Source: Candidatus Pelearchaeum maunauluense (GTDB lineage Archaea; Thermoproteota; Nitrososphaeria_A; Caldarchaeales; Caldarchaeaceae). Taken from it: 64,000 nucleotides of DNA. The stretch is taken from assembly GCA_030059675.1 (NCBI GenBank), contig JANVYQ010000001.1, forward strand, positions 96,001 to 160,000, in the 5' to 3' direction. The notes beneath the pieces are model-generated. The model did no database searches. It saw only the letters and a program-made list of their open reading frames with translations, and was not told where the DNA came from. Both the position numbers and the translations under genes were made by a program. Positions 1 to 64,000 of the stretch are shown here, in pieces; the first letter of the stretch is position 1, and the number at the start of each line of letters is the position of its first letter.

Positions 1-11
1 GCATTATCTTT

Positions 12-929
12 TTGTTAATAATATTTTATTTATTTTTAAGAATTTTATCAAAACCACTCAGAAAGCTAATAAAAAGAGATTCAATCAATATCAATTCATT
101 AATCAATCAAAGAATGTTAACACACTTGCCACTAGGTTTAAACATGAAAACTATAAACGTGACATTTATATTCAGATCAAGAGATTTAGTCAATATCTAT
201 TCCATTTTGCTTAACGATCACTATGAAAAAATTGAAAGAGACTTAATCAAAGATCTCAAACCTGATATATTTGTAGATGTGAATAAGTTTGAATTTATAC
301 ATAATGCGGTGAATATTGATAGATTTAGGCCTGATCTTGGCTTGTCTGATAAAGTGCAAGAAATAGTAAATGGTTATCAATATATCTTTTACGCAGGACG
401 AATAAATGAGAAGAAGGGAGTCGGGGATCTTTTAAGGGCATTTGCTTATATAAAAGATAATTTTAGTGATGTGGTTGTAGTATTGGCTGGTCAAGCTGAG
501 GGTTATTATACTTATTATTTTAATGAACTCGCGAGAAAACTTGGTATAAGTGATAGGGTGTTTTTCGTTGGGCCTGTTCCTAATAGTGAAATGCCGTATT
601 ATCTTAATGGTTGTTTGTTTATGGCTTATCTAACGCGTGGAGCTGAGGGGATACCTCGTGCTATTTTAGAGGCTATGGCTTGTGGAAAGCCAGTTTTGGC
701 CACGCGTGTTGCTGGTATACCTGAGGCTGTTAGGGATGGTGAGACTGGGTATCTTGTGGAGCCGCGTAATATAGAACAGATTTCTGCTCGTCTTTCATTT
801 ATGTTATCTAACAGAAAAGAGCTCCAATATATGGGCTTGCGTGCTCGGCGCTTAGTTGAAAATGAATTTAGTTATGATGTTGTTATACCAAAGTTGGTAG
901 AGTTGTTCCGTGATATTTCTAGTGAGTGA
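12..929 (+). CDS. GT-B glycosyltransferase family 4, probably 5'-truncated by the window edge; AT-rich
   Basis: YAGRINEKKG, EGIPRAILEAMACGKPVLATRVAGIPEAVRDGETGYLV are GT4 C-terminal motifs. Confidence 0.9.
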   Translation: MLIIFYLFLRILSKPLRKLIKRDSININSLINQRMLTHLPLGLNMKTINVTFIFRSRDLVNIYSILLNDHYEKIERDLIKDLKPDIFVDVNKFEFIHNAVNIDRFRPDLGLSDKVQEIVNGYQYIFYAGRINEKKGVGDLLRAFAYIKDNFSDVVVVLAGQAEGYYTYYFNELARKLGISDRVFFVGPVPNSEMPYYLNGCLFMAYLTRGAEGIPRAILEAMACGKPVLATRVAGIPEAVRDGETGYLVEPRNIEQISARLSFMLSNRKELQYMGLRARRLVENEFSYDVVIPKLVELFRDISSE

Positions 930-2053
930 AATGGGTTATGCGGGTTTTGTTTTCTGCTTCTGGTGGTCGGGTTGGTGGTGCTACGATGGCTTTGCTTTAT
1001 TTAGCTTTGGGTTTTTCTGGTTTGGGTGTTGAGCCTATTCTTTTGACTACTCCTCCTTTAGCTATGTATCGGAGGTTGTATAGTAGGTTGGCTGGTTGTG
1101 GTGTTGTTTTGGTTGTTTCTAGGTGGCGTTGGCGTGGTTTGGCTTATTGGTTGTGGCTGGTCTTTGCGGCGGTTTTGGCTGTTAGGCGTTATGGAGTTGG
1201 GGTTATTCATTGTCATGGGACTAAGGAGGCGGCTGTGCTTGGTTTGGTTGGCCGTCTTTTGAGGAGGCGTGTTGTCTATACTGTTGAGGGCGACCCGTTG
1301 ATGGAGCTTTATTACGCTGATAAGAGGCCTGGGCTGCTTGTTAGGGTTTTGCTTGCATGTGCTTGGTTTGTTGGTCTTAGGCTTGCTAGTGTGGTTGTTG
1401 GTTGTAGTAGGTGGATGGCTGAGACTCTGCGGCGTAGGTATGGTGTTGAAGCGCTTTGGGTTTGGAATCCAATAGATTATGCCCGTTTCAGCTCCGCCGA
1501 TGATGGGGGGCTGCGTGGTGAGAATGTAGCGGTTGTTGCGCGTTTTGAGAGGGTTAAGGGTATCAAGACGATTATCCGCGCTTTCTCTAGGGTTCATGGA
1601 GCTAGGCCAGGTAGCAGGCTTGTGTTGGTTGGTGATGGTGTTGAGCGCGGTGAGCTTGAAGCCTATGCGCGGGAGCTAGGCCTTGGTGGGAGCGTTGTCT
1701 TTATGGGTTTTCGCGATGACGTTGAGAGGATACTTGCTGATTCGTGTTGTTTGGTTATGCCGTCGCTTTATGAGCCGTTTGGGATGGCTGCTGCGGAAGC
1801 TCAGGCTGCTGGTAGGCCTGTTATAGCAGCAGCGACGGGTGGGCTTTTGGAGATTGTGAAGGATGGTGAGACTGGGTTTCTCTTTAGGCCTGCTGACTGG
1901 CGTCAGCTGTCTGAGAAGCTTCAGAAGATACTGGATGACCCTGCGCTACGCGAGCGTATGGGTTCTGCCGCTAGGCTTAATGCGCGGCGATTTGCTCCTG
2001 AAGAGATAGCGAGGCGCTACCTCTCCATATATAGGAGGCTCCTAGCCAGATAG
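926..2053 (+). CDS. Glycosyltransferase family 4
   Basis: ARFERVKG and PSLYEPFGMAAAEAQAAGRPVI motifs; overlaps the upstream stop. Confidence 0.92.
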   Translation: MKWVMRVLFSASGGRVGGATMALLYLALGFSGLGVEPILLTTPPLAMYRRLYSRLAGCGVVLVVSRWRWRGLAYWLWLVFAAVLAVRRYGVGVIHCHGTKEAAVLGLVGRLLRRRVVYTVEGDPLMELYYADKRPGLLVRVLLACAWFVGLRLASVVVGCSRWMAETLRRRYGVEALWVWNPIDYARFSSADDGGLRGENVAVVARFERVKGIKTIIRAFSRVHGARPGSRLVLVGDGVERGELEAYARELGLGGSVVFMGFRDDVERILADSCCLVMPSLYEPFGMAAAEAQAAGRPVIAAATGGLLEIVKDGETGFLFRPADWRQLSEKLQKILDDPALRERMGSAARLNARRFAPEEIARRYLSIYRRLLAR

Positions 2054-2060
2054 TTCTTTG

Positions 2061-2489
2061 TTATGTTGTGTGCTGTTCATACTCGCTTATCAGTCTGCTT
2101 ACGTTCTCTAAAACCTCTCTCGTCATGTTAAATGCTTCTTTTGCTTCGTCTCTTGTGAAGAGCATGTCTGCTGGGTTTGTGGATAGCTCATCGCCGTACA
2201 TGGCGGGTTCTCTCTTCTCCGCCACGATTCTACTGATTTTCGCCATCTTTTCCACTTCAAACCATCTTGGACACCTGTCTGCGAATCTTAGAAGCACGTT
2301 ACTTACATCGTGTTTCTTTGGATATTCTATTCCTACGAGTCTTAACGCGCCTTTTAGAGCTAGTTCCACGCATTCTTGTGAGCTTCTGATGGCGTAGGCT
2401 GGGCTTCCTTCATTGTATTCTCTCTTTGCGGTCTCTAATCTGCGGGTGCCCTGATTTACTAATGCTCTCGCGATTTTGATGTTGTTCAT
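2061..2489 (-). CDS. HEPN domain protein (partner of the upstream MNT)
   Basis: SQECVELALKGAL...YPKKHDV; likely ATG at 2489 overlapping the MNT stop. Confidence 0.85.
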   Translation of the reverse strand: MNNIKIARALVNQGTRRLETAKREYNEGSPAYAIRSSQECVELALKGALRLVGIEYPKKHDVSNVLLRFADRCPRWFEVEKMAKISRIVAEKREPAMYGDELSTNPADMLFTRDEAKEAFNMTREVLENVSRLISEYEQHTT

Positions 2490-3232
2490 ATTTCTATGAC
2501 CTCTCCGAAGCGTAAGTTGGGTTTGAGAACCCATACCCACTCGTGGTCAGATAGCATTATTCGCCTCGCGTGTAGCTTCTTTAGGTTTTGCTTAGCCTCT
2601 TTAGCTACTCTAAGGTATGTTCCATCGTCCATTAGGACTATTCCGTCTATTAGTGTGTCCAATATGATTGGTGGATGTTCTGCTAATGTGCTAGGTGATA
2701 TTGGGTAGAAGGAGATGTGGGTGTCTATTCCATGTTCTTCAAGCCATCGTATCTCTCTTGATACTTTAGGTGATTCTTCTATTTCCACGAGTTTCTCCAG
2801 CGACTGGCCGAGGGAGTCGAATCCCTCTACTACGACGAGGAGGTCTATGTCGCTGTCTGTTCTGGCGTTCCCACGCGCAACTGAGCCGAAGAGTATTATG
2901 CTCTTAATCCAAGGGTGTTTATGCGCTTCTGCGCAGAATAATCCTAGGAGCCTCGCGTATCTCTGCTGTGGAATTTTATCAAGCCCCCTTATCACACCAT
3001 CTACGGCTAGGGTATATGCTTCTGGCTCGGCGAGCCTGTAAAATCTCCTACGCCCTCTACCCTCGTGTAAGAATATACAGGCGCTCCGTCGCATTCAGCT
3101 TAGAGCCACTCTGGCAGCCACATCACTCCTAACCAGTCTCTCAACATCTTCAACAGTGAATATATCTTCACCAAAGCGGGAGTATAGCCTGCAATAGAGT
3201 CTACCCAACCATCGTGGAAGCCAGCTGGCCAT
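2486..3232 (-). pseudogene. wHTH-fused minimal nucleotidyltransferase (MNT antitoxin) split by an in-frame TGA at 3095-3097
   Basis: ATG at 3232 opens MASWLPRWLGRLY...RVALS, then TGA, then ATG in the same frame into LFGSVARG..SDIDLLVV. Confidence 0.75.
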
Positions 3233-3234
3233 TA

Positions 3235-3253
3235 CGTTACCTATTAGGTAACG
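3235..3253. promoter_or_regulatory. Perfect inverted repeat CGTTACCTA-T-TAGGTAACG, candidate autoregulatory operator
   Basis: Lies between a minus-strand TATA-like box (CTTATATAGA, ~3256-3265) and the ATG at 3232. Confidence 0.65.
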
Positions 3254-3366
3254 CATCTATATAAGTCTCCTAGACATCAGCTTACAGATAGATTACCCAC
3301 AGCTTCTCCATACTTGCTGCCTGCTCACTATCTTTTAATACGGCTGGCTTACGGTCAGAGGCAGCC

Positions 3367-4329
3367 TTGATAATAGTGACGGGAGCGTTTGGCTTTATCG
3401 GTAGTCATCTTGTTGAGGCTTTGCTGGATAGGGGTGATGAGGTTATTGCGTTGAGCCAGCCTGCTCCCCCTGAGAATAACTACGCGTATATTGCGCGTCA
3501 TCCTAATGCGCATAGGATGCGTGTTGTCTTAGCTGATGCCCGCGACCTAGATGCTATGAAGGCGCTCTTTAAGGCGAGTCAGCCTGAGGTTGTTTATCAC
3601 CTCGCCGCTATGGCGTCGCATAGGCTCAGCATGAATGAGCCATACCAGTATCTAAACGCCAACATACCCTCGGTTATGAGCGTCCTTGAGGCAGCGCGCC
3701 TCACCGAGCCCAGCCCCAAGATAGTCTTCACCTCCAGCAGCAGCATCTACGGTGATAACAAGCCGCCCTTCAACGAGAACATGGAGCCCAGACCAAAGGG
3801 GCCTTATGCTGTCAGTAAGGTTCTTGGAGAGAGGCTATGCAGGCTGTATAACGAGGCTTATGGATTGGATTGCCCCATAATAAGATACTTTAATGTTGTT
3901 GGTGAGCGTTGTCGTAGTAATATTGTTTTTAGGATTTTTGCTGACAGGATTATACGTGGTCTTCCTGTTGAGGTTAATGGTAGGTGGTTTGACGGTGAGT
4001 TCAGGCCTGCTGAGAGGGACTTTACCTATGTGAGCGACGCTGTTGAGGGAACTATCCTGGTTGGTGAGAAGACGGGTGGATGCGAGATATTCAACATAGG
4101 TTTCGGCAGGCCTGTGAGCGTTATGCGCATAGCTGAGCTGCTCATGGAGTATCTTGGGAGGAGGAGTCAGACGTTCTTTACAGAGCTTAAGCCCCATGAG
4201 GCGCTGATAAGCTACTCCGACAACACAAAGGCGCGCAACATGCTTGGCTGGTCGCCGCGCGTGGATATAGACGAGATGACGCGCAAATATGCTGAGTGGT
4301 ACAGGAATACCAGCTCATCCCTAAGGTAA
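3367..4329 (+). CDS. NAD-dependent nucleotide-sugar epimerase/dehydratase (extended SDR)
   Basis: TGAFGFIG, SSSSIYG, YAVSK, RDFTYVSD. Confidence 0.92.
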   Translation: MIIVTGAFGFIGSHLVEALLDRGDEVIALSQPAPPENNYAYIARHPNAHRMRVVLADARDLDAMKALFKASQPEVVYHLAAMASHRLSMNEPYQYLNANIPSVMSVLEAARLTEPSPKIVFTSSSSIYGDNKPPFNENMEPRPKGPYAVSKVLGERLCRLYNEAYGLDCPIIRYFNVVGERCRSNIVFRIFADRIIRGLPVEVNGRWFDGEFRPAERDFTYVSDAVEGTILVGEKTGGCEIFNIGFGRPVSVMRIAELLMEYLGRRSQTFFTELKPHEALISYSDNTKARNMLGWSPRVDIDEMTRKYAEWYRNTSSSLR

Positions 4330-4755
4330 AGGTGGGTCAAGTCCCCGCTCATCCAAATACCTAAGAAGTTTGGCCATCAGATTGGATACACGCTCAATAA
4401 ACAGCGGAAGTTCTTCATGCAGAAGCTTATAATCCACATCAGCATATAAATGAACCAAGATATTTCTTAGTCCTGTGAGCTCTTCAGCCCACTCTGCCTC
4501 GGTTTCTGTGAATACGTCATGCGCACGTAATTCCCGTGGGATTGACTTGTATGTTTTTGGTGGTGTCCATCCCTCAGCAGCGATTATCGCATTACCTACA
4601 TCCAAAAGTGCTTCAATCGCTACATGAACCTCCCTCTCAACAGCTGGGAATACGTCTTTTTCAAACAATTCATCAAGACGTAATGTTGAATATTTCTTTA
4701 GACGATTTATAGCCTGCTCAAATCTCGCTATTCTATGTTGTAGTTTTTCCTGCAA
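4321..4755 (-). CDS. HepT-like (DUF86) HEPN ribonuclease toxin
   Basis: GLRNILVHLY = Rx4H(x)Y motif; downstream of MNT. Confidence 0.88.
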   Translation of the reverse strand: MQEKLQHRIARFEQAINRLKKYSTLRLDELFEKDVFPAVEREVHVAIEALLDVGNAIIAAEGWTPPKTYKSIPRELRAHDVFTETEAEWAEELTGLRNILVHLYADVDYKLLHEELPLFIERVSNLMAKLLRYLDERGLDPPLP

Positions 4756-5149
4756 GGATTCTCTCCCTCATCTTTTCATAATGTAGTCTGAGTACTGGAG
4801 CTATGTCCAGATACATGATTGTATAGTATATTTTGTCTTTGAGTAGCTGTTGTTTATCATTTACTATTAGGGGCTTTCCGCTTGTTAGGGCGCTGTATGC
4901 TATGTCTAGTGGTGCTTTTTCGACGTCTATAATATCAATGGTTGTGGCGTAGGCTAGGCTTAGCCTGCCTGAGAGCTTCGCACAGAGCTTGAGGCGTGTT
5001 ACCGCATCTTTAGAGCGCCATTTTACAGCAATATCAATATCGCTGTCATCCCGCGCTGTTCCCTCGGAATGCGAGCCGAAGAGTATAGCATAAGCTAGTT
5101 CTGGTTCTCTTGAGAGCTCAGCCCGTAGCCGCTCGGAGAGTCCCATCAC
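4733..5149 (-). CDS. MntA-like nucleotidyltransferase antitoxin
   Basis: LFGSHSEG..DSDIDIAV; overlaps the HepT start. Confidence 0.88.
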   Translation of the reverse strand: MMGLSERLRAELSREPELAYAILFGSHSEGTARDDSDIDIAVKWRSKDAVTRLKLCAKLSGRLSLAYATTIDIIDVEKAPLDIAYSALTSGKPLIVNDKQQLLKDKIYYTIMYLDIAPVLRLHYEKMRERILAGKTTT

Positions 5150-5290
5150 TCATTAGATAATGTTCATGCTTCTATTTATGAGGGTTGTAGAGTGGCGTAT
5201 TACGTGGAGACGTGCCTGATAATGGATGAGCGTGTTTGTGGTTGGGCAGTCCTTTATATACGCTGCACCTACGGTGAGTAGGGTAGGGAG

Positions 5291-6118
5291 TTGAGGTTTG
5301 GCCTAATCATACCCAACATGAGCCCTTACTGCGATGTTAAGCCAATCTCCGAGGCTGCGCGTGTTGCTGAGGATTCTGGGTTTGAGGCTCTGCTCATCTG
5401 GGACCACTACACCCTCCCATGGAGCGACGCCACGCTTGACGCTTGGGTTGTCCTCTCATACCTCTCCTCAATAACGGAGAGGATTAGGCTGGGAACCTGC
5501 GTCTCTCCGATCCCCTTCAGAAACCCCGCCGTCCTAGCCAAGATTGCCGCTTCCGTTGATATTATCTCTGGCGGCAGGGTTATCCTCGGCGTAGGCGCTG
5601 GCTGGCATAGGCCAGAGTTTGAGGGGTTTAGCGAGTGGTATCCAGATGCCGAGCGCGTGACCAGGACGTTTGAGGGTGTAAAGATTATGAAAGCCCTCTG
5701 GGAGCGGGGCAGGCTCAGCTACGAAGGGCGCTACTACAAGGTGCGGGGCGCCGTTGTAGAGCCCAGGCCGATACAGAGGCCAGGCCCACCGCTCTGGTTC
5801 GGCACCACAGGCAGGAGAATGCTACGCTTCGCAGCAGAGAACGGAGATGGATGGATACCAACCATGACAACACCACGCGAATACAGCAAACTAGCCAGCT
5901 ACCTACGCCAACACATAAAAACCGACAAGCTACCCAACTTCACCTTCGCATACGCAGACTTCGACATCTACAACACGCCAAACGAATATATCACAACGAT
6001 TGAGAAATATGGGAGCGTTGGCTGCATGCTCTACTGCGTGACGTGGAGGTTTCCGAAGCAGCAGTTCATCGCTAAGCTTAGGGAGTTTGCCCGCGAGGTT
6101 ATGCCCAGCTTTGGATGA
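5291..6118 (+). CDS. LLM-class flavin/F420-dependent oxidoreductase
   Basis: WDHY, RIRLGTCV, SGGRVILGVGAGW, P-x-QRPGPPLW. Confidence 0.9.
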   Translation: MRFGLIIPNMSPYCDVKPISEAARVAEDSGFEALLIWDHYTLPWSDATLDAWVVLSYLSSITERIRLGTCVSPIPFRNPAVLAKIAASVDIISGGRVILGVGAGWHRPEFEGFSEWYPDAERVTRTFEGVKIMKALWERGRLSYEGRYYKVRGAVVEPRPIQRPGPPLWFGTTGRRMLRFAAENGDGWIPTMTTPREYSKLASYLRQHIKTDKLPNFTFAYADFDIYNTPNEYITTIEKYGSVGCMLYCVTWRFPKQQFIAKLREFAREVMPSFG

Positions 6119-6162
6119 GGCAAACCTATAATCATGGCCCTTTCATTGAGTATTGTTGGTGT

Positions 6163-6554
6163 ATGTCTGTAAATAGGCGGGCCGTCGTCTGGTTTGATGA
6201 GGCGGTGGAGGATTTGGAGACCGGCAAGAAGCTCTTTGAGGCTAGTAGATATGCCCACGCGTGTTTCCACGCTCAGCAAGCCGCTGAGAAAGCCTTGGAA
6301 GCCCTCATAGTAGCAAGGCTTCACCGCATAGAGCATAGCCATGACCTCGTAGAACTCTATGAGCATGTCAGCAGCTTCGTAAAGCTGGAATGCGCCGACA
6401 AGCTACCCGCGCTCTCAGCGTTCTACACGCAGGCCAGATATCCCAACGCAGGGCTTTTGAGGCGTCTAAGGAGATAACTAGCGGGCAGGCGCGCGAAGCT
6501 ATAGAGACCGCTGGGTGCGTGGTTGATGCTGTCAAGCCTCTCGTCAAGGCATAG
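6163..6554 (+). pseudogene. HEPN domain protein, frameshifted near 6463
   Basis: CFHAQQAAEKAL, HDLVEL, ARYPNAG; the C-terminal helix SKEITSGQAREAIETA...VKA* continues in another frame. Confidence 0.8.
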
Positions 6555-6831
6555 AGAGACTATACAGGCTTTCTTGTAGAGCCTAAAGCGGGAGCTCCCT
6601 GACGCTGAGGCCTATCTCTTCGGAAGCCTAGCGCGCGGCGACTGGCTGGAGGACAGCGACGTGGATATAATAGTTGTCACAGACAAGCTAGCTACGCAGA
6701 AGCCCTGGGAGAGGACAGCCAAGCTCAGACGCTTAGCGCCGGCCAACACAGGCTTTGACATAATAGCGCTGACACACGAGGAGTTTAGGAATGCACAGGG
6801 AGATTATGATAAGCTTATTAAACTCTTATAA
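6526..6831 (+). pseudogene. MNT nucleotidyltransferase with in-frame TAG at 6577-6579
   Basis: MLSSLSSRHRETIQAFL*SLKRELPDAEAYLFGSLARGDWLEDSDVDIIVV; absent from the ORF track. Confidence 0.8.
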
Positions 6832-6872
6832 TTCTTAACCCATTTTGGTAACTACAGACTCCAAAAAGACGC

Positions 6873-6900
6873 CTTTTTCGTGTCTCTAGACACGAAAAAG
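6873..6900. repeat. Perfect 13-bp inverted repeat CTTTTTCGTGTCT-CT-AGACACGAAAAAG
   Basis: Read directly; immediately upstream of the ATPase gene. Confidence 0.85.
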
Positions 6901-6918
6901 TAATATTATTCGTCGGAG

Positions 6919-8403
6919 GTGTTACGAAAAATGCGCTGGCAGGATTTGGTGGCGATAAACCCTTGGTGGCGTAGGGGTGTGGATTTTGAGCCAGACGACC
7001 CAGACATGATGCGGCTGGGAGAAGCCCCCATTAAGATTGAGAGGAAGAAGTTAGCGTTGCAGCCAGGCAGGATATACATCCTCCGCGGAATCAGGCGCGT
7101 AGGCAAGACAGTATACCTCAAGAATCTAGTATATCACCTAATATCTGAAGGGATAGACCCCAGAAGCATACTCTACATTTCATGCGATAGGCTGGGAGGT
7201 AGGGGGAAAGCCTTATTGAATGCTATAAGGAATTTCCTAGACAACTTCACTCCAGCAAAGTCGTTCATAATGCTTGATGAGATAACCTACCTTAAGGATG
7301 AGTGGATTCTCGTTCTTAAAGAGCTTGCTGAAAGACCTGAAGCCGAAAACATGGCGATAATAGCGACAGGCTCAAATCCAGCATCAATAAGAGAGAAATC
7401 TGAACGCCTTCCAGGGAGGCGTGTAGAGGGAAATAACTATCTCATGTATCCGCTGACATTCAGGCAGTATCTCGCGAATCTCTCCAATCATGCTGGGTTA
7501 AGCGCATCTCTACGCGAAGCAGCTATGAAGATAAGCAGCCTTAACGAAATAAGCATACCACTACGAAGCGATGATTTGAGAAACATTACCGACGCATCAC
7601 TATACTTGAATGAACTACAGATACTCTTCCGCAAGTATCTACTAAGCGGCGGATTCCCTCACACTATAAATGAATATCTTAAAAATGGATGGATAAGCCT
7701 TGATAGATACGAGGAGCTTATCAAGGTTGTGTTGGGAGATTTATCGTCGGTCAATAGAAGCGAAGCTATAGCTAAGGTTTTGTTAAGCGAGGTAATTGAT
7801 AGACAGAACTATGGCCAGAGAACAAGCTACACATCGCTAGGAGCTAGGACTGGCTACCCTCATACGACCATCCTAAGCTATCTTGAGACTCTTGAAGAGG
7901 GGTTCATTCTATTTACTCTCAACGCGGTTGATGCCAGCAGTAGGAGATGGCGGATAAAGCCCAAGTCGGATAAGAAGATATTCGTTATAGACCCGTTTCT
8001 ATATCATGCTTTAGCAGCATATCTGCGTGGTGAGGAGGGCTTTAGCTTATCGGAGGAGATGATAAACGATGAAGAGCTGTCTTCCAAGCTTGTTGAGGGC
8101 GTTGTTGCGTCTCACCTGCTTAGAATAAGAATAGCACCACACTTGGTTGAGAAGGACTCGTTCTTGGGCTTCACATACGATAAGAGAGGAGAGATTGACA
8201 TCGTTTTTAGAGCAGCAGACAAAGTGGTTGGTTTTGAGGTGAAGTATAAAGAAGAAATAGGCAGGATTAAGCATAATAACGTGTATGGTATGCGGGCGTC
8301 GGTGATTTTGACGAGGAACGACTATAATCTATCCCAGGAGCCGCCGGTCATACCAGTATCTCTTTTTCTGGCCTTATTACCTAGGTCAAGTAAGTTGCTG
8401 TGA
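6919..8403 (+). CDS. AAA_14/DUF4143-type ATPase with C-terminal PD-(D/E)xK-like domain
   Basis: GIRRVGKT, LDEI, ATGS, LPGR, GGFP, DPFLYH, EIDIV..FEVKY. Confidence 0.88.
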   Translation: MLRKMRWQDLVAINPWWRRGVDFEPDDPDMMRLGEAPIKIERKKLALQPGRIYILRGIRRVGKTVYLKNLVYHLISEGIDPRSILYISCDRLGGRGKALLNAIRNFLDNFTPAKSFIMLDEITYLKDEWILVLKELAERPEAENMAIIATGSNPASIREKSERLPGRRVEGNNYLMYPLTFRQYLANLSNHAGLSASLREAAMKISSLNEISIPLRSDDLRNITDASLYLNELQILFRKYLLSGGFPHTINEYLKNGWISLDRYEELIKVVLGDLSSVNRSEAIAKVLLSEVIDRQNYGQRTSYTSLGARTGYPHTTILSYLETLEEGFILFTLNAVDASSRRWRIKPKSDKKIFVIDPFLYHALAAYLRGEEGFSLSEEMINDEELSSKLVEGVVASHLLRIRIAPHLVEKDSFLGFTYDKRGEIDIVFRAADKVVGFEVKYKEEIGRIKHNNVYGMRASVILTRNDYNLSQEPPVIPVSLFLALLPRSSKLL

Positions 8404-8417
8404 CGTTGGTGGTTGTT

Positions 8418-8951
8418 ATGGTTGTGGTTAATGGTGTTGATGTTGGTAAGGTGCGTGATGCTTTGCGTGTTGTTGGGGAGCAGGCTTCTGTTGTTGAGAA
8501 TCGTGTTAGAATGAACCTGCGTAGGGCGCGTGTTATATGGTCTGGTGATGGCCTTGCTGTGCGTGTCTTCTGCGGTAGGGCTTCCTTTAGGGTTGACGAG
8601 CCTGTCGAGCCTGGGGCTAGTGGCGAAGCTCCTACCGCTGTTGAATACTTGTTGGGAAGCTTGGCCGCCTGCGTCGCCATAGGCGTGGTCTATAACGCTT
8701 CCCTGCGCAACATTAGCTTGGATTCGCTTGAGGTGGCCGCTGAGGGCAGGATAAACAACATACTCACATTCCTAGGGCTGGAGAACGGTGGCCACCCCGG
8801 GTTTGAGGAGGTCAGCCTGAAGGTCTATGTTAGGAGCGGCGCGCGTGAGGAGGAGCTTAGGGAGCTGGTGGAGCATAGCATAGCAACATCCCCCGTGGTT
8901 AATTCGCTCACGCGGAGCGTGCGGCTTAAGCATGAGCTTAGGGTCTTCTAG
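8418..8951 (+). CDS. OsmC-like protein (single Cys)
   Basis: DEP..G..P..EYLLGSLAAC; C-terminal TSPV. Confidence 0.85.
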   Translation: MVVVNGVDVGKVRDALRVVGEQASVVENRVRMNLRRARVIWSGDGLAVRVFCGRASFRVDEPVEPGASGEAPTAVEYLLGSLAACVAIGVVYNASLRNISLDSLEVAAEGRINNILTFLGLENGGHPGFEEVSLKVYVRSGAREEELRELVEHSIATSPVVNSLTRSVRLKHELRVF

Positions 8952-9769
8952 AGCTCTTCCAGCATTTTACCTCCCACGAGCAGCTGGCCAGCGTCTATGA
9001 TGAACGCCTGGCCCGTTATTGCCCCAGCCTCCTCAGAGGCCAGGAACGCCACCAGCGCCGCGACCTCCTCAGGCTTCACAAGCCTCCCCAGCAAGGTGTG
9101 CTTACTGGCCCACCTGCTCTTCGCCTCCTCCAGGCTTAGGCCAGAGTAGCTAGGCGAGACCCTCCTGAGAAGCTCTATCAAGCTGAGGCCCATCTTCGTC
9201 TCCACGACGCCTGGGCATACTGCGTTGGCAGTTATGTTATGCGGCGCCAGCTCTGCTGCTAGTGTTTGTGTAAGCGCTATCACCCCTGCCTTCGCCGCGC
9301 TATACGCTCCCAGCCCAGGCGTTGCTCTCACGCCAGCTATTGAGGAGATGTTGATTATCCTGCCCCAGCGCCTGGCTATCATGTGCGGCGCCGCTTCGCG
9401 CGAGACGTAGAAGACGCCTGAGAGGTCTGTCTCTATCATCCTTCTCCATAGCTCGTTGTCCGTTGAGAGTAGGGGCGCCGCGATTCCCTGGCCAGCGTTG
9501 TTGATTAGTATGTCTATCCTTCCCAGCTCTTTCTCGGCTGTCTCCACTAGGTGTGCGGCCTCGTCTGGGCTGCTCACATCCGCCTTCACGGCGATCGCCT
9601 TCACGCCGTAGCTCTCTGCTTGCCGCGCTACCTCGCGCGCCTCCTCGCCATGCCGCCTGAAGCTCACCGCCACGTCAGCGCCGCGTCTAGCCAGCTCAAG
9701 CGCAACCGCGCGGCCTATGCCCCTACTACCACCCGTTATCAACGCAGCCCTGCCAACGAGAGACGCCAA
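8948..9769 (-). CDS. Classical SDR oxidoreductase (FabG-like)
   Basis: TGGSRGIG, NNAG, YSAAK. Confidence 0.92.
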   Translation of the reverse strand: MASLVGRAALITGGSRGIGRAVALELARRGADVAVSFRRHGEEAREVARQAESYGVKAIAVKADVSSPDEAAHLVETAEKELGRIDILINNAGQGIAAPLLSTDNELWRRMIETDLSGVFYVSREAAPHMIARRWGRIINISSIAGVRATPGLGAYSAAKAGVIALTQTLAAELAPHNITANAVCPGVVETKMGLSLIELLRRVSPSYSGLSLEEAKSRWASKHTLLGRLVKPEEVAALVAFLASEEAGAITGQAFIIDAGQLLVGGKMLEEL

Positions 9770-9869
9770 CGGAAACCACCAGCCAACAAAAGTTGCGGTG
9801 ATTTTTATCTTATGACCAGGGGCTTACAACTTATTATTATCAGCGGTTTTCGGCATTATTGGGTTTTGG

Positions 9870-11684
9870 ATGGTTTTTGGGTATAATGGCAGGATTGCGG
9901 TTGTGAGTCTCTCCGAGAATAGTGTGGAGTATGTTGAGCCTAGTGAGGAGCTTCTACGCGGCTTCTTAGGCGGCCGCGGCCTAGGCGTTGCTATAATGTA
10001 CAGGCATGGGAGGGGCGTGGAGCCGCTGGAGGAGCGGAGCCTACTGTGTGTCATGGTAGGCCCTCTAACTGGCTCAGGGTTCCCACTGGCGAATAGGCTC
10101 ACACTCGTATTCAGGTCTCCCCTCACGGGCACGATAGCGTGGACCAACACGGGCGGCTACGCTGGCGCTGAGCTGAAGAGCGCTGGGTTTGACGGCCTCG
10201 TCATACAGGGCGCCAGCAAGAGGCCGTGCTACTTGCTCGTCTCAGAAGAGCGCGTGGAGATTCGCGATGCCGCTAGCCTGTGGGGGCTGGACGCTATGGA
10301 GACTGTGGTAAAGCTCCGCCACGCCCACGGTGATGCGCGCATCCTCTCAATAGGCCCCGCTGGCGAGAAGATGGCCCCCATAGCTACGGTTCTCAACGAC
10401 ATGGGCAGGACCAGCGGGGTTAGGCATGGTGTTGGCTGTGTTATGGGGAGTAAGAGGCTTAAGGCGATAGTGATACGCGGCAGGCCTCTCGCGCGTATGA
10501 GCATGGCTGACAGGAATGGGCATATAGCCATGCTGAGGAGGGCTCAGATGAAGATACGCTCCTCACCCCTGCTCAATCATGACAACGGCCTGCTCGCGGT
10601 TCATGGAACGCCCATAGCGGCCGAGGCGCTTGGCAAAAACGAGGCAATCCCATTCAAGAACTACCGCTTCACCGCCCTAGAGGGTTACGAGCTAGTCGGC
10701 GGCAGGAGGATGACGAGCAGCATACTCATAGGCAGGCTCACATGCTCTACATGCCCAGTAAGCTGCCGCCGCGAGACCGCCTCGTCGGGCAGATACTGCT
10801 TCAGGGTAGAAGGCCCCGACTACGCCCAAATATCATCGCTCGGAACCAACTGCGCCGTCATAGACCTGAAAGCAATCTCGTACATGAACTATCTCTGCTA
10901 CGTGCTGGGTGTTGACCCTATTGAGATGGGGAACTCTCTAGCCATGTTGGCTGAGGCTACTGAGCGCGGTGTTGTGCGCGGGGGGTTGGGGTGGGGTGAT
11001 GTGGATAGGATGGTGGAGCTTATTCGCATGGCAGCGGCGAGGAATGGGGTTGGCGGATATCTAGCCCTGGGCGCTGAGCGCGCGGCGCGCGAGCTGGGTG
11101 ATGAGGAGCTGAGCATGTCGGTCAAGGGGATAACGATACAGAACACAGACCCCCGCGTAGAGCCTGCGTGGGAGCTGCTCAACGCCACAGAGAACTTCGG
11201 CGGCGCCGCGCACATCTGGGTATTCGCAGACCTCGTCCATAGCATGCGCGACGCTGGTGTTGAGCCCTCGGTAAGCCCTGAGAGCGGCTACGCCGATATA
11301 GCGGCCGCGGTCAAGCATAGACAAGACCTAGTGGCTGTTCTGGACTCGTTGCAGGTATGCGCGTTCTCCAGCTATGCCCTAAGCGTGGAAGACTATGCGG
11401 AGGAGCTTAGGAGCATAACTGGTTATGAAATCACGGGGGAGGAGCTTCTGGGGATAGGTGAGCGCATCTTCAACCTGGAGCGGCTGTTCAACGCCGAGCA
11501 TGGGATAGGCTCATCACAAGATAGACTTCCGAGACGCTTCACCGATGAGCCAGTCCCCAGCGGCAGACACAGCGGAAGCGTATGCGAGCTTGAACTTATG
11601 CTCTGGGAATACTACGAGCTACGCGGCTGGCGCGGCGGCCAGCCGCCCAGCAACGCAGTTAAGGAGCCTCCACCACTATTCTGA
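9870..11684 (+). CDS. Aldehyde:ferredoxin oxidoreductase family (W/Mo-pterin)
   Basis: LGGRGLG, RSPLTG, GCVMGSKRLKAI, CxxCxxxC, LQVC, DRLPRRF, YYELRGW. Confidence 0.92.
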   Translation: MVFGYNGRIAVVSLSENSVEYVEPSEELLRGFLGGRGLGVAIMYRHGRGVEPLEERSLLCVMVGPLTGSGFPLANRLTLVFRSPLTGTIAWTNTGGYAGAELKSAGFDGLVIQGASKRPCYLLVSEERVEIRDAASLWGLDAMETVVKLRHAHGDARILSIGPAGEKMAPIATVLNDMGRTSGVRHGVGCVMGSKRLKAIVIRGRPLARMSMADRNGHIAMLRRAQMKIRSSPLLNHDNGLLAVHGTPIAAEALGKNEAIPFKNYRFTALEGYELVGGRRMTSSILIGRLTCSTCPVSCRRETASSGRYCFRVEGPDYAQISSLGTNCAVIDLKAISYMNYLCYVLGVDPIEMGNSLAMLAEATERGVVRGGLGWGDVDRMVELIRMAAARNGVGGYLALGAERAARELGDEELSMSVKGITIQNTDPRVEPAWELLNATENFGGAAHIWVFADLVHSMRDAGVEPSVSPESGYADIAAAVKHRQDLVAVLDSLQVCAFSSYALSVEDYAEELRSITGYEITGEELLGIGERIFNLERLFNAEHGIGSSQDRLPRRFTDEPVPSGRHSGSVCELELMLWEYYELRGWRGGQPPSNAVKEPPPLF

Positions 11685-12122
11685 CTGTGCGAATATCCTC
11701 AACAATAGCGAGGCCGCATCAACAATATCACGCATGGAGAGCATGCCCACAGGCTTGCCAGACGCGTCTATCACGGGCAAGTGCCTAACGTTGGCCTGGC
11801 GCATACGCTCAACAGCGACGGCGTCGTCGTCGGGCCCTACGGTTATCACGTTCCTTGACATTAGGTCTGTTATTGGGGCTGATGCGCAGAGCGCCTCCTT
11901 GGCGGCGGCGAAGATTACATCACGCTCCGTGAATATCCCAGCCAGCCTACCCTCGTCATCAACAACGATAACACTCCCAACACGCTTATCCCACATGACG
12001 CGAACAGCCTCATCCACACGAACACCAGAAGAAACAACAATCGGAGGGGAACTCATCAAATGCCTAACCTTAATCTCAGGCGACTTGACATACCTCTTGA
12101 AGAGCGGCACAGCCTCCACCAA
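11676..12122 (-). CDS. CBS-pair protein
   Basis: GSVIVVD..GIFTERD; RHLPVID..GMLSMRD. Confidence 0.9.
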   Translation of the reverse strand: MVEAVPLFKRYVKSPEIKVRHLMSSPPIVVSSGVRVDEAVRVMWDKRVGSVIVVDDEGRLAGIFTERDVIFAAAKEALCASAPITDLMSRNVITVGPDDDAVAVERMRQANVRHLPVIDASGKPVGMLSMRDIVDAASLLLRIFAQSE

Positions 12123-12202
12123 GGAGTTAGTCTGCGGAGCGTAGTATTAAGCTCATAGCCCTACCGCTAGGCTTTATAAAAGAAGAAAGAGAGATGGAGC
12201 GT

Positions 12203-13363
12203 TTAGCTGTATTGTTTCCTGAGCTGCTCAGCGGCCTGCGACATGGCGAGGAGCTTCTGATACGCTGTCCTGGCGGTATTCACAGGCGACTCAGCGAAGG
12301 TACCGAAGCCACAGTCTGGGTTTAGGTATATGTCCTCTGGGTCAAAGTATTTGAGCGCCTCGCCGACCCTGGCTACGATTTGCTGCGGGCTCTCAACCTC
12401 GTCGCTCCGCGGATTCACGACCCCAAGCCCAAGCTCCTTTATGCCAGAAGCATCTTTGAAGACAGCGAGCTCCCCTGCGCGCTGCGTGGCGAACTCAAGA
12501 ACGAACTGGTCAACCTTCATCTCCTGGAAGTAGGGTATGAGCGGCGCATAGTCGCCGCGTAGTAGTGATTCTTCGCGCCTGCTCCAGTTTCCCCTGCATA
12601 CATGGACGCCCAGCTTCACGCCTGAGATTCCCTGAACAACCTTATTCACCAGCTCGGTCGCGAACTCAAGCTCCTGGCTGGGGTCAACCTTGAAGAAGAT
12701 AGCTGCGCACATGAAGGTCTGGCTGCTCTCACCCCCATACACCACTTCGGTCAGCGTAGGCTCGTCAAGCTGGACAAAATCAGCGCCAGCCTCTGCCAGA
12801 GCTATAATCTCCTCACGTAGAAGACGTATATACTCGCGGGCAAGCTCCTCCCTATCCCAGTAAGCATTCCTAGAGACTGGGTCTATCCAGCTAGCGCGCG
12901 TGAGCATATACGGCCCTGGCAGCGGTATCTTGATTTTCTTCTTGGTGTGCTCTTTGAGGAACTTTAGCTCGTCAAGGGCTATTGGCCGTTTTCTCTTTAC
13001 TGGGCCTACTGCGACTGGGCTCTTGATGGCGAAGGCAGGCACGTCTAGGGCGCGGAGCATCTCCTCGTAGCGCGACTTGTCCTGCACGTAGTCCATCACC
13101 TCAGCCACCGTCATGAGCTTGATTCCCTCAAGCTTATCTGCCACGAAGCTGTAGAAGTTGTCCCGCCTCTGCTCGCCGTCGGAAATTATGTCTATCCCAG
13201 CGTCCTCCTGATACTTTATCGCTAGGAGAACAGCCTCGTCAGCCCTCTCGCTAAACTCCTCATAAGATATTTCTCCGCGGTTCTTTTTCTTCAGGTAGTC
13301 CAGGAGCCAGTTTGGTCTTGGCCAGCTTCCCACAACAGTCGTTGGAAAGAGTTGTTCAGCCAT
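12203..13363 (-). CDS. Cobalamin-independent methionine synthase II / MetE catalytic-domain family
   Basis: TTVVGSWPRP, DGEQRR, QLDEP, HVCRGN, NPDCGF zinc ligands. Confidence 0.88.
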   Translation of the reverse strand: MAEQLFPTTVVGSWPRPNWLLDYLKKKNRGEISYEEFSERADEAVLLAIKYQEDAGIDIISDGEQRRDNFYSFVADKLEGIKLMTVAEVMDYVQDKSRYEEMLRALDVPAFAIKSPVAVGPVKRKRPIALDELKFLKEHTKKKIKIPLPGPYMLTRASWIDPVSRNAYWDREELAREYIRLLREEIIALAEAGADFVQLDEPTLTEVVYGGESSQTFMCAAIFFKVDPSQELEFATELVNKVVQGISGVKLGVHVCRGNWSRREESLLRGDYAPLIPYFQEMKVDQFVLEFATQRAGELAVFKDASGIKELGLGVVNPRSDEVESPQQIVARVGEALKYFDPEDIYLNPDCGFGTFAESPVNTARTAYQKLLAMSQAAEQLRKQYS

Positions 13364-13369
13364 CCCCTC

Positions 13370-13900
13370 TCACGGCCTGTGTATTGAGAGCTCTGGTATT
13401 ATGCTTACGTTTCGGGTTAGCGTGTTCCCCACAGGCGAGGTGTTGAAGGTCTCGCGCCATATCTCCTCCACCTCCTCCTGGCTGGCGCTGGTCTTCACGT
13501 AGAGCTTGACCTTAATCTCTCTGTACCCTGGATGCCCCTCCCTGCTCAGGCCTAGGAATGTGAGTATGTTGTCTATCCTGCCCTCCAACGCTATCTCCAG
13601 GTTGTCTATCTTGACGTTCTTCTTCGTGGCGTTGAGTATGAAGCCCACCATGAGGCACGAGCCTAGCGCTGCCAGTACGTATTCAACAGCGTTGGGCGCC
13701 GTATCCACGCCCGCCAGGTCTGCTGGCTCGTCCACGACGAAGCTGTGGTCGCGTATATACGCCCTGCCCCTGAAGCCGCCCAGCCAGCGCACACGCGCCT
13801 TCCAGACGTTTAGCTCCTCAGCCTTATCACGATTCGCCGAGACAAGCTCCACAATCTCGCGTAGCTTAGCCAAATCTAAGCCGTTTATCTGCTGAGACAT
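13370..13900 (-). CDS. OsmC-like protein (single Cys), paralog of 8418-8951
   Basis: True start MSQQINGLDL; DEPADLAGVDTAPNAVEYVLAALGSC; TSPV. Confidence 0.88.
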   Translation of the reverse strand: MSQQINGLDLAKLREIVELVSANRDKAEELNVWKARVRWLGGFRGRAYIRDHSFVVDEPADLAGVDTAPNAVEYVLAALGSCLMVGFILNATKKNVKIDNLEIALEGRIDNILTFLGLSREGHPGYREIKVKLYVKTSASQEEVEEIWRETFNTSPVGNTLTRNVSIIPELSIHRP

Positions 13901-13973
13901 ATCCACGCACCTCCCTCCTTTCCAGCCTAACCAATATTTCTTAAATATAAGCTTATTATTATACCGTAATAAG

Positions 13974-14780
13974 ATGATGACCCCAGCCTCCTTTGACGCC
14001 GTAGCAGAGCAGTATGAGCGGGTGCTAGTCCCCCGTAGGAGGTTGCAGCACCTCCTCCTGCTGGAGGCTCTGGAGCTTTCTGGCGATGAGGTGGTTATAG
14101 ACCTGGGCTGCGGCACGGGCGCGCTTACCGCCATGATTGCGCAGCGCCTAGAGCGTGGGAGCGTCGTCGGCGTGGACGCGTCGCTGCGAATGCTTGAGCA
14201 CGCGCGTATGAGAGCTGCGCAACAGGGGCTTAGCAATATGAGGCTACTAAACAGGCCGATAGAAGGGGTTGAAGAAGCCCTCCAGGGAGGCGGGTTTGAC
14301 GCGGTAGTAAGCAGCCACGTCCTACACTGGCTCAAAAGTCCGTCAACGCTATTCCAAGCAGCCTCTCACCTACTAAGACCTGGAGGGAAGCTAGGGCTTA
14401 TCGTAGCTTCGTTTGACATGTATCTGGAGCTGGTTGAGGCTATTAGGGAGGTTTCGCGCCGCTACTGCCCATACTCGCTTGTTGAGGACTTTCTGCAAAC
14501 GCTGGGTAGGCAGCACTACTCTCCCAAGATGCTAGAAACACTACTAAACCTACACGGCTTTAAGACGAGAACCACGATAGAGTATAGAGCCACGCATAAG
14601 ATAGCCAGCGTTGACGAGTATTTGGAGCTTCTACACGCGGCTACTGGCGGGCGGTATTTGCGATACTCAGGCTGGGAGGCGTATGGCAGGTTTGTCCAAG
14701 ACCTGCGCCGCGTCCTTGAGCGGCGCGAGGAGCTTAGCTTCACAGACCACGCCATAATAGCCGTGGCCGAAAAGAGCTAG
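13974..14780 (+). CDS. Class I SAM-dependent methyltransferase
   Basis: VIDLGCGTG, GVDAS, FDAVVS..LHW, LRPGG. Confidence 0.9.
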   Translation: MMTPASFDAVAEQYERVLVPRRRLQHLLLLEALELSGDEVVIDLGCGTGALTAMIAQRLERGSVVGVDASLRMLEHARMRAAQQGLSNMRLLNRPIEGVEEALQGGGFDAVVSSHVLHWLKSPSTLFQAASHLLRPGGKLGLIVASFDMYLELVEAIREVSRRYCPYSLVEDFLQTLGRQHYSPKMLETLLNLHGFKTRTTIEYRATHKIASVDEYLELLHAATGGRYLRYSGWEAYGRFVQDLRRVLERREELSFTDHAIIAVAEKS

Positions 14781-14824
14781 CTCCTCACTTATGAGGAGCC
14801 GCGCAGACTAGATTAGGGAAGAGA

Positions 14825-15436
14825 TTGACGCTGGCCGAGTATATCCTCGCAACCCTAGCTGCGTGTATAGCGATATTCATCGTTCCTGGACCTATCTTCT
14901 TCCTCTCGCTCAGCGAGGGGGCGCGCAGCCTGCGTAGGGGCTTTACGATGCTGCTGGGCGTCCTGACGGCTGAGGCTATACTCTTAGGATTCACCGTAGT
15001 GGGCTTCGTCATAATACTACAACGCTTCATGACCTTCCTGAAGATTGGCGGAGCAGCACTACTCGTAATACTAGCCCTACTCGCTTTCCGCTCAGCATTA
15101 AGAGAGCAGCCCCGCGAGAGGCTGGAAGCAAGCGGCGCGCCCTACATAAAGGGCTTCACCCTAACATTCCTAAACCCGCCCTTCATACTCTGGTTCATTA
15201 CGGTGGGCGCCTCCCTGCTTGACGCTGGCTTGAGAGCTGTTGGGGAGCTGTCCTACCTAATCTTCAGCGCGGTTCTCCTAATCTCCACCGTGATTGTGAC
15301 AGCCACGATGGTTGTCGCCGCCTATGGTGGGCGTAGCCTGCTTGGCGAGCGGGTGGCGCGCATCCTCTCGCTGATTGCTGGGATAGCCTTTACGGGAATA
15401 GCGGCGTCTCTCATAATCTCTATTCTATCCGCCTAG
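14825..15436 (+). CDS. LysE-family transporter
   Basis: VPGPIF, GFTLTFLNP, about 6 TM segments. Confidence 0.85.
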   Translation: MTLAEYILATLAACIAIFIVPGPIFFLSLSEGARSLRRGFTMLLGVLTAEAILLGFTVVGFVIILQRFMTFLKIGGAALLVILALLAFRSALREQPRERLEASGAPYIKGFTLTFLNPPFILWFITVGASLLDAGLRAVGELSYLIFSAVLLISTVIVTATMVVAAYGGRSLLGERVARILSLIAGIAFTGIAASLIISILSA

Positions 15437-15498
15437 AGTATTCAACTACTAAACGCTTATAAAACGCTAATGCAGGGCGATATGGCGGTGGTTTCGGA

Positions 15499-15741
15499 GT
15501 GCATATGGCGTTTGTCCTCATAAACACCGAGATAGGCGCTGAGGAGGAAGTGATAAACGAGCTGAAGAAGATTGGGAACGTGAAAGAAGCTTACGTCGTG
15601 TATGGTGTTTATGACATCGTAGCCAAGGTTGAGGCTGATAGTATGGACAAATTGAAGGAAATCGTCTCCTGGCGCGTAAGGCGCTTGGACAAAGTACGCT
15701 CCACACTAACTATGTTGGTGGTTTCTGGGTGGCCTCCTTAA
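15499..15741 (+). CDS. Stand-alone Lrp/AsnC ligand-binding (RAM) domain protein
   Basis: AFVLIN..G.E..V, VYGVYDIVAKV. Confidence 0.88.
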   Translation: MHMAFVLINTEIGAEEEVINELKKIGNVKEAYVVYGVYDIVAKVEADSMDKLKEIVSWRVRRLDKVRSTLTMLVVSGWPP

Positions 15742-15757
15742 TAGATAGGTGTGCCGC

Positions 15758-17059
15758 CTATACTCTATGGAGAAGCAACGGCCTAGTTAGGTGTCTCCTC
15801 GCTGATGGTGGAACCTCATAAAACCCTGGCTTGATTTTACGCTCCAAAGGTTGTTTTTCCGCCGCGCTTCTTGGGAGACGTTTCCCGCATCTCTTGCATC
15901 GGTAGCCCTCATCCCTGCCAGCGGACTTCATCCTCCTACCACAGCAGGGGCAGAGGGGCGGCCTCAAGACATAATGCTCAGCCAGCGCGAGAATCTCCAG
16001 CTTCTCCATATTTAGCGTAAGCCCCTCAGGCTTCATCTTCACACCACCCATAACCCTAACCCTATCACCAGGCACCAACGACCTAACGATATTCCTAAAC
16101 TCGCGCGTAGGCTCGTAGGCAGCGCAGATTATCTCACCACCAGCGTCGCGTATGCGTATGAACGTATGGCCTCCTGGTATCGTGTATGGCGGTGAGCATA
16201 CTACTCCAGAGATTACCGCGCTCATATTAGCCCTCAACTCGGCTATGCTACACTCAACAAGATGCTTGTCGGTGGCCTGGTTCGTCTTGAAGACCACAAC
16301 CCTCTCAACAGGCTCGTTAAACCTCACCATCCCAAGGCCGCGGAGAGCAGCCTCCGCTGAGACAGCCCTAACACCGGCCAGTACTGGGCATGGAGTGTGA
16401 GGAGCTATGCGGAGCTCTCCCGTCTCTGGGTCTATGTTGTCAAACGTCTCGCCGCGCGTTGCTTCATCCATAACACGGACAGACTCGCTGTCTATCCTCC
16501 TCACAGTTCCCCAGTTCTCAGGCACGCGATACGCTATCGCCTCAAACGTGTATTCGTCCATCCTGTATGATGCCGCCGCTAGAGCGCCTATCCTCCCGCG
16601 GCCACCGTTAAAACCGTGGAGCTCTGCACCGTGGGAGGATGCCAGCTCCAGCGCCTCGTCCAAGCTCACAAGCTCGCGCACGGCCTTCTCGGCAAACCTG
16701 GCCAGCTCCCCGCTGACTTCGCCCAAGATGAAAGCGACGCCTGGCTGCGTCTCCCCGTAGCCATGCTCATACAACCGCTCAACAAGAGCTAGAACCTGTT
16801 TCTTCGCATCCTCAACCCTCTCCCTGCCCAGCCCAACGTGAAGCGCTATAGCAGCGTTCCCCCGCGTCTTGTAGGGGCAGTTGGGGTTGAGCCTAACCAA
16901 GTATGGGTGGTCAAGCATCCGCGCGCCCATGTTGCGCAGAGAATCAAACAACACGGCCCCCACGTAGGTAGTGCACATCCCATCCTTGGAGTCGGTGTCG
17001 TCAATACCGATGTGCAGCGTTTCCTCCCCAGCCGCCAAAGAGCGCAAAGCCCCCAGCAC
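15758..17059 (-). CDS. tiaS: tRNA(Ile2) agmatinylcytidine synthase
   Basis: IGIDDTDS..GMCTTY, LVRLNPNCPYKTRGN, TNQATD, AYEPT, zinc ribbon, RRHLTRP. Confidence 0.93.
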   Translation of the reverse strand: MLGALRSLAAGEETLHIGIDDTDSKDGMCTTYVGAVLFDSLRNMGARMLDHPYLVRLNPNCPYKTRGNAAIALHVGLGRERVEDAKKQVLALVERLYEHGYGETQPGVAFILGEVSGELARFAEKAVRELVSLDEALELASSHGAELHGFNGGRGRIGALAAASYRMDEYTFEAIAYRVPENWGTVRRIDSESVRVMDEATRGETFDNIDPETGELRIAPHTPCPVLAGVRAVSAEAALRGLGMVRFNEPVERVVVFKTNQATDKHLVECSIAELRANMSAVISGVVCSPPYTIPGGHTFIRIRDAGGEIICAAYEPTREFRNIVRSLVPGDRVRVMGGVKMKPEGLTLNMEKLEILALAEHYVLRPPLCPCCGRRMKSAGRDEGYRCKRCGKRLPRSAAEKQPLERKIKPGFYEVPPSARRHLTRPLLLHRV

Positions 17060-17138
17060 GAACCCGCGATGTTTCTTGCTCCTTTCTTTATTTTATAACG
17101 TAGCCTATATAACGTAGGTTGTATTACAGGGGGTAGGC

Positions 17139-18323
17139 TTGACGACGCTTGAAGAGCCAAGGCGGAGAATAGCGCCTGACGAGGTGGCGCTCAGCTACGC
17201 GGAGATTAAGAGGTATGGGCGGCATCTGATAATCCCAGAGGTTGGTCTGGCTGGGCAGAAGCGCCTGAAGGCTAGTAGCGTCCTCGTTGTGGGGACAGGC
17301 GGCCTAGGCTCGCCCCTCTCACTCTACCTAGCAGCGGCTGGAGTGGGCAGGATAGGACTGGTGGACTACGACGTGGTGGATGACAGCAACTTACAGCGGC
17401 AGGTGCTATACACCACCAAAGACCTGGGCAAGTCCAAGCCCCGGACAGCAAAAGAACGCCTAGAAGCCCTAAACCCGCACATAGAGGTGGAGGTATACGA
17501 GACCCGCCTAACATCCGACAACGCCCTAGACATAATGCGGGACTATGATGTTATTGTTGATGGGACTGATAACTTCCCAACCCGCTACCTGGTTAATGAC
17601 GCCTGCGCATTACTTGGTAAGCCCAACGTCTATGGAAGTATCTTCCGCTTTGACGGGCAGGTCTCGGTCTTCTACGCCAAGGAGGGGCCGTGCTACCGCT
17701 GCCTCTACCCAGAGCCGCCTCCACCAGGCCTCGTTCCTAGCTGCGCAGAGGGTGGGGTGCTGGGTGTTCTCCCAGGAATCATAGGAGCGCTCCAGGCAAA
17801 CGAGACGCTGAAGCTTCTCCTCGGAATAGGCGAGCCTCTGATTGGACGGCTACTCCTCTTTGACGCCCTCAAGATGAGCTTCAGGGAGCTGAGGATTAGG
17901 AAAGACCCCAACTGCCCGCTCTGCGGCGAGAACCCACGCATAAGGGAGCTGATAGACTATGAGGAGTTCTGCGGTGTAAGACCAGCGCAACAGCCCCATG
18001 ACGCCGAGTATAGCATAACGCCAGAGGAGCTGAAGGAGAAGCTTGAGAGGGGAGAGCGCGTAATCCTACTAGACGTGCGCGAGCCTGTGGAGTATGAGAT
18101 ATGCAGGCTGGAGGGCTCTGTTCTAGTCCCGCTGGGCAAGCTACCTGAATATGTGAATAGGCTGAGCCAGACCGATGAGATAGTCGCCTACTGCCACACA
18201 GGCGCTAGAAGCGCGATGGCTGTGAAGCTCCTCCGCGACCTCGGCTTCAGGAGGGTCAAGAACCTAGTGGGCGGCATAGACGCATGGGCAGCAATGATAG
18301 ACCCCAACATGCCCAGATACTAG
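17139..18323 (+). CDS. moeB: MoeB/ThiF E1-like adenylyltransferase fused to rhodanese (MoeZ-type)
   Basis: GTGGLG, SNLQRQ, CYRC, SCAEGG, C-terminal rhodanese YCHTGARS. Confidence 0.93.
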   Translation: MTTLEEPRRRIAPDEVALSYAEIKRYGRHLIIPEVGLAGQKRLKASSVLVVGTGGLGSPLSLYLAAAGVGRIGLVDYDVVDDSNLQRQVLYTTKDLGKSKPRTAKERLEALNPHIEVEVYETRLTSDNALDIMRDYDVIVDGTDNFPTRYLVNDACALLGKPNVYGSIFRFDGQVSVFYAKEGPCYRCLYPEPPPPGLVPSCAEGGVLGVLPGIIGALQANETLKLLLGIGEPLIGRLLLFDALKMSFRELRIRKDPNCPLCGENPRIRELIDYEEFCGVRPAQQPHDAEYSITPEELKEKLERGERVILLDVREPVEYEICRLEGSVLVPLGKLPEYVNRLSQTDEIVAYCHTGARSAMAVKLLRDLGFRRVKNLVGGIDAWAAMIDPNMPRY

Positions 18324-18372
18324 CCAGAACTCCTTTAATATTAGAGAGAGCAGACCTAATCTACGACTGACT

Positions 18373-18966
18373 TTGGTTTGGAGGAGGGCTGTCGTAAAGA
18401 TAGAAGGGGATGTTCAGCGTGTTGGGTATCGCTATATAGTTGCGACGCTTGCTAGACGCTTCTCCGTAAGTGGGTTAGTCAGAAATCTTGATGACGGCAG
18501 CGTTGAGGTCATTGCGGAAGGCGAGGAAGAGAACTTAAACGCGTTCATACAGAGTATAAAGATTAACGAGCCGCCCATAATAGTTGAGTCGCTGAACGTT
18601 AGGTATGAAAAGCCTACTAGGGAGTTTAGGACATTCAGGATAGTTACGGGGAGTCTTGAGGAGGAGATGGTGGAGGGCTTCGGGATAGGAGCAGGCTATC
18701 TACGCTTAGTCCTAGACCTACAACGGGAAATTCTAGGCTTACAGCATGAAAACATAAAGCTGCAGAAGGGGATGCTTAACGAGGTTAGCGAGTTTAGAAA
18801 AGACCTGCGAGTGCTTATTGATGAGCGTATAAGCCGTGTTGAGGATGATGTGTGGAAAATAAAGGCTAAGCTGGTTATTGACCAGCCTGCCTACGCTCCT
18901 CCCTTCTCTAGTTGGGCTTCTCGCCTCCCTCTCCTTCCTGCTGTAGGTCTTCAGGCGCTGGCTTGA
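18373..18966 (+). CDS. Acylphosphatase domain with C-terminal coiled coil
   Basis: GDVQRVGYR, GLVRNLDDGSVEV. Confidence 0.85.
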   Translation: MVWRRAVVKIEGDVQRVGYRYIVATLARRFSVSGLVRNLDDGSVEVIAEGEEENLNAFIQSIKINEPPIIVESLNVRYEKPTREFRTFRIVTGSLEEEMVEGFGIGAGYLRLVLDLQREILGLQHENIKLQKGMLNEVSEFRKDLRVLIDERISRVEDDVWKIKAKLVIDQPAYAPPFSSWASRLPLLPAVGLQALA

Positions 18967-20287
18967 CTATCACCTTATTATTCTTCAGCTCTACTACCAC
19001 CATGTCGCCTTCTTTCAAGCCCAGCATGTTGGCGAATTCGCTGGGTATCGTTACCCGCCTGCCTGAGAGCATTCTTTGTAGGCGTTTATGCGAGTTTAGG
19101 CGCTGGCCTTCTTCCTGTGGGTGTTGTGGTGTTTCTGTCGGAGCTGCCTGCTGGGGCTGTGGAGGCGGCGGAGGTGGTGGCGTCGCCTGGCTTGGCTGAG
19201 CCGCCTGCTGCGCTGCGCGCTTCTCGCGCCGCCTCTTCAGCAGGTAGGTCGCCGAGGTGAACGCGGCAAGCCCTATCAAGCCAGCCGCCTGGCCGTAGGC
19301 GATATTCTTGGTGAGGATATTCTCCTGGCTGAGCGAGTTATAGCTGAGCAGGAGCGACTCATACGCCTTCTTAGACTCGTCAAGCTGGTTCTTGAGCTGG
19401 CCAATCTCCCTGAGAGAGTCTTCATGCCTCTTGCTTAGGTTGGTATAGACCTCGCGGAGCTGCTGGTAGGAGGCTTGCAAGCTGTTATACTCGTCTGTGA
19501 GCTGCCTATAATCCGCGAGCAACTGCTCATAGTTCTGGGCTAGGACGCTATTCCTCTGGCGGAGGTCGTCGTATCTCTCCTGGAGCTGGCGGAGGCCTTC
19601 CAGCGCCTGCTTATACTGGGCGTCTAGCTGTTTATACTCCTCCGTGAGCGCATCGTAGCTGGCTTTCAGGCTGTTATACTCGTTTTCGCTCGCGGCCAAG
19701 TCTCCCCTGAGCCTGTTAATCTCAGCGTTGAGCGCTTCAATCCTAGCATTTAGCGCGTCTATCTTAGCCCGCAGGGAGTTTATCGTGGCTTCAAGCTGGT
19801 CTATCAGCCTTTTAGCGCTATTCAGCTCGCCCACAACCTCGTCGTAGGTCTTCTCACGCGCCACAGCCAAGAACCACCTGTAGGTGAGCGGCTTAGCAAC
19901 AGTGTCGCGCGTGTAGTTGGCGAAGAGCTCAGCGGATACGCTGGGGTCAGCGCGCACAACACTTGGGACGCAGAGGGTATAGCTCTTCTGAACAAACCAG
20001 CCTGCCATGACGTTGATGTCAGACGCCAGCGTGTCATCCAGCAATGTTTGGGTGTATGAGTTCGCCTGATACTTCACGACTAGGCGTATCTTGTCTATGT
20101 AGATGTCTCCCAGAGCCGTTGCGTCAAATATGAGCTGGAAGCAAGCGCCTATCTTTACCTCAGGCGGGTATGTGAGTGTGAATTTTATGCTCGCGTCGTC
20201 CACCACTAGGGAGAATGCTTGCGCAGCGGTGTTTGGGAGGAGCGCCAGGGCTAGCAGCACCAGCATTACCCCTACCTTCTTCATCAT
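18908..20287 (-). CDS. Single-pass membrane protein: signal peptide, beta-rich domain, long coiled coil, TM, Pro/Gln linker, C-terminal AbrB/MazE-like domain
   Basis: MMKKVGVMLVLLALALLPNTAAQA; heptads; TM followed by KRRREKR; RVTIPSEFANMLGLKEGDMVVV. Confidence 0.75.
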   Translation of the reverse strand: MMKKVGVMLVLLALALLPNTAAQAFSLVVDDASIKFTLTYPPEVKIGACFQLIFDATALGDIYIDKIRLVVKYQANSYTQTLLDDTLASDINVMAGWFVQKSYTLCVPSVVRADPSVSAELFANYTRDTVAKPLTYRWFLAVAREKTYDEVVGELNSAKRLIDQLEATINSLRAKIDALNARIEALNAEINRLRGDLAASENEYNSLKASYDALTEEYKQLDAQYKQALEGLRQLQERYDDLRQRNSVLAQNYEQLLADYRQLTDEYNSLQASYQQLREVYTNLSKRHEDSLREIGQLKNQLDESKKAYESLLLSYNSLSQENILTKNIAYGQAAGLIGLAAFTSATYLLKRRREKRAAQQAAQPSQATPPPPPPPQPQQAAPTETPQHPQEEGQRLNSHKRLQRMLSGRRVTIPSEFANMLGLKEGDMVVVELKNNKVIVKPAPEDLQQEGEGGEKPN

Positions 20288-20364
20288 CTCTAGGTAAGAC
20301 CTGCGTATCGCATTTAAGGCTTTTAGACGCGCTTTAACATAGCGGATGGCGGTGTTAGGGTTGA

Positions 20365-20414
20365 TGATATCACATGACGCTACGCGACATCACATAGTGC
20401 CGCGTGATGCCATA
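20365..20414. repeat. Degenerate 10-bp tandem array TGATATCACA/TGACGCTACG/CGACATCACA/TAGTGCCGCG/TGATGCCATA
   Basis: Read directly in the divergent intergenic region; the same unit recurs in gene 21000-21467. Confidence 0.7.
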
Positions 20415-20602
20415 ACCCGTTATCCCCGCCTATCTTCGCCTCGCGGCAGCTGGAAAATCTTTCAAAACAGCACCTCCGCTACGCAGGTATTTCCAACAAG
20501 AATAACTAGAGCTAACAACGGTATTACATACCCGCATGAATTTCCTTCGCTTCATAGCCAGCCGTTTACAGAACTGTATTCCATGGAGGCGGCGGGGCTG
20601 AG

Positions 20603-21013
20603 ATGAAACCAATCGCTGAAAGAATCGCCGAATTGCGGGCTAATTTGCGGAAAGACCCAGTTTTCAAGCTTCTCCGCTCCAACTCAAACCTCACGGCCAA
20701 GCAGGTTGAGACGCTGCTGTTTGATGTGGTGGTGGAGCAGTATGGGGCGAGGCTAACCGCTCAGGAGAGAGCAGCCCTGCGGGGCGTTTCCAAGGGCGCT
20801 TTCGTCAGGACTAAGAAGCAGGCGGAGCGGAATATTACTAGGGCACTGTTTACGGTTATGCTCGCGTCTTATCTTGGTATTCTACGCCTGCCAAGCTATC
20901 GCTGGCTTCTGGAAATAGGTGAGCTCCTACAGGAAGGGGATGCTGAGAGCCTCAAGCGCGCTGTGCAGGCGTTGAGCGAAAACCTGGCGGGGCGGGAAGA
21001 TGGCGGAGATTGA
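20603..21013 (+). CDS. Hypothetical protein with HTH-like segment
   Basis: LTAKQVETL..RAALRGVSKGAFVRTKKQA resembles a sigma-region-4/HTH; overlaps the next gene. Confidence 0.65.
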   Translation: MKPIAERIAELRANLRKDPVFKLLRSNSNLTAKQVETLLFDVVVEQYGARLTAQERAALRGVSKGAFVRTKKQAERNITRALFTVMLASYLGILRLPSYRWLLEIGELLQEGDAESLKRAVQALSENLAGREDGGD

Positions 21014-21467
21014 GACGCTGGTCTTTGCAGCGCTATTCCTGGCGCAGACCCTGATTTACGTGATTCTCCTCAGGAGAGTAATGACATCACGCGGCATCAC
21101 GGCTGAGACGCGCGAAGCCTTGGAGAAGCTACGCAGGATTGAGGAGACGCTGGGCAGGCTACAGCGGCCAGCCAGCATGCCTGTCCCACCGCCTCCACCA
21201 CCGCCACCGCCGCCTGAGGAGCCAGCCCTCCCAGACTCGGCGATAGAGGCACTAAAGCTCCTCCGCGACTCAGGGCCTATGACGTCAACTGATGTCAGCC
21301 GCGCACTTGGCCGTAGTAGGGAGCACGTCTCGCGCGTGATGAAGGCTCTTTACACCCGTGGCCTAGTCTCGCGGAGTGGGAAGCCGTTTAGGTATGAGCT
21401 TACCCCTAGGGGCGCTGAAGTCCTTGACATCACAGGACATCACGGTAGGCAGAGCCGCGTAAAGTAG
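21000..21467 (+). CDS. Membrane-anchored winged-helix (MarR-like) DNA-binding protein
   Basis: N-terminal TM, short coiled coil, poly-Pro, then GPMTSTDVSRALGRSREHVSRVMKALYTRGLV..YELTPRG. Confidence 0.82.
   Translation: MAEIETLVFAALFLAQTLIYVILLRRVMTSRGITAETREALEKLRRIEETLGRLQRPASMPVPPPPPPPPPPEEPALPDSAIEALKLLRDSGPMTSTDVSRALGRSREHVSRVMKALYTRGLVSRSGKPFRYELTPRGAEVLDITGHHGRQSRVK
21082..21444 (+). repeat. Three intragenic 10-bp tandem pairs: 21082-21101, 21280-21299, 21425-21444
   Basis: TGACATCACG-CGGCATCACG; TGACGTCAAC-TGATGTCAGC; TGACATCACA-GGACATCACG. Confidence 0.75.
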
Positions 21468-21519
21468 CCCTGGGCCGTGTTTAATCCCTAAATGTGAAGG
21501 CTGGTATTGTCTGGCAGAG

Positions 21520-22203
21520 TTGCGGCAGGTGGTTTACGACGATGAACAGTGGCGTCTGCTCCGCGCGTTTAGGGCTAGGGCTCTCCGTGTCATGGAGGCA
21601 ATAGCTCCACTCGGCTTCTCGCCCATAGTGTATGGGAGCGTGGTTAGGGGGGATGTTAAGAGGACAAGTGACCTTGACATATTCATACCGCAGACAGTGC
21701 CGACGCAGTTGCTTGAGCTGGCCTTGGCTAATGCTGGCTACGAACCAGTGCGCCGTGTTTTGGTTCAGGCTACGCCCTCTCACGCAGTTAAGGCGTATAT
21801 CTACCTGAGCGAGATCGACACCGTCTCCATCCCCCTCACCAGCCTCACGCGCGACGAGCTTGGGCTCTACCAGCTGGCAGGCTCTCTGGAGCTTGAGGAG
21901 CTGCACTGCGATTTGCGCAGGCCTGGGATAAACAAGCAGCTCATGGTCATCGTGCCCACCGATTACGGGCATTTGGAGTTCCCAGCCACGCGTAATGTTG
22001 ATGAGGCGGCGAAGACGCTTCAGGTAAGCCCAGAGATTCTCAGGAACCGTATCCGCGTTCTTACGCGGCGGCGTGAGGCGGGGAGGACTGGCGTGTATAG
22101 GTCTATTGAGCTCACGCCAGGCCAGAGCTTTGAGGAGGTCTTTGAACGCTTGTTGGCGGAGAACCCTGCTCTTAGGAGGCGTGTGAGGAGGAGTTTGGCC
22201 TGA
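21520..22203 (+). CDS. Archaeal predicted nucleotidyltransferase (pol-beta fold, COG2413-like)
   Basis: VYGSVVRGDV..SDLDIFI, QATP, RPGINKQL, GRTGV. Confidence 0.82.
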   Translation: MRQVVYDDEQWRLLRAFRARALRVMEAIAPLGFSPIVYGSVVRGDVKRTSDLDIFIPQTVPTQLLELALANAGYEPVRRVLVQATPSHAVKAYIYLSEIDTVSIPLTSLTRDELGLYQLAGSLELEELHCDLRRPGINKQLMVIVPTDYGHLEFPATRNVDEAAKTLQVSPEILRNRIRVLTRRREAGRTGVYRSIELTPGQSFEEVFERLLAENPALRRRVRRSLA

Positions 22204-22204
22204 G

Positions 22205-23305
22205 TTGAGGGTTTTACGCGTAGATGCGTTGAAGAGGCTTGTGGAGATAGTGCCTGAGACTACGCTTGACCTGCTTAACGTCTTCCGCCTCGTCTCGGTT
22301 GGCGACACGCTCTACAGCGAGACGAGTAGGGAGGTGAAGAAGGAGCGCGCAGACGGGAGCTATGATAGTGAGCGCGTTAGGCTTAGGATAGGTGTGGAGG
22401 TGGAGAAGAAGACGCTGGAGCCCATGATGAGGCGGATAGCATTCCTGGGCAGGATAATCTACGAGAGCCGCGACCTGGGGCTGGAGGGGAAATACCACTC
22501 AATACATCTATCCCCCGGTATGCCGATAACGATAGAGAGTAGGCAGAACTTCCAGCGCCTCAACGCCTTCGCCAGGCATTATAAGCGCAGCGAGAAGCTG
22601 GTGGGAGGTGATTTACTGGTCGTGTTGATTGATGATGAGGGTATCTCGGTTATCCAGATAGGGCGTCTGGGCATGAAGGCGCTCTTTGAGAAAAAGCTAG
22701 TAGCTGCTGGGAAGCGTGAGCCTGAGGAGAGGCTCCGTGCGGTATCCATGCTCTACTCTGGCGCGGCGAACATTCTTGAGAAACGCTTGGAGGAGGATGA
22801 GAGTTCTGAGATACTGGTATTCGGCCCCTCAATCTTCGTTGACGACTTCCTACAGTATCTCAAGCGTAATAAACGTGGGCTGCTCTCGCGGGTTAGGAAG
22901 ACTGGCTACGTCTCCGAGGGCGCTTCTTCTGGTATTGGGGAGCTTTTGAGGAATAGGATGCTCCACGAGTATGGTGAGCGGGTTAAGGTTGTTGCTGACG
23001 CCGAGGCTGTGGAGGAGCTTATTGCGGCGATGGCTAGAGACCCAGCCTCGGTTTCTGTCGGCCTTCGTGAGTGTCTCAGGGCTGTTGAGCTGGGGGCTGC
23101 GAGCAGGCTGCTCGTGGATGAGGCTTTCCTCTGGGAGCATCTGACGGAGAGCGATGTTGAGCGCCTCCTAGACATGGCTGAGAAAAGCGGCGCGGCGGTG
23201 CAGGTTATAGCCTCAGGCTACGAGGCGGCTGACAAGATAGCCGCTCTGGGAGGCGTGGCGGCCACGCTACGATATCCACTACCCCCATCCACCCAAAACA
23301 GATAA
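22205..23305 (+). CDS. pelA: Pelota (aPelota/Dom34) ribosome rescue factor
   Basis: GKYHSI, LIDDE, FGPS, LGGVAATLRY; eRF1-like three-domain size. Confidence 0.85.
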   Translation: MRVLRVDALKRLVEIVPETTLDLLNVFRLVSVGDTLYSETSREVKKERADGSYDSERVRLRIGVEVEKKTLEPMMRRIAFLGRIIYESRDLGLEGKYHSIHLSPGMPITIESRQNFQRLNAFARHYKRSEKLVGGDLLVVLIDDEGISVIQIGRLGMKALFEKKLVAAGKREPEERLRAVSMLYSGAANILEKRLEEDESSEILVFGPSIFVDDFLQYLKRNKRGLLSRVRKTGYVSEGASSGIGELLRNRMLHEYGERVKVVADAEAVEELIAAMARDPASVSVGLRECLRAVELGAASRLLVDEAFLWEHLTESDVERLLDMAEKSGAAVQVIASGYEAADKIAALGGVAATLRYPLPPSTQNR

Positions 23306-23334
23306 CTACAGCCCAGCCTAGAGACGTTATAGCC

Positions 23335-23517
23335 ATGCCATCATTCCTAGTGGTTGAGGTTAAGAAAGAATGCACTGCGGCGGAGCTGATAAGAGAGTAT
23401 GGTAGAAACCCAGAGGTCTATTATGTTGTCCGCGATGAGAGGGTTCTCCGCCCAGGGGATAGGCTCAAGCCAGGCGATAGGGTGGCGATTATCCCGCTTA
23501 TAGCAGGCGGCTCTTAG
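23335..23517 (+). CDS. MoaD/ThiS/SAMP ubiquitin-like protein ending GGS
   Basis: LKPGDRVAIIPLIAGGS. Confidence 0.75.
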   Translation: MPSFLVVEVKKECTAAELIREYGRNPEVYYVVRDERVLRPGDRLKPGDRVAIIPLIAGGS

Positions 23518-24659
23518 CCAGCTATCTCCTGCACCGTAAGTATCTTGATGTTGTCAGGCTTCTTCTGCACATCCCCGACACGAACACCTATGAGATAGAC
23601 CTCGCCATTCAAGCTAGCAGCCGCATCAACCAAGCGCTGCGTAACTATGCCGTCAAAGACCACGTATTTGACCGACCTCTCCTCGCTTATCTTCGTAGCA
23701 AGCTCGCTCACGGGTATCCGCGCAATCTCCTGCATGTCTGGCGATATGAGAACCGCTGTCAGGGTCCCATCTATCTCGCGTAGATAGTTCCTAATCTCCT
23801 GCGGCAGCTCCTCACGCTTCTCGGCAGCGTGAATCTTCTGCCTCACGGCCTCCTCAGGCGTTACGGCGTGCTCAAGGGCTTCCATAATCTCGCGTGCTGT
23901 AAGCTCCTCAACCTCCTTGCCGTATGGTGCGCGGGCTACCAGGTCAACCTTGGAGAACTGTAGCAGCTCCTTCAGTATTAGGTCTCCTCCCCTATCACCG
24001 TCTAGGAATGCGATTACCTTCTTCTTCCTCTTGGTCAGCTCCTCAACCGTCTTCGGAACCTTAACGCCCTCCACAGCTATGACATTCTTGTAGCCGTAGC
24101 GGAGGAGGTTTATCACGTCAGCCCTTCCTTCAACTACTATCACCTCGTCGCTGTGCTCCACCTCTGGGCCTGCTGGAAGCCTGTCTGGACCATACTCAAC
24201 CACTCGCGACTTGACTATGGCCTCCTCAAGCTCCCGCAGGACAGAATCGTCCTCAGGTGCTTTCTCCTTCTCCCACAACGCCAGTATCTCCTTGGCGCGC
24301 TCAACTATCTTCTTCCTCTTCTCCGCGCGCGTGTCCTCTATCTTCTCCACCGACACGCGGGCGTGGTATGGGCCTACCCTGTCTATCGACTCTATCATCG
24401 CCGCTATGAGCGCTGTGGAGAACTTGTCAAGGCTTGTCGGCACTATTATCTTCCCGCTGGCCTTGTTGCCGTGTGAGGAGACCGAGATTTCTATCCTCCC
24501 TATCCTGCCAGTCTTCTGCAACTCTCTTAAGTCTAGCTCCGAGCTAAAGATTCCCTCGGTCTGCCCAAAGATAGCCCCAACTATGTCATTCCTATCTACA
24601 GGACCATCAACCTCAATCTTAGCCTCTATTACATACTTAATCGTGCTGCTCATACTCAT
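23514..24659 (-). CDS. dnaG: Archaeal DnaG (TOPRIM; exosome-associated)
   Basis: DIVGAIFGQTEG, VVEGRADV, FLDGDRGG. Confidence 0.95.
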   Translation of the reverse strand: MSMSSTIKYVIEAKIEVDGPVDRNDIVGAIFGQTEGIFSSELDLRELQKTGRIGRIEISVSSHGNKASGKIIVPTSLDKFSTALIAAMIESIDRVGPYHARVSVEKIEDTRAEKRKKIVERAKEILALWEKEKAPEDDSVLRELEEAIVKSRVVEYGPDRLPAGPEVEHSDEVIVVEGRADVINLLRYGYKNVIAVEGVKVPKTVEELTKRKKKVIAFLDGDRGGDLILKELLQFSKVDLVARAPYGKEVEELTAREIMEALEHAVTPEEAVRQKIHAAEKREELPQEIRNYLREIDGTLTAVLISPDMQEIARIPVSELATKISEERSVKYVVFDGIVTQRLVDAAASLNGEVYLIGVRVGDVQKKPDNIKILTVQEIAG

Positions 24660-24780
24660 ACGCTCATCTCCTAGAGCCGCTGTTTTCCCTATATTAAGGT
24701 GCGCGGCCAGCCTTTCTGTAAAGATTCTTTTGCCTTGTTTTGGAGGATTGGTTAAATATAGGTTCCTGGCCGCTGAGTCT

Positions 24781-25128
24781 ATGTCCCTGGCTAGGCTTCT
24801 CCTGCTAGGCTCTGTGCTAGCTGTGGTGCAGGTTTTGGTGGGTGTTGATATGTTTATGCGCGGCTGGCAGCTTGTCTGGCTTCATATAGGGATAGCTGTG
24901 GTTCTCCTCGTAATACTCCTGGCCTGCATACCGCTCTCACGCGGCTCTGGCAGGGTTAGGAGACATGTCATCATAACGCTGGCGCTCCTACTCATACAGG
25001 GTGCTGTCGGCCTTGATATGTTCATGCGTGGCGACGGCGGGATAAGGGAGGTTATGCACTGGATATTCGGCTTCGCCACGCTGGGCTCGTATATTGGCAC
25101 GGCCTCAATAGCGCGGAGACACAGCTAG
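24781..25128 (+). CDS. Small 4-TM membrane protein with intramembrane His
   Basis: Start at 24781; WLHIG, IQGAVG, VMHW. Confidence 0.65.
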   Translation: MSLARLLLLGSVLAVVQVLVGVDMFMRGWQLVWLHIGIAVVLLVILLACIPLSRGSGRVRRHVIITLALLLIQGAVGLDMFMRGDGGIREVMHWIFGFATLGSYIGTASIARRHS

Positions 25129-25697
25129 AGAGACGCGCGCACCATTATGCGCGCGCCCGTTATTACCGACCAGGCCGAGAGCACTATTGCTTCCAGTATC
25201 TCTGGTATGGCCCACCCCTCGGAGGGCGTGCCGAAGATTGCCACCAGCGCCGCTATCCCCATGACGCTGGTGAACGAGCCGTAGAGCGGCCTACCCCCAG
25301 CAACAAGGCCAGCGCCCAAGATTATCATAGCAACTGGGAAGAGTATGAAGTAGCCGAGAGCAACCATCCTGTGTATCTCTGGCCAGTCTAGCGTGAATAT
25401 GCCGACGAGCGCGAGCGACGCTCCCCCAAGAATTAGCATGACGCTCCCTACAGCGTTTATCCTGCTCCGCGGAAGGCTCAGGCGCGCCGCTAGGGCGAAG
25501 AAGAAGTTGAGGACACCAGCTATTATGAGCGCCGTGTTGAAGATTGGAGCAGCCTCACTAACACCCAAGTCGCTCAAAGCGTTAGTCTCCCAGCTAAACC
25601 AGGGAGACACGGCGGTAGCCCAGAAAACCATAACCAGAGCAACAACAGGCCCCACAACACCACACAAACCACCAAAACGAACAAAACCAACAGCCAT
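25125..25697 (-). CDS. DUF998-family membrane protein
   Basis: SPWFSWETNALSDLG, FN..LI, LVGIF, IH..A. Confidence 0.82.
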   Translation of the reverse strand: MAVGFVRFGGLCGVVGPVVALVMVFWATAVSPWFSWETNALSDLGVSEAAPIFNTALIIAGVLNFFFALAARLSLPRSRINAVGSVMLILGGASLALVGIFTLDWPEIHRMVALGYFILFPVAMIILGAGLVAGGRPLYGSFTSVMGIAALVAIFGTPSEGWAIPEILEAIVLSAWSVITGARIMVRASL

Positions 25698-25749
25698 AAC
25701 AAGAACTAGGGAAACAATACTAGATAAACCTTCAACGCCCTAGTTTATG

Positions 25750-25824
25750 TGGGGCCGCCCGGATTTGAACCGGGGACCACGCGGGCCCAAGCCGCGTATC
25801 ATAGCCATGCTAGACCACGGCCCC
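25750..25824 (-). tRNA. tRNA-Pro(UGG), intronless, CCA not encoded
   Basis: GGGGCCGTGGTCTAGCATGGCTATGATACGCGG-CTTGGGC-CCGCGTGGTCCCCGGTTCAAATCCGGGCGGCCCCA cloverleaf. Confidence 0.96.
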
Positions 25825-25910
25825 GCGCGTTCTTGTTTCTTCCGCGTGTTGGGCTGTCTTTAGGTGTTGTGGTGGAAAGGATATAAGAGTCTTTATTCAT
25901 AGTTGTTTCG

Positions 25911-26333
25911 GTGCTGCCTGTGGGGCCCCGTTGGCTGGTTATTGAGGTGATTGATGTCTATCCCACCACGCTGGGCCACTGCCCCCACTTTAACCTTGTG
26001 ACGCATGAGCTCGGCGCGGCTGGGGCTGAGTTCTGCCCCCTCTCAGACCAGGTTGTGGAGTATCCGCGCCACGTTATAGAGAGCCATTACAGGGTTGCTG
26101 GCTTGGTTAAGCGGCTCAAGACCCTGTTGAGAGGCCTCCCGCTGAATGTTCAGGTAAGGATGATAGAAGCCACCTCAGCCGTTGGCTTGTGGAAGTGCCT
26201 ACGCCACAGGGTTAGGAGCCAGTCGGCGATACTCGTTAATGGTAGGAAGATATGCGATGGGGATTACTCGCTGGATGAGGCCGCTGAGAGCATAAGGCGG
26301 GAAGCGCTCAGGATTTTGGGCGAGGGGCGCTAG
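25911..26333 (+). CDS. Hypothetical thioredoxin-like-fold protein, paralog of 32071-32457
   Basis: QVVEYPRHV, LRHRV..AILVNGRK. Confidence 0.65.
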   Translation: MLPVGPRWLVIEVIDVYPTTLGHCPHFNLVTHELGAAGAEFCPLSDQVVEYPRHVIESHYRVAGLVKRLKTLLRGLPLNVQVRMIEATSAVGLWKCLRHRVRSQSAILVNGRKICDGDYSLDEAAESIRREALRILGEGR

Positions 26334-26638
26334 TGGACGGCGTGGCCCTCATGCATTAGCTCCAGCACATCAACCTCGCGCGCCACCAGCTCCTTAATCT
26401 TGATGAAATCACCCACTATGTAGGGGATTAGCCGCAGGGTGTAGTAGTTCCCAAGTATCGGCATCCCTAGAGCCTCGCCCATGATTAATACATAGACTAT
26501 ATCACGATACTTCTGGGCAGTGTGCATGATTTGCTGGTGCATGCCGTAGTAGAACATTCCGAAGAAGAGGTCGCGTAGCTTCTCTTTGAGCGTCCTGCCC
26601 TGCGTGCCTATTCTGAACCTCTCACCCGCGCTACTCAT
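26330..26638 (-). CDS. Small CstA/ArsA-associated protein (copy B)
   Basis: GEALGMPILGNYYTLRLIPY. Confidence 0.75.
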   Translation of the reverse strand: MSSAGERFRIGTQGRTLKEKLRDLFFGMFYYGMHQQIMHTAQKYRDIVYVLIMGEALGMPILGNYYTLRLIPYIVGDFIKIKELVAREVDVLELMHEGHAVH

Positions 26639-26640
26639 GG

Positions 26641-27636
26641 TTAGTCTGGCTTAAAAGTATGTAAATCCTCAATAACGCTCCTAAGAGCTTCTACGCCAGT
26701 TATCTCGCGGGGCGCTAGGCGGACGTAGCCGCGTATGTATTCGCCCAGCTCATCCGCGACCATGTCTAGGTAGCGTCTCTGCTCCTCCAGCTTGGTCTTC
26801 AAGTAGCCCGTCGCGTCGCGCTCAGCCTCCTCGCGCGTGAGCACACTATTCACGAAAACACCGCCAATAGGTATGTCAAAGCCCTTCACCATGCCTATGA
26901 AGCGCTTGACGACGGAGATAGGAAGCGCCTGCGGGAGAGTTACGAAGAAGAAGGCCGTCTGCGTGGGGTCTGTCAAAAAACCCCGCGTTACCTTAAACTT
27001 CTCGTGGAGGCTTATCAGGTCTGCTATAATAGGGTCGTTCCTAATCTCTTCCAGTATCTTCTCCTTTCTCACCGCCAGCTTGTACCTGGTTTCCAGCGCT
27101 TCTTTCCTTGATTGTATCATCCTGCTGAGCCAGAGGCCGTAGAGCTTGCTGAGGCCTATTAGCCGTATGGCGTTGGCTACTGCGGCGGTGTCAAAGACTA
27201 TCGCATCATACTCCCTGCTCTCGTCCACCACTATGTCCATAACGCGGTCAAACATCGCCGCCTCTTGGAAAGCTGGGTTGGTGGTTGCTATGTTTATGAA
27301 CGGAGCTGGGTCTAGGGGGACTTCAGCCCATCTGAAGAACTCGCGCAGCCTGCTTGACATCCGCTCCTTATAGCGCTTCACTATCTCCTCAATCTCCACC
27401 TCTATGGCGTATAGGTTAGGTGAGCCTTCCACCTGCTTTACCTTACCCCCGCTCAGCTCCTGCTCAAAGAGGCTTGAGAGGGAGTGCACGGGGTTGAGCG
27501 AGACTAGGAGCGTTTTCTTGCCATTATCCACGGCCAGCTCATAGGCCAGGGCTGCCGCCAAGACTGTCTTTCCCACGCCGCCCTTACCCCCAACGAAGAC
27601 ATACTTCAAGCCATCAACCAGCGCTTCCCTGGGCAT
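26641..27636 (-). CDS. ArsA/Get3-family ATPase B (degenerate switch I/II)
   Basis: GGKGGVGKT; SLNPVHSL; DTAAVANA. Confidence 0.9.
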   Translation of the reverse strand: MPREALVDGLKYVFVGGKGGVGKTVLAAALAYELAVDNGKKTLLVSLNPVHSLSSLFEQELSGGKVKQVEGSPNLYAIEVEIEEIVKRYKERMSSRLREFFRWAEVPLDPAPFINIATTNPAFQEAAMFDRVMDIVVDESREYDAIVFDTAAVANAIRLIGLSKLYGLWLSRMIQSRKEALETRYKLAVRKEKILEEIRNDPIIADLISLHEKFKVTRGFLTDPTQTAFFFVTLPQALPISVVKRFIGMVKGFDIPIGGVFVNSVLTREEAERDATGYLKTKLEEQRRYLDMVADELGEYIRGYVRLAPREITGVEALRSVIEDLHTFKPD

Positions 27637-27646
27637 GTGTATCCAC

Positions 27647-28636
27647 CTACACGGCAGTGGGCGGGTTTACGAGATATTTCGCAACCTCACCCAGCATGCC
27701 AAGCCCCTTCGGCTCGCGGTCAAACATCGGGATTACCGAGACGACCTTTCCGCCGAACTTCCGCCGTATCTCGTCAAGGTATCTCTGCTGCATCTCAACG
27801 CGGTGGGCTAGGAGCTTTGAGGAGTTGTTGGCCAGACTGCTTGGGAGAACCTGGTTGACCACTATCCCCGAGAGGGTAAGCCCAAGCTCCTTGAACATAT
27901 CCAGCGCCCTCTCTGTGTCAAGTATGGACATCTTCTCAGGCGTCATGACCATGAAGAAAGCGGTCTTCCTCCTGTCCAGCATAACATCCTTGAAGAAGCC
28001 CAGCTTCCTCTGTATGTCGTATAGCTCCTCAAGAACCTTGTCCTCGCTTAGTACGCGCTGGCCGCGCAGGGTTGCGGCTATCTCGTCATACTCCTTAGCC
28101 TTCTTACGCGCGTCTGTTATCCTATCAACCCACATGCTCAGAATCTCCGCCATCGCTATCATCCTAACACCATGACCAAACGGTGGCATGTCAAAGATGT
28201 AGTAATCATACTTACCCTCCGCCAAGTATTCAGCCATAGCATCATAGGTAGCAGACTCGTACATAGCTGGCTCCACCGCAGAGGTCTCAATATACGACTC
28301 AATCTCAGGCGGAATCTCCTCCATCTTATACATCTCTCTAATCTTCCTCTTCACATCCTCAATATACTCGCGTATCCTTTTGTCAGCATCTATCTCGACG
28401 ACGTATAGGTTTGGGGCTACCTCTATCTCGCCCTTCCCGAATATGTCGCGCTCGAAGATGTCGCTGAGTGAGGCTTGGGGGTCTGTGCTGAAGCAGAGGC
28501 AGCGTTTCCCCTCGTTAACCGCTAGGTGGTATGCGAGAGCCGCGCTGCATGTCGTCTTGCCCAGCCCACCCTTACCAGCGAAGATTATCATCTTAGTCTC
28601 GTTGTTCTGCTCCAAGTATTGGCGAAGCCCAATCAT
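27647..28636 (-). CDS. ArsA/Get3-family ATPase A
   Basis: AGKGGLGKTT; STDPQASL; DMPPFGH; TPEKMS; EPKG. Confidence 0.92.
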   Translation of the reverse strand: MIGLRQYLEQNNETKMIIFAGKGGLGKTTCSAALAYHLAVNEGKRCLCFSTDPQASLSDIFERDIFGKGEIEVAPNLYVVEIDADKRIREYIEDVKRKIREMYKMEEIPPEIESYIETSAVEPAMYESATYDAMAEYLAEGKYDYYIFDMPPFGHGVRMIAMAEILSMWVDRITDARKKAKEYDEIAATLRGQRVLSEDKVLEELYDIQRKLGFFKDVMLDRRKTAFFMVMTPEKMSILDTERALDMFKELGLTLSGIVVNQVLPSSLANNSSKLLAHRVEMQQRYLDEIRRKFGGKVVSVIPMFDREPKGLGMLGEVAKYLVNPPTAV

Positions 28637-28648
28637 TATGTCTTCACC

Positions 28649-28927
28649 CTACCCATAGATTATGTCGGTGAAGTCTCTCTCGCGGTAGAACCTATGCTTC
28701 CAAGACTTTATGCTGGGTATCGTGTAGGGTAGGAGCCTGAGCGAGTAGTATGGGGGGAGTATGGGGAGCCCCAACATATCCCCCAAAATCATGAGCGTGA
28801 AGAGATGCTCAATGTACATCCTGGTTTTGAGGACGCCTGTTACCTGCGAGTGAAGCGCCATACCATAAGTTACTTGCTTCACCGCGTCCTTTAGCTTGTC
28901 GAATACTCCTGACCGTTTCTCCGACAT
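28649..28927 (-). CDS. Small CstA/ArsA-associated protein (copy A)
   Basis: GDMLGLPILPPYYSLRLLPY..W. Confidence 0.75.
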   Translation of the reverse strand: MSEKRSGVFDKLKDAVKQVTYGMALHSQVTGVLKTRMYIEHLFTLMILGDMLGLPILPPYYSLRLLPYTIPSIKSWKHRFYRERDFTDIIYG

Positions 28928-29014
28928 CAGAAGCTCGTTAATATAGTTGCTGCTCTCGGCTTTAAAGATTTGTATATTTTCAAAAATTCCAAGAAATAAT
29001 TGGGGAGGGGGTTT

Positions 29015-30754
29015 CTATTGGGCTGGCTTGACGGCGGCAGCCTTCGCTCTGCTCAGCGCCTTGAGCAACAGCGCGAACATCACTATTCCTAGTATGAACA
29101 TTATTACGCCGACGACCACCGAGAAGCCGTTAATCGCCTGCACAGCGCCTATCCCAGCGGCTTCCTTCAAGATGTTCTGCGTCGGATGCAGCAGCATAGC
29201 CTGCGTGGTAGCTACGAAGAATACATAGACCTGATACGCTATAGCCGCGAGCGTCGTAATCATCATGAATATTCCTGGTATCAGCGAGTATGATGATGGC
29301 TTTCTCTGCTGTAGTAGGTAGACCGCGACTATTGTGAGGGCGAAGCCTGCGAGGAGCTGGTTTGTTCCTCCGAAGTAGAGCCAGATGTTTATCCAGCTTC
29401 CAGTGAGGACGAACGCTATAGGCAGGACGAACCCTAGGACCGACGCAACATACTTGTTTCCTAGTATGCTTAGTGATGTGCCGCCGAAGACTTCAGCCAT
29501 GACTACGCGCCAATATCTTCCGAGGATTGTCATTATGGTGATGGCCATGAAGACCATGTAGATGGAGAAGAATGTGCTGATGAATGGCGCTGCTGCCTCT
29601 CCTCCTGCTATCGGTGCGACGAGCTTCGTGGCGCCTTGCGGGAATGTGTCTGGGCTTACGCTCACAGGTGCTAGGACAACCCAAGCCGCGAGGGAGGTTA
29701 GGCCTACTGTGTTCTCCGTTAGCATGGCTCCAGCGCCCACAGGCCTGGCGTCAGTCTCAACGTCTAGCTGTCTAGACGAGATGCCCGTACTGATGAGGCT
29801 ATGCCAGCCAGAGATTGCTCCGCACGCGATAGATACGAAGAGCGCTGGCCATAGAGGCCCAGAGCTAAACGTGCCTTCAAAGCCCTTGAAGGCTGGCACG
29901 GCCAGCTCTATACCCGTCAGCGGCGAGGCGAGGGCGCCAACCGCTAGGGCGATTATAGCAACGATTACTGGATAGTATGCGATGTAGTTCATGGGCGTTA
30001 TCAGCCTTGGGAGCGGCAGTAGGGCGCCGAGGAGTAGTAGGATAACTATCGGAACCAGCCAGAGCGTATATGGCGAGCCTGGTTTTCCGCCCAGCGTTAG
30101 GGAGCCTGGTGGAGGCCATGCGAAGAGTGTTCCGACGATTATCCCAACCACCAGCAGGGCTATGGCCAATGCCGTTACTGCTAGTATGTTCATCCTGACG
30201 TTGAAGATCAGGTGTCCCGTGATGAAGGAGGCAGCAACTAGGAAGAGGAGAGTCCAGAAGGAGCTTGGGAATACATCTATGACCACCGCGACGACGTAGA
30301 TGAAGGCGGCGTTGATTAGCAGGAAGTAGAAGAGGAGGAAGCCCAGCAGTAGTTTTCGCGCGGTCGGGCCTATTAGCTCGTAAGCCAGCGGGCCGAAGGA
30401 CTTGCCCTCATTCCTCACCGAGAGGAAGAGGGCGCTGTAGTCCTGTACCCAGCCTATGAGCAGCGCGGCGAAGATAATCCAGAGGAACGCGGGCAGCCAG
30501 CCGAAGATTAGCGCTATGCCAGGCCCCAGTATCGGGCCCAGCGCGGCTATGCTGTTGAACTGGAAGCCGTATAGCACATAGCGCCCCACTGGGAAGAACT
30601 CCACGCCATCCGTGTACATGTGTGCTGGCGTGGGCCTGGCGGGGTCTGGCTGCCATATCTTGCGGTCTATCGCTTTGCTATATCCCCAGTACGCGAGGGC
30701 GTAGATTAGCAGGCCGACGGCGACGAGAGTAAAAGGTGTGTTGTGTATTGCCAC
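29015..30754 (-). CDS. cstA: Carbon starvation CstA-family transporter
   Basis: TPAH..DGVEF, SIAALGPILGP, IACGAISGWHSL, GAMLTE, IW..FGGTNQLLA. Confidence 0.93.
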   Translation of the reverse strand: MAIHNTPFTLVAVGLLIYALAYWGYSKAIDRKIWQPDPARPTPAHMYTDGVEFFPVGRYVLYGFQFNSIAALGPILGPGIALIFGWLPAFLWIIFAALLIGWVQDYSALFLSVRNEGKSFGPLAYELIGPTARKLLLGFLLFYFLLINAAFIYVVAVVIDVFPSSFWTLLFLVAASFITGHLIFNVRMNILAVTALAIALLVVGIIVGTLFAWPPPGSLTLGGKPGSPYTLWLVPIVILLLLGALLPLPRLITPMNYIAYYPVIVAIIALAVGALASPLTGIELAVPAFKGFEGTFSSGPLWPALFVSIACGAISGWHSLISTGISSRQLDVETDARPVGAGAMLTENTVGLTSLAAWVVLAPVSVSPDTFPQGATKLVAPIAGGEAAAPFISTFFSIYMVFMAITIMTILGRYWRVVMAEVFGGTSLSILGNKYVASVLGFVLPIAFVLTGSWINIWLYFGGTNQLLAGFALTIVAVYLLQQRKPSSYSLIPGIFMMITTLAAIAYQVYVFFVATTQAMLLHPTQNILKEAAGIGAVQAINGFSVVVGVIMFILGIVMFALLLKALSRAKAAAVKPAQ

Positions 30755-30810
30755 GGCCTTTTTCCCTCTCTTTTTAAGCGTTAATCGCTACTGAATTCTA
30801 TATAAAATTT

Positions 30811-30840
30811 TTAAAATCTTTTAAAATCACTACAAATCAC
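30811..30840. promoter_or_regulatory. Three 10-bp-spaced AAATC direct repeats in the AT-rich divergent cstA promoter
   Basis: TTAAAATCTT TTAAAATCAC TACAAATCAC next to a TATA-like box at ~30799-30806. Confidence 0.4.
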
Positions 30841-30873
30841 AAAAAGTTAAAACTTAAAAATGATGACGCAGGT

Positions 30874-31440
30874 ATGACGCCAAGCCTTGAGAATGAGATT
30901 TTTTCCAACAATTCCCAGGTGAGGTGTTTATGTTTGGATGAAAAATTCGTTGAGCATATCTTATCTGTCGGCAATCCTGTCCTTGGTGTTTTCCGCTACC
31001 TGGTTCTCCAGCTCCCTGAGGGCTGGGTTGTTAAGAGTAGCGAGATACCTCCAGAAGTTTCATACACAACAGAGTATAATGGCGTTGGATATGTTGTGGA
31101 TGGGCTCACCCATCATTACATTACCAGCGTGCTTGGTGAGGAGACTCTACAACTAACGATAAGGTGTAACAGGATTAGGGGCGAGCTCGGCGTGAATACG
31201 CGGGGCTTGGGTAGCTATTCGCTTGGCAGAACACAGGTAGCTGGACATTCATGCGTCTATGTTTATGGTGAGAAGCTGGTGGGGTTCTTCAGGAAGGAGA
31301 GGATGCGCTATCTCGCTATGGTCTTTGATTGCGGCTTTACGGGTAGGCGTATAGAGCTACGCCTCTTGGGGAGATACTCAAGCGGCGCCGCTATGGAGAG
31401 GCTTATCCCAGCGTTAGAGCAGAGCCGTTGCCACGGCTAA
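30874..31440 (+). CDS. Hypothetical beta-rich protein (start may be TTG ~30934)
   Basis: Open frame with GAGGTG upstream of TTG; coupled to the next gene. Confidence 0.6.
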   Translation: MTPSLENEIFSNNSQVRCLCLDEKFVEHILSVGNPVLGVFRYLVLQLPEGWVVKSSEIPPEVSYTTEYNGVGYVVDGLTHHYITSVLGEETLQLTIRCNRIRGELGVNTRGLGSYSLGRTQVAGHSCVYVYGEKLVGFFRKERMRYLAMVFDCGFTGRRIELRLLGRYSSGAAMERLIPALEQSRCHG

Positions 31441-32108
31441 ATGGGGTGCACTACGGCGTGGTTCTACACGCGATTGATGCGCGCACACTCGTCTTCTACC
31501 TCGCTCTCCTACTCCTCGCCTCATATATAGGCGGGAGAATTTACGGCAGCGTGAGGGTTAATAGGCTACGCTTGAGGCTGGCTCCGATGCTTGAGCGGCT
31601 TGGCTCAAAGCCGCGCATACGCTCTGCTGGGAGTAGGATGCTCGCTTTCTCTGGCGAGTCCCTGGGCAGGCTCATAGGCCAGTACTCGCTCACCATCTTC
31701 CTACTTGGCAGGGAGAACCCGCTCAACTGGCTAATAGCCCGCGCAGCTGGCAGGGGTGATATGGTCATTCTACGCTGCCGCGTTAAGGGCGAGATAAGGC
31801 GCGAGCTGGATATAATAAGGAAGGGGACAGCCCCTTATAAGCGGCTGGCCAAAAGACGCGTAGAGGGCGTTATCAAGGACTTTGGCGACTCTGTGGCTAT
31901 CATACCAAGCCAGCACGCGGCTGGTTATGATGCTGTTGACGGCGCTGTGGAGACGCTTAGGAGAATAGCTGGAATGTGGAGTTTCTCCCTCCGCCGCGAG
32001 ATGCCAGAGCTTATAGTAACGTTCTCCCTCAAGAATATTGAAGCAGAGCTGGAGCAGGCTATTAGGGCGGTTAATGACTCTGTGCAGCTTCTCGTGGGGC
32101 GCTCCTGA
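31428..32108 (+). CDS. Hypothetical single-TM protein
   Basis: N-terminal TM, LLGRENPLNWL motif. Confidence 0.65.
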   Translation: MPRLNGVHYGVVLHAIDARTLVFYLALLLLASYIGGRIYGSVRVNRLRLRLAPMLERLGSKPRIRSAGSRMLAFSGESLGRLIGQYSLTIFLLGRENPLNWLIARAAGRGDMVILRCRVKGEIRRELDIIRKGTAPYKRLAKRRVEGVIKDFGDSVAIIPSQHAAGYDAVDGAVETLRRIAGMWSFSLRREMPELIVTFSLKNIEAELEQAIRAVNDSVQLLVGRS

Positions 32109-32457
32109 TTCTACGTTTTACCGCCTCCTTTACTGCTTCGGCGCCGCGTGAGGCGTCTACAACCTCGCGGCCATCTATCACCGCCCAAATCCCATTAGGA
32201 AGCCTGTGCCGCATCATGAGCCACGCCCCGCGTGGAGAGAGTGGGTTAACCACGCTCAGCCTAAGTATAGAGCCGAACTCCCTCACAAGCTCCCGATAAA
32301 TCACGGAGACCCGCACCTGGTTCTCAGCAACATCACGCGGATACTCGCTTATCTGCATCTCATAGCTATCATGAACCGAGACGCAGAAAGCCTTACACTT
32401 ATTGCTATAGACCGTAGGCAGCAACGATAAGAGCTCAACCTTAACCAAACGCACCAA
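32071..32457 (-). CDS. Hypothetical thioredoxin-like-fold protein, paralog of 25911-26333
   Basis: QISEYPRDV, MRHRL..AVIDGRE. Confidence 0.65.
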   Translation of the reverse strand: MVRLVKVELLSLLPTVYSNKCKAFCVSVHDSYEMQISEYPRDVAENQVRVSVIYRELVREFGSILRLSVVNPLSPRGAWLMMRHRLPNGIWAVIDGREVVDASRGAEAVKEAVKRRIRSAPREAAQSH

Positions 32458-32671
32458 CAGCGGTCTCCACGAGGTTCATGTGCGTGGTTGCTTATTTATC
32501 CTACCCTAAAACACTCAAGGCAGCTCATAGTAGCTTCCTGGAGTCCAGCGAGGCGATTATCAGCCAGGCTGGTCTGATTAGGGGGAAAAGCAGGTAGATT
32601 GGTAGCATGAGCATAAGAGGTAGAGCTCTCCTCTATAAGAATAAGAGCTAGCGTTATTTGCTAGATAGACC

Positions 32672-33823
32672 ATGGTGCGGCGCGGCGCTTATGCTGCCAT
32701 CCTCGTTCTGGGGATAGTGAGCCTGTTGGGTGATTTTGTGTATGAGGGCGGCCGCGCCGTAATCCCTGGCTACCTACCAGCCCTGGGTGCTTCCGCATTC
32801 GTCCTCGGCCTCGTCGGCGGCTTGGGCGATGCGGTGAGCCAGGTCTCGCGCCTGGCTACGGGATACCTAGCCGACAGGACACGCGCATACTGGCCGCTTA
32901 CCATAGCTGGCTACTCCATGATAGCAGCAATACCCCTGCTGGCTCTCGCGGCGAGCTGGGAGGCGGCAGCCCTACTGATACTGCTGGAACGCCTCGGGAA
33001 GGCTCTTAGAACACCCGCACGCGACGCAATCCTATCATTCGTCGGCAAGGAGGTGGGGGCTGGAAAGGCCTTCGGAATCCACGAGTTCCTAGACCAGCTC
33101 GGAGCCGTCGCTGGTCCTCTGGCCATGGCGCTAATCCTGCTGGAGGCGCGGGGGGCAGGAGGCTACAGCACCGCCCTCGCATGGACACTACCACCATTCG
33201 CGGCGTTGATGGTCGCGATACTCTACGCGTATGGGAGGTTTAGACACATAGCGGTAGCGGGTAAGAGCACGTTGGGCGGCGTCAGGCAAAAGCTGGGTAG
33301 GCGCTTCACCCTATACACGGCGGCGGTATCCATCAACACCCTAGGCCTAATCTACATACTACTAATACCATACAAGGCGGAGCAGATACTCAGCCAAGCC
33401 TGGGCTGTACCGCTCATCTACCTAGCCATACAGCTTATAGATGCGCCAGTAGCTCTTCTAGCTGGCCACTGGTTTGACAAGACTGGGGTCAGGCTTCTTG
33501 CTCTTCCTTTCGTCCTCTCAATACCCGCGACACTCATGACATTATACGCTTATGATATGGCTACGCTCATCGCTGGTGCGGCTGTCTTCGGCGTGGTTCT
33601 GGGGATGCAGGAATCCATCTACAGGGCCAGCGTGGCTGTTATGACGCCAGAAGAGGCGCGCGGCTCCGCCTACGGTGTCTTCAGCGCCGCCTATGGAATT
33701 AGCCTAATGGGAAGCGGCGCAGTATACGGCTACCTCCTCCAAGCACCAGAGATTGCAACAGCTTATGTGGTAATAACACAGCTCGCGGCGCTCACACTAC
33801 TCAGAGCCAGCACGCGAGTTTAA
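32672..33823 (+). CDS. MFS transporter
   Basis: GYLADRT, ERLGKALRTPARDA, about 12 TM. Confidence 0.9.
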   Translation: MVRRGAYAAILVLGIVSLLGDFVYEGGRAVIPGYLPALGASAFVLGLVGGLGDAVSQVSRLATGYLADRTRAYWPLTIAGYSMIAAIPLLALAASWEAAALLILLERLGKALRTPARDAILSFVGKEVGAGKAFGIHEFLDQLGAVAGPLAMALILLEARGAGGYSTALAWTLPPFAALMVAILYAYGRFRHIAVAGKSTLGGVRQKLGRRFTLYTAAVSINTLGLIYILLIPYKAEQILSQAWAVPLIYLAIQLIDAPVALLAGHWFDKTGVRLLALPFVLSIPATLMTLYAYDMATLIAGAAVFGVVLGMQESIYRASVAVMTPEEARGSAYGVFSAAYGISLMGSGAVYGYLLQAPEIATAYVVITQLAALTLLRASTRV

Positions 33824-33891
33824 GACCATTATAAGCGTTGGCTGAAACTTTCAAGACGCTGGTTATTAGATAACGCGGAAAAATAACGGGC

Positions 33892-34365
33892 ATGACGTTA
33901 TCTTCGCGCGGTATTATTGGAGGAGCGCTGGGCGGGCTGGTAGGCGCTACTATAATGACCGCCATACTAATCGCCAGCAAAGCAGCTATGGGGCTGCCGC
34001 TGCTGGCTGACTTCATGGTAATGGGAACCTTCGTCGGAGGCGCGGTAGCCGCTGGCTTCGCCGCTCACTACATAGTAGGCCTAGTTGATGGGATAATCTT
34101 CGCAACCATAGTTGCGGTGGTCAAGGCACTAAGACCAACAAGCACGGGCAAGGCGTTAGCCCTAGGAGCGCTATATGGCGTCATACCCTTCATACTGGTC
34201 TTCATACCAGTCTTGATGCTGGGCTTCGCTCCGATAATGATGGCCCTGATGGGCGCTGGAGCAGCTGCCATGCTCCCCACAGTAATAGCGCTGGGATTCG
34301 TAGAGCACTTACTCTTCGGCCTAATCGTCGGAGCCCTGGTCTATCTCTTCAGCAGGGGAGCCTAG
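33892..34365 (+). CDS. Hypothetical membrane protein
   Basis: Hydrophobic, His in TM (AHYIVG, EHLLFG). Confidence 0.7.
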   Translation: MTLSSRGIIGGALGGLVGATIMTAILIASKAAMGLPLLADFMVMGTFVGGAVAAGFAAHYIVGLVDGIIFATIVAVVKALRPTSTGKALALGALYGVIPFILVFIPVLMLGFAPIMMALMGAGAAAMLPTVIALGFVEHLLFGLIVGALVYLFSRGA

Positions 34366-34836
34366 GCTTGGCATCCACCTATAGCGCAGGTAGAGATACG
34401 CGTTCGTCGTCCATATGGTAGCTATGCCCAGAGCCATTAGCTGTAGAGGCGCGTTAAGCACCGTTGAGACGAAGGCGAGGCCTGCTCCCCCTGTCCCGGC
34501 GATTATTGAGAGGAGGTATAGCCATAGGCCGCAGCAGCCTACGTGTGTGAGGGGTAGGAATGAGACGAACGCGGAGATGAACGAGCCTGAAGCGCTGACC
34601 GATGTTGTTGTCTTGCTCTTTATGCGGCAGCGTTTAGCCGCTAGCTTGGCCTGTAGGTAGCCCTGCACCCAGAGCGAGCCTAGGAAAGCAGCTAGGAACG
34701 GCGCGTTTATCGCGAGTGTAAGCCTTATCGCCATGAGGGGAGGTAGGCTCGGAGTGGCCCCCATAACAACAGCTAGGTAGATTGCTAATCCAACCACGCT
34801 GATAGCAGAGCCGCGCAGCGCTCCCTCCCTATCCAT
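34321..34836 (-). CDS. Membrane protein with HVGCCG motif
   Basis: ATG at 34836 forms a TGATG overlap with the upstream stop. Confidence 0.6.
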   Translation of the reverse strand: MDREGALRGSAISVVGLAIYLAVVMGATPSLPPLMAIRLTLAINAPFLAAFLGSLWVQGYLQAKLAAKRCRIKSKTTTSVSASGSFISAFVSFLPLTHVGCCGLWLYLLSIIAGTGGAGLAFVSTVLNAPLQLMALGIATIWTTNAYLYLRYRWMPSLGSPAEEIDQGSDD

Positions 34837-35987
34837 CAGCCACCACCGCCGCCGTAGAGGGGTATGTCTGGGAAGAAGACAGCCCAAGAAAACCAGAAGC
34901 CTGGGAAGATTACAATCTCCCTAAGCTTCCTCCCCTCCAAGGGGCCTGCTACGGCTTCCCCATAGACGTACCACTCGCTCCTAGTCTGCTTATCCACAAT
35001 CTTGCCGTCGCGCCACTCAAACTCCAGCACGGAGCCGTCAAGCCTCCGCTCATAAGCTCTCACAAGCCCCTCCATCGGGCTGAAGACAACAATAGCCCTG
35101 CCAGCAAACTCATCATTAACCACATGCTCCACATAGAGCGTCTCCGCGTGGTAAGCCTTCGCCTCTGGCCCTAGTATGATTCCATAGACCAGTGTCTTGG
35201 GATGAAGCCTATCGTCGCGCTTCTTGATGGGGAACCAGATGTCGTCGCTGGTGTAGTAGAGATACGCCGCATATGGGTCGTCGCCGTAGGGGCGGCTATA
35301 GCCAGTCTCAGGCTACAGCACCTCTGTATATGGATGAAGCTCGCGCCAGAGGCTCCACTTCATCACGTCAACCTGTATCATCTTCAGCTTAGTCCCAGCG
35401 AGGGGGCCGAGTATCGCTATCCCCCACTGCTGGCTCCAGAGCGTATCTGTCCTTCTGTCATACATGACGAGGTTGCTGTTGAAGAGCCTCCCCGACACGC
35501 CGAACTCCACAGGCTCGCCATCTATCACGCGGAGGAAGGCTATTGAGGTGAAGCAGAGGGGGCAGTAGGTAACCGCTATCGGGTCTCCAGCAACTATGTC
35601 ATTCACTATCTCGTGCCAAACGAGTATCTTATGCGGATACGCTCTCGCGACGCCCTTGTAGTAAAGCCCTATAACCATGTCATTAGGTCTAAGGAAGCTC
35701 TCAGCCTCCTCTGCGGAGACGAAGACAGGGCTGTCTATTGATGTGATACCATCCTTCGGCGGGCCTCCTGAGACTATCTCATCTGGAGGCACGACGTATT
35801 TCACTTCAAGACCGTTTGGGAGGCGTGTGGTGCTTACAGCTATGTAGCTGGGTGTTTCACTTACCTTAGCTTCGGCCTCGCCACGTATGGTGGAATCAAT
35901 ACCATTGTCAAGCGCTACGCGTGCGGCAGCCCCAGCCAACGCGGCGAGCGCGACAATCAAAACCACAACCACAAGCCTACTCGGCAT
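34836..35987 (-). pseudogene. DUF3179-family exported protein with in-frame TAG at 35313-35315
   Basis: GGPPKDGI, WHEIVND, TYCPLC, FGVSG.L.NSNLVMYDR; EVL*PETGYSRPYG continues in frame to FWFSWAVFFP. Confidence 0.82.
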
Positions 35988-36158
35988 AGCTTTACAGCAA
36001 AGCCCAATATGCGTGCACGCTTAAAGCCATAGCCTTGAATCGTTCTGATAACATTATACAAACAGCGCTTATATACCATCCTACCCATAAGTGGTTCCCT
36101 CACTCATCCTAACTTTTACTGCTTGAGCCCTAGGGCTAGAAACTCTCTTTGGAATGAG

Positions 36159-36847
36159 CTAGTTGGACAGGCCTGCCAGGAGCATTTTCCCCAGCTCGGT
36201 TATGCTTATGCTTGAGCGGCCTCGGCGCTGTTTTTCCACGCGGACGAGCCCTAGCTGGAGCAGGCCCTTGCTGTCCTCTGAGCCGTTGATGTGGTAGCTT
36301 AGCAGCGGCTTGCCGTAGCCTGTGAGACTGCTCAGCTCGGTCAGGTCTTTCACGGAGCCCCCAGCGCTTTCAGGATATTCATCTTGGCTTCTGAGATTAT
36401 CTCGTTATAGCTCAGCCTGATTATGGGTAGGAGAACTGGGTGGTTGCCGTCTATCGCTATCGTCTTCAGCCCGTTGATGAACGACGCCGTGAGAGCGGCG
36501 CATCCAAGCTGCTTATCACCACTACTCGCATTAACGATTATCTCGTCAAACCTCCCCTTATTCTCCTCTACGATTTTCCTGAAGCGCATAATAGTATTGT
36601 ATAGGAGCGGCTTCTCAATCACATGGACTTCTGTCGCTATCTTGAGCGCCGTCGCGAGCTGGCCAGCGAATATATGCGCGTTCTCGCGCTCGCTCTCAAC
36701 GGTTACGAGTATGAGCTTGGTTATCGGGAGGTAGCGTATCCCCACTAATATGGCGTCCTTATCCTCCTCCCCGAATGTGGCTATGTGTAGAGTGTCGCGG
36801 GCTATGTCTTGCTTAACCTTCTCCTCAGGCATGTCTTGTTCTGACAA
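36159..36847 (-). pseudogene. CARF-like + wHTH transcriptional regulator (HFX_2341/DUF6293-like), frameshifted at ~36355
   Basis: HIATFG, IIVNASSGDK; wHTH LTELSSLTGYGKPLLSYHING..GLV in the adjacent frame. Confidence 0.75.
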
Positions 36848-36888
36848 GATTACCGTCGGTAGGGTATATGAGCGTAGCCCTTAATGTT

Positions 36889-38466
36889 TTAGGCCGCCTC
36901 GACTATGCGTGTTATCGTCCCTATTCCTTTTGTCTTCCCTTCGCGGAATACGAATCTATCCCCCTCGCGTATATACCAGGGGCGGTACTTGAAGGTCATC
37001 TCAACTTTCCCCGTCTCTCCTGCCTTGAGGTATTCCTTGTCTAGGAGGGTTAGTTTTACGGTTGATGATATTGTGTGGCAGTGTAGCACGGGTTCGTAGC
37101 CGTCGCGTATCCTTGTTGGGTGTGTCAGCACCATTATATCTGCTTCAAACCTCCTCACCGCTCTGGGGTTTAGCGAGGAGTCGCAGAGTATCATGCCGCG
37201 GTGGAGCATATCATGCTTCACGCCCCTTACAGCTACGCCGATTATGTAGCCAGCCTCCGCTTCCGTGATTCTGGCGTAGTGCATCTCTATGCTACGCGCC
37301 TTCACCTGCCTGAACCTCCCCTTCTCGTCTGGGCCTATGAGGAGGTCGCTTCCAGCTATGAGCCTCCCCTGCTTCACCGAGCCCGAGACGACGCTGCCCA
37401 CACCCTCAACATTATACACCCTATCAACATACAGTAGGAAAGGCTCGTTTACTGGTTTCTGTCTGCTGGGTAGCGAGCCGAGGAGCGCGTATAGCTTCTC
37501 GTATCCCTCCAGCCTGGGCGCTGCTGTCCTGATTATGGGGACAACTACTGAGAGCTTGTCGCGGACAACGTCTATGTCTTCCTCTGATGTTATTCGGTAG
37601 GGGACTCTCCCAACCCTCTTGAGGAGGGATGATACGCTCTCCTCCACCTCATCAAGCCTCTCGCCGCTCACCTTATCCGCCTTCGTTATGCATACTATCA
37701 CTGGGAGCTTCATGGCCAGCATTATTCCCAGATGCTCCCGCGTAATGTGCGTCGGGCCGTCATCCGCCGCTACCACGAGGATTCCATAGTCTATGTCCTG
37801 TCCCAGGATTCCGCGTATTGTTGTCCTGAGCCAGGGCTCGTGGCCTACTGTGTCTATGAAGCTTACCAGCTTCTCCGCCTCCAGGGCGATTTTGCTCCGC
37901 TCATTCCTGTCTAGCGGGTTGGAGATTAGGCAGGGCTTGCTCTCCTTAAACCCGAGGAGGGCGAAGTGCACGTCTGCCGAGAGATTTCGCTCAATCTCGT
38001 GGGGCAGTGTGTCTAGGTAGAGCCACTTCTTACCATCATCGGGCTGTCCCGTCATGAGACAGGCGAGGAGCGTGGATTTTCCATGATTCACATGCCCCGC
38101 CACAGCTACTATGATATGATTCTGTATCGCGGGGGCGTAGCTGGAGATTATCACACGGCCGATTATCTTGGAATCCTCTTGGAAGCGCTCTACCCGCTCT
38201 ATAACAGCGCCGCACTCTGCCGCTACGGCGCGCAGAACGTTAAGGCTCTCCTCAAACTCTATCTCGGAAAGCCCCACAGCCTGGCCCTCGTCGCTCACAC
38301 CTAGTATATAGACGGCCTTCCCACCGCCCTGGGCTAGGCGATACTTCATCTGACTAGCCAGGTGCTGCTTCTTCTCATGCTTTAGATGTATGCTTGAGAT
38401 GAGACGCTCCTTAAACTCTATGTGCTTATCCTCTCCGTGTGGGAGGCTGAGCCTCAGCTTTAACAC
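36889..38466 (-). CDS. GTPBP1-like translational GTPase
   Basis: AGHVNHGKST, DTVGHEPWLRTT, TKAD, FREGKTKGIG; N-terminal IEFKE domain. Confidence 0.9.
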   Translation of the reverse strand: MLKLRLSLPHGEDKHIEFKERLISSIHLKHEKKQHLASQMKYRLAQGGGKAVYILGVSDEGQAVGLSEIEFEESLNVLRAVAAECGAVIERVERFQEDSKIIGRVIISSYAPAIQNHIIVAVAGHVNHGKSTLLACLMTGQPDDGKKWLYLDTLPHEIERNLSADVHFALLGFKESKPCLISNPLDRNERSKIALEAEKLVSFIDTVGHEPWLRTTIRGILGQDIDYGILVVAADDGPTHITREHLGIMLAMKLPVIVCITKADKVSGERLDEVEESVSSLLKRVGRVPYRITSEEDIDVVRDKLSVVVPIIRTAAPRLEGYEKLYALLGSLPSRQKPVNEPFLLYVDRVYNVEGVGSVVSGSVKQGRLIAGSDLLIGPDEKGRFRQVKARSIEMHYARITEAEAGYIIGVAVRGVKHDMLHRGMILCDSSLNPRAVRRFEADIMVLTHPTRIRDGYEPVLHCHTISSTVKLTLLDKEYLKAGETGKVEMTFKYRPWYIREGDRFVFREGKTKGIGTITRIVEAA

Positions 38467-38512
38467 CTACGGGCCTTTCGCATCAGGCAGCTCTCCACAC
38501 AGATATATAGGC

Positions 38513-38746
38513 TTAGCTTGAGACCACTATGAGCGAGGTTATTGAGGTTACGTTGTAGAGCCTCTTGACGCGGCGGTTTACAACCTCCTTGAGCTTCTCC
38601 ATGCTGTCTGCCTCAACCTTGACGACCGCGTCATACACGCCAAAGACGCGGCGCGCCTCCCTAACTTCGGGGATTGAGGCGAGCTCCTTCAATACCTCAT
38701 CCTCGTGGCCTGGCTTGACATTAAGCAGAAGGAATGCGAGCGCCAT
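38513..38746 (-). CDS. Stand-alone Lrp/AsnC RAM domain protein
   Basis: AFLLLNV.PG.E, VFGVYDAVVKV. Confidence 0.85.
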   Translation of the reverse strand: MALAFLLLNVKPGHEDEVLKELASIPEVREARRVFGVYDAVVKVEADSMEKLKEVVNRRVKRLYNVTSITSLIVVSS

Positions 38747-38945
38747 TTGTATTGACGTTATGATAGCCGATATATAAACGGGAATCTAATCCCTTTCGGC
38801 CAGGGCGGCAAAGCCTTACTATATTTTAATAATAAAGCGATGTTTTAAGAAAGAAAACTTTTACTTCGCTAACGTGGTAGGTTTAAAGCCCTTTTTCAGC
38901 ATCCTCATTAGCAGCCATAGTACATGAAGAGGGTTTTGGGAGGCT

Positions 38946-40595
38946 ATGGCGTCGCTGGGGGAGAGGCTTAGGCAGCTTGGGGTGGTGCGGTCTTCAACCC
39001 ACTCCCCGCCCTACATGATGCACAAGTTCTGGGCGCGCCGCCCCTGGCTGGTGTTCCGCAGGCTAATCACGACATTCACCCGCGAGGGGGATATTATCCT
39101 AGACCCGTTCGCGGGTGGTGGTGTTACGTTGGTTGAGGGGCTCATAACGCGCCGCCGCGTTGTGGCCGCTGATATTAACCCCCTCGCGGTGTTCATCATG
39201 AGGCATGAAGCCAAGCCCCTTGACCTGTCTTCCTTCTCCTCAGCCCTCGCGTGGCTGGAGAGGGAGCTGGGCAACACGATGCGGGACATCTATTCCGCCT
39301 CATGCCCCAGATGCGGCGCTAGGGCAGAGGTGGAGTGGGGCGAATACTCAAGCCAAGACGACAGGCTACTCACACTCAAGCTGGAATGCCCCCTCTGCGG
39401 GTATAGGGGAGTGAAAGAACCATCCGAGAATGACTTAAGCCAAAAAACCACACCCACCAGCTATAGGGTGGTTAGCATACCTCTAGGAGAGAAGACGCGC
39501 GACCTGCTTAGACGCGGCTATAGATACTTCCACGAGCTATTCACACAGCGCAACCTTGCTGCGCTCTTACTTCTCCGCGAAGCTATTGAGCGATGCCCAA
39601 CCGATGAGGAAACTAGAAGCTTCCTCCTATTTGCCTTCAGCAGCACGCTGAAGTGGGCTAGTAAGATGAGCCATAGGAGGGGCGGGATAATAGAGGGCTG
39701 GGCCATGCATGCCTACTGGATATACCCTAGGTATCTGGAGATTAATGTGTGGCGTCAGTTCCTTAACAGGGCTAGAGCTATTGCGAGGGGTAAGAGATAC
39801 ACCAACGAGCATATAGGGGGCTATGCTGTTGAGGCGGGTAGCTTCGGCCAGCTACTCAAGGGAGAGGCCAGCTTTATGGTTCTCAACATGGATGCGCGTA
39901 ATCTACCCATACCCGACCACAGCGTTGATGCCGTGATAACAGACCCGCCATATGGCGGGAACGTGAATTACGCAGAGCTCTCCGACTACTTCCTCTGGTG
40001 GGAAGGCGAGCTATCTCCAAAGAATGGAGAGGTCATAGTTAATGAGACCCGCGGCCTCTCGCTGATGGACTACTCAGAAGGGCTACGCGAGGTCTTCGCC
40101 GAGTGCTGGAGAGTGCTCAAGGACGGAGCACCACTCATCTCAACATTCAACAGCAAGGACATGCGCATAGTAGCTGCGTTCACCTCGGCCCTACGCGGAG
40201 CGGGATTCAGATACATAACAGTATCACAGCAACCCTATCTCAAGGTCTATGAAACAACATTCCACGCCATGCAGGTTGACGCCATGCCCTTTGACTTCAT
40301 CTTCCTCTACCAGAAGGATGTGCGTGGAGAGTTTGACGATGCTAGCCCCCGTGATACCGACGTTATCATTGAGTGGCTCTACGGCGAGCTGGCGTGGTGT
40401 AAGCGGAGAAAGCTGACGGAGCGCGATTACAGGATGCGCACATACCCACGCCTAATCCCTGCGATAAGCTGTCTTGATGCGCGCGATGCTATAGCGCTTG
40501 CCGAGGATTATGAGAGGATGATAAAGGAGGAGCGGGGCTACTTCACCAGCGTTAGGCGTAGGGTGGTGGAGAGGCGGAGAAAGTCCTCCACGTAG
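38946..40595 (+). CDS. Amino-DNA methyltransferase with zinc ribbon
   Basis: HKFWARRP, LDPFAGGG, CPRC/CPLC, TDPPY. Confidence 0.88.
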   Translation: MASLGERLRQLGVVRSSTHSPPYMMHKFWARRPWLVFRRLITTFTREGDIILDPFAGGGVTLVEGLITRRRVVAADINPLAVFIMRHEAKPLDLSSFSSALAWLERELGNTMRDIYSASCPRCGARAEVEWGEYSSQDDRLLTLKLECPLCGYRGVKEPSENDLSQKTTPTSYRVVSIPLGEKTRDLLRRGYRYFHELFTQRNLAALLLLREAIERCPTDEETRSFLLFAFSSTLKWASKMSHRRGGIIEGWAMHAYWIYPRYLEINVWRQFLNRARAIARGKRYTNEHIGGYAVEAGSFGQLLKGEASFMVLNMDARNLPIPDHSVDAVITDPPYGGNVNYAELSDYFLWWEGELSPKNGEVIVNETRGLSLMDYSEGLREVFAECWRVLKDGAPLISTFNSKDMRIVAAFTSALRGAGFRYITVSQQPYLKVYETTFHAMQVDAMPFDFIFLYQKDVRGEFDDASPRDTDVIIEWLYGELAWCKRRKLTERDYRMRTYPRLIPAISCLDARDAIALAEDYERMIKEERGYFTSVRRRVVERRRKSST

Positions 40596-40646
40596 CCCCA
40601 GACGCGGTAATGATAATATTATGGCCGTAGCCTGCTGGGGGCTGTC

Positions 40647-42080
40647 ATGATTGAGCGCGCAGAGATGCAGGAGATAGCCAAACGCTACCGCGAGCCTGTG
40701 GAGCTAATACTGGGCTCACACTCAGCGCTTGACGCGCGTTCAGGAGCGCGAAACTACGGGCTACGCTCAATAATATACACGACACGCGGCAGGGCGATAA
40801 TCTACCTCCAGAACATAATCGTGGGCAAGCCGCGTGAGGAGCTGGAAGACATCCCAGAAATATGCAGGCGCGACGTAGCGGTATGCGAAGACCCCGCAGA
40901 CCTAAAGCGCAGGAAGGAATGGAGCCTCGCAATCCTAGTTCTGGACAGGTATGACGAGATTCTCAAATACGTTGACGAGCTGGTTGAGCTGGAGTGCGTG
41001 CAAGTCCCCAACAGGGCGTTCTCCGTCTACGTTGGGGGAGATGAGCGATGCAGCCTGATAGAGGAGAGATTCGCCGTCCCCATACTGGGCTCTAGGAAGC
41101 TCCTAAAAGTGGAGAACAGGGGGGAGATTGAGCGGGATTACTACTGGTTTGCCGAGAAGGCTGGGATACCCACGCCCAAGAAGTATAGCTTCGAGGTCTC
41201 TGGCAGGGGTATTAGGTTCCGCGAGCCCATGGATGAGCCTATGCTGCTGAAGGCCGAACACGCCAAGAGGGAGTTTGAGCGCGTCTTCATCTTCGCGGCG
41301 GACTCTGAAGACCTTGAGGAGAAGGTGGAGAAGGAGGTTGAGGCAGGCAACCTGGGCAGGGAGCAGCTTGAGAACGCGCGGGTTGAGCAGATAGTCCTAG
41401 GCCCCCACGCCAACTTCAACTTCTTCTACTCACCGCTCAACGCAGGCGAGGAATGGGGAGACGTTGACGACGCACTAGCAAGGCTACACGGCCTAACGAT
41501 AGAACAAGCAAGGAAATGCCTAGCCAACGAGCTCCTCTCAATAGACGAGAGGCGCGAGAGCATACTAGACGGCCTAACGCGGATGCCGCTCTCGGTGAGG
41601 AGGAAGATAGAAGAGAAGACCATACCCTCGTTTGAGGTAACGCTCCACTCCATGGTTAGTATGCGCGAGTCCCTGCTTAAGGACGTGCTCAAGTGCGCTG
41701 ACGCGCTACTTCTAACGCTCGCGGAGCATGAGGAGCCTGGGATAATAGGGGCATGGTGCTTGCAGACCATAATAACATGGGATAAGGCAAGCAAATACGG
41801 CTACACACCCACAACCAAGCTAATATACACAACAACAGGCGAAGCAGCAAGGCCAGAGGACTACGGACTATACGACGCACCCACACAAGAAGTGGTGATG
41901 CACATAACAGTAACCCAAGACGTGGCACTACGCCACGGCGGCGGAACAAACGTTCACATGGGAATAGGAGCACAATACGCCAATGCCAGATACCAACACC
42001 AAATGAGCACAGGCGATAGGATAGCATTAGAGATCAAGAGGGCCATGAAATATAAAAGACTTGACGAATTAGTTACTTGA
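40647..42080 (+). CDS. PurP-like (DUF1246/DUF1297) ATP-grasp protein
   Basis: GSHSALD, PNRAFSVY, SMRESLL, GIIGAWCLQ, GGGTN, TGDRIALEIK. Confidence 0.8.
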   Translation: MIERAEMQEIAKRYREPVELILGSHSALDARSGARNYGLRSIIYTTRGRAIIYLQNIIVGKPREELEDIPEICRRDVAVCEDPADLKRRKEWSLAILVLDRYDEILKYVDELVELECVQVPNRAFSVYVGGDERCSLIEERFAVPILGSRKLLKVENRGEIERDYYWFAEKAGIPTPKKYSFEVSGRGIRFREPMDEPMLLKAEHAKREFERVFIFAADSEDLEEKVEKEVEAGNLGREQLENARVEQIVLGPHANFNFFYSPLNAGEEWGDVDDALARLHGLTIEQARKCLANELLSIDERRESILDGLTRMPLSVRRKIEEKTIPSFEVTLHSMVSMRESLLKDVLKCADALLLTLAEHEEPGIIGAWCLQTIITWDKASKYGYTPTTKLIYTTTGEAARPEDYGLYDAPTQEVVMHITVTQDVALRHGGGTNVHMGIGAQYANARYQHQMSTGDRIALEIKRAMKYKRLDELVT

Positions 42081-42274
42081 TTTCTTCGCAAAAATACATC
42101 GATAATTACTTCCTTTAATTAATCTAAATCCACGCGACTCTAACCATTCTTTCCCACGAAGATAGTTTTGCTTATTATGAAACTCTATCAATACGATTTT
42201 AACTAGATTATTGAGCAACGTTTCACTTCCTTTTAGAACTTCAAACTGGTAGATTCTAGCACTATAGAAGGTGC

Positions 42275-42622
42275 TTGAAGATATCTGAGTTTGACGCTGT
42301 TGTTGAGAGCGCTGGGCGTAGGCTTGCTTACTTGAATAACTGGAGGGAGGCCGCTGGTAAAATTCGCGAGATTGTTATGGAGTTTTATCCAGATGCGCGT
42401 GTCTTTGTTTTTGGTTCTGTTTTGAGCGGCAGGATCACCGCGGCCAGCGATATTGATTTGCTGGTGATACGTGGGGAGGATGCGCGTAGGGTTGACTCGC
42501 TGGTAAGGGCTGAGGCTTGGCGCCGCATGCCGTATTGCCCAGCCCCGCTACACTTCGCGACCGAGCGGGAGTTTAGCCGTTGGTATATGCGTTTCATAGA
42601 CAAATTTGTGGAGGTGGTGTAG
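42275..42622 (+). CDS. Orphan MNT nucleotidyltransferase
   Basis: VFVFGSVLSG..ASDIDLLVI. Confidence 0.8.
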   Translation: MKISEFDAVVESAGRRLAYLNNWREAAGKIREIVMEFYPDARVFVFGSVLSGRITAASDIDLLVIRGEDARRVDSLVRAEAWRRMPYCPAPLHFATEREFSRWYMRFIDKFVEVV

Positions 42623-42624
42623 TT

Positions 42625-42966
42625 TTATTTCAGCGCTTTGCGGCCGCGTTCTCCTGTCCGTATTCTAACAGCATCCTCCACGTGGAGGATTATTATCTTC
42701 CCGTCTCCAATCTCACCAGTCTTGGACGATTCCTTGATTGTCTCCAGAACACGCTCAACCTCATCATCCTCTACTATGACCTCAAGCTTCAGCTTTGGTA
42801 GCATGTCTATACGATATTCATGGCCCCTCACTATCCAGCTAATCCCCTCCTGCAGCCCCCTTCCCCTGACCTCGTAGACTGTTAGGCCTCCGCAGCCTAT
42901 GCTTTTCAGCGCTTTCTTCACATCGTCAAGCTTTTCGGGCCGTATTATTGCTTGGATTAGCTTCAC
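42625..42966 (-). CDS. glnK: PII nitrogen regulatory protein
   Basis: AIIRPEKL, GRGLQ, TGEIGDGKI, RIRTGE; next to amt. Confidence 0.95.
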   Translation of the reverse strand: MKLIQAIIRPEKLDDVKKALKSIGCGGLTVYEVRGRGLQEGISWIVRGHEYRIDMLPKLKLEVIVEDDEVERVLETIKESSKTGEIGDGKIIILHVEDAVRIRTGERGRKALK

Positions 42967-42981
42967 CGACGCATCACCTCT

Positions 42982-44202
42982 CTAGGAGTATGCTGTCTCC
43001 GCGTGCTGTGTGAGGTCTAGGCCCATCATCTCCTCGCGCGGCGTTACCCTAAGCCCGACAGTCTTGTCCAGTAGCTTGAGTATGGCTAGCGTTGCTGTGA
43101 AGGAGTATGCCCATGTTACCCCGACGGCGGTGAGCTGAACTAGAACCTGTGCGGCGTTGCCGTAGAGCGCTCCAGCAGCCCCTCCCACCGCTGGGTCGGC
43201 GAATATTCCCGTAGCTATCGCGCCCCAGGTTCCGCCTATGCCGTGTATCCCCCAAACGTCCAGCGAGTCGTCAATCTTCAGCCTTGAGCGGAGCATTACT
43301 GCCAGGTAGCAGAGAACGCCTGCTCCGAAGCCTATCGTGAGCGCGCCCAGCACGTTTACGAAGCCTGCCGCTGGGGTTATGGCTACAAGCCCAGCTATGG
43401 CACCGCTGGCCGTGCCTATTATGCTCGCCCTCCCGCGGTGGAGCCAGCTCATCACCATCCACGCCAACGCTGCTGCGCTTGCGGCTGTGTTGGTCGTAAC
43501 GAACGCCGCGGTAGCCTGCATCCCCGCGCTCAGCGCGCTCCCAGCGTTGAAGCCGAACCAGCCAAACCAGAGGAGAACGGCTCCAAGAACAACGTATGTT
43601 ACGTTGCTGGGCTCCATGCTCGTGGTCCCGTATCCCAGTCTCCTGCCCAGCACTAGGGCAGTAGCGAGTGCTGCGACGCCTGAGTTTATATGAACAACCG
43701 TCCCGCCCGCAAAATCTAACGCGCCCAGGTTGCTTAGCCAGCCTCCAGAAGCCCAGACCCAGTGGGCTATGAGGTCGTAGACGAATTTGGCCCAGAGTAT
43801 TATGAAGAGGAGGAGGGCGCCAAACCTTATGCGCTCAACCACGGCTCCTATTATGAGGGCTGGAGTGATTATCGCGAACATTCCCTGGAATATCATGAAT
43901 GCTTGGTGTGGTATGGTCTCTGCGTAGTCTGGGTTTGGCTCCAGTCCCACGCCGTTTAGGCCCAGCCACTCAAGACCGCCTATAAGCCCCATCTTGTCTG
44001 GGCCGAAGGCTAGCGAGTATCCCCAGAGAACCCACTGGACGCTTACGAGAGCAACTGTAGCGAAGCAGGCCATTATCGTGTTGGCTAGGTTCTTGCGCCT
44101 CACTAGGCCGCCGTAGAAGAAGCCCAGAGCGGGGGTCATCAGTAGGACCAGCGCAGCCGAGAGAAGCACCCACGCTGTATTCCCAGCGTCAACCCCCGCC
44201 AT
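42982..44202 (-). CDS. amtB: Ammonium transporter
   Basis: FQGMFAIITPAL, DFAGGTVVH, WFGWFGFNAGS, HGIGG. Confidence 0.95.
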   Translation of the reverse strand: MAGVDAGNTAWVLLSAALVLLMTPALGFFYGGLVRRKNLANTIMACFATVALVSVQWVLWGYSLAFGPDKMGLIGGLEWLGLNGVGLEPNPDYAETIPHQAFMIFQGMFAIITPALIIGAVVERIRFGALLLFIILWAKFVYDLIAHWVWASGGWLSNLGALDFAGGTVVHINSGVAALATALVLGRRLGYGTTSMEPSNVTYVVLGAVLLWFGWFGFNAGSALSAGMQATAAFVTTNTAASAAALAWMVMSWLHRGRASIIGTASGAIAGLVAITPAAGFVNVLGALTIGFGAGVLCYLAVMLRSRLKIDDSLDVWGIHGIGGTWGAIATGIFADPAVGGAAGALYGNAAQVLVQLTAVGVTWAYSFTATLAILKLLDKTVGLRVTPREEMMGLDLTQHAETAYS

Positions 44203-44227
44203 GGGGCTAAAGCACCACTAAGCTAGC

Positions 44228-45706
44228 CTACACGTCAAAGTATAGGTAGAACTCGTATGGGTGTGGTCTTCCGCTTATCTCTATGAAGCAGCCCTCGGCC
44301 AGCTCTATGTGCGCGTCTATCAGGTCGTCTGACATGACTGGCTTGAGGAAATCCCTATCGCTCTGCAGGCTCTCTATCGCTTCTTTCAGGCTTCCTGGAA
44401 GCTCCTTAATGCCCAGCTCCCGCCTCTTCTCTGGCGTCAGCTTGTAGATGTTCTCGTCAACTGGATCTCCTGGGTCTATCTTACGCTTAACACCATCTAG
44501 GCCCGCCGCAAGCATGGAGGCGAAGCAGAGGTAGGGGTTTGCTGAGGGATCTGGCGTCCTGAACTCAACACGCTTCCTCTTGGAGGAGCCTGGCCCCTTC
44601 TGGTATACTGGGACCCTGACGTTGGCCGACCTGTTGGACCTGCTCCACGCTATGAAGATTGGCGCCTCATAGCCTGGGACCAGCCGTCTATATGAGTTTG
44701 TGGTAGGCGCCACTATTGCTGCAAGCGCTCTGCTGTGCTCCAGTAGGCCGCCTATGAAGTACCTGGCCGTCTGGCTTATCTCAGCATAGCTGTCTGCCTC
44801 GTCGTAGAAGAGGTTCTTCCCATCCTTCCAGAGGCTCACGTGGACGTGCATTCCTGAGCCGTTGTCCATGAAGATTGGCTTGGGCATGAAGGTGGCTATC
44901 ATGCCCATCTGCTTCGCTATGTTCCGCACCACGTACTTGTAGGTCTGGGCTTTGTCAGCCATCCTGGTCAGGGTGTCTAGTTTCATGTCTATCTCGCACT
45001 GGCCTGCTGTAGCTACCTCGTGGTGGTGCGCATCCACCTCAACGCCGAAGTAGTCCGTCAGGATGCGGCAGCATTCGTTTCGGAAGTCCATCAAAGTATC
45101 CTGCGGCGGTGCTGGGAAGTAGCCCTCTTTGAACCTGATTGGATAGTCTGTTCCATCACTATTCCACGCCGCCTCACGCGACTCTAGGGAGTATCCCTGC
45201 CCCTTGTAGGGCGAGGACACGTCCCACCGCACTTTATCAAAGACGAAGAACTCTATCTCAGGCCCCCAGTATGAGAGGTCAAAGCCCTGTTGCTTCAGAT
45301 ACTCCTCCGCGCGGTGCGCCGCCAGCCTGGGGTCGCGCGAAAACCTGCCGCCGCCAAACCCGCGGTAAACGTCGCATATCATCCGCGCTGTCTTTAAGTT
45401 GTCGCGGCTCCATGGGAGAACCGCGAACGTGGCTGGGTCTGGCCTTAGAAGCATGTCCGACTCGTATATCTCGGCGAAGCCGCGGATGGATGAGCCGTCC
45501 AGCTTCGGAACACCCTCGTCAAACGCCGCATCATCAAGATACTCGGTGGATATCGTAACGTGCTGAAGCTTCCCTGGTACGTCTGTGAATTGTAGGTCTA
45601 TGAACCTAATACCCTCCCGCTCAACTCTCTCCATTACCTGCTCTTTTGTTAGGCTCCAAGCCTTTCCACTTGTTGAGGCTGTTGCAACCACCATACTTCT
45701 TCTCAC
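44228..45706 (-). CDS. glnA: Glutamine synthetase type I
   Basis: DGSSI, HHEVA, PKPIFMDNGSGMH, NSYRRLVPGYEAP, EFRTPDP. Confidence 0.96.
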   Translation of the reverse strand: MRRSMVVATASTSGKAWSLTKEQVMERVEREGIRFIDLQFTDVPGKLQHVTISTEYLDDAAFDEGVPKLDGSSIRGFAEIYESDMLLRPDPATFAVLPWSRDNLKTARMICDVYRGFGGGRFSRDPRLAAHRAEEYLKQQGFDLSYWGPEIEFFVFDKVRWDVSSPYKGQGYSLESREAAWNSDGTDYPIRFKEGYFPAPPQDTLMDFRNECCRILTDYFGVEVDAHHHEVATAGQCEIDMKLDTLTRMADKAQTYKYVVRNIAKQMGMIATFMPKPIFMDNGSGMHVHVSLWKDGKNLFYDEADSYAEISQTARYFIGGLLEHSRALAAIVAPTTNSYRRLVPGYEAPIFIAWSRSNRSANVRVPVYQKGPGSSKRKRVEFRTPDPSANPYLCFASMLAAGLDGVKRKIDPGDPVDENIYKLTPEKRRELGIKELPGSLKEAIESLQSDRDFLKPVMSDDLIDAHIELAEGCFIEISGRPHPYEFYLYFDV

Positions 45707-45760
45707 CGCATTAACAAAGGCGCTCTAGTATTTTGACTGCTATATAACCTTTTGACAGGC

Positions 45761-45776
45761 ATGAAGACGTATTCAT
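45761..45776. promoter_or_regulatory. Palindrome ATGAA-N6-TTCAT upstream of the glnA TATA box
   Basis: Read directly; minus-strand TTATATA at 45741-45747. Confidence 0.45.
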
Positions 45777-45879
45777 ATTGTATGTGTTGTCTGTTTGCCG
45801 AGGTCTAACGTCAAATAAACAACATAATGTCTCTCTATAGGGCGATACGAGGCATTTTTATTAGACGGCTTTTAGAGGA

Positions 45880-46305
45880 ATGCCTGATATGCTCGTCAGA
45901 CTGCTCTCGTTCATCCTGCTCCTGACGGTCATACAGCTTGGGCAGGGAATGGCGATGTTTCTGGAGATTGCGCCTGTTGAGGAGGCTGTTCTACCGCACA
46001 TTACGTTAGGTGTTTTGACGTTTCTACTGCTCTTAGGAGCCACGTACTCCAGCCGCGTGTCTGGGCATCCAGCAGCGTCCGATATCACGTTTGCGGCGTT
46101 CCTATACCTCGTTCAGGGGGCTTTTGGCCTGACCAGCATGATGGGCGAGGCTACAAAGCTGGCGGGCGTCATACATCTTTACCTCTCGTTCTTCACCGTA
46201 GCCATGGTGGCTGCCACGGTGGTAATAGCGGCGAGTAAGACACCCAGCACAGAGCAGCGGCCGCCTGCTACTAGAGCTGTGCCGCAGCCCGCCGCGCGTA
46301 TCTAG
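45880..46305 (+). CDS. Small 4-TM membrane protein with His, similar to 24781-25128
   Basis: LPHITLG, VQGAFG, VIHLY. Confidence 0.6.
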   Translation: MPDMLVRLLSFILLLTVIQLGQGMAMFLEIAPVEEAVLPHITLGVLTFLLLLGATYSSRVSGHPAASDITFAAFLYLVQGAFGLTSMMGEATKLAGVIHLYLSFFTVAMVAATVVIAASKTPSTEQRPPATRAVPQPAARI

Positions 46306-46995
46306 CAGCACCATACAACGAGAGCGCAGCTATGGGCGTGTAGCCCAGCAAGACCGCGAGCCACATACCATTAGTAGCAGCTTCGGCGGCTCTAACCGAG
46401 GAGAGTATTAGGAACGCGGCAACCGCTGATGTTGATACCCTCTTAATACCGCCGCCCACTCCTTTATAGGCTGCGTATATCATCGTAGCCACCAGAAGCC
46501 ATCCCAGGAAGTTTGTTATTGGTACGCCGTAGAATTCTCCAGGCGGTAGCCACATCCAGAGGCGGCCTGAGAGTATGGGGTCTAGTATCACGTCCAGCAG
46601 GGTTAGCGTTGCCGCTGAGGCTGGTATCCATAGTCTTGGCCCAGCTACTGCGTTGCCTACCTGCATCGCGAGGTATGCTAGGGAAGACCAGAGGAGTGGA
46701 CTGCTATGGGAACTCCGCCGACCATAGCGTATCCCAGAGCGCCCTCCACATACTCGTACCTACCGAATGGGAAGCCTGTATGAACTCCCAAAACCTCCAT
46801 CGCGAGCCCTATCGCTATTGAGAACGCTATGTAGAGCGCAGCCTTTCTTAGGTGTGTTGCGGCGTGGATGAATACGATTAGCAGGAAGAGGTCTCCCACG
46901 ATTATGTGTAGCGGCATCATATCAGATGGGATTACCGAGCCAGCTAGAGTTAGGGCTATCAGGAGGGTGTCAAGAATCTTGTTCCAGCGACTCAT
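46271..46995 (-). pseudogene. CruF/DUF422 carotenoid-biosynthesis-like membrane protein, frameshifted at ~46700
   Basis: EVLGVHTGFPFGRYEY..GGVP in one frame; DVILDP..W..YGVPITNFLGW in the next. Confidence 0.8.
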
Positions 46996-47455
46996 GCCAG
47001 CTCACATACGCTATGTATGATGCGGCGAATATCCCCACGCCCAATATATGCGCGGCTGTGCAGAAGAGGCATAGGGCGTTGATTATGGCGAGCTCAACAT
47101 AGACCAGCGCGGCTATTCCGAGCAAGCCGATTATTGACCAGGCCAGAAGAGGCTTACGCGTCTTCTCTAAGCGTGTTGATAGTATTGAGAGTGTGAGCGC
47201 TGCCATGAACCACGCCAACCCGTATGCTGCTGTCGGTATTCCCATGAAGCTCGCGTAGGGGCTGAGGAGAACATCAACGCAAGTGATTCTGCTCCCGACC
47301 TCGCAGAACCCGCTGCTCAGAACCTGCTCAGAGTCTATGAGGTATGCCGAAACAGCTACCCCAGCAGCAGACATAGCCGCGGAGAGGATGTAGAGCCTCT
47401 TCCAGCTTTCCTCAGGAGGCGAGAGCCTGCTCAATAAGGCTCGCCAGCTTATCAT
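46970..47455 (-). CDS. Vitamin K epoxide reductase (VKOR) family protein
   Basis: C..C..V..SPYA..GIP; LCLFC. Confidence 0.88.
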   Translation of the reverse strand: MISWRALLSRLSPPEESWKRLYILSAAMSAAGVAVSAYLIDSEQVLSSGFCEVGSRITCVDVLLSPYASFMGIPTAAYGLAWFMAALTLSILSTRLEKTRKPLLAWSIIGLLGIAALVYVELAIINALCLFCTAAHILGVGIFAASYIAYVSWHESLEQDS

Positions 47456-48020
47456 AGCTCTGCTCTCCTACGAGCCTCCCCACAATCCTCCCATCCTTAC
47501 CTATAACGACATACGTCGGCGTCCCAACTACTGAGTAGAGGTTGAAAACATCCAGATTCTCGTCAAACAGGACTGCCCAGCTTACGTCGTGCTTACGTAG
47601 GAACTCGGCCGACTTCTGCTCATCCGTCCTCGCGTCGTTTCCCATGACTGTTATGAACTTCACGCCCCTCTCTGCGTAGGTGTCGTGGAGCTTCTTTATG
47701 GTTGGGGCCATCCTGTTGCAGTGGGGGCACCACGAGAAGGCGAAGTCCATGAAGACCACGCTCCCCCGCGCTGCTGAGAGGCTGAACTCCTCGCCGCTCA
47801 GGCCGTTCTGCGTCAAGACCTTGAGCGTGAAGTCAGGCGCCTCCTCCCCCAGGTGGGTGTTCCCACCCCGCTGGACAGGCTTGGGCGGGATTGAGATGAT
47901 ATACGCCAAAGCACCAACCAGGAGTAGGGCGGGGATAAGCGCCACTATGAGCGCCCTCCTCCCAGTATCGCGCTTCTTCCTCCGCTCACGCGCGGCCTTG
48001 CGCTTAGATTTCTTAGACAT
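47412..48020 (-). CDS. Membrane-anchored TlpA/thioredoxin-like disulfide oxidoreductase
   Basis: TM, APDF, WCPHC, GTPT. Confidence 0.88.
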   Translation of the reverse strand: MSKKSKRKAARERRKKRDTGRRALIVALIPALLLVGALAYIISIPPKPVQRGGNTHLGEEAPDFTLKVLTQNGLSGEEFSLSAARGSVVFMDFAFSWCPHCNRMAPTIKKLHDTYAERGVKFITVMGNDARTDEQKSAEFLRKHDVSWAVLFDENLDVFNLYSVVGTPTYVVIGKDGRIVGRLVGEQSYDKLASLIEQALAS

Positions 48021-48086
48021 TCCAGAAGCCTCCCATGGAACTGTGAGAGCTACGTTATATAATCATTCACCATGGAGAACTCTAGG

Positions 48087-48812
48087 ATGTTTGAGGTTCT
48101 GGCCAGTATTGACTTGGTTGGGGGTAGGGTTGCGCGTCTAACGCGGGGAGACCCACGTGAGACGAGGTTTTACGAGAAGAGTCCAGAGGAGTATGCTGGG
48201 CTATGGAGCGGGGCTGGGTTTAGCATGCTGCATATTGTAGATATTGACGCCGCGCTGGGCTGTGGGGATAATCTTGACGTGATAGAGCGGATTCTCAGCA
48301 GAGCTGGGATACCAGCGCAGGTTGGAGGTGGTGTGAGAAGCCTTGAGCGCGCCAAGATGCTAATACAGCTAGGCGCCGCGCGCGTGATAATCTCAAGCAT
48401 AATCTTCAAACAGCGTGATGCTGCCCTGGCGATACTCAGGGAGCTGGGTGGCGATAGGGTTGTCGCCGCACTAGATTTTGACGAGCATGGTGAGGTGCTT
48501 ATCTATGGATGGAGAGGCGGCTCTGGATACAAGCTGGTAGACGCCCTACGTGAGATTTCAGCACTAGGGTTTGAGCGGTTCATGACCACAAGCACATCCC
48601 GCGATGGAACGCTGCGCGGAATAGACACGACAACGCTGAGCACTATACCAAACGAGATGCGTAGCCAAATCCTCGCGGCTGGCGGAATAGCAAACGTGGA
48701 AGACGTGCTGAAGCTTCGCGACATGGGTTTCGGAGGAGCTATACTCGGAAAAGCAATATACGAGGGCGCGATAAGTCCTGAAGGCCTCAGGCGGCTGGGG
48801 CTTCTCGGCTAA
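48087..48812 (+). CDS. hisA: ProFAR isomerase
   Basis: IDLVGGRVARL, HIVDID, QVGGGVR, RDGTL.G, LGKAIYEG. Confidence 0.9.
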   Translation: MFEVLASIDLVGGRVARLTRGDPRETRFYEKSPEEYAGLWSGAGFSMLHIVDIDAALGCGDNLDVIERILSRAGIPAQVGGGVRSLERAKMLIQLGAARVIISSIIFKQRDAALAILRELGGDRVVAALDFDEHGEVLIYGWRGGSGYKLVDALREISALGFERFMTTSTSRDGTLRGIDTTTLSTIPNEMRSQILAAGGIANVEDVLKLRDMGFGGAILGKAIYEGAISPEGLRRLGLLG

Positions 48813-48937
48813 GGAGAGGAGTAAAGAATATTAATCATCGTTCATTGTCAATCTGCTAACGAGGTTCGTCATTTTTATGGTGTTTTGCTGGTTTTTGTTA
48901 TGGATTTTTGGCATGTGTTGTTAAGGTTTAAATAGCG

Positions 48938-50248
48938 TTGAGTACGGTGCTTGAAACCCCAACGGCGGCAGCCATGTCAAGAACAACGCTAGAGCCGAGG
49001 ATTGTGCAAGACTACCTGCGCATCCCGCCGCAGGAGGATAAAGAGTTCTGGGATGCGCGTAAGATAGAGCATATCAGACTATTGGCGCGCTTCGGCAGGC
49101 CAGCATGGGTATGGGACCCGTATAAGCATGAGTCTAACAGGATTCTTGATAGGATTTCGTTCCTTGCTGAGCGTGATGACGGCGGGGAGCTGGGTGATGT
49201 TGATGGGGTGAGCACTAGGACGCTCCTCGCCTATGGTGGGATTGAGTTAACAACCCCAATCTATCTTGGTGATATGTCCTTTGGGGCGCTGAGCGGCGTT
49301 CCCAACATAGCGCTTGCGCGCGCAGCAGACATAACGGGCGCGCTCACTGGCACGGGTGAGGGTGGCCTCCACCCAGAGGTGAGGAAATGTAAGAGGATAA
49401 CCGTGCAGTGGGCGTCTGCGCGATTCGGCGTTGATATTGACGTGCTCAACACGGGCTTGGGGATTGTGATTAAGATAGGCCAGGGAGCCAAGCCTGGGAT
49501 AGGCGGCCACCTGCCAGGCGTGAAGGTTACAGAGCCGATAAGCACGACACGCCGCATACCAGTCGGTACTGACGCAATCTCACCAGCGCCCCACCATGAT
49601 ATTTACTCAATAGAAGACCTCGGCCAGCGCATATGGGCGTTGAAGGAAGCCACTGGCAAGCCCGTCTTCGTCAAGGTCGCTGTTACCAACTACATCACGT
49701 ACATCGCCTCTGGCGTGGCGCGTATGGGTGCTGATGGTATTATCATGGACGGGCAGGGAGCTGGGACAGGCGCTACTCCTGAGGTTATCCGCGATAATGT
49801 GGGGCTTCCGATAGAGATTGCTGTGCCAGCGGTTGATAGGCTGCTGCGCCGCGAGGGGCTGCGGGATGGTTTCTCAATAATAGCGGCGGGCCGCGTGAGC
49901 AGCGCGGAGGACACGGCGAAGCTCATAGCGCTTGGGGCTGACTGCATCTCCATAGGCACGGCAGCCCTAATCGGGATGGGCTGCATAATGGTTCACCGCT
50001 GCCACCTGGGATTCTGCCCAGCCGTGCTAACCAACAAGATAACCGAAAACCCGACGAAGGTTCTCTCGCTTGACATGGCTACGCAGTGGACGGTCAACCT
50101 AATCCGCGGCTGGACCGCCGAGCTTAAGCTGATAATGGATAGGGTGGGCGTTGATAGTATTGAGGAGCTTCGCGGGCGGCGTGAGCTCCTCACAGCCCGC
50201 GGCGTTGACGAGGAGACGGCGGCGATACTCGGTGTAGAGACCTCTTAG
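48938..50248 (+). CDS. Glutamate synthase FMN-binding subunit (GltB2-like)
   Basis: [51 protein letters not shown]. Confidence 0.92.
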
Positions 50249-50255
50249 TGGCGGG

Positions 50256-51281
50256 GTGTTTTACAGAGCCTTGGAGACGGCAGTCTGGAGTAGGCGGAGG
50301 GTTAAACACCTCCAAGAGATGTCGGGCGCGGCTGGCAAGACACCAGGCGAGGCAGTGATAACCAGCATGGGTAGCACAGGCCCACCGCTGGTGGAGAACC
50401 CAGTCTTCATAACAGACCACCTAGTTAGCGATGGCGCCCAGGTTACGCGCCCCAGCATAGACCCTTACCGCGAGCCTATTGAGACGTATGTCTTCCTGGC
50501 TGGGGGTTTGGTTAGGCTCTCCCTTCCTGTGGTTGTTGAGGAGAGGCCAGGGGTCTCTGACGCTGTTGTGGCGGCTTTGGTTAGGGCGGCGTATAACATG
50601 GGTGTCTTGGCTTATCTGCGTAGGGCGCTACCAGAGGGGCTTGAGCGATACGCCGAGCGCGTCGTTGTTGATGCTGCCTATTATGAGGATGGGCTGGGCT
50701 ACGTCGGCATGGTGGCTGACTATGATAGCCAGTGGGAGCAGAGCGCTCTGCGCAGACTTGACTGCGTCAAGCTCCTACGAATACCAACAGCTGTGAGCTC
50801 TGCTCTTCTTGAGAGATGCGTGGCCGCTGGCTTCGGTGGCGTAGTCGTGGATGAGACACTTCCCGCAAGCAAGGAGAGCCCCCTGGAGCTGGCTGTCTCA
50901 GACGTTGATAGGACTTTGAAGAACATCAAGGAAGGCGGCGAGCCCGTGAGGAATGGGATGAGCGTTATAGCGTGTAGCCCGCGTATTAGGGGGTCTGACG
51001 ACGTGTTCAAGCTCCTTGGCCTGGGAGCCGACTGCGCAACAGTGGGCGAGGCCACGCTAGTAGCTACTGGCTTCAGGCAGGGGCGCCTGCCTGAGAAAAT
51101 GCAGGAGCTGGTGGAGAACTTCATCCTGGCTGTGCAGAAGGAGATTAAGCTCCTGGCGGGAGCAGCTGGGGTGAGCTGCGTCTATACATCAATCATAGGG
51201 AACCGCGAGCTCTTCAGGGCTATACTGCTTGAGCCTTCCCTGCGTAGGAGGCTTGGGGTTAAGCCCGCTGGCGTTGGGTGA
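50256..51281 (+). CDS. Degenerate glutamate synthase FMN-domain paralog
   Basis: AQVTRPSIDPYRE and DVFKLLGLGAD retained; catalytic and FeS motifs absent. Confidence 0.75.
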   Translation: MFYRALETAVWSRRRVKHLQEMSGAAGKTPGEAVITSMGSTGPPLVENPVFITDHLVSDGAQVTRPSIDPYREPIETYVFLAGGLVRLSLPVVVEERPGVSDAVVAALVRAAYNMGVLAYLRRALPEGLERYAERVVVDAAYYEDGLGYVGMVADYDSQWEQSALRRLDCVKLLRIPTAVSSALLERCVAAGFGGVVVDETLPASKESPLELAVSDVDRTLKNIKEGGEPVRNGMSVIACSPRIRGSDDVFKLLGLGADCATVGEATLVATGFRQGRLPEKMQELVENFILAVQKEIKLLAGAAGVSCVYTSIIGNRELFRAILLEPSLRRRLGVKPAGVG

Positions 51282-51288
51282 TGATTTG

Positions 51289-53322
51289 ATGAGCTTCCTA
51301 GATGAGCTTCCTGTGGTTAAGTCTGGCTGCGGCATTCTGGGGATACTGAGGAAGAAAGACGCGGACAAAATCCGCGCGCAGGAGGCTCTAAGCTCTATTG
51401 AGTGCGTCAGGTTTAGGGGGAGTAAGCTGGGCGCTGGGTTTGCGGCATACAACATGGATGGAGACAACAGCCACTATCGTATCAAGGTGTTCGTAGATGG
51501 CGTTGAGACTCTGGAGACTGTTAAGCAGATGCTAGCCGAGTATGGTGTCGTGCTTCGCGCTGAGCTCGGCTACGACGACTCTGGAGCTTCCAAGCTCCGC
51601 TCCTGGGCTGCCCTAGCTGACGCTCCCTCGCGCGAGGCTCTCACAAACGCGGTGACGAGGGTGAACGAAGTCTTGATGCAGGACGGGATGAGGGGGAGGA
51701 TATACTCGTGGGGCAGGTATGTGGATGTCTGCAAAGGCGTCGGATACCCTGAAGACGTGTGCATGGACTTCAGGCTCGTGGAGCGCGGCATGGAGGCTGA
51801 CCTATGGATAGCGCATACCCGCCAGCCCACGAACTCGCCTGGAATCCACCCAATCTGGTCGCATCCCTTCGCAGCCAACGAGTGGGCAATAGCGCATAAC
51901 GGCGACGTAAGCTCATACGGCGCCAACATGGAGTATCTCCGCTACCGCGGCTACACGAGCTTCATCGGAACGGACAGCGAGGTCATGGCGTACCTCCTAG
52001 ACCACCTAACCCGCGTCAGGGGGCTCGCGATAGAGGAGGCCGCCGAGATACTCTGCAACCCATACGAGGCCGAGCACGGCGGTATGGAGAGGATAATAGC
52101 ACATCGCGGCGCTTCCCTGGATGGGCCGTTCAGCGTGGTAGCGGGCTACTGTGATGGAGACGACATCTACATGCTCGCCCTGGCTGATAGGTCTAAGTTT
52201 AGGCCACTCGTCGTGGGCGAGGACGGGGAGCGCATCTACGTCGCGAGCGAGGAGGCTGAGATAAGAACACTATCCAGCGACGCGCGCGTATGGACTGTAA
52301 AGCCAGGCGGCTATCTCCTAGCATCGCTCAAACAAGGGATAATACACAGCGGCCGCGAGGATTACGAGCTATTCTACCGAAGCTACTGCTCACACCACGC
52401 ACCCGCACACGCCATAGACGCGGAGGGAATGGGATACGCTGAGCTAAACAGGAAGATAAGGGAGGCGCTCAATAACGGTGCGCGTGAGGTTCATGTCAAG
52501 AACGTGAGGGGCCAGCGCTATCTAGGCGTGAATATACCAGCAGGCTCAAGGCTACACATCTACGGAACCCCTGGGAACTGCCTGGCCAACTTCAACAAGG
52601 GGGCTGAGATATACGTCTACGGTAATGCCGAGGACGATGTCGCAGACGCAATGTACGGCGGCCGCGTCGTTATCCACGGCGACGCGCGCGACGTGATTGC
52701 GCAAGCATTCCAGGATGGCGAGATATTCGTCCGTGGAAACGTCGGGAATAGGGCTGCGATACAGATGCGCGAGTTCCAGGACAGGAGGCCATTTCTCATA
52801 GTGGGCGGACGCGCCGACGACTATCTCGGCGAGTACATGGCTGGCGGCGTTGTGATGATACTCGGCCTAGACGCCATGGAGTATGAGGACAAGCCGCTGG
52901 TGGGCAAATACGTAGCTACTGGGATGGTCGGCGGGAGAATCTACATACGCGGCAGGGTTGAGCAGTGGAGAATCGGCCTCCACCCACCAAAGACAGACAC
53001 GCTCCAATACCTCCGCGGCCTACTCATGGAAGGGCTGGTGGACGCTGAGACGTATGAGGAGCTATCCAGGGAGAGGATGATAACCTACTCCATGCTTGAG
53101 CAGCGTCTCCACCCCAAAGCCCTGAGCAGGATAAGCAAGCTCTTCATAAACAAATACTTCTCACCACCCCGCGTTGAGTATCGCAGGCTCCGTGATGACG
53201 ACCTGGCACTAGTGGGAGAGAGGCTACGCAGATTCTTCGCCGAGTTCCACCTAGGGGAGCAGCTGCTACAGCGCCTGCTGGAGTCGGAGTTCACGGTCAT
53301 AACTCCCCAGAAGAAGCACTAG
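51289..53322 (+). CDS. Glutamate synthase amidotransferase (Ntn) + GXGXG domain fusion (GltB1+GltB3)
   Basis: GCGILG, AHTRQPTNS, HNGD, TDSE, G..GEYMAGG. Confidence 0.9.
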   Translation: MSFLDELPVVKSGCGILGILRKKDADKIRAQEALSSIECVRFRGSKLGAGFAAYNMDGDNSHYRIKVFVDGVETLETVKQMLAEYGVVLRAELGYDDSGASKLRSWAALADAPSREALTNAVTRVNEVLMQDGMRGRIYSWGRYVDVCKGVGYPEDVCMDFRLVERGMEADLWIAHTRQPTNSPGIHPIWSHPFAANEWAIAHNGDVSSYGANMEYLRYRGYTSFIGTDSEVMAYLLDHLTRVRGLAIEEAAEILCNPYEAEHGGMERIIAHRGASLDGPFSVVAGYCDGDDIYMLALADRSKFRPLVVGEDGERIYVASEEAEIRTLSSDARVWTVKPGGYLLASLKQGIIHSGREDYELFYRSYCSHHAPAHAIDAEGMGYAELNRKIREALNNGAREVHVKNVRGQRYLGVNIPAGSRLHIYGTPGNCLANFNKGAEIYVYGNAEDDVADAMYGGRVVIHGDARDVIAQAFQDGEIFVRGNVGNRAAIQMREFQDRRPFLIVGGRADDYLGEYMAGGVVMILGLDAMEYEDKPLVGKYVATGMVGGRIYIRGRVEQWRIGLHPPKTDTLQYLRGLLMEGLVDAETYEELSRERMITYSMLEQRLHPKALSRISKLFINKYFSPPRVEYRRLRDDDLALVGERLRRFFAEFHLGEQLLQRLLESEFTVITPQKKH

Positions 53323-53351
53323 CGTTTATGAGCAGGCTCTAACACCTATCC

Positions 53352-54122
53352 ATGATGCCTCTAAGCAAGCGCATAATCCCCTGCCTTGACGTTGACCAGG
53401 GGCGCGTGGTTAAGGGGCGGATGTTCAGGGAGCTACGCGACGCTGGCAGGCCAGATGAGCTGGCGAGCCGCTACTCCGAAGAAGGGGCTGACGAGCTGGT
53501 CTTCCTAGACATAACCGCATCGGTGGAGAAGCGCGGCATACTCGTCAACGTGGTGCGTAGCGTCGCTTCCGTGATTAACATACCCTTCACGGTAGGAGGC
53601 GGGATAAGGTCTCCCGAAGACGCTGATATGGTTCTACACAACGGCGCCGACAAGGTCTCAATAAACACCGCAGCGGTCCGCGAGCCTAGGCTGGTTAAGA
53701 AGCTCTCGGAAACCTATGGAGCGCAGTGCATAGTAGTAGCCATAGACGCGAAGTCCAGCCCAGGCTTCCCGTCGGGCTATGAGGTCTATACACACGGGGG
53801 CAGGAATCCTGCTGGGCTTGACGCAGTAGAGTGGGCTAGGCGCGTGGAGGAGCTGGGAGCAGGCGAGATACTGCTCACCTCAATAGACAAAGACGGGACA
53901 CGCGAGGGCTATGACATCAAGCTAACACGCATGGTGGCGGAGGCGGTGAGCATACCAGTAATAGCCAGCGGCGGCGCAGGAGAGCCAGCACACATGTACG
54001 AGGTCCTAACAGAGGGGAAAGCAGACGCAGCACTCGCAGCATCAGTCTTCCACTACAACCAACACCTAATAGCAGAGGTCAAAAAATACCTAGCCAAACG
54101 CGGCGTCCAAGTACGTATGTAA
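53352..54122 (+). CDS. hisF: IGP synthase cyclase subunit
   Basis: [29 protein letters not shown]. Confidence 0.96.
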
Positions 54123-54196
54123 TGTAAATTTTATTAATCCTGCATATTATCAGCAAAATTTAATTAGACTTAAACCCGTATAGCGTAGATTAGGGT

Positions 54197-54442
54197 TTGA
54201 AGGAAGACCTGAGACTCAAAATTGACCCTAGGGGGCGACTAAGCATACCGTCGGACATAAGGGATGAGGTAGGTGATGAAGTAATACTTAGAAGAACACC
54301 CGAAGGCTTCCTACTCATACCAGCTAAACAGCATAACTTCTTGGAAGAGTTTCGCCGCATTATCTCATCCGAGCCGCAAAGAACGGGAAAACCTGAAAAC
54401 TGGGACCCGAAGAAGATGAAATCAGTATGGTTAGGGGACTAA
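54197..54442 (+). CDS. AbrB/VapB-type antitoxin
   Basis: KIDPRGRLSIPSDIR; upstream of a PIN gene; AT-rich. Confidence 0.8.
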   Translation: MKEDLRLKIDPRGRLSIPSDIRDEVGDEVILRRTPEGFLLIPAKQHNFLEEFRRIISSEPQRTGKPENWDPKKMKSVWLGD

Positions 54443-54448
54443 GTGCAT

Positions 54449-54874
54449 ATGGTTATTGGACTTGATACAAATGTCTTATGCTACGCGCTTGACCCCGCAT
54501 ATCCAGAGCATACCAAACTTAAGGGACTTCTTCTAAAATTATCTCCTGATAATATGCTTGCACTAAACCCAACAATCATACAAGAAGCCTATCATGTTCT
54601 AGTCTTTGGACAAAAATAGACTCCTAATGAAGCTATGAGAAAGCTGAGGATGTTACTAAAGCATCCTTACATAGTATTTTACGCTCAAAACAAGAAGATA
54701 TCAATGACGGCCCTGACCCTAGCAGCGCATTATGGTTTAGGAGGAAGAGACGCGCTTATTATCGCTAACTTTCTAACCAACAAAATACCCATAATGTATA
54801 CTCATGACCAAGAATTGCTAAAATTAGAAAAGCTTTCGTGGATAAATTTGAAATATCATTTAAAGACCCAATAA
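54449..54874 (+). pseudogene. VapC/PIN toxin with in-frame TAG at 54617-54619
   Basis: MVIGLDTNVL..QEAYH..QK*TPNEA..RDALII..THD. Confidence 0.85.
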
Positions 54875-54969
54875 CGGAAATGACTCGTAATAGGTATTGG
54901 TCTAAAAATTATGATTGTGAAGTAATACATGTTTAAAGAGTGGTTCTTGGTGTACCGACGGTGATTAAT

Positions 54970-55290
54970 ATGAAGGTAGATGAGCTGCGTTTTGATTCGC
55001 GGGACGGGCTTATACCTGTTGTTGTTCAGGATGTTAAGACGCGTGAGGTTCTTATGCTTGCTTATGCCAATCGCGAGGCTTTGGAGAGGACGCTCTCAAC
55101 TGGTTTTGCGCATTTCTGGAGCAGGACGCGGAGGAAGCTCTGGATGAAGGGCGAGGAGTCTGGGAACACGCAGCGGGTGGAGAAGATATTGGTGGACTGC
55201 GATGCCGACGCGCTAGTCTATCTCGTTACGCCTAGCGGCCCAGCGTGCCATACTGGGAATAGGACATGCTTTTACAGAAGCCTGGATTAG
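54970..55290 (+). CDS. hisI: Phosphoribosyl-AMP cyclohydrolase
   Basis: [32 protein letters not shown]. Confidence 0.95.
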
Positions 55291-55294
55291 CGTG

Positions 55295-55909
55295 TTATCG
55301 CTTTACTATCTTCATGAAGTTGCGCAGCATCTGCTCTCCTATCTTTGATGATTTCTCTGGGTGGAATTGTGTTCCGAAGATGTGTTTTTCTGAGATTACT
55401 GCTGGGAACTCTACGCCGTACTCGGCCTTCGCCGCAATTATGTTGGCTTCGCGTGGGTTTGGGTAGTATGTGTGGTTGAAGTATACCCATGCCTCTTCCA
55501 TCCCCTCCATCAGCGGTGTGTCTTTTACTCTTTTTATCGTGTTCCAGCCCATGTGGGGGCGTTTCACGCTTGGCGGCAACGCTACAACAATCCCCCTGAA
55601 GATTTCCAGCCCCCTCCCAGGGCCTTCCTCGCTCTCCTCAAACATCACCTGCATGCCTAGGCATATTCCGAGTGTTGGTGTTTCGTTTAGTATTTTTTCG
55701 CGTAGCTCCTCGCGGTAGGGCGCTATGTTCTCAGCCGCTGCCGCGAAGCTTCCCACGCCAGGCATTACGAGGGCGTCAAAACCGCCAGCGCGCGCGGGTT
55801 CTCTGCTTATAATCACCTCAGCGCCTAGTCGCTTTAGAGCGTTGGATATGCTGAAGATGTTCCCCACACCATAGCTTAGGACTAGTATCTTCACACCAAG
55901 CCAAACCAT
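55295..55909 (-). CDS. hisH: IGP synthase glutaminase subunit
   Basis: PGVG, GICLGMQ, PHMGWN, QFHPEKS. Confidence 0.95.
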   Translation of the reverse strand: MVWLGVKILVLSYGVGNIFSISNALKRLGAEVIISREPARAGGFDALVMPGVGSFAAAAENIAPYREELREKILNETPTLGICLGMQVMFEESEEGPGRGLEIFRGIVVALPPSVKRPHMGWNTIKRVKDTPLMEGMEEAWVYFNHTYYPNPREANIIAAKAEYGVEFPAVISEKHIFGTQFHPEKSSKIGEQMLRNFMKIVKR

Positions 55910-55913
55910 ACTC

Positions 55914-56519
55914 TTAGTGGTTTCTATTTTTGTTTTTGCGGCCCAGCCTTCGGTATGCTACGTATATCGCCGCCGCAGCGGCTACTACCGCTATCGTGAG
56001 CTGCTCAAAGTATGCGCGTACGAATTCTAGTATCGGCTCTCCGTATAGCATGATGAGCGTTGCCTCGGTCATGAATCTTGCTCCGCGGCCTATGAATGAG
56101 ATGATGATGAAGCCCTTGATGTTTCTGAGCCTGAATGCTCCAGATGCTATTGTGAAGACTTTGTAGGGGATTGGTGTGAAGGCAGCTATCCCGACAGCCC
56201 ATAGACCGTAGCGGTTGAAGTAGCCCTCAACGCGCATGACGCGCTCTTCCTCGATTATCTTCAGCAGGACTGGCCTGCCTCCCTTGAGGCCTATCCAGTA
56301 TCCCAGGAGCGCTCCTAGGACGGAGCCAGTTGTTGCGGTTAGGCCGTAGAGTATCGCGCCTTCTGGGTTTAGGAGGGATAGGGGTATGAGGACGGCGTCT
56401 GGGGGTATTGGGAAGAAGCTGGACTCGGCGAAGGCGAGGATGAAGAGCCCAGGGACGCCTAGTGGGACTAGATACGCGTGCGCCCAGCTTAGGAGAGCAT
56501 CCACCAGCCCGTCGGCCAA
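55914..56519 (-). CDS. YqaA/DedA (VTT-domain) membrane protein
   Basis: FAESSFFPIPPD, FTPIPYKVF, GRGARF. Confidence 0.9.
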   Translation of the reverse strand: MADGLVDALLSWAHAYLVPLGVPGLFILAFAESSFFPIPPDAVLIPLSLLNPEGAILYGLTATTGSVLGALLGYWIGLKGGRPVLLKIIEEERVMRVEGYFNRYGLWAVGIAAFTPIPYKVFTIASGAFRLRNIKGFIIISFIGRGARFMTEATLIMLYGEPILEFVRAYFEQLTIAVVAAAAAIYVAYRRLGRKNKNRNH

Positions 56520-56548
56520 GCCCCATCAACGAGGATAAGACGGCTATA

Positions 56549-57061
56549 TTACTGTTTGTAGGCGTAGCGTTTCGCCTGTCCTACTAGGAAGCTAGCCAGC
56601 TCCGCAAGGTCAAAGGGCCACGCATAGATTATCTCCACACCCCTAACCTTCTCCGACAACTCTTCCAGCTTCTCTGGGATATCCTCCTCAGAGTGCTCTC
56701 CGCCGCGAACCATCATGGTTGGGACGACAACTATCTTGTCGGGCTTCATATTCGCTGCCCTGCTTACTGCTTCTTCAATCGTTGGTGAGCAGAACTCGTT
56801 GAAGGCTGGGATTATGTCTAGGAAGTCTCCGCCCTTCTCCTTCATGGCTTTTACGAGCTCGTTGAGCCCGTGCCAGTAAGGGTCGTTTTCTGGTGTTCTT
56901 GGGTAGCTGCGTATCTCGGTGTCAAGCTCCTGGAAGCGGCGCTTAACATCTTCGCCGCCTGATGCTAGCTGCTTCTCAAGACGGACATACTCGGAGACCT
57001 TCTCGGCTGGATACCCTTTTGGCGGGGAGCCGTGGCCGACGAGTACAACAACCACACGCAT
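56549..57061 (-). CDS. CbiX/SirB-type chelatase-like protein
   Basis: LVGHGS, AFNEFCSPT, GGEHSEEDIP; start MRVVVVL. Confidence 0.82.
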   Translation of the reverse strand: MRVVVVLVGHGSPPKGYPAEKVSEYVRLEKQLASGGEDVKRRFQELDTEIRSYPRTPENDPYWHGLNELVKAMKEKGGDFLDIIPAFNEFCSPTIEEAVSRAANMKPDKIVVVPTMMVRGGEHSEEDIPEKLEELSEKVRGVEIIYAWPFDLAELASFLVGQAKRYAYKQ

Positions 57062-57150
57062 AGGCGAGATATGGGGCTGCGACCTTAAAAACCAATCCAT
57101 ACGCCGAATTGTGGATAAGTTTATGTATGCTCCCCTGTTGGGGGCGTAGC

Positions 57151-57729
57151 ATGGTTGAGAAACACACCTGCAAGCGCTGTGGCCACTCATTCAACTCACC
57201 AAAAGCTCTGAAGCAGCATACACGCTCCAAGCATTTCTCATACTACTTCGCTCTCAACATAGCGCCACCAATAATTATTGCCGCTCTCTTGGTTGTTGCG
57301 TCCATGATATTCATTCCACCGTATCTGGAGAGCCTGGCTCAGCAGGCTACGCAGACACCTGAGGAGATTACTGAGCGTTTCCTGACTGGGCATGAGGGTC
57401 TGGCGATGCACTACCACGTTACTCTGAGGGTTTTCGTGGATGGCGATGAGGTTGAGGTTCCGCGTTTCATGGGGTTGATGCCCGATGGAAGGATGCGCTA
57501 CATACACACGCACAGCACGCCGAACAGGATTCACATAGAGTCTCCCATAGTCTATAACTTCACGCTGGGGGACATCTTCAAGGTCTGGGGCAAGCGCTTT
57601 GACGAGAATTGTTTTGACACCTACTGCGGAAACCTAACTGTTTTGGTTAATGGTGAGGAGATAAGCGACCCCGTTAACTATGTTTTGAAGGATGAGGATG
57701 AGATAGTCGTGGAGGTCAGGACTTCCTAG
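57151..57729 (+). CDS. C2H2 zinc finger + TM + His-rich external domain protein
   Basis: CKRC..F..AL.QH..SKH; TM; HYH, IHTH, IHIES, FTLGDIF..WG. Confidence 0.7.
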   Translation: MVEKHTCKRCGHSFNSPKALKQHTRSKHFSYYFALNIAPPIIIAALLVVASMIFIPPYLESLAQQATQTPEEITERFLTGHEGLAMHYHVTLRVFVDGDEVEVPRFMGLMPDGRMRYIHTHSTPNRIHIESPIVYNFTLGDIFKVWGKRFDENCFDTYCGNLTVLVNGEEISDPVNYVLKDEDEIVVEVRTS

Positions 57730-57775
57730 GGGGCTGGTAGTACCTAGCCATATCCCGCTGGTCTATGGATATAAG

Positions 57776-59311
57776 ATGGGGCTTCGGGCTTCCTGTCTAG
57801 ACGTGCTAGCTAGGGGTAGGGCGCTCTATAAGGAGCTGGTCTCAACCGCGGTTAGCGAGGGGTATCAGCTTACCGAGAGCGCTCTACGCCTTCTTGAGCG
57901 CTGCGAAGACCCCCTGGGGGCGTTGATGAGCGTAATCTCCAAGCTCCGCGCCGAGGAGCCGGCGGCTGTTGTTATAGACCTGCAGCACATCAAGCAGGTT
58001 GCGGGCGTGGATGTTCAGGAGCCCTTGGCTGAGCAGTCCGAAAAGCGGGTGGAGAAGAGGGAGGAGATAGACACCCTACAGCACGCGGCTAACTACCAGG
58101 TTATACAGCTATGCGGCGACGAGACGCGGATAGAGGGGACGATTGACGAGTTCATAGAGTATTTCAGGAGTAGGTATTATAAGCTGCGGCGCATAATTGA
58201 GAGGCGGCGCGACAAGTTCATACCCGTCTCGGAGCTCTCCAACCTCCAGGATGGGCGCGAGGCTTCTATAGTTGCTATGGTTATGGAGAAGCAAGAGGGC
58301 TCTAAGGCGCTCATGCTAACATGCGACGACCCCTCTGGGACTATTCGGGTGGCTGTGCCGAAGAGTAATAACGGCCTATACGAGCAGGCCGAGAACATAC
58401 TCAACGACCAGGTGATAGGGCTTAAGCTCCGCCGCTCAAATAGCATCTTCATAGCGCAGGACATATACTTCCCAGACGTAGAGATAAGACGACGCGATAA
58501 TGACCTGGGGAGCATACCCCAGCTATACGCCTGCCTAATCTCAGACATCCATGTTGGTAGTAAGAAGTTTAGGGAAGACCTGTTTGAGCGGTTTCTTGAC
58601 TGGCTCAGCCGTGGGCGCGATGGTGTTGTGAAGAGGTTGAAGTATGTTGTGGTTAATGGTGATTTGATTGATGGTATCGGCGTGTATCCTGGCCAGGATA
58701 AGGAGCTGGCCACAACAGATGTGGAGGAGCAGCTACGTATGGCCGCTAAACTGCTAGGTGAGATACCGCGCCATATTGAGGTTATCGTATGCCCTGGGAA
58801 CCATGAGCCTGTTAGGAAGGCTCTCCCACAGCCAGCCCTCCAGCAGAGGCATAGGAGCATACTCGCGGAGCATAGAGCGATAACATTCGGGACAAACCCA
58901 GCTCACCTAGTCGTTGAGGGGCGTAAGATACTCGTATACCATGGCCAGGGGCTTGAGGAGGTTATCCAGTCGCTCCCCAACATCTCCTACAGCACGCTCC
59001 GCGAGAACATGGATAGGGTTATGCTCGCTCTAATCAGGGCGCGGCACCTGGCGCCCAGCTATGGCGAGAACACGCAGCTCATGCCTCTCGGCGACGACCC
59101 GCTGGTTATAGAGGAGCCGCCAGACCTGCTGCATACGGGGCATATACACATAGCCCATACAACAAGCTACCGCGGCGTCCAGCTCGTTAACAGCGGCACC
59201 TGGCAGGACCAGACGAGCTTTCAGAAGAGCCTGGGGCTTGAGCCGACTATTGGGACGGCTGTTCTTCTAGAGCTCTCAACGATGCACGCAAGCGTTAGGT
59301 ATTTCTCATAA
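57776..59311 (+). CDS. polD1: DNA polymerase D small (exonuclease) subunit DP1
   Basis: OB fold, ISDIHVGS, GDLIDGIGVYPGQ, PGNHE, HGQ, RHLAP, HTGHIH, NSGTWQ. Confidence 0.95.
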   Translation: MGLRASCLDVLARGRALYKELVSTAVSEGYQLTESALRLLERCEDPLGALMSVISKLRAEEPAAVVIDLQHIKQVAGVDVQEPLAEQSEKRVEKREEIDTLQHAANYQVIQLCGDETRIEGTIDEFIEYFRSRYYKLRRIIERRRDKFIPVSELSNLQDGREASIVAMVMEKQEGSKALMLTCDDPSGTIRVAVPKSNNGLYEQAENILNDQVIGLKLRRSNSIFIAQDIYFPDVEIRRRDNDLGSIPQLYACLISDIHVGSKKFREDLFERFLDWLSRGRDGVVKRLKYVVVNGDLIDGIGVYPGQDKELATTDVEEQLRMAAKLLGEIPRHIEVIVCPGNHEPVRKALPQPALQQRHRSILAEHRAITFGTNPAHLVVEGRKILVYHGQGLEEVIQSLPNISYSTLRENMDRVMLALIRARHLAPSYGENTQLMPLGDDPLVIEEPPDLLHTGHIHIAHTTSYRGVQLVNSGTWQDQTSFQKSLGLEPTIGTAVLLELSTMHASVRYFS

Positions 59312-59371
59312 GGCTTGTGCATGGCTAAGCTTTATATCAACGGCGCTGGCCGAGGCATTTCTTGATGGCTT

Positions 59372-59662
59372 ATGAGCGGCGAAGAAGAGGAGAGTGAAGC
59401 CATAGACGCCATCGTCGTGGCGTTTGACGAGAATGATAACTGTATAGTCTCGCCTACCCAGCCGCTATCTGATGAGGAGCTATCAACTCTAGTCGGGAGC
59501 GAGGCTGAGTATGAGGACTTCAAGGGCGTTAAGTGGTATGGTAAGGTGGTGGAGGCGCGTGAGGAGGGGCTTGTGGTGAGGTTCAGCGAGGAAGCCATGT
59601 CGCAGGGAGGACCTTCAGGATTGGGTCAGGGGAGCCTGGTACGCATACCGCTTAAGAAGTGA
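59372..59662 (+). CDS. Acidic hypothetical protein
   Basis: ORF with upstream TATA-like TTTATA; no motif recognised. Confidence 0.6.
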   Translation: MSGEEEESEAIDAIVVAFDENDNCIVSPTQPLSDEELSTLVGSEAEYEDFKGVKWYGKVVEAREEGLVVRFSEEAMSQGGPSGLGQGSLVRIPLKK

Positions 59663-59705
59663 AACAATAACCATATTTATTATCAGCGCATACACTACCA
59701 TCCTT

Positions 59706-60689
59706 GTGAGAGGTCAGGAACTACGCATACCAACGCTTACCGATGTTTTGAAGGCTAGGCAGGTTGTCAATAAATATCTCAAGCCCACGCCGTTGATTTA
59801 CTCAAAACGCCTCTCAAGATTGCTGGATTGTGATGCTTACCTGAAGCTGGAGAACTTGCAGCCGATTAGGGCGTTTAAGGTTCGCGGCGGCGTCTATTAC
59901 ATGAGCGTGATGCGCGACGAAGCGGTAAAGCGGGGAGTGATAACAGCATCAACAGGCAACCACGCGCAGTCAATAGCCTATGCAGGAGCGCTCTTTGGCG
60001 CGGAGGTTAGGATAGTCATGCCAAACGGTGTTAGTAGCAATAAGATTGAAGCAGTCCGCGAGCTGGGTGCCGAGGTGATAATGCACGGCAGCTACTTTGA
60101 GGAGGCCCGCGAGTATGCCGAGAAGCTGGCAGACGAGAAGGGATACCTCTACGTCCACGCGATTAACGAGCCCCTCCTATACCAGGGCGTCGCTACGATG
60201 CATCTTGAGATAGCTGAGGAGCTTCCTGACGTTGATGTTGTGATTAATCCGATAGGGGGCGGCTCTGGTGCTTCTGGAGCGTGTATCGTGTATAAGTCGT
60301 TGAACAGCGAAATCAAGGTGTTTGGTGTTCAAGCCGAGGGGGCTCCAGCATTCTACCACTCGTGGCGCTCTGGTAGCTTATTCTCAACCGACGGCGTTAA
60401 GACCGCCGCTGAGGGGCTGGCCACCTCACAGGCGTATGAGCTGCCCCTCAAAATCCTACGCGGAAGGCTTGACGACATCATACTTGTAAGCGACGACGAG
60501 ATGCGCGGGGCTATTAGGATAATATTCCAGACAACCGGCCAGGTAGCTGAGCTTTCGGGAGCAGCAGCGACCGCGGCAGCCCTAAAAATACGCGAACAGC
60601 TTAGGGGCAGGAAAGTCGTGCTTATGCTTACAGGCGGGAACATTCAACAAGAGCAGCTAGCATCAATACTCGCTGCCCATAATGCTTAA
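59706..60689 (+). CDS. PLP-dependent threonine/serine dehydratase
   Basis: KLENLQ..AFKVRG, ASTGNHA, PIGGGSG, LTGGN. Confidence 0.92.
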   Translation: MRGQELRIPTLTDVLKARQVVNKYLKPTPLIYSKRLSRLLDCDAYLKLENLQPIRAFKVRGGVYYMSVMRDEAVKRGVITASTGNHAQSIAYAGALFGAEVRIVMPNGVSSNKIEAVRELGAEVIMHGSYFEEAREYAEKLADEKGYLYVHAINEPLLYQGVATMHLEIAEELPDVDVVINPIGGGSGASGACIVYKSLNSEIKVFGVQAEGAPAFYHSWRSGSLFSTDGVKTAAEGLATSQAYELPLKILRGRLDDIILVSDDEMRGAIRIIFQTTGQVAELSGAAATAAALKIREQLRGRKVVLMLTGGNIQQEQLASILAAHNA

Positions 60690-60723
60690 TAAACCCGCGT
60701 AAAGCTGGCCAGCCGTCGCCTCC

Positions 60724-61513
60724 TTGAGCAGGATAAGGCCCCTCAACCTACCATTATCCATATATCTCCCCAATAAGAAACTAGCCAGCCTCGCGGTAGA
60801 GTTGAGGAATGTTCCAGGGGCTTTGATGGAAGACCTCCGGTTATCCATCGTTTTGGTATTAATATTGTTGGCCTGCTCTCCAACACGGCTACGGCAAACA
60901 GCCCTACGACGAGTGTCGTCATACACCTAGACGTATCAGGCGTTGAGGAGGAGAAGCTTCAGGAGATGCTTGAGGAGATAAGGCGGCAGGAGAAGACGTT
61001 GTCAGCGTACATATTTGATACGGGCATACAGTCATTCACAGCAGACCAATACCATAACAGGGTTCTCAGCTTTAATGCGCGTGTGGTTTTGATGAGCGAG
61101 GCCTCGCTTAGGGGGCTTCTCAATAGTTTATACAACACCTTCGGCGACGCGGCCGCGGCTGCGTTCCTATACCACATGGGAGTCGGGGAGACCACGCCAT
61201 AGCGCGGTATGAGAAGCAGTTCTTCAAAGACCCCCGCGTGTGCATCCGCGTCATAGAGCATAACGCAGTGGCATTCGGCTACGCGCATAGGCTAACGATA
61301 AAGGAGGTGGGCGTAACCATGTTTGAGGTAATCTTTGAAGGCTTGTTTGAGTGTGAGTATCTAGCTGGTAAGAAGGGGCCGACATCCAACTGGATACGCG
61401 GGATGGCTGCTGGGTTTATTGAAGAACTCTTCGGCGGCAAGTGGAGCGCCACGGAGGTTAAGTGCGTCAACGCGGGCGATGGTGTTTGCATGTTTAGGGT
61501 AGTCCGCCAGTAG
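60724..61513 (+). pseudogene. ACT + V4R domain protein broken by two frameshifts (~60835, ~61185)
   Basis: NVPGAL..FGINI (ACT); AFLYHMG; FECE..RGMAAG..EVKC..GD..C.F (V4R) across three frames. Confidence 0.75.
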
Positions 61514-62063
61514 TTGAGGTTGGCTTCCTCAGCAGAGCCCTCCACGTGAAGAGGCGCTTAGTGTATGAGAGTCTCTCAAACCCTATCTCGTCCAGCGCTC
61601 CTAGAACCTGCTTGGGCATGGTTCCATGGCCTAGTAGGCGTGTTTTTATCGGGTCTGCTATGAGGAATAGCCCGCCATCTTTGAGCTTTCTATAAACCTG
61701 CTCAAGCGCTCCGCGCCAGTTGTTTATATGGTGTAGGCTCAGTAGCATGACCGCCCTGTCAGCCGACGCGTCTGGCACATGGCGCATATCTGCTGCATCG
61801 CCCTCAACAACCACAACGTTATACAGGTTCTTCTCCTTCAGCCTCCTCACCAGCTTCTCCAGATACCCCTTATTCACATCCACCGCGTAGACGCGGCCAG
61901 CAGCGCCCACGATTTCCGCCGCGGGTATGGTTAGGAAACCCGTGCCGCAGCCAACGTCAAGTAGGGTATGCCCCTCAGCCAGGCCTAGGGCTTGCAGAAG
62001 CTCAAACGGGCTCTGAAGCCTACGGCGGAGCCGCGAATCCAAGAGGAGAGACTCAACACCCAA
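61494..62063 (-). CDS. Class I SAM-dependent methyltransferase
   Basis: LLDVGCGTG, YAVD, GDA, LHH, LKDGG. Confidence 0.88.
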   Translation of the reverse strand: MGVESLLLDSRLRRRLQSPFELLQALGLAEGHTLLDVGCGTGFLTIPAAEIVGAAGRVYAVDVNKGYLEKLVRRLKEKNLYNVVVVEGDAADMRHVPDASADRAVMLLSLHHINNWRGALEQVYRKLKDGGLFLIADPIKTRLLGHGTMPKQVLGALDEIGFERLSYTKRLFTWRALLRKPTSTTGGLP

Positions 62064-62333
62064 CTCGGCTACTCAGCCGCCTAGCCGCTCTATAAAGCAG
62101 TACCAGACGAAGGAGTGGGTTATCTACTCATCTTTTGGTTGTGTCATCTCTGTCGTCAAGCTGCTTGACTGTAAAGACGACAAGAGCCGACATATCCTTG
62201 ACTAACGCTTAAATAAGCGGCGCCGTCTGCGCGGTGGTTGTAGGTGTGGTTGGTGAGGCTTAGGGGCGAGTGTCTTCATATATCGCATCTCTAGGCCAGC
62301 CAGCCCTATTGAGAGCTTTCTCTGGGGTGTTGT

Positions 62334-63320
62334 GTGTTGGCTAGGGTAAAGTTTGCAATACCTAAAGGCTCGCTGGAGAGCGCGACCTACGACATACTCT
62401 CCCGCGCTATGCTCAGGCTACGCGGCTATGAGAGGACATACAGGCCAGTCGTGAGCGACCCTGAGATTGAGGTGAAGATACTGAGGCCGCAGGAGATACC
62501 ACTACTCGTGGCTGCTGGCGCCTATGATATTGGAATCTCTGGTATAGACTGGGTGAGCGAGACTGGCGCTGATGTTATGCAGCTACTAAACTTGGAGTAT
62601 GGCTACGTCAGGCTGGTCGTGGCTATTCCCAAGACGTGGCGATACAGCTCGCTGGACGAGATAATCACAGACTACGCCAGCTCTGGGCGCGTCCTCAACA
62701 TCTCAACAGAGTATCTCAACACGACAGCCTCTTACGTTGCCTCCACTAGGGCGTATAAGGAGAATTATGGTGACGCCGAGCCGAAGGTCATAACCCCCTG
62801 GTGGTCGCGCGGCGATAACGACCGCGTGAGGATTTACCTAAGCTTCGGCGCAACCGAGGCCAAGCCGCCAGAGGACGCGGACATAATAGTTGATGCTTCC
62901 CAGACTGGGATTACGTTGGAGCAGAACAATCTCAAGGCTGTTGAAACCATAGCGGAATCCACAGCATACCTCATAGCGAATAGACAAGCCTACAACGATG
63001 AAGAGAAACGCGAGAAGATACTTGATGTCCTCACACTACTGCGCGGCGTCGTTGATAGTGGGAAGAAGCTCCACATATTCGCTAACGTTTCTGAGGAGAA
63101 CCTGAACGAGCTGCTTAGCTCGCTTCCAGCGTTGAAGAGCCCAACGGTGAGCCCCTTGTCGCGGAAGGGGTGGTATGCTATCAATACAGTAATCTCGCGC
63201 GACGAGTTCCTCACAATACTTCCGCAGCTCAGGAGGCTTGCGCAGGGCTTGGTCGTCCACGAGCCCAACCTTATACTGCCGCTTGAGGAGATTGCGCAGA
63301 GGGGCAAGGAGGGCAGTTGA
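62334..63320 (+). CDS. hisG: ATP phosphoribosyltransferase (long form)
   Basis: AIPKGSL, RPQEIP, DIGISG.DW..E, GATEA, TG.TL..N.L, PTVSPL. Confidence 0.93.
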   Translation: MLARVKFAIPKGSLESATYDILSRAMLRLRGYERTYRPVVSDPEIEVKILRPQEIPLLVAAGAYDIGISGIDWVSETGADVMQLLNLEYGYVRLVVAIPKTWRYSSLDEIITDYASSGRVLNISTEYLNTTASYVASTRAYKENYGDAEPKVITPWWSRGDNDRVRIYLSFGATEAKPPEDADIIVDASQTGITLEQNNLKAVETIAESTAYLIANRQAYNDEEKREKILDVLTLLRGVVDSGKKLHIFANVSEENLNELLSSLPALKSPTVSPLSRKGWYAINTVISRDEFLTILPQLRRLAQGLVVHEPNLILPLEEIAQRGKEGS

Positions 63321-64000
63321 GTCCGCGTCTTTTTCAGGTCTCAGAGGACGATGCCGAGAGGGTGGCGTGTGAGATAGCTGCACGGCGCCCAGACCATCGC
63401 GGCCTCGTGCAATCCATCGCGCACATAATAGCTGATGTGAGGCGGCGGGGAGACGCGGCTTTACTGGAATATACTAGGCAGTTCAACGGCGCAGATCTTA
63501 CGGGGCTGGGCTTAAGGATTGAGCGTAGGGAGATTGACGCTGCGTATAGGGATTTGAGCCCCAGGCTCAGGCGTGCTCTGGAGAGGATGGCCGAGAATAT
63601 CAAGGCGGTTGCGCGTCTCCAGCTCTCGCGTCTAAGGTTTAGCCGCCGCCTCCACGGAGGGGTTGAGATAACACTACGCGCATATCCGCTCCAGAGCGTC
63701 GGCTGCTACATCCCAGGCGGCGTGGCGGCATACCCAAGCACAGCCCTAATGACCACAATACCAGCGAAGGTAGCTGGAGTCAAACGCATAGCGGTATGCA
63801 CACCACCCAACAACAAGGGAGAGGTGAGCAAGCCAGTGCTCGCGGCGCTCAAGATAGCTGGGGTGGAGGAGGCCTATCGCGTGGGAGGCCCCCAGGCGAT
63901 AGCAGCGCTAGCATACGGGACTGAGACCATCAAGCCAGTCGCGAAAATCATAGGCCCAGGCGGAGGATACGTGACAGCAGCCAAGCTCGCAGTCTCCAGC
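63317..64000 (+). CDS. hisD: Histidinol dehydrogenase, partial (runs off the window)
   Basis: TTG at 63317; VRRRGDAALLEYT, VGCYIPGG..YPST, GGPQAIAALAYGT, KIIGPG. Confidence 0.93.
   Translation, partial: MSPRLFQVSEDDAERVACEIAARRPDHRGLVQSIAHIIADVRRRGDAALLEYTRQFNGADLTGLGLRIERREIDAAYRDLSPRLRRALERMAENIKAVARLQLSRLRFSRRLHGGVEITLRAYPLQSVGCYIPGGVAAYPSTALMTTIPAKVAGVKRIAVCTPPNNKGEVSKPVLAALKIAGVEEAYRVGGPQAIAALAYGTETIKPVAKIIGPGGGYVTAAKLAVSS

Follow-up and report, generated by a model that had tools for sequence, protein, structure and literature searches.

A conserved archaeal gene pair with clustered DNA boxes as a candidate membrane anchor of the origin region

The locus described here lies in a 64-kb stretch of DNA (the window) of Candidatus Pelearchaeum, an archaeon of the Caldarchaeales with a 1.79-Mb genome. 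It consists of two genes, p136 and p155, which overlap by 14 nt, and of a series of short boxes, GTGAY or RTCAC, that lie upstream of the pair and inside p155 (Table 1). The single half-box in the TM-coding part of p155 is weak, since it is lost (GTTAT) in a same-genus relative. The juxtamembrane double box shares its 10-bp register with the GTGAC..GTGATGTCAC arrangement of orthologues, and the degenerate double box at the start of the winged helix-turn-helix (wHTH) domain aligns with their conserved GTGATatcaaGTGATgtcagc, a GTGAT-N5-GTGAT pair; the second unit of the degenerate box is GTGAT in the same-genus relative. The GTGAT within the recognition-helix codons may be codon-driven in origin. 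The C-terminal double box is kept in the same-genus relative and is genus-specific, because other orthologues have different ends. Two tandem pairs, 21082-21102 and 21425-21445, agree at 18 of 21 positions although their reading frames differ.

Table 1. Genes and sequence elements of the p136/p155 locus (positions in the window)
Feature	Position	Strand	Description
Upstream box group	20364..20408		Divergent intergenic region; 9-of-10 palindrome ATGATATCAC at 20364-20373; CGACATCAC at 20385-20393; GTGAT at 20404-20408
Box A TTTACAGAACTGTATTCC	20563..20581	+	TACA-N4-TGTA dyad; 22-40 nt 5' of p136 start
p136	20603..21013	+	136 aa, all-helical; Tfx/sigma-70-region-4-like HTH at about residues 50-90
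p155	21000..21467	+	TM helix 2-30, helix 33-55, poly-Pro linker 56-78, wHTH 79-134, C-terminal helix
Single GTGAT half-box	21060..21064		Within TM-coding part of p155
Juxtamembrane double box ATGACATCAC GCGGCATCAC GG	21081..21102		First of two genomic CATCAC-N4-CATCAC pairs
Degenerate double box TGACGTCAAC TGATGTCA	21280..21297		Start of wHTH domain in p155
GTGAT	21336..21340		Inside recognition-helix codons (RVMK) of p155
C-terminal double box TTGACATCAC AGGACATCAC GG	21424..21445		Codes DITGHHG; second genomic CATCAC-N4-CATCAC pair

An earlier note on this DNA had reported an octamer present four times within ~1.1 kb and not noticed elsewhere in the window, and this count holds: GACATCAC has 4 copies in the 64 kb, all within 20386-21443, against a shuffle mean of 1.22, with at least 4 copies reached in 2 of 100 shuffles. 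Exact matches to TGAYRTCAC number three in the window (20365, 21082 and 21425), and at least three were reached by 10 of 100 shuffles. The five-unit intergenic array claimed at 20365-20414 was overstated: only three RTCAC/GTGAY half-boxes (20369, 20389 and 20404) are present, and Tandem Repeats Finder returned the CCACCG poly-Pro repeat only and no 10-bp array. Of the three tandem pairs claimed within p155, those at 21082 and 21425 stand, whereas the one at 21280-21297 is degenerate here, if well kept in orthologues. CATCAC-N4-CATCAC occurs twice in the 1.79-Mb genome, both times inside p155, and at no other place in the genome does one hexamer pair spaced by 10 bp recur within 400 bp; RTCAC density at the locus, on the other hand, is joint top in this genome (9 per 1.2 kb), yet no outlier. 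RTCAC-N5-RTCAC is found 7 times genome-wide, 2 of them within p155, and 8-mers with at least 4 copies within 1.1 kb are common (65 loci in 1.79 Mb). The chance test from this genome alone thus has a mixed outcome, and the doubt is removed by the comparative data given below. On contig C17, copies of TGACATCAC spaced 717 bp apart were considered as a second copy of the locus and rejected as coincidence, because BLAST finds no paralogue of the locus, p136 or p155 in the genome.

The product of p155 matches Pfam PF01978 (TrmB) with an E-value of 3.3e-8 and 33.7 bits (cut-off 25.6), HTH_27 with 31.7 bits (cut-off 22.2) and MarR with 30.7 bits (cut-off 24.6), all above the curated thresholds for a winged helix. 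In the AF2 model (pLDDT 87.3 overall) the wHTH fold is present at pLDDT 97-98, with helices at 79-91, 96-103 and 107-119 and a wing of strands 123-126 and 131-134. The profile matches and models confirm the architecture first read from the sequence, in which a TM helix is followed by a coiled coil, a poly-Pro stretch and a winged helix. The protein falls outside the MarR family proper, whose members are soluble dimers of about 140-160 aa with dimerisation helices on both sides of the wHTH: in p155 a hydrophobic TM helix, then a coil and a Pro linker, precede the wHTH, and no NCBIfam MarR model matched at cut-off. A search for ParB/Spo0J features was negative, with TIGR00180 (parB_part) at 13.3 bits against a cut-off of 58.45 and no ParB Pfam domain. 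Hydropathy peaks at 2.37 over residues 6-24, the polar residue Q16 of the TM helix is conserved, and the RR that follows the helix suggests an N-out, C-in topology. An extracytoplasmic sensor domain is absent from both the alignment and the AF2 model, and distant homologues have a long coiled coil between the membrane anchor and the wHTH; as modelled, this architecture would suit a tether better than a signal-sensing regulator. In the orthologue alignment the recognition helix is invariant or almost so at S106, R107, E108, H109, R112 and K115, which would fit a conserved DNA motif.

The partner protein p136 belongs to no Pfam or NCBIfam family, the Pfam search at E up to 1 giving one irrelevant match of 12.6 bits. 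Its AF2 model (pLDDT 84.7) has seven helices. Foldseek matches are weak (E ~0.5) and are to an archaeal transcription factor and to SigD region 4, with probabilities of 0.96-0.98 over ~60 residues, while structure searches of the Atlas led to Tfx clusters at TM-scores of 0.44-0.52. The likeness to Tfx and sigma-70 region 4 is confined to a helical HTH core, from which p136 differs by extra N- and C-terminal helices; this structural likeness is weak, and the PF04545 and PF14601 profiles do not match. A PDB sequence search with the p136 profile returned 0 matches at E up to 1. Prediction of a p136-p155 complex scored 0.00 in both runs, which gives no verdict either way. Just upstream of p136, the Box A sequence TACARAANTGTA occurs once in the 1.79-Mb genome. 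A strict pattern for the box matches 5' of p136 in 30 of 57 loci, and one-mismatch variants are seen in most of the remaining loci, including those that lack p155; Box A may serve the operon as operator or as core promoter. A sigma-70 promoter and terminator scan gave 0 sites, its model being inapplicable to an archaeon. Two DNA sequencing runs of one study are listed, with small shares of 0.12 and 0.09, and no RNA run.

The gene pair is widespread. Within the class, 68 of 76 genomes match a p136 profile, as do 154 of 401 sampled Thermoproteota, and the relatives found, in part through a related-locus search seeded with a 7-row alignment, bear out its suggested occurrence in Nitrososphaeria and Bathyarchaeia. 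Existing annotation names the pair only 'winged helix DNA-binding protein' or 'hypothetical'. Among the matches listed, literature searches gave nothing on the gene pair, and the papers listed for GTGATATCAC are unrelated by title.

The boxes recur at the orthologous loci. In an unbiased hexamer enrichment over 23 of them the box motif family ranks top, with ATCACA present 67 times against 6.2 expected and CATCAC 94 times against 13.9. In a set of 26 loci, three near-duplicates included, same-strand box spacing peaks at 10 bp (40 cases), and the operon carries 7-17 RTCAC per kb vs ~1-3 per kb in most flank bins. Among 44 loci that bear p155, the full GTGAYRTCAC palindrome occurs in the core of 34 and a 10-bp tandem in that of 30, compared with 2 and 2 for the flanks, so that the repeats singled out in this one genome are indeed shared by orthologous loci. 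The palindrome is seen in 9 of the 13 families having p155. At the 13 loci that have p136 and lack p155, palindrome and tandem were each found once, and in families f2 and f3-g6, which include such loci, full p155 is absent genome-wide from all five genomes searched. Judged from these comparisons, the boxes depend on the presence of p155. No box enrichment is seen in families f10 and f17, whose p155 homologues lack the TM helix and whose loci have an inserted HTH-CBS gene.

Several observations bear on whether the motif is kept as DNA or as peptide. In distant lineages boxes lie in non-coding DNA 5' of p136 and between both genes. They are also found in two unrelated proteins and in differing reading frames, and alternative half-sites are preserved in one register across orthologues. 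Same-residue pairs use identical codons at a frequency of 0.55-0.56 in boxes vs 0.39-0.41 outside. Some boxes occupy homologous codon positions (e.g., RRAVTNRDVT and SVISSDVS), and divergence within the genus is equal in boxes (3 of 40 positions) and outside (73 of 825), a comparison that is uninformative at such distance. The box signal lies at the DNA level and not at the protein level, in agreement with the selection on DNA that the repeats had first suggested, and the boxes are supported as a conserved cis-element of the gene pair.

In each genome scanned other than those of ammonia oxidisers, the boxes are concentrated at one locus. The tandem GTGAY-N5-GTGAY has 3 of 3, 3 of 8, 3 of 7, 2 of 7 and 1 of 7 genomic copies in the ~1-kb locus of genomes G013, G003, G006, G008 and G020, respectively, and 1 of the 2-3 full palindromes of each of these genomes falls there. 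In three distant families the corresponding fractions for palindromes are 2/6, 2/3 and 3/4. In the two ammonia-oxidiser genomes none of the 7 and none of the 4 palindromes falls in the locus; of the 41 short-spaced tandems of one of them (G252), a single one does, and loci of this group are enriched for single ATCACA boxes only. An AbrB-domain protein lies beside the operon in the present genome and small AbrB ORFs occur at two ammonia-oxidiser loci; AbrB was rejected as a general part of the system, as none was present at any other locus fetched.

In most lineages the locus shows tight linkage to orc1/cdc6. Outside the Caldarchaeales, 18 of 19 genomes from 12 families have their best Cdc6_C match at a distance of 1-10 kb from p136; for 18 of 24 Caldarchaeales genomes the distance is 7-35 kb (distances taken by hand). 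In this genome it is ~152 kb, whether taken to cdc6-1 or to the putative oriC. ORB-like repeats were found 5' of cdc6 in this genome (C2:267788 and 267971), none being found near the operon, and also 5' of cdc6 at two ammonia-oxidiser loci, where they lie ~1 kb beyond the operon. In both settings they differ from the GTGAY/RTCAC boxes. The analogy to iteron initiators drawn in the earlier note is without support, the origins being marked by ORB-like repeats distinct from the boxes. Cumulative GC skew of contig C2 gave no usable origin signal.

These features suggest a mechanism in which the GTGAY/RTCAC boxes are the predicted binding sites of p155, the full box being the 10-bp dyad GTGAYRTCAC, often phased at ~10 bp. 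The protein would be held in the cytoplasmic membrane by its one N-terminal helix, with the coil and the flexible proline-rich linker spacing this helix from the DNA-binding domain, and several molecules would sit side by side over ~1 kb of their own operon. Binding would repress the operon and, because p155 is proposed to be integral to the membrane, would also hold the chromosomal locus there. We put at slightly less than an even chance the claim that p155 occupies the boxes in a cooperative manner, controls its own operon and ties the origin-linked locus to the membrane. The co-translated p136 would most likely bind a separate dyad, Box A, just 5' of its own start. Because the locus lies within a few kb of oriC/cdc6 in most lineages, it is proposed as a centromere-like anchor of the origin region; as in a centromere, the sites are clustered at one chromosomal region, weakly so in two ammonia-oxidiser genomes. 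It is a tentative reading, somewhat more probably wrong than right, that an archaeal anchor of the origin region is made up of p155, p136 and the boxes, in which an integral-membrane winged-helix protein fastens a unique site cluster beside oriC to the cell membrane. Part of this reading, and held just as tentatively, is that the sites have migrated in the Caldarchaeales into the coding sequence of their own binder. Against the anchor reading, half-sites of five bases are so short that further genomic targets may exist, a wHTH dimer would not usually be expected on 5-bp half-sites that abut, and a self-contained autoregulatory loop would give identical sequence signatures.

A plain autoregulatory circuit accounts for most of the same data and is the main rival, though we consider it less likely. 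In a purely regulatory system p155 would act as a repressor tethered to the membrane, or else as an anti-factor with the added role of sequestering p136, the sigma-4/Tfx-like partner; the boxes would be multiple operators giving steep autoregulation, output would pass through p136 acting elsewhere or through proteolytic release of p155, and linkage to the origin would reflect cell-cycle or replication-coupled expression and not mechanics. Such a circuit agrees with the overlap of the boxes with the p136 and p155 promoter regions, where they reach the p155 start codon in distant loci, and with the uniqueness of Box A to the locus, as an autoregulator would predict. With its overlapping genes, shared transcript and one single-pass membrane protein, the pair also resembles ECF sigma/anti-sigma operons, and p136 is retained without p155 in f2 and f3 and therefore has a function of its own. 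However, the scanned genomes show no other box cluster and no visible regulon, just isolated matches at about control level, and p155 is without a sensor domain. The many sites over ~1 kb, some of them in coding DNA, are more than simple operators require, and the linkage to orc1/cdc6 in 12 families would be unaccounted for.

That linkage is also what gives some weight to a replication-control element, in which the box cluster and its binder would modulate origin firing or initiator availability, with a logic like that of bacterial datA/DARS or of SeqA-type membrane sequestration and unlike segregation anchoring. Of the 19 distant genomes, 18 have the locus near oriC/cdc6, and the clustered array adjoins ORB-like repeats, from which it is distinct, but the Caldarchaeales locus has drifted 7-152 kb from cdc6 with its boxes retained, the boxes are unlike the ORB-like elements 5' of cdc6, and searches of both proteins for a domain related to Orc1/Cdc6 gave none (Pfam at E up to 1, NCBIfam at E up to 0.1); we rate this explanation as quite improbable. 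Least probable is that some other, unlinked factor binds the boxes, or that they arise as by-products of conserved peptides and codon usage, for despite the homologous codon positions of several boxes and their undiminished within-genus divergence, the motif recurs outside coding DNA, within two genes that are unrelated and in different reading frames, is gone where p155 is absent, and is rare elsewhere in the genomes.

The anchor reading, if true, would be a physical realisation of the attachment site of the replicon model, common to the Caldarchaeales, the ammonia-oxidising archaea, Bathyarchaeia-like lineages and other Thermoproteota. For chromosome organisation and segregation in the Nitrososphaeria and their relatives, the globally abundant ammonia oxidisers included, p136/p155 is a concrete candidate. 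It offers two uncharacterised protein families, near-universal and mostly single-copy in the lineages bearing them, together with a defined 10-bp dyad motif, a defined locus beside oriC and natural 'knock-out' lineages without p155 and boxes. The predicted binding sites sit in, and shape, the coding sequence of their presumed binder. Should anchoring fail, the pair would remain a widespread origin-linked regulatory module.

Among archaeal segregation systems, the nearest comparison is SegAB of Sulfolobus, described from Crenarchaea and some Euryarchaea, in which SegB contacts imperfect palindromes 5' of segA that are proposed as centromere analogues and may also be regulatory (PMC5120986). As far as that description goes, both systems have two overlapping genes and a site-specific DNA binder, but SegA is a ParA-type ATPase and SegB is soluble, whereas p155 is membrane-anchored and its locus has many boxes, some in coding DNA, and is linked to orc1/cdc6. 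An upstream ParA-type ATPase is absent here, p136 being a small, all-helical HTH protein of 136 aa with no match to an ATPase family. The RicO/ricS system of Staphylococcus aureus is a bacterial origin-membrane anchor whose protein is unrelated to p155 and has a C-terminal amphipathic helix instead of an integral N-terminal TM helix. RacA/ram of Bacillus subtilis is another bacterial origin-membrane anchor, again with a protein unrelated to p155; in comparison with both, the p155 system is archaeal, has a second HTH partner and clusters its boxes in its own operon. ToxR and CadC are single-pass membrane proteins that carry an N-terminal winged-helix domain and a periplasmic sensor and act on nearby promoters. 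p155 shares their membrane-bound winged helix, but its domain order is reversed and it has practically no extracytoplasmic part. In plasmid centromeres such as ParR/parC and omega with its WATCACW heptads (pSM19035), short repeats at the promoter of the partition operon are bound cooperatively, and centromere and operator are the same DNA; the binders, from bacterial plasmids, are ribbon-helix-helix proteins that work with a motor ATPase. The proposal for p155 has in common with these systems the short direct or inverted repeats at the operon promoter, cooperative binding and a centromere that is also an operator, and differs in its wHTH binder, in an operon without a motor gene and in being a chromosomal core gene pair. 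Box spacings of 7 bp are seen at distant loci, and with the ATCAC core they make a curious likeness to the omega heptads.

The overlapping genes of the window pair (see table) encode p136, a Tfx/sigma-4-like HTH protein of 136 aa, and p155, a protein of 155 aa. The architecture proposed for p155 in the earlier note (TM helix, coiled coil, poly-Pro and winged helix) agrees with Pfam, AlphaFold and hydropathy: TrmB, MarR and HTH_27 winged-helix models exceed the Pfam cut-off over the C-terminal half, mean hydropathy across residues 6-24 is 2.37, and the AlphaFold model (pLDDT 87.3) places a long helix at the N-terminus (residues 2-30), another at 33-55, an unstructured poly-Pro linker at 56-78, a wHTH domain of three helices and a hairpin at 79-134, and a C-terminal helix after it. 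Searches of Pfam and NCBIfam returned no family match for p136. Its all-helical model (pLDDT 84.7) is weakly similar to sigma-70 region 4, Tfx and one archaeal transcription factor (Foldseek E ~0.5, prob 0.96-0.98), and its Atlas structure matches have TM values of 0.44-0.52. Public annotation describes the ammonia-oxidiser homologues only as "winged helix DNA-binding protein", "MarR family transcriptional regulator" or "predicted transcriptional regulator", and relatives of p136 fall in clusters from Bathyarchaeota and Nitrososphaerota labelled "hypothetical protein"; a literature search found nothing on the p136/p155 pair among the papers listed.

Features of the p136/p155 locus, in window positions
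Feature	Position	Strand	Remark
Divergent neighbour gene	18908-20287	-	
Intergenic half-boxes	20369, 20389, 20404		fit RTCAC/GTGAY
Copies of GACATCAC	20386-21443		all 4 copies of the window
Second dyad, TACARAANTGTA	20567		single copy in the genome
p136 gene	20603-21013	+	
p155 gene	21000-21467	+	overlaps p136 gene
First clear tandem pair	21082-21102		
Second clear tandem pair	21425-21445		

Half-sites GTGAY and RTCAC, here called boxes, recur across the locus, and TGAYRTCAC has three matches in the window. The two clear tandem pairs are identical at 18/21 positions and lie 343 bp apart, and thus in different reading frames. The five-unit intergenic array of the earlier note was overstated, as only three half-boxes there fit the motif and TRF detects no array. 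Chance tests inside this genome alone gave a mixed outcome. The 1.79-Mb genome has 65 loci where an 8-mer is present four or more times inside 1.1 kb, and the p136/p155 locus, with 9 RTCAC per 1.2 kb, is level with the genome maximum for density and no outlier. CATCAC-N4-CATCAC occurs twice in the whole genome, both times inside p155, and this is the only locus where one hexamer pair spaced by 10 bp appears twice inside 400 bp; at control periods of 8, 9, 11 and 13 bp there were no such loci, and at 12 bp there were two. A CRISPR-array-like stretch of contig C8 of this genome (~54-61 kb) also holds many 8-mers present at least four times inside 1.1 kb.

Where these single-genome tests are mixed the orthologous loci decide, and they both confirm and extend the repeat observation. 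p155 is present in 29 of 41 relatives and adjoins p136 in 26/26 loci where both were located. An unbiased hexamer test of the operon region against its flanks in 23 non-redundant loci ranked ATCACA (67 vs 6.2 expected), CATCAC (94 vs 13.9), ATCACG and ACGTCA at the top. Between 700 bp upstream and 400 bp downstream of the p155 start, RTCAC density is 7-17 per kb, against ~1-3 per kb in most outer bins, and same-strand spacing peaks at 10 bp (40 cases), followed by 8 bp (13) and 13 bp (10). The full unit across loci is the dyad GTGAYRTCAC. Four sites recur: a GTGATG-N4-GTGATG pair immediately 5' of the p136 promoter region, a box group within p136 and, in p155, one double box at the juxtamembrane codons and another where the wHTH domain begins. 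In the juxtamembrane region the half-site that is kept varies by orthologue while the 10-bp register is constant, which argues for selection on the DNA; identical codons among residue-identical pairs show a modest trend (0.55-0.56 in boxes vs 0.39-0.41 outside). Residues S106, R107, E108, H109, R112 and K115 of the p155 recognition helix are invariant or nearly so among orthologues, consistent with a box motif conserved across the phylum. In genus g10 (loci L023, L024, L025) the palindrome GTGATATCAC writes the last p136 codons (CDIT / RDIT), an ending that parallels the DITGHHG tail of Pelearchaeum p155; the C-termini of both proteins are shaped by the boxes. The p155 orthologue of locus L012 (G015:C110) contains one in-frame TAG, which pseudogene formation, an error in sequencing or recoding could explain.

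The p136 profile matches 68/76 genomes of the class (42/43 of the high-quality ones) and 154/401 sampled genomes of the phylum, with some families positive (e.g. 25/25, 14/17) and others negative (0/32, 0/23). A further 34 loci were fetched, for 57 in all. A p155 homologue was found in 21 of the 34, lying 200-700 bp downstream of p136 and usually longer (190-250 aa: TM helix, long coiled coil and wHTH); boxes and palindromes there lie chiefly in intergenic DNA and upstream of p136, most commonly spaced by 7, 10 or 11 bp. Among the 44 loci with p155, the ~1.9-kb core contains a palindrome in 34 and a 10-bp tandem in 30, and the flanks contain each in 2; in the 13 loci with p136 only, each occurs in 1 core and 1 flank. 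A palindrome is found in 9/13 families that have p155; as kin are not independent, these locus and family counts are descriptive and do not constitute a test. Family f2 and genus g6 of family f3 (Caldarchaeales) keep p136, and full-length p155 is absent across the 5 genomes searched, which have weak wHTH matches in larger ORFs, or none.

Genome-wide, the paired sites are rare. Each relative genome contains 3-8 matches to GTGAY-N5-GTGAY, of which the ~1-kb locus holds 3/3 in G013, 3/8 in G003, 3/7 in G006, 2/7 in G008 and 1/7 in G020; these five genomes have 2-3 full palindromes each, one of them in the locus. For three distant families, 2/6, 2/3 and 3/4 of the palindromes fall inside the locus. 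Two ammonia-oxidiser genomes are the exception (0/7 and 0/4), and in one of them, G252, the locus holds 1/41 short-spaced tandems; single ATCACA boxes reach 8.9-9.7 per kb in ammonia-oxidiser loci vs 1.3-2.1 in flanks. A second dyad, T(A/T)TACA-N4-TGTAT(C/T)C, is distinct from these boxes and lies 10-40 nt 5' of p136. It matches a strict pattern in 30/57 loci, and one-mismatch forms are visible in most of the remainder, p155-less loci included; we infer that it may be p136's own operator or core promoter.

Archaeal origins typically adjoin the initiator gene, as one account describes (PMC4010727). In genomes with a p136 match on a large contig the best Cdc6_C match was then located. Among 19 genomes outside Caldarchaeales, spanning 12 families, 18 have p136 and this match 1-10 kb apart (one case verified as Cdc6 by Pfam), and the nineteenth has the two on separate contigs. 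Distances in Caldarchaeales, computed by hand for 24 genomes with both genes on one contig, are 7-35 kb in 18 and 50-152 kb in the others, with the Pelearchaeum locus 152 kb from cdc6. The putative oriC of this genome, an AT-rich intergenic stretch upstream of cdc6-1, lies beyond the window (C2:267.5-268.07 kb) and contains an exact inverted 15-mer pair (267788 and 267971) with no other copy in the genome at 0-1 mismatch. Two ammonia-oxidiser loci have the gene order p136, p155, small AbrB gene, 128-aa ORF, ORB-like repeats, cdc6. Like p155, the product of the divergent gene beside the Pelearchaeum pair is membrane-anchored and has a domain of DNA-binding type; it comprises a signal peptide, long coiled coil, TM helix, poly-Pro and C-terminal AbrB/SpoVT domain (Pfam MazE_antitoxin, 2.6e-9). 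The remaining fetched loci have no AbrB ORF.

In the simplest model, p155 would bind the boxes as an array across its own operon and, being predicted as membrane-integral and having no sensor domain, would tether the bound locus to the membrane. As the locus is ancestrally beside oriC, p155 and its boxes would act as an origin-region anchor and as an autoregulator. In Caldarchaeales the pair fused into an overlapping operon, and the boxes are now within coding sequence. The tethering or centromere-like interpretation of the earlier note is supported in part: it gains from conserved, p155-dependent boxes at an origin-linked locus, but is weakened by a putative oriC 152 kb away in Pelearchaeum itself. 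Alternatively, p155 could be a purely regulatory membrane-tethered repressor or part of an anti-factor circuit, the box cluster could be a replication-control element, or the boxes could be sites for another factor. Read as an anchor, the pair with its boxes would by analogy belong, as a variant, among systems of site cluster and binder at origins or centromeres. The closest archaeal analogue appears to be SegAB, described as having palindromic SegB sites upstream of its own cassette (PMC5120986), and the closest functional analogues, from what is described of them, are RicO-type bacterial origin-membrane anchors. Assignment to ParB, SegAB or MarR proper was rejected, as the defining features examined for each are lacking.

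Several loci depart from the usual arrangement. An XRE-HTH and CBS-domain gene sits between the p136 and p155 homologues in L079 (2400-2993), L080, L082 and L026. In the first three, the p155 homologue is without the N-terminal TM helix and RTCAC enrichment is absent; L026 keeps the N-terminal hydrophobic helix and has RTCAC at 5.0 per kb in the core vs 1.4 in the flanks. In an f2 locus without p155, the ORF that follows p136 is a different one, also of 155 aa and with a weak HTH of IclR type (L061:2330-2794 and L092:482-865 compared); its N-terminal part by eye resembles the 128-aa ORF of the ammonia-oxidiser loci.

Follow-up and report, generated by a model that had tools for sequence, protein, structure and literature searches.

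The closest described counterparts of the locus considered here are ArsA clusters 14-18 of Castillo and Saier (2010, Int J Microbiol; PMC2963123), which, in the excerpts of that paper drawn on throughout, comprise 26 clusters of cstA with arsA homologues, 24 of them with a gene named cstX, five with cstY and none with ars genes. They encode CstA, CstX of ~90 amino acids, single-domain ArsA homologues of ~330 amino acids and, where present, CstY of ~210 amino acids with a single TMS. The same excerpts infer that CstA, CstX and the ArsA homologues evolved together and propose CstX as the coupling element between the ATPase and CstA; in cluster 15 they report doubled CstX as well as ArsA homologues in adjacent pairs (31% and 25% identity), a pairing that they take for an occasional duplication, and they place CstY in archaea only (PMC2963123). 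No experimental test of the CstA ATPase module was found in the literature searched. A second point of comparison is ArsA-ArsB. Here the carrier is a secondary one that is able to work alone, and the ATPase that serves it, of the same class, joins two non-equivalent nucleotide-binding units in one fused chain of ~580 amino acids; a helper, ArsD, has a thioredoxin fold.

The window analysed is a stretch of 64,000 nt from Candidatus Pelearchaeum maunauluense (GCA_030059675.1 JANVYQ010000001.1:96001-160000), and its locus resembles the published clusters in encoding CstA, a small protein of CstX size and single-domain ArsA homologues without ars genes (Table 1). An initial annotation of this DNA had called the module uncharacterised, which does not hold for the core cluster, already present in the excerpts of Castillo and Saier (PMC2963123); the five-gene operon that it proposed was recovered as described, with cstA, X1, A1, A2 and X2 running head to tail as intact ORFs. 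cstA lies 87 nt upstream of X1, the following gaps are 12 nt (X1/A1), 10 nt (A1/A2) and 2 nt (A2/X2), and the 1.79 Mb genome holds this one cstA locus only.

Table 1. Genes of the cstA locus, with positions counted from the first nucleotide of the window.
Gene	Position	Strand	Product
F140	25911-26333	+	140 aa, thioredoxin-like (marginal evidence)
X2	26330-26638	-	102 aa, second DUF7990 paralogue
A2	26641-27636	-	331 aa Get3/ArsA-class ATPase, A1 paralogue; ArsA_ATPase E 4.4e-53; P-loop intact, switch II degenerate
A1	27647-28636	-	329 aa Get3/ArsA-class ATPase; ArsA_ATPase E 3.1e-70; catalytic motifs all intact
X1	28649-28927	-	92 aa DUF7990 protein, no Cys; taken to correspond to CstX of Castillo and Saier
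cstA	29015-30754	-	579 aa CstA-family multipass permease; Pfam PF02554 CstA E 3.7e-101
D188	30874-31440	+	PsbP/Mog1-like beta-sandwich protein (predicted fold); C-terminus Cys-His
D226	31428-32108	+	single-pass membrane protein, CCDC47/TtfA-like globular domain (predicted fold)
F128	32071-32457	-	128 aa, F140 paralogue; CKAFC motif

A1 and A2 are paralogous to each other (29% identity, E 6e-41), and the genome has no third gene of the ArsA/Get3 family. Both pass the cut-off of 135 bits of TIGR00345, the Get3/TRC40/ArsA subfamily (A1 231.9 bits, A2 187.2 bits), and neither reaches the 650 bits of TIGR04291, the ArsA arsenical pump ATPase (98.3 and 101.8 bits). The best solved relatives of both are archaeal Get3 proteins, ArsA scoring lower in each case; for A1 the closest structure is that of M. 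jannaschii Get3 (3ug6, E 3.1e-55), at 191 bits versus 108.9 bits for E. coli ArsA (1f48). In agreement with the initial annotation, a scan of 11 ORFs from 25125 to 33823 turned up no ars family besides the two ATPases; arsB, acr3, arsC, arsD and arsR were all absent from these ORFs, as were mer or similar genes. The match of both proteins to Pfam ArsA_ATPase favours an arsenite/antimonite pump ATPase (ArsA) in two pieces, but their TIGR04291 scores, the missing ars neighbours, the lack of conserved Cys described below and the lack of ars genes from all 26 published clusters render this extremely improbable.

The two ATPases differ in their catalytic residues. All 74 A1 orthologues keep the P-loop GKGGLGKTT, the switch I Asp and the switch II Gly-His, whereas SLNPVH of A2 aligns with STDPAH of 3ug6, and among 69 A2 orthologues Asn replaces the catalytic Asp in every one, the switch II Gly is lost in every one and the switch II His has become Asn in 64. 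These 69 sequences form an exact clade in the tree (support 1.0), and A1 and A2 are ancient paralogue clades with bacteria and archaea in each. In its naturally occurring Asn, A2 resembles the D57N mutant of Get3, which according to the parts of the source consulted binds ATP and does not hydrolyse it (PMC12506534). Because the catalytic Asp is Asn in 69 of 69 A2 sequences the A1/A2 pair is probably half-active, as judged from sequence, and this contrast with A1, where Asp is retained in 74 of 74 sequences, means that the two together do not make up a symmetric Get3 dimer. The initial annotation was also right that the Get3 zinc CxxC is missing: in the alignment to M. jannaschii Get3 neither protein has Cys at the QCDFC site of 3ug6, and alignments of 59 rows contain no invariant or near-invariant Cys in A1 or A2. 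In excerpts of a further source, CxxC is also missing from some archaeal Get3 proteins (PMC6593721).

A1 and A2 share with Get3/TRC40 (archaeal 3ug6, 3zq6), their best sequence matches, a single-domain build, the deviant Walker A and, in A1, the Get3-type switch motifs, but constitute an obligate paralogue pair in place of a homodimer, without the zinc site. Compared with ArsA-ArsB they are two polypeptides and not one fused chain, stand beside an unrelated permease, have neither metalloid-binding cysteines nor ars neighbours, and include one unit without the catalytic Asp. As the initial annotation judged from the absence of ars genes and of CxxC, neither arsenic efflux nor classical Get3 fits these genes well. 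Two different Get3-like ATPases also stand side by side in Mycobacterium tuberculosis as BagA and BagB (NF053622, NF053621), which act together; A1 and A2 match BagA weakly (51.1 and 55.1 bits; cut-off 400).

X1 and X2 are likewise paralogues (29% identity over 80 amino acids, E 3e-13) and share the motif that had been pointed out in them, which in X1 reads GDxLGxPILPPYYSLRLLPY. A precomputed label of PF25952, which is DUF7990 by Atlas naming, is carried by all 120 X1 homologues listed, one of them 98% identical, and the nearest Atlas clusters are DUF7990 (score 0.96). An alignment of 59 rows shows G22, G49, G53, P55, P67, P71 and W76 to be invariant and no Cys to be conserved, X1 and X2 themselves containing none. 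The 'cory-CC-star' family invoked by the initial annotation exists as NCBIfam NF041419, and the central region of its model is common to X1 (E 3.6e-7) and X2 (E 3.7e-8). Membership of that family was rejected, however, as the full matches reach 30.1 and 33.2 bits against a cut-off of 80, Cys is absent and the C-terminal CC is missing, as noted earlier, X1 ending in IIYG and X2 in GHAVH. On their sequences X1 and X2 are DUF7990 members and only distant kin of cory-CC-star. No similarity was detected between DUF7990 and YbdD (hhalign probability 0.35%). By size and position they would correspond to CstX, and as the motif contains Asp, Gly and three Pro the single-TMS label given to CstX in the excerpts of Castillo and Saier is doubtful (PMC2963123).

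The gene neighbourhood was surveyed, as the initial annotation had suggested, in the best 80 X1 relatives in species genomes, and the genes do co-occur: X1 is directly followed by A1 and A2 in 69 of the 80 loci, in bacteria and archaea and across phyla, and nine of the 11 loci without both ATPases run into a contig end less than 1 kb away. With both ATPases in 69 and two or more small proteins in 54 of the 80, the doubled form, previously regarded as a special version of a simpler triad, is the norm. Members of the D226, F140 and D188 families occur in 42, 36 and 20 of these loci, respectively. Of the 28 loci for which the full 8 kb is available on both sides, all 28 encode both ATPases, 21 encode CstA, 17 a D226-like protein, 15 a thioredoxin-like protein and seven a D188-like protein. 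CstA is unlinked to X-A1-A2 in seven of the 28, and where X-A1-A2 stands apart, cstA was found elsewhere in the genome (5 of 5 genomes). The nine genes stay together in relatives while order and strand are shuffled, and as the flanking and divergent genes accompany the core in these shuffled orders they belong to the module, including the two divergent genes of unknown nature that the initial annotation had placed beside it, D188 and D226. An estimated ~1,200 stretches of stored species-genome sequence, spread over many phyla of bacteria and archaea, carry the module.

Presence of the module was followed through 41 genomes of the same order, of which 20 contain X and the same 20 cstA, both being absent from 21 (a 21st match to X is a spurious ABC permease). 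The ArsA-family pair is present in 19 of the 20, the exception being a genome 78% complete, and the remaining 21 genomes, 17 of them with a completeness of 90% or more, yielded no X, no cstA and no ArsA-family gene (the last at E <= 1e-10). As the counted relatives are kin, this all-or-none pattern reflects fewer independent events than genomes. That A1 and A2 are a housekeeping Get3 for tail-anchored proteins, beside cstA by chance, would agree with their being the sole members of their family in the genome and with their TIGR00345 scores. It is nonetheless very unlikely, given that 21 related genomes lack any ArsA/Get3-family gene at E <= 1e-10, so that the function is dispensable in this order, that presence tracks cstA exactly, that the X-A1-A2 order is kept across phyla and that A2 is catalytically degenerate and CxxC missing.

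We tentatively prefer to read the locus as coding for a CstA transport complex of several subunits, in which ATP turnover drives or gates transport. From gene content, conservation, linkage, motif states and predicted folds we infer that A1 and A2 may form a pseudo-symmetric Get3/ArsA-class heterodimer, each protein contact and the coupling to transport belonging to the same proposal. A1 would hydrolyse ATP and A2 bind it without splitting it, so that the pair would resemble an ArsA whose two unequal halves are on separate chains. X1 and X2 would be fixed small subunits that link the ATPase pair with the permease or relay its conformational change, D226 would be to CstA what TtfA is to MmpL3, an accessory in the membrane, and ATP turnover would drive or gate CstA in the way that ArsA acts on the secondary carrier ArsB. 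The linkage of X1-A1-A2, the all-or-none phyletic pattern and the asymmetry of A1 and A2 argue for such coupling, and the docking of the same ATPase class on ArsB is a precedent. Against it, A1 and A2 have no conserved Cys whereas ArsA effluxes a ligand bound through cysteines, both are nearer to archaeal TA-binding Get3 than to ArsA, CstA is unlinked in a quarter of the full-length loci (7/28), and the phyletic pattern counts kin genomes. To our knowledge there is no precedent for uptake driven by a cytoplasmic Get3/ArsA-type ATPase. CstA-family transporters are widespread, and if the pair drives or gates CstA it would join ArsAB as a second case in which a secondary carrier is converted by an ATPase of the Get3/ArsA class, here one with a built-in inactive subunit.

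A further point against coupled transport comes from D226, since CCDC47, of the PAT complex and multipass translocon, is a biogenesis factor and not a transporter subunit, seated on the ribosome by its latch helices. The AF2 model of D226 (pLDDT 90.8), a protein of 216-226 amino acids with one N-terminal TM helix, aligns by VIA-align with the CCDC47 chain 7tm3_4 of the multipass translocon (Z 15.4, rmsd 3.6, 208 aligned), with 9i78_4 of the SND3 translocon (Z 13.0, range 76-368) and with a third CCDC47 chain (Z 10.7), as well as with mycobacterial TtfA (6t84, Z 11.5), the next unrelated row standing at Z 7.2; Foldseek also matches it to CCDC47 (E 1.5e-6). The range in 9i78_4 is consistent with the modelling of CCDC47 residues 76-370 (PMC12572126). 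The predicted resemblance covers the N-terminal TM helix and the alpha/beta globular domain. D226 is shorter, at ~220 amino acids: its model ends at residue 226, the alignment spans chain residues 135-397, and the C-terminal latch helices and coiled coil of CCDC47 are absent beyond about that point. Pfam CCDC47 (PF07946; gathering threshold 27.7 bits) is not matched by D226 of the window, and sub-threshold matches occur in four of 21 family members (best 19.8 bits). Having about the size of CstY and one TM helix, D226 is probably CstY. Relative to the excerpts of Castillo and Saier (PMC2963123), the ATPase pair is the rule, A2 is degenerate, D226/CstY-like genes also occur in bacterial loci, and the predicted CCDC47/TtfA-like fold and the thioredoxin-like and PsbP-like genes of the module are added.

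For D188 the AF2 model (pLDDT 90.0) gives VIA-align Z scores of 9-11 that are tied between PsbP, Mog1, LpqN, EagT6/SciW and DcrB. H125, C153, R158, C186 and H187 are invariant in 18 rows, and as the protein begins at residue 21 in the Atlas its true start is probably near 30934. Eag/SciW chaperones bind transmembrane domains.

A close rival to ATP-coupled transport, possible if more doubtful, is a dedicated membrane-protein biogenesis or quality-control machine, in which A1 and A2 would hold hydrophobic segments, such as the DUF7990 helix or segments of CstA, and together with D226 and D188 would insert, assemble or stabilise CstA or its small subunits. The archaeal Get3 relatives of the ATPases, the CCDC47 scores of the D226 model well above unrelated rows (Z 15.4 and 13.0), a predicted D188 fold class that includes Eag/SciW chaperones, though tied with PsbP, Mog1 and others, and the borderline hydrophobicity of the conserved X helix (median maximum KD19 1.56 in 59 sequences) all point this way. 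Yet the hydrophobic stretch of X is short and contains a conserved Asp, followed by PPYY, unlike a tail anchor; D226 lacks the latch helices; and TtfA, accessory to the working transporter MmpL3, shows the same fold in the service of transport. Furthermore, the control genomes of E. coli, B. subtilis and C. glutamicum all have CstA genes and no ArsA family at E <= 1e-10, and therefore CstA as such needs no such factor. Should the module assemble CstA, it would show Get3-like and CCDC47-like cooperation outside eukaryotes and bear on the origin of the ER biogenesis machinery. An unlikely extension would make it an intramembrane chaperone system of prokaryotes, driven by ATP, in which a mini-CCDC47 and a heterodimer of the Get3 class jointly act on a membrane protein of the multipass type. 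In eukaryotes, GET and the PAT/multipass translocon are separate ER pathways; their factors would then have prokaryotic counterparts in one operon-encoded machine, which could be the kind of system ancestral to the ER factors.

F140 and F128, described in the initial annotation as paralogous thioredoxin-like flanking genes, are indeed paralogues (23% identity, E 2e-11), F128 orthologues also lying within the cluster in relatives, whereas their thioredoxin likeness is only marginal. Searched against the PDB, the F140 profile has archaeal proteins of thioredoxin fold as its top three matches (1fo5 at E 0.00099, followed by 1nho and 1a8l), with E values against thioredoxins of 0.00099 to 0.049, and Pfam matches in family members are to DUF1525 (7/24) and Thioredoxin_3 (4/24). 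P18, C24 and G92 are invariant in the family alignment, CxxC occurs in many members, as HCxHC in bacterial and bathyarchaeal ones, and F140 of the window reads HCPHF, keeping the first Cys and losing the second. In the ATP-coupled CstA complex the thioredoxin-like and His/Cys proteins would be facultative redox or metal-dependent accessories, F140 being a possible counterpart of ArsD. They could instead be central to a redox- or metal(loid)/chalcogen-handling system with CstA as conduit, in which the thioredoxin-like CxxC protein would play ArsD's part and, with the His-Cys-Cys-His protein D188, would bring a thiophilic ligand or redox equivalents to the complex of ATPase and permease or take them away from it. 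The invariant first Cys of the F140 family, the invariant H125, C153, C186 and H187 of D188 with its C-terminal CH, and the vicinal Cys/Sec ends of CstA-linked small proteins (CC in YbdD; NF041419 by its name) are in its favour, but this is quite improbable in view of the facultative accessories (15 and seven of the 28 full-length loci), the lack of conserved Cys in A1, A2 and X and of the second CxxC Cys in F140, and the absence of ars, mer or similar genes from the ORFs scanned.

Small proteins encoded beside cstA are common to the module, cory-CC-star and YbdD/KCU-star. Those linked to CstA in other systems end in vicinal Cys or Sec, and E. coli YbdD, which adjoins cstA and ends in CC, scores 70 bits against the NCBIfam model 'KCU-star family selenoprotein' (cut-off 85).

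The five genes cstA, X1, A1, A2 and X2 lie on the reverse strand with gaps of 12 nt (X1/A1), 10 nt (A1/A2) and 2 nt (A2/X2), while 87 nt separate cstA from X1. X1 and X2, which encode small DUF7990 proteins, are paralogous (E 3e-13), as are the Get3/ArsA-class ATPase genes A1 and A2 (E 6e-41) and the two flank genes F140 and F128 (E 2e-11). ORF positions, Pfam matches and pairwise comparison thus bear out the five-gene cstA cluster and paralogous flank genes of the initial annotation, and the locus is real and intact. The source genome (1.79 Mb, 94% complete) holds a single cstA and no ArsA/Get3-family genes besides A1 and A2. Genes for a DUF998 membrane protein and an MFS transporter bound the module in the window; they are syntenic in a same-genus relative (L028) and not in more distant relatives.

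Features of the cstA module in the window and of loci named from other genomes
Feature	Sequence	Positions	Strand	Remarks
DUF998 membrane protein	window	25125-25697		boundary gene; Pfam E 9.7e-23
F140	window	25911-26333	+	flank gene
X2, 102 aa	window	26330-26638	-	ORF
A2, 331 aa	window	26641-27636	-	Pfam ArsA_ATPase E 4.4e-53
A1, 329 aa	window	27647-28636	-	Pfam ArsA_ATPase E 3.1e-70
X1, 92 aa	window	28649-28927	-	ORF
cstA, 579 aa	window	29015-30754	-	Pfam CstA E 3.7e-101
D188	window	30874-31440		start probably at residue 21; PsbP/Mog1-like sandwich, model pLDDT 90.0
D226	window	31428-32108		N-terminal TM helix and alpha/beta domain, model pLDDT 90.8
F128	window	32071-32457	-	flank gene
MFS transporter	window	32672-33823		boundary gene; Pfam E 3.1e-19
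X2-like	G001:C135 (L029)	6822-7208		lone gene
X2-like	G027:C1 (L024)	7671-7955		lone gene
X2-like	G034:C10 (L027)	4969-5418		lone gene
X locus	L057	8276-9490		bacterial
A1 fragment	L064	2754-3302		bacterial; residues 55-209
YbdD	E. coli (L118)	3683-3880		ends Cys-Cys

The module had initially been taken for an uncharacterised one; however, the gene cluster is already found in Castillo and Saier (2010), the available text of which (PMC2963123) describes 26 instances in which cstA is accompanied by an arsA homologue, none of them with ars genes and 24 with CstX, a protein of ~90 aa. The same text mentions a single-TMS protein of ~210 aa, CstY, in five archaea, doubled CstX in two organisms and, in cluster 15, pairs of neighbouring ArsA genes whose products are 31% and 25% identical, and it lists Thermococcus kodakarensis with cstA, two cstX and cstY. 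It proposes that CstX links CstA to the ArsA homologue, which would energise the transporter. Among the papers listed by a literature search on CstX, cory-CC-star and PF25952, this one alone uses the terms in the present sense. The locus is a further member of a widespread module known in print as a gene cluster, to which the present analysis adds a probably asymmetric ATPase pair, a nine-gene module in this lineage and a predicted CCDC47/TtfA-like fold for the putative CstY.

A scan with the X alignment, using one genome per species, yields at least 619 stretches of which at least 612 are confirmed, and the whole collection is estimated to hold ~1,200 X-bearing stretches. The best 80 of the at least 612 loci, annotated with the window's proteins as queries, come from archaea (Caldarchaeales, Bathyarchaeia and Nitrososphaeria) and bacteria (Chloroflexota, Actinomycetota, Desulfobacterota, NC10, Terriglobia, Bacillota and Phycisphaerae), the usual bacterial gene order being F140-like, cstA, X, X, A1, A2. 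Among these 80, at least one ATPase is present in 75 and both in 69, two or more X genes occur in 54, and cstA lies within 8 kb in 54. Doubling of the ATPase and the small protein, initially regarded as a special variant, is thus the rule of the family. In nine of the 11 loci that lack one or both ATPases, the sequence stops less than 1 kb from where the missing gene would be expected; of the other two, L057 shows no ATPase over the 1.2 kb following X, and L064 retains only an A1 fragment, which suggests decay. Where the full 8 kb is available on both sides (28 loci), both ATPases are always found and cstA is found in 21, while alignment profiles detect D226-like genes in 17, F140-like genes in 15 and D188-like genes in seven.

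Within the order, 41 genomes including the source genome were surveyed. X is present in 20 (a 21st match is spurious) and cstA in those same 20, 19 of which also carry ArsA-family genes, always two except at contig breaks; the sole exception, G016, is 78% complete. With these queries none of the three is detected in the other 21 genomes, 17 of which have a completeness of 90% or more; two that share a genus with carriers are 99% complete. This pattern would imply several gains or losses, and kin are not independent. It also bears on the possibility that A1 and A2 are simply the housekeeping Get3, as both pass the 135-bit cut-off of the NCBIfam Get3/TRC40/ArsA subfamily, with 231.9 and 187.2 bits: 21 genomes of the order show no Get3 with these queries, which argues against such a role and leaves it very improbable. 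At X-A1-A2 loci that do not adjoin cstA, a cstA gene is found elsewhere in all five genomes tested, which is mild support because cstA is common (seven of 14 control genomes); no recurrent alternative partner is seen at these loci, whose neighbours are mutually unrelated.

An arsenic pump is the least credible reading of the ATPases, which reach 98.3 and 101.8 bits against a cut-off of 650 for the NCBIfam model of true ArsA. As first judged from the sequence, the CxxC of Get3 is absent from both A1 and A2, whether aligned to Get3 or within the orthologue alignments, which hold no conserved Cys at all. Together with the relatives in which no Get3 is detected, these results agree with the earlier view that arsenic efflux and classical Get3 are poor fits, and both readings are poorly supported. 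All 74 A1 orthologues have GKGGLGKTT as their P-loop, Asp in switch I and Gly-His in switch II. All 69 A2 orthologues likewise retain the P-loop, yet switch I, aligned with STDPAH of Methanocaldococcus jannaschii Get3, reads NPVHSL with Asn replacing Asp in 69 of 69, and switch II has lost its Gly in all 69 and carries Asn in place of His in 64. In yeast Get3, according to the portion of PMC12506534 available, D57 is the catalytic Asp and the D57N protein binds ATP and does not hydrolyse it. Equating the A2 Asn with D57 by motif alignment, not structure, A1 and A2 are probably a half-active, asymmetric pair. A FastTree phylogeny of 143 sequences places all 69 A2 sequences, and no others, in one clade (support 1.0) on a long branch, a split which is partly built in because labels had been assigned by best hit. 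Complex prediction of A1 and A2 with X1 as the partner scores 0.62 in three runs and 0.00 in both controls with a replaced partner, whereas the control with A2 replaced stays at 0.44, less than 0.20 below; the result is taken as neutral on binding.

Among the matches listed, all 120 X1 homologues carry the precomputed label PF25952, which is DUF7990 by Atlas naming. The motif GDxLGxPILPPYYSLRLLPY is near-invariant from archaea to Chloroflexota and is preceded by a hydrophobic stretch that is short, borderline (median maximum KD19 1.56) and contains a conserved Asp, making a true membrane span doubtful. The proposed kinship to cory-CC-star holds in part: X1 and X2 are distant matches to that model and lack the C-terminal CC as described, but their 30.1 and 33.2 bits fall below its cut-off of 80. 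No homology of DUF7990 to Escherichia coli YbdD is detected. One database protein of 197 aa (P0122) carries an X2-like unit followed by an X1-like one and hints that the paralogues may act together, although it stands in one record, on a contig of 3.4 kb, and could be either a genuine fusion or an artefact of sequencing. The search of longer proteins gave no X-ATPase or X-CstA fusion, weak evidence since few candidates were scored; a 721-aa frame of G037 was rejected as an ABC-type permease frame, and L047, L062, L068, L072 and L096 were rejected as X, F140 or ATPase fusions, being over-extended frames in GC-rich DNA. Lone X2-like genes, extra or displaced, occur at a distance from the cluster in three genomes, with no other module genes detected within the 13-16 kb examined per locus.

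All nine genes stay together in same-order relatives while order and strand vary: one genus has X2 and F140 on the opposite strand, another has X2 elsewhere in the genome, and a third has two X genes side by side with cstA convergent. This shuffled yet joint occurrence makes the flank and divergent genes part of the module, as initially suggested. In a Foldseek search of the PDB with the D226 model, the top three matches are chains of CCDC47-containing ribosome-translocon complexes (E 1.1e-6, 1.5e-6 and 1.0e-3), the chain identity as CCDC47 being inferred for 7tm3 and 6w6l. VIA-align gives these chains Z 15.4, 13.0 and 10.7, with the next unrelated row at 7.2, and places mycobacterial TtfA (6t84), an accessory factor of MmpL3, among the CCDC47 chains at Z 11.5. 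This ranking suggests a common fold for TtfA and CCDC47, and the models suggest that D226, probably CstY, has it too. The aligned range of 9i78_4, 76-368, agrees with the CCDC47 residues modelled in that entry, 76-370 in the accessible part of PMC12572126. D226 lacks the C-terminal latch region of CCDC47; Pfam CCDC47 matches four of 21 family members, all below threshold, and the D226 profile finds no CCDC47 among PDB sequences, only chance-level G-gamma matches (E >= 0.031). None of the publications listed by literature searches names TtfA and CCDC47 together or treats prokaryotic CCDC47 relatives.

It is tentatively proposed that these proteins form an ATP-coupled CstA complex, in which A1 and A2 would pair as a heterodimer that has a single catalytic site and couples ATP to CstA, the DUF7990 subunits would serve as adaptors, D226 would be a TtfA-like membrane accessory and redox or metal proteins would be optional extras. 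ArsA acting on ArsB offers a precedent, but we know of no cytoplasmic ATPase of the Get3/ArsA class that drives uptake. A close rival, which we consider somewhat unlikely, sees the module as a dedicated system for chaperoning or insertion; the Get3 kinship of the ATPases and the modelled CCDC47 fold of D226 would suit it, but E. coli, Bacillus subtilis and Corynebacterium glutamicum have cstA without an ArsA-family gene at E <= 1e-10.

The remaining proteins invite a redox or thiophilic-ligand role. The D188 model is tied between PsbP, Mog1, LpqN, EagT6/SciW and DcrB (Z 9-11), and its profile has no match among PDB sequences; H125, C153, R158, C186 and H187 are invariant, and all 18 orthologue rows show a C-terminal Cys-His, two with one additional Gly. 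In the F140/F128 family, whose matches to thioredoxins are marginal and consistent and make it at best marginally thioredoxin-like, the first Cys of CxxC is invariant, and bacterial and bathyarchaeal members carry HCxHC. These Cys/His proteins favour such a role, as does the terminal CC or CU found in other small proteins adjoining cstA, but the Cys/His proteins are facultative and we hold the role to be improbable, well behind the ATP-coupled complex. A Cys-containing dipeptide often forms the C-terminus of small proteins whose genes adjoin cstA, as in D188, YbdD, which matches the NCBIfam 'KCU-star family selenoprotein' model below its cut-off, and NF041419, named for its CC ending; a common redox 'tail' function is possible.
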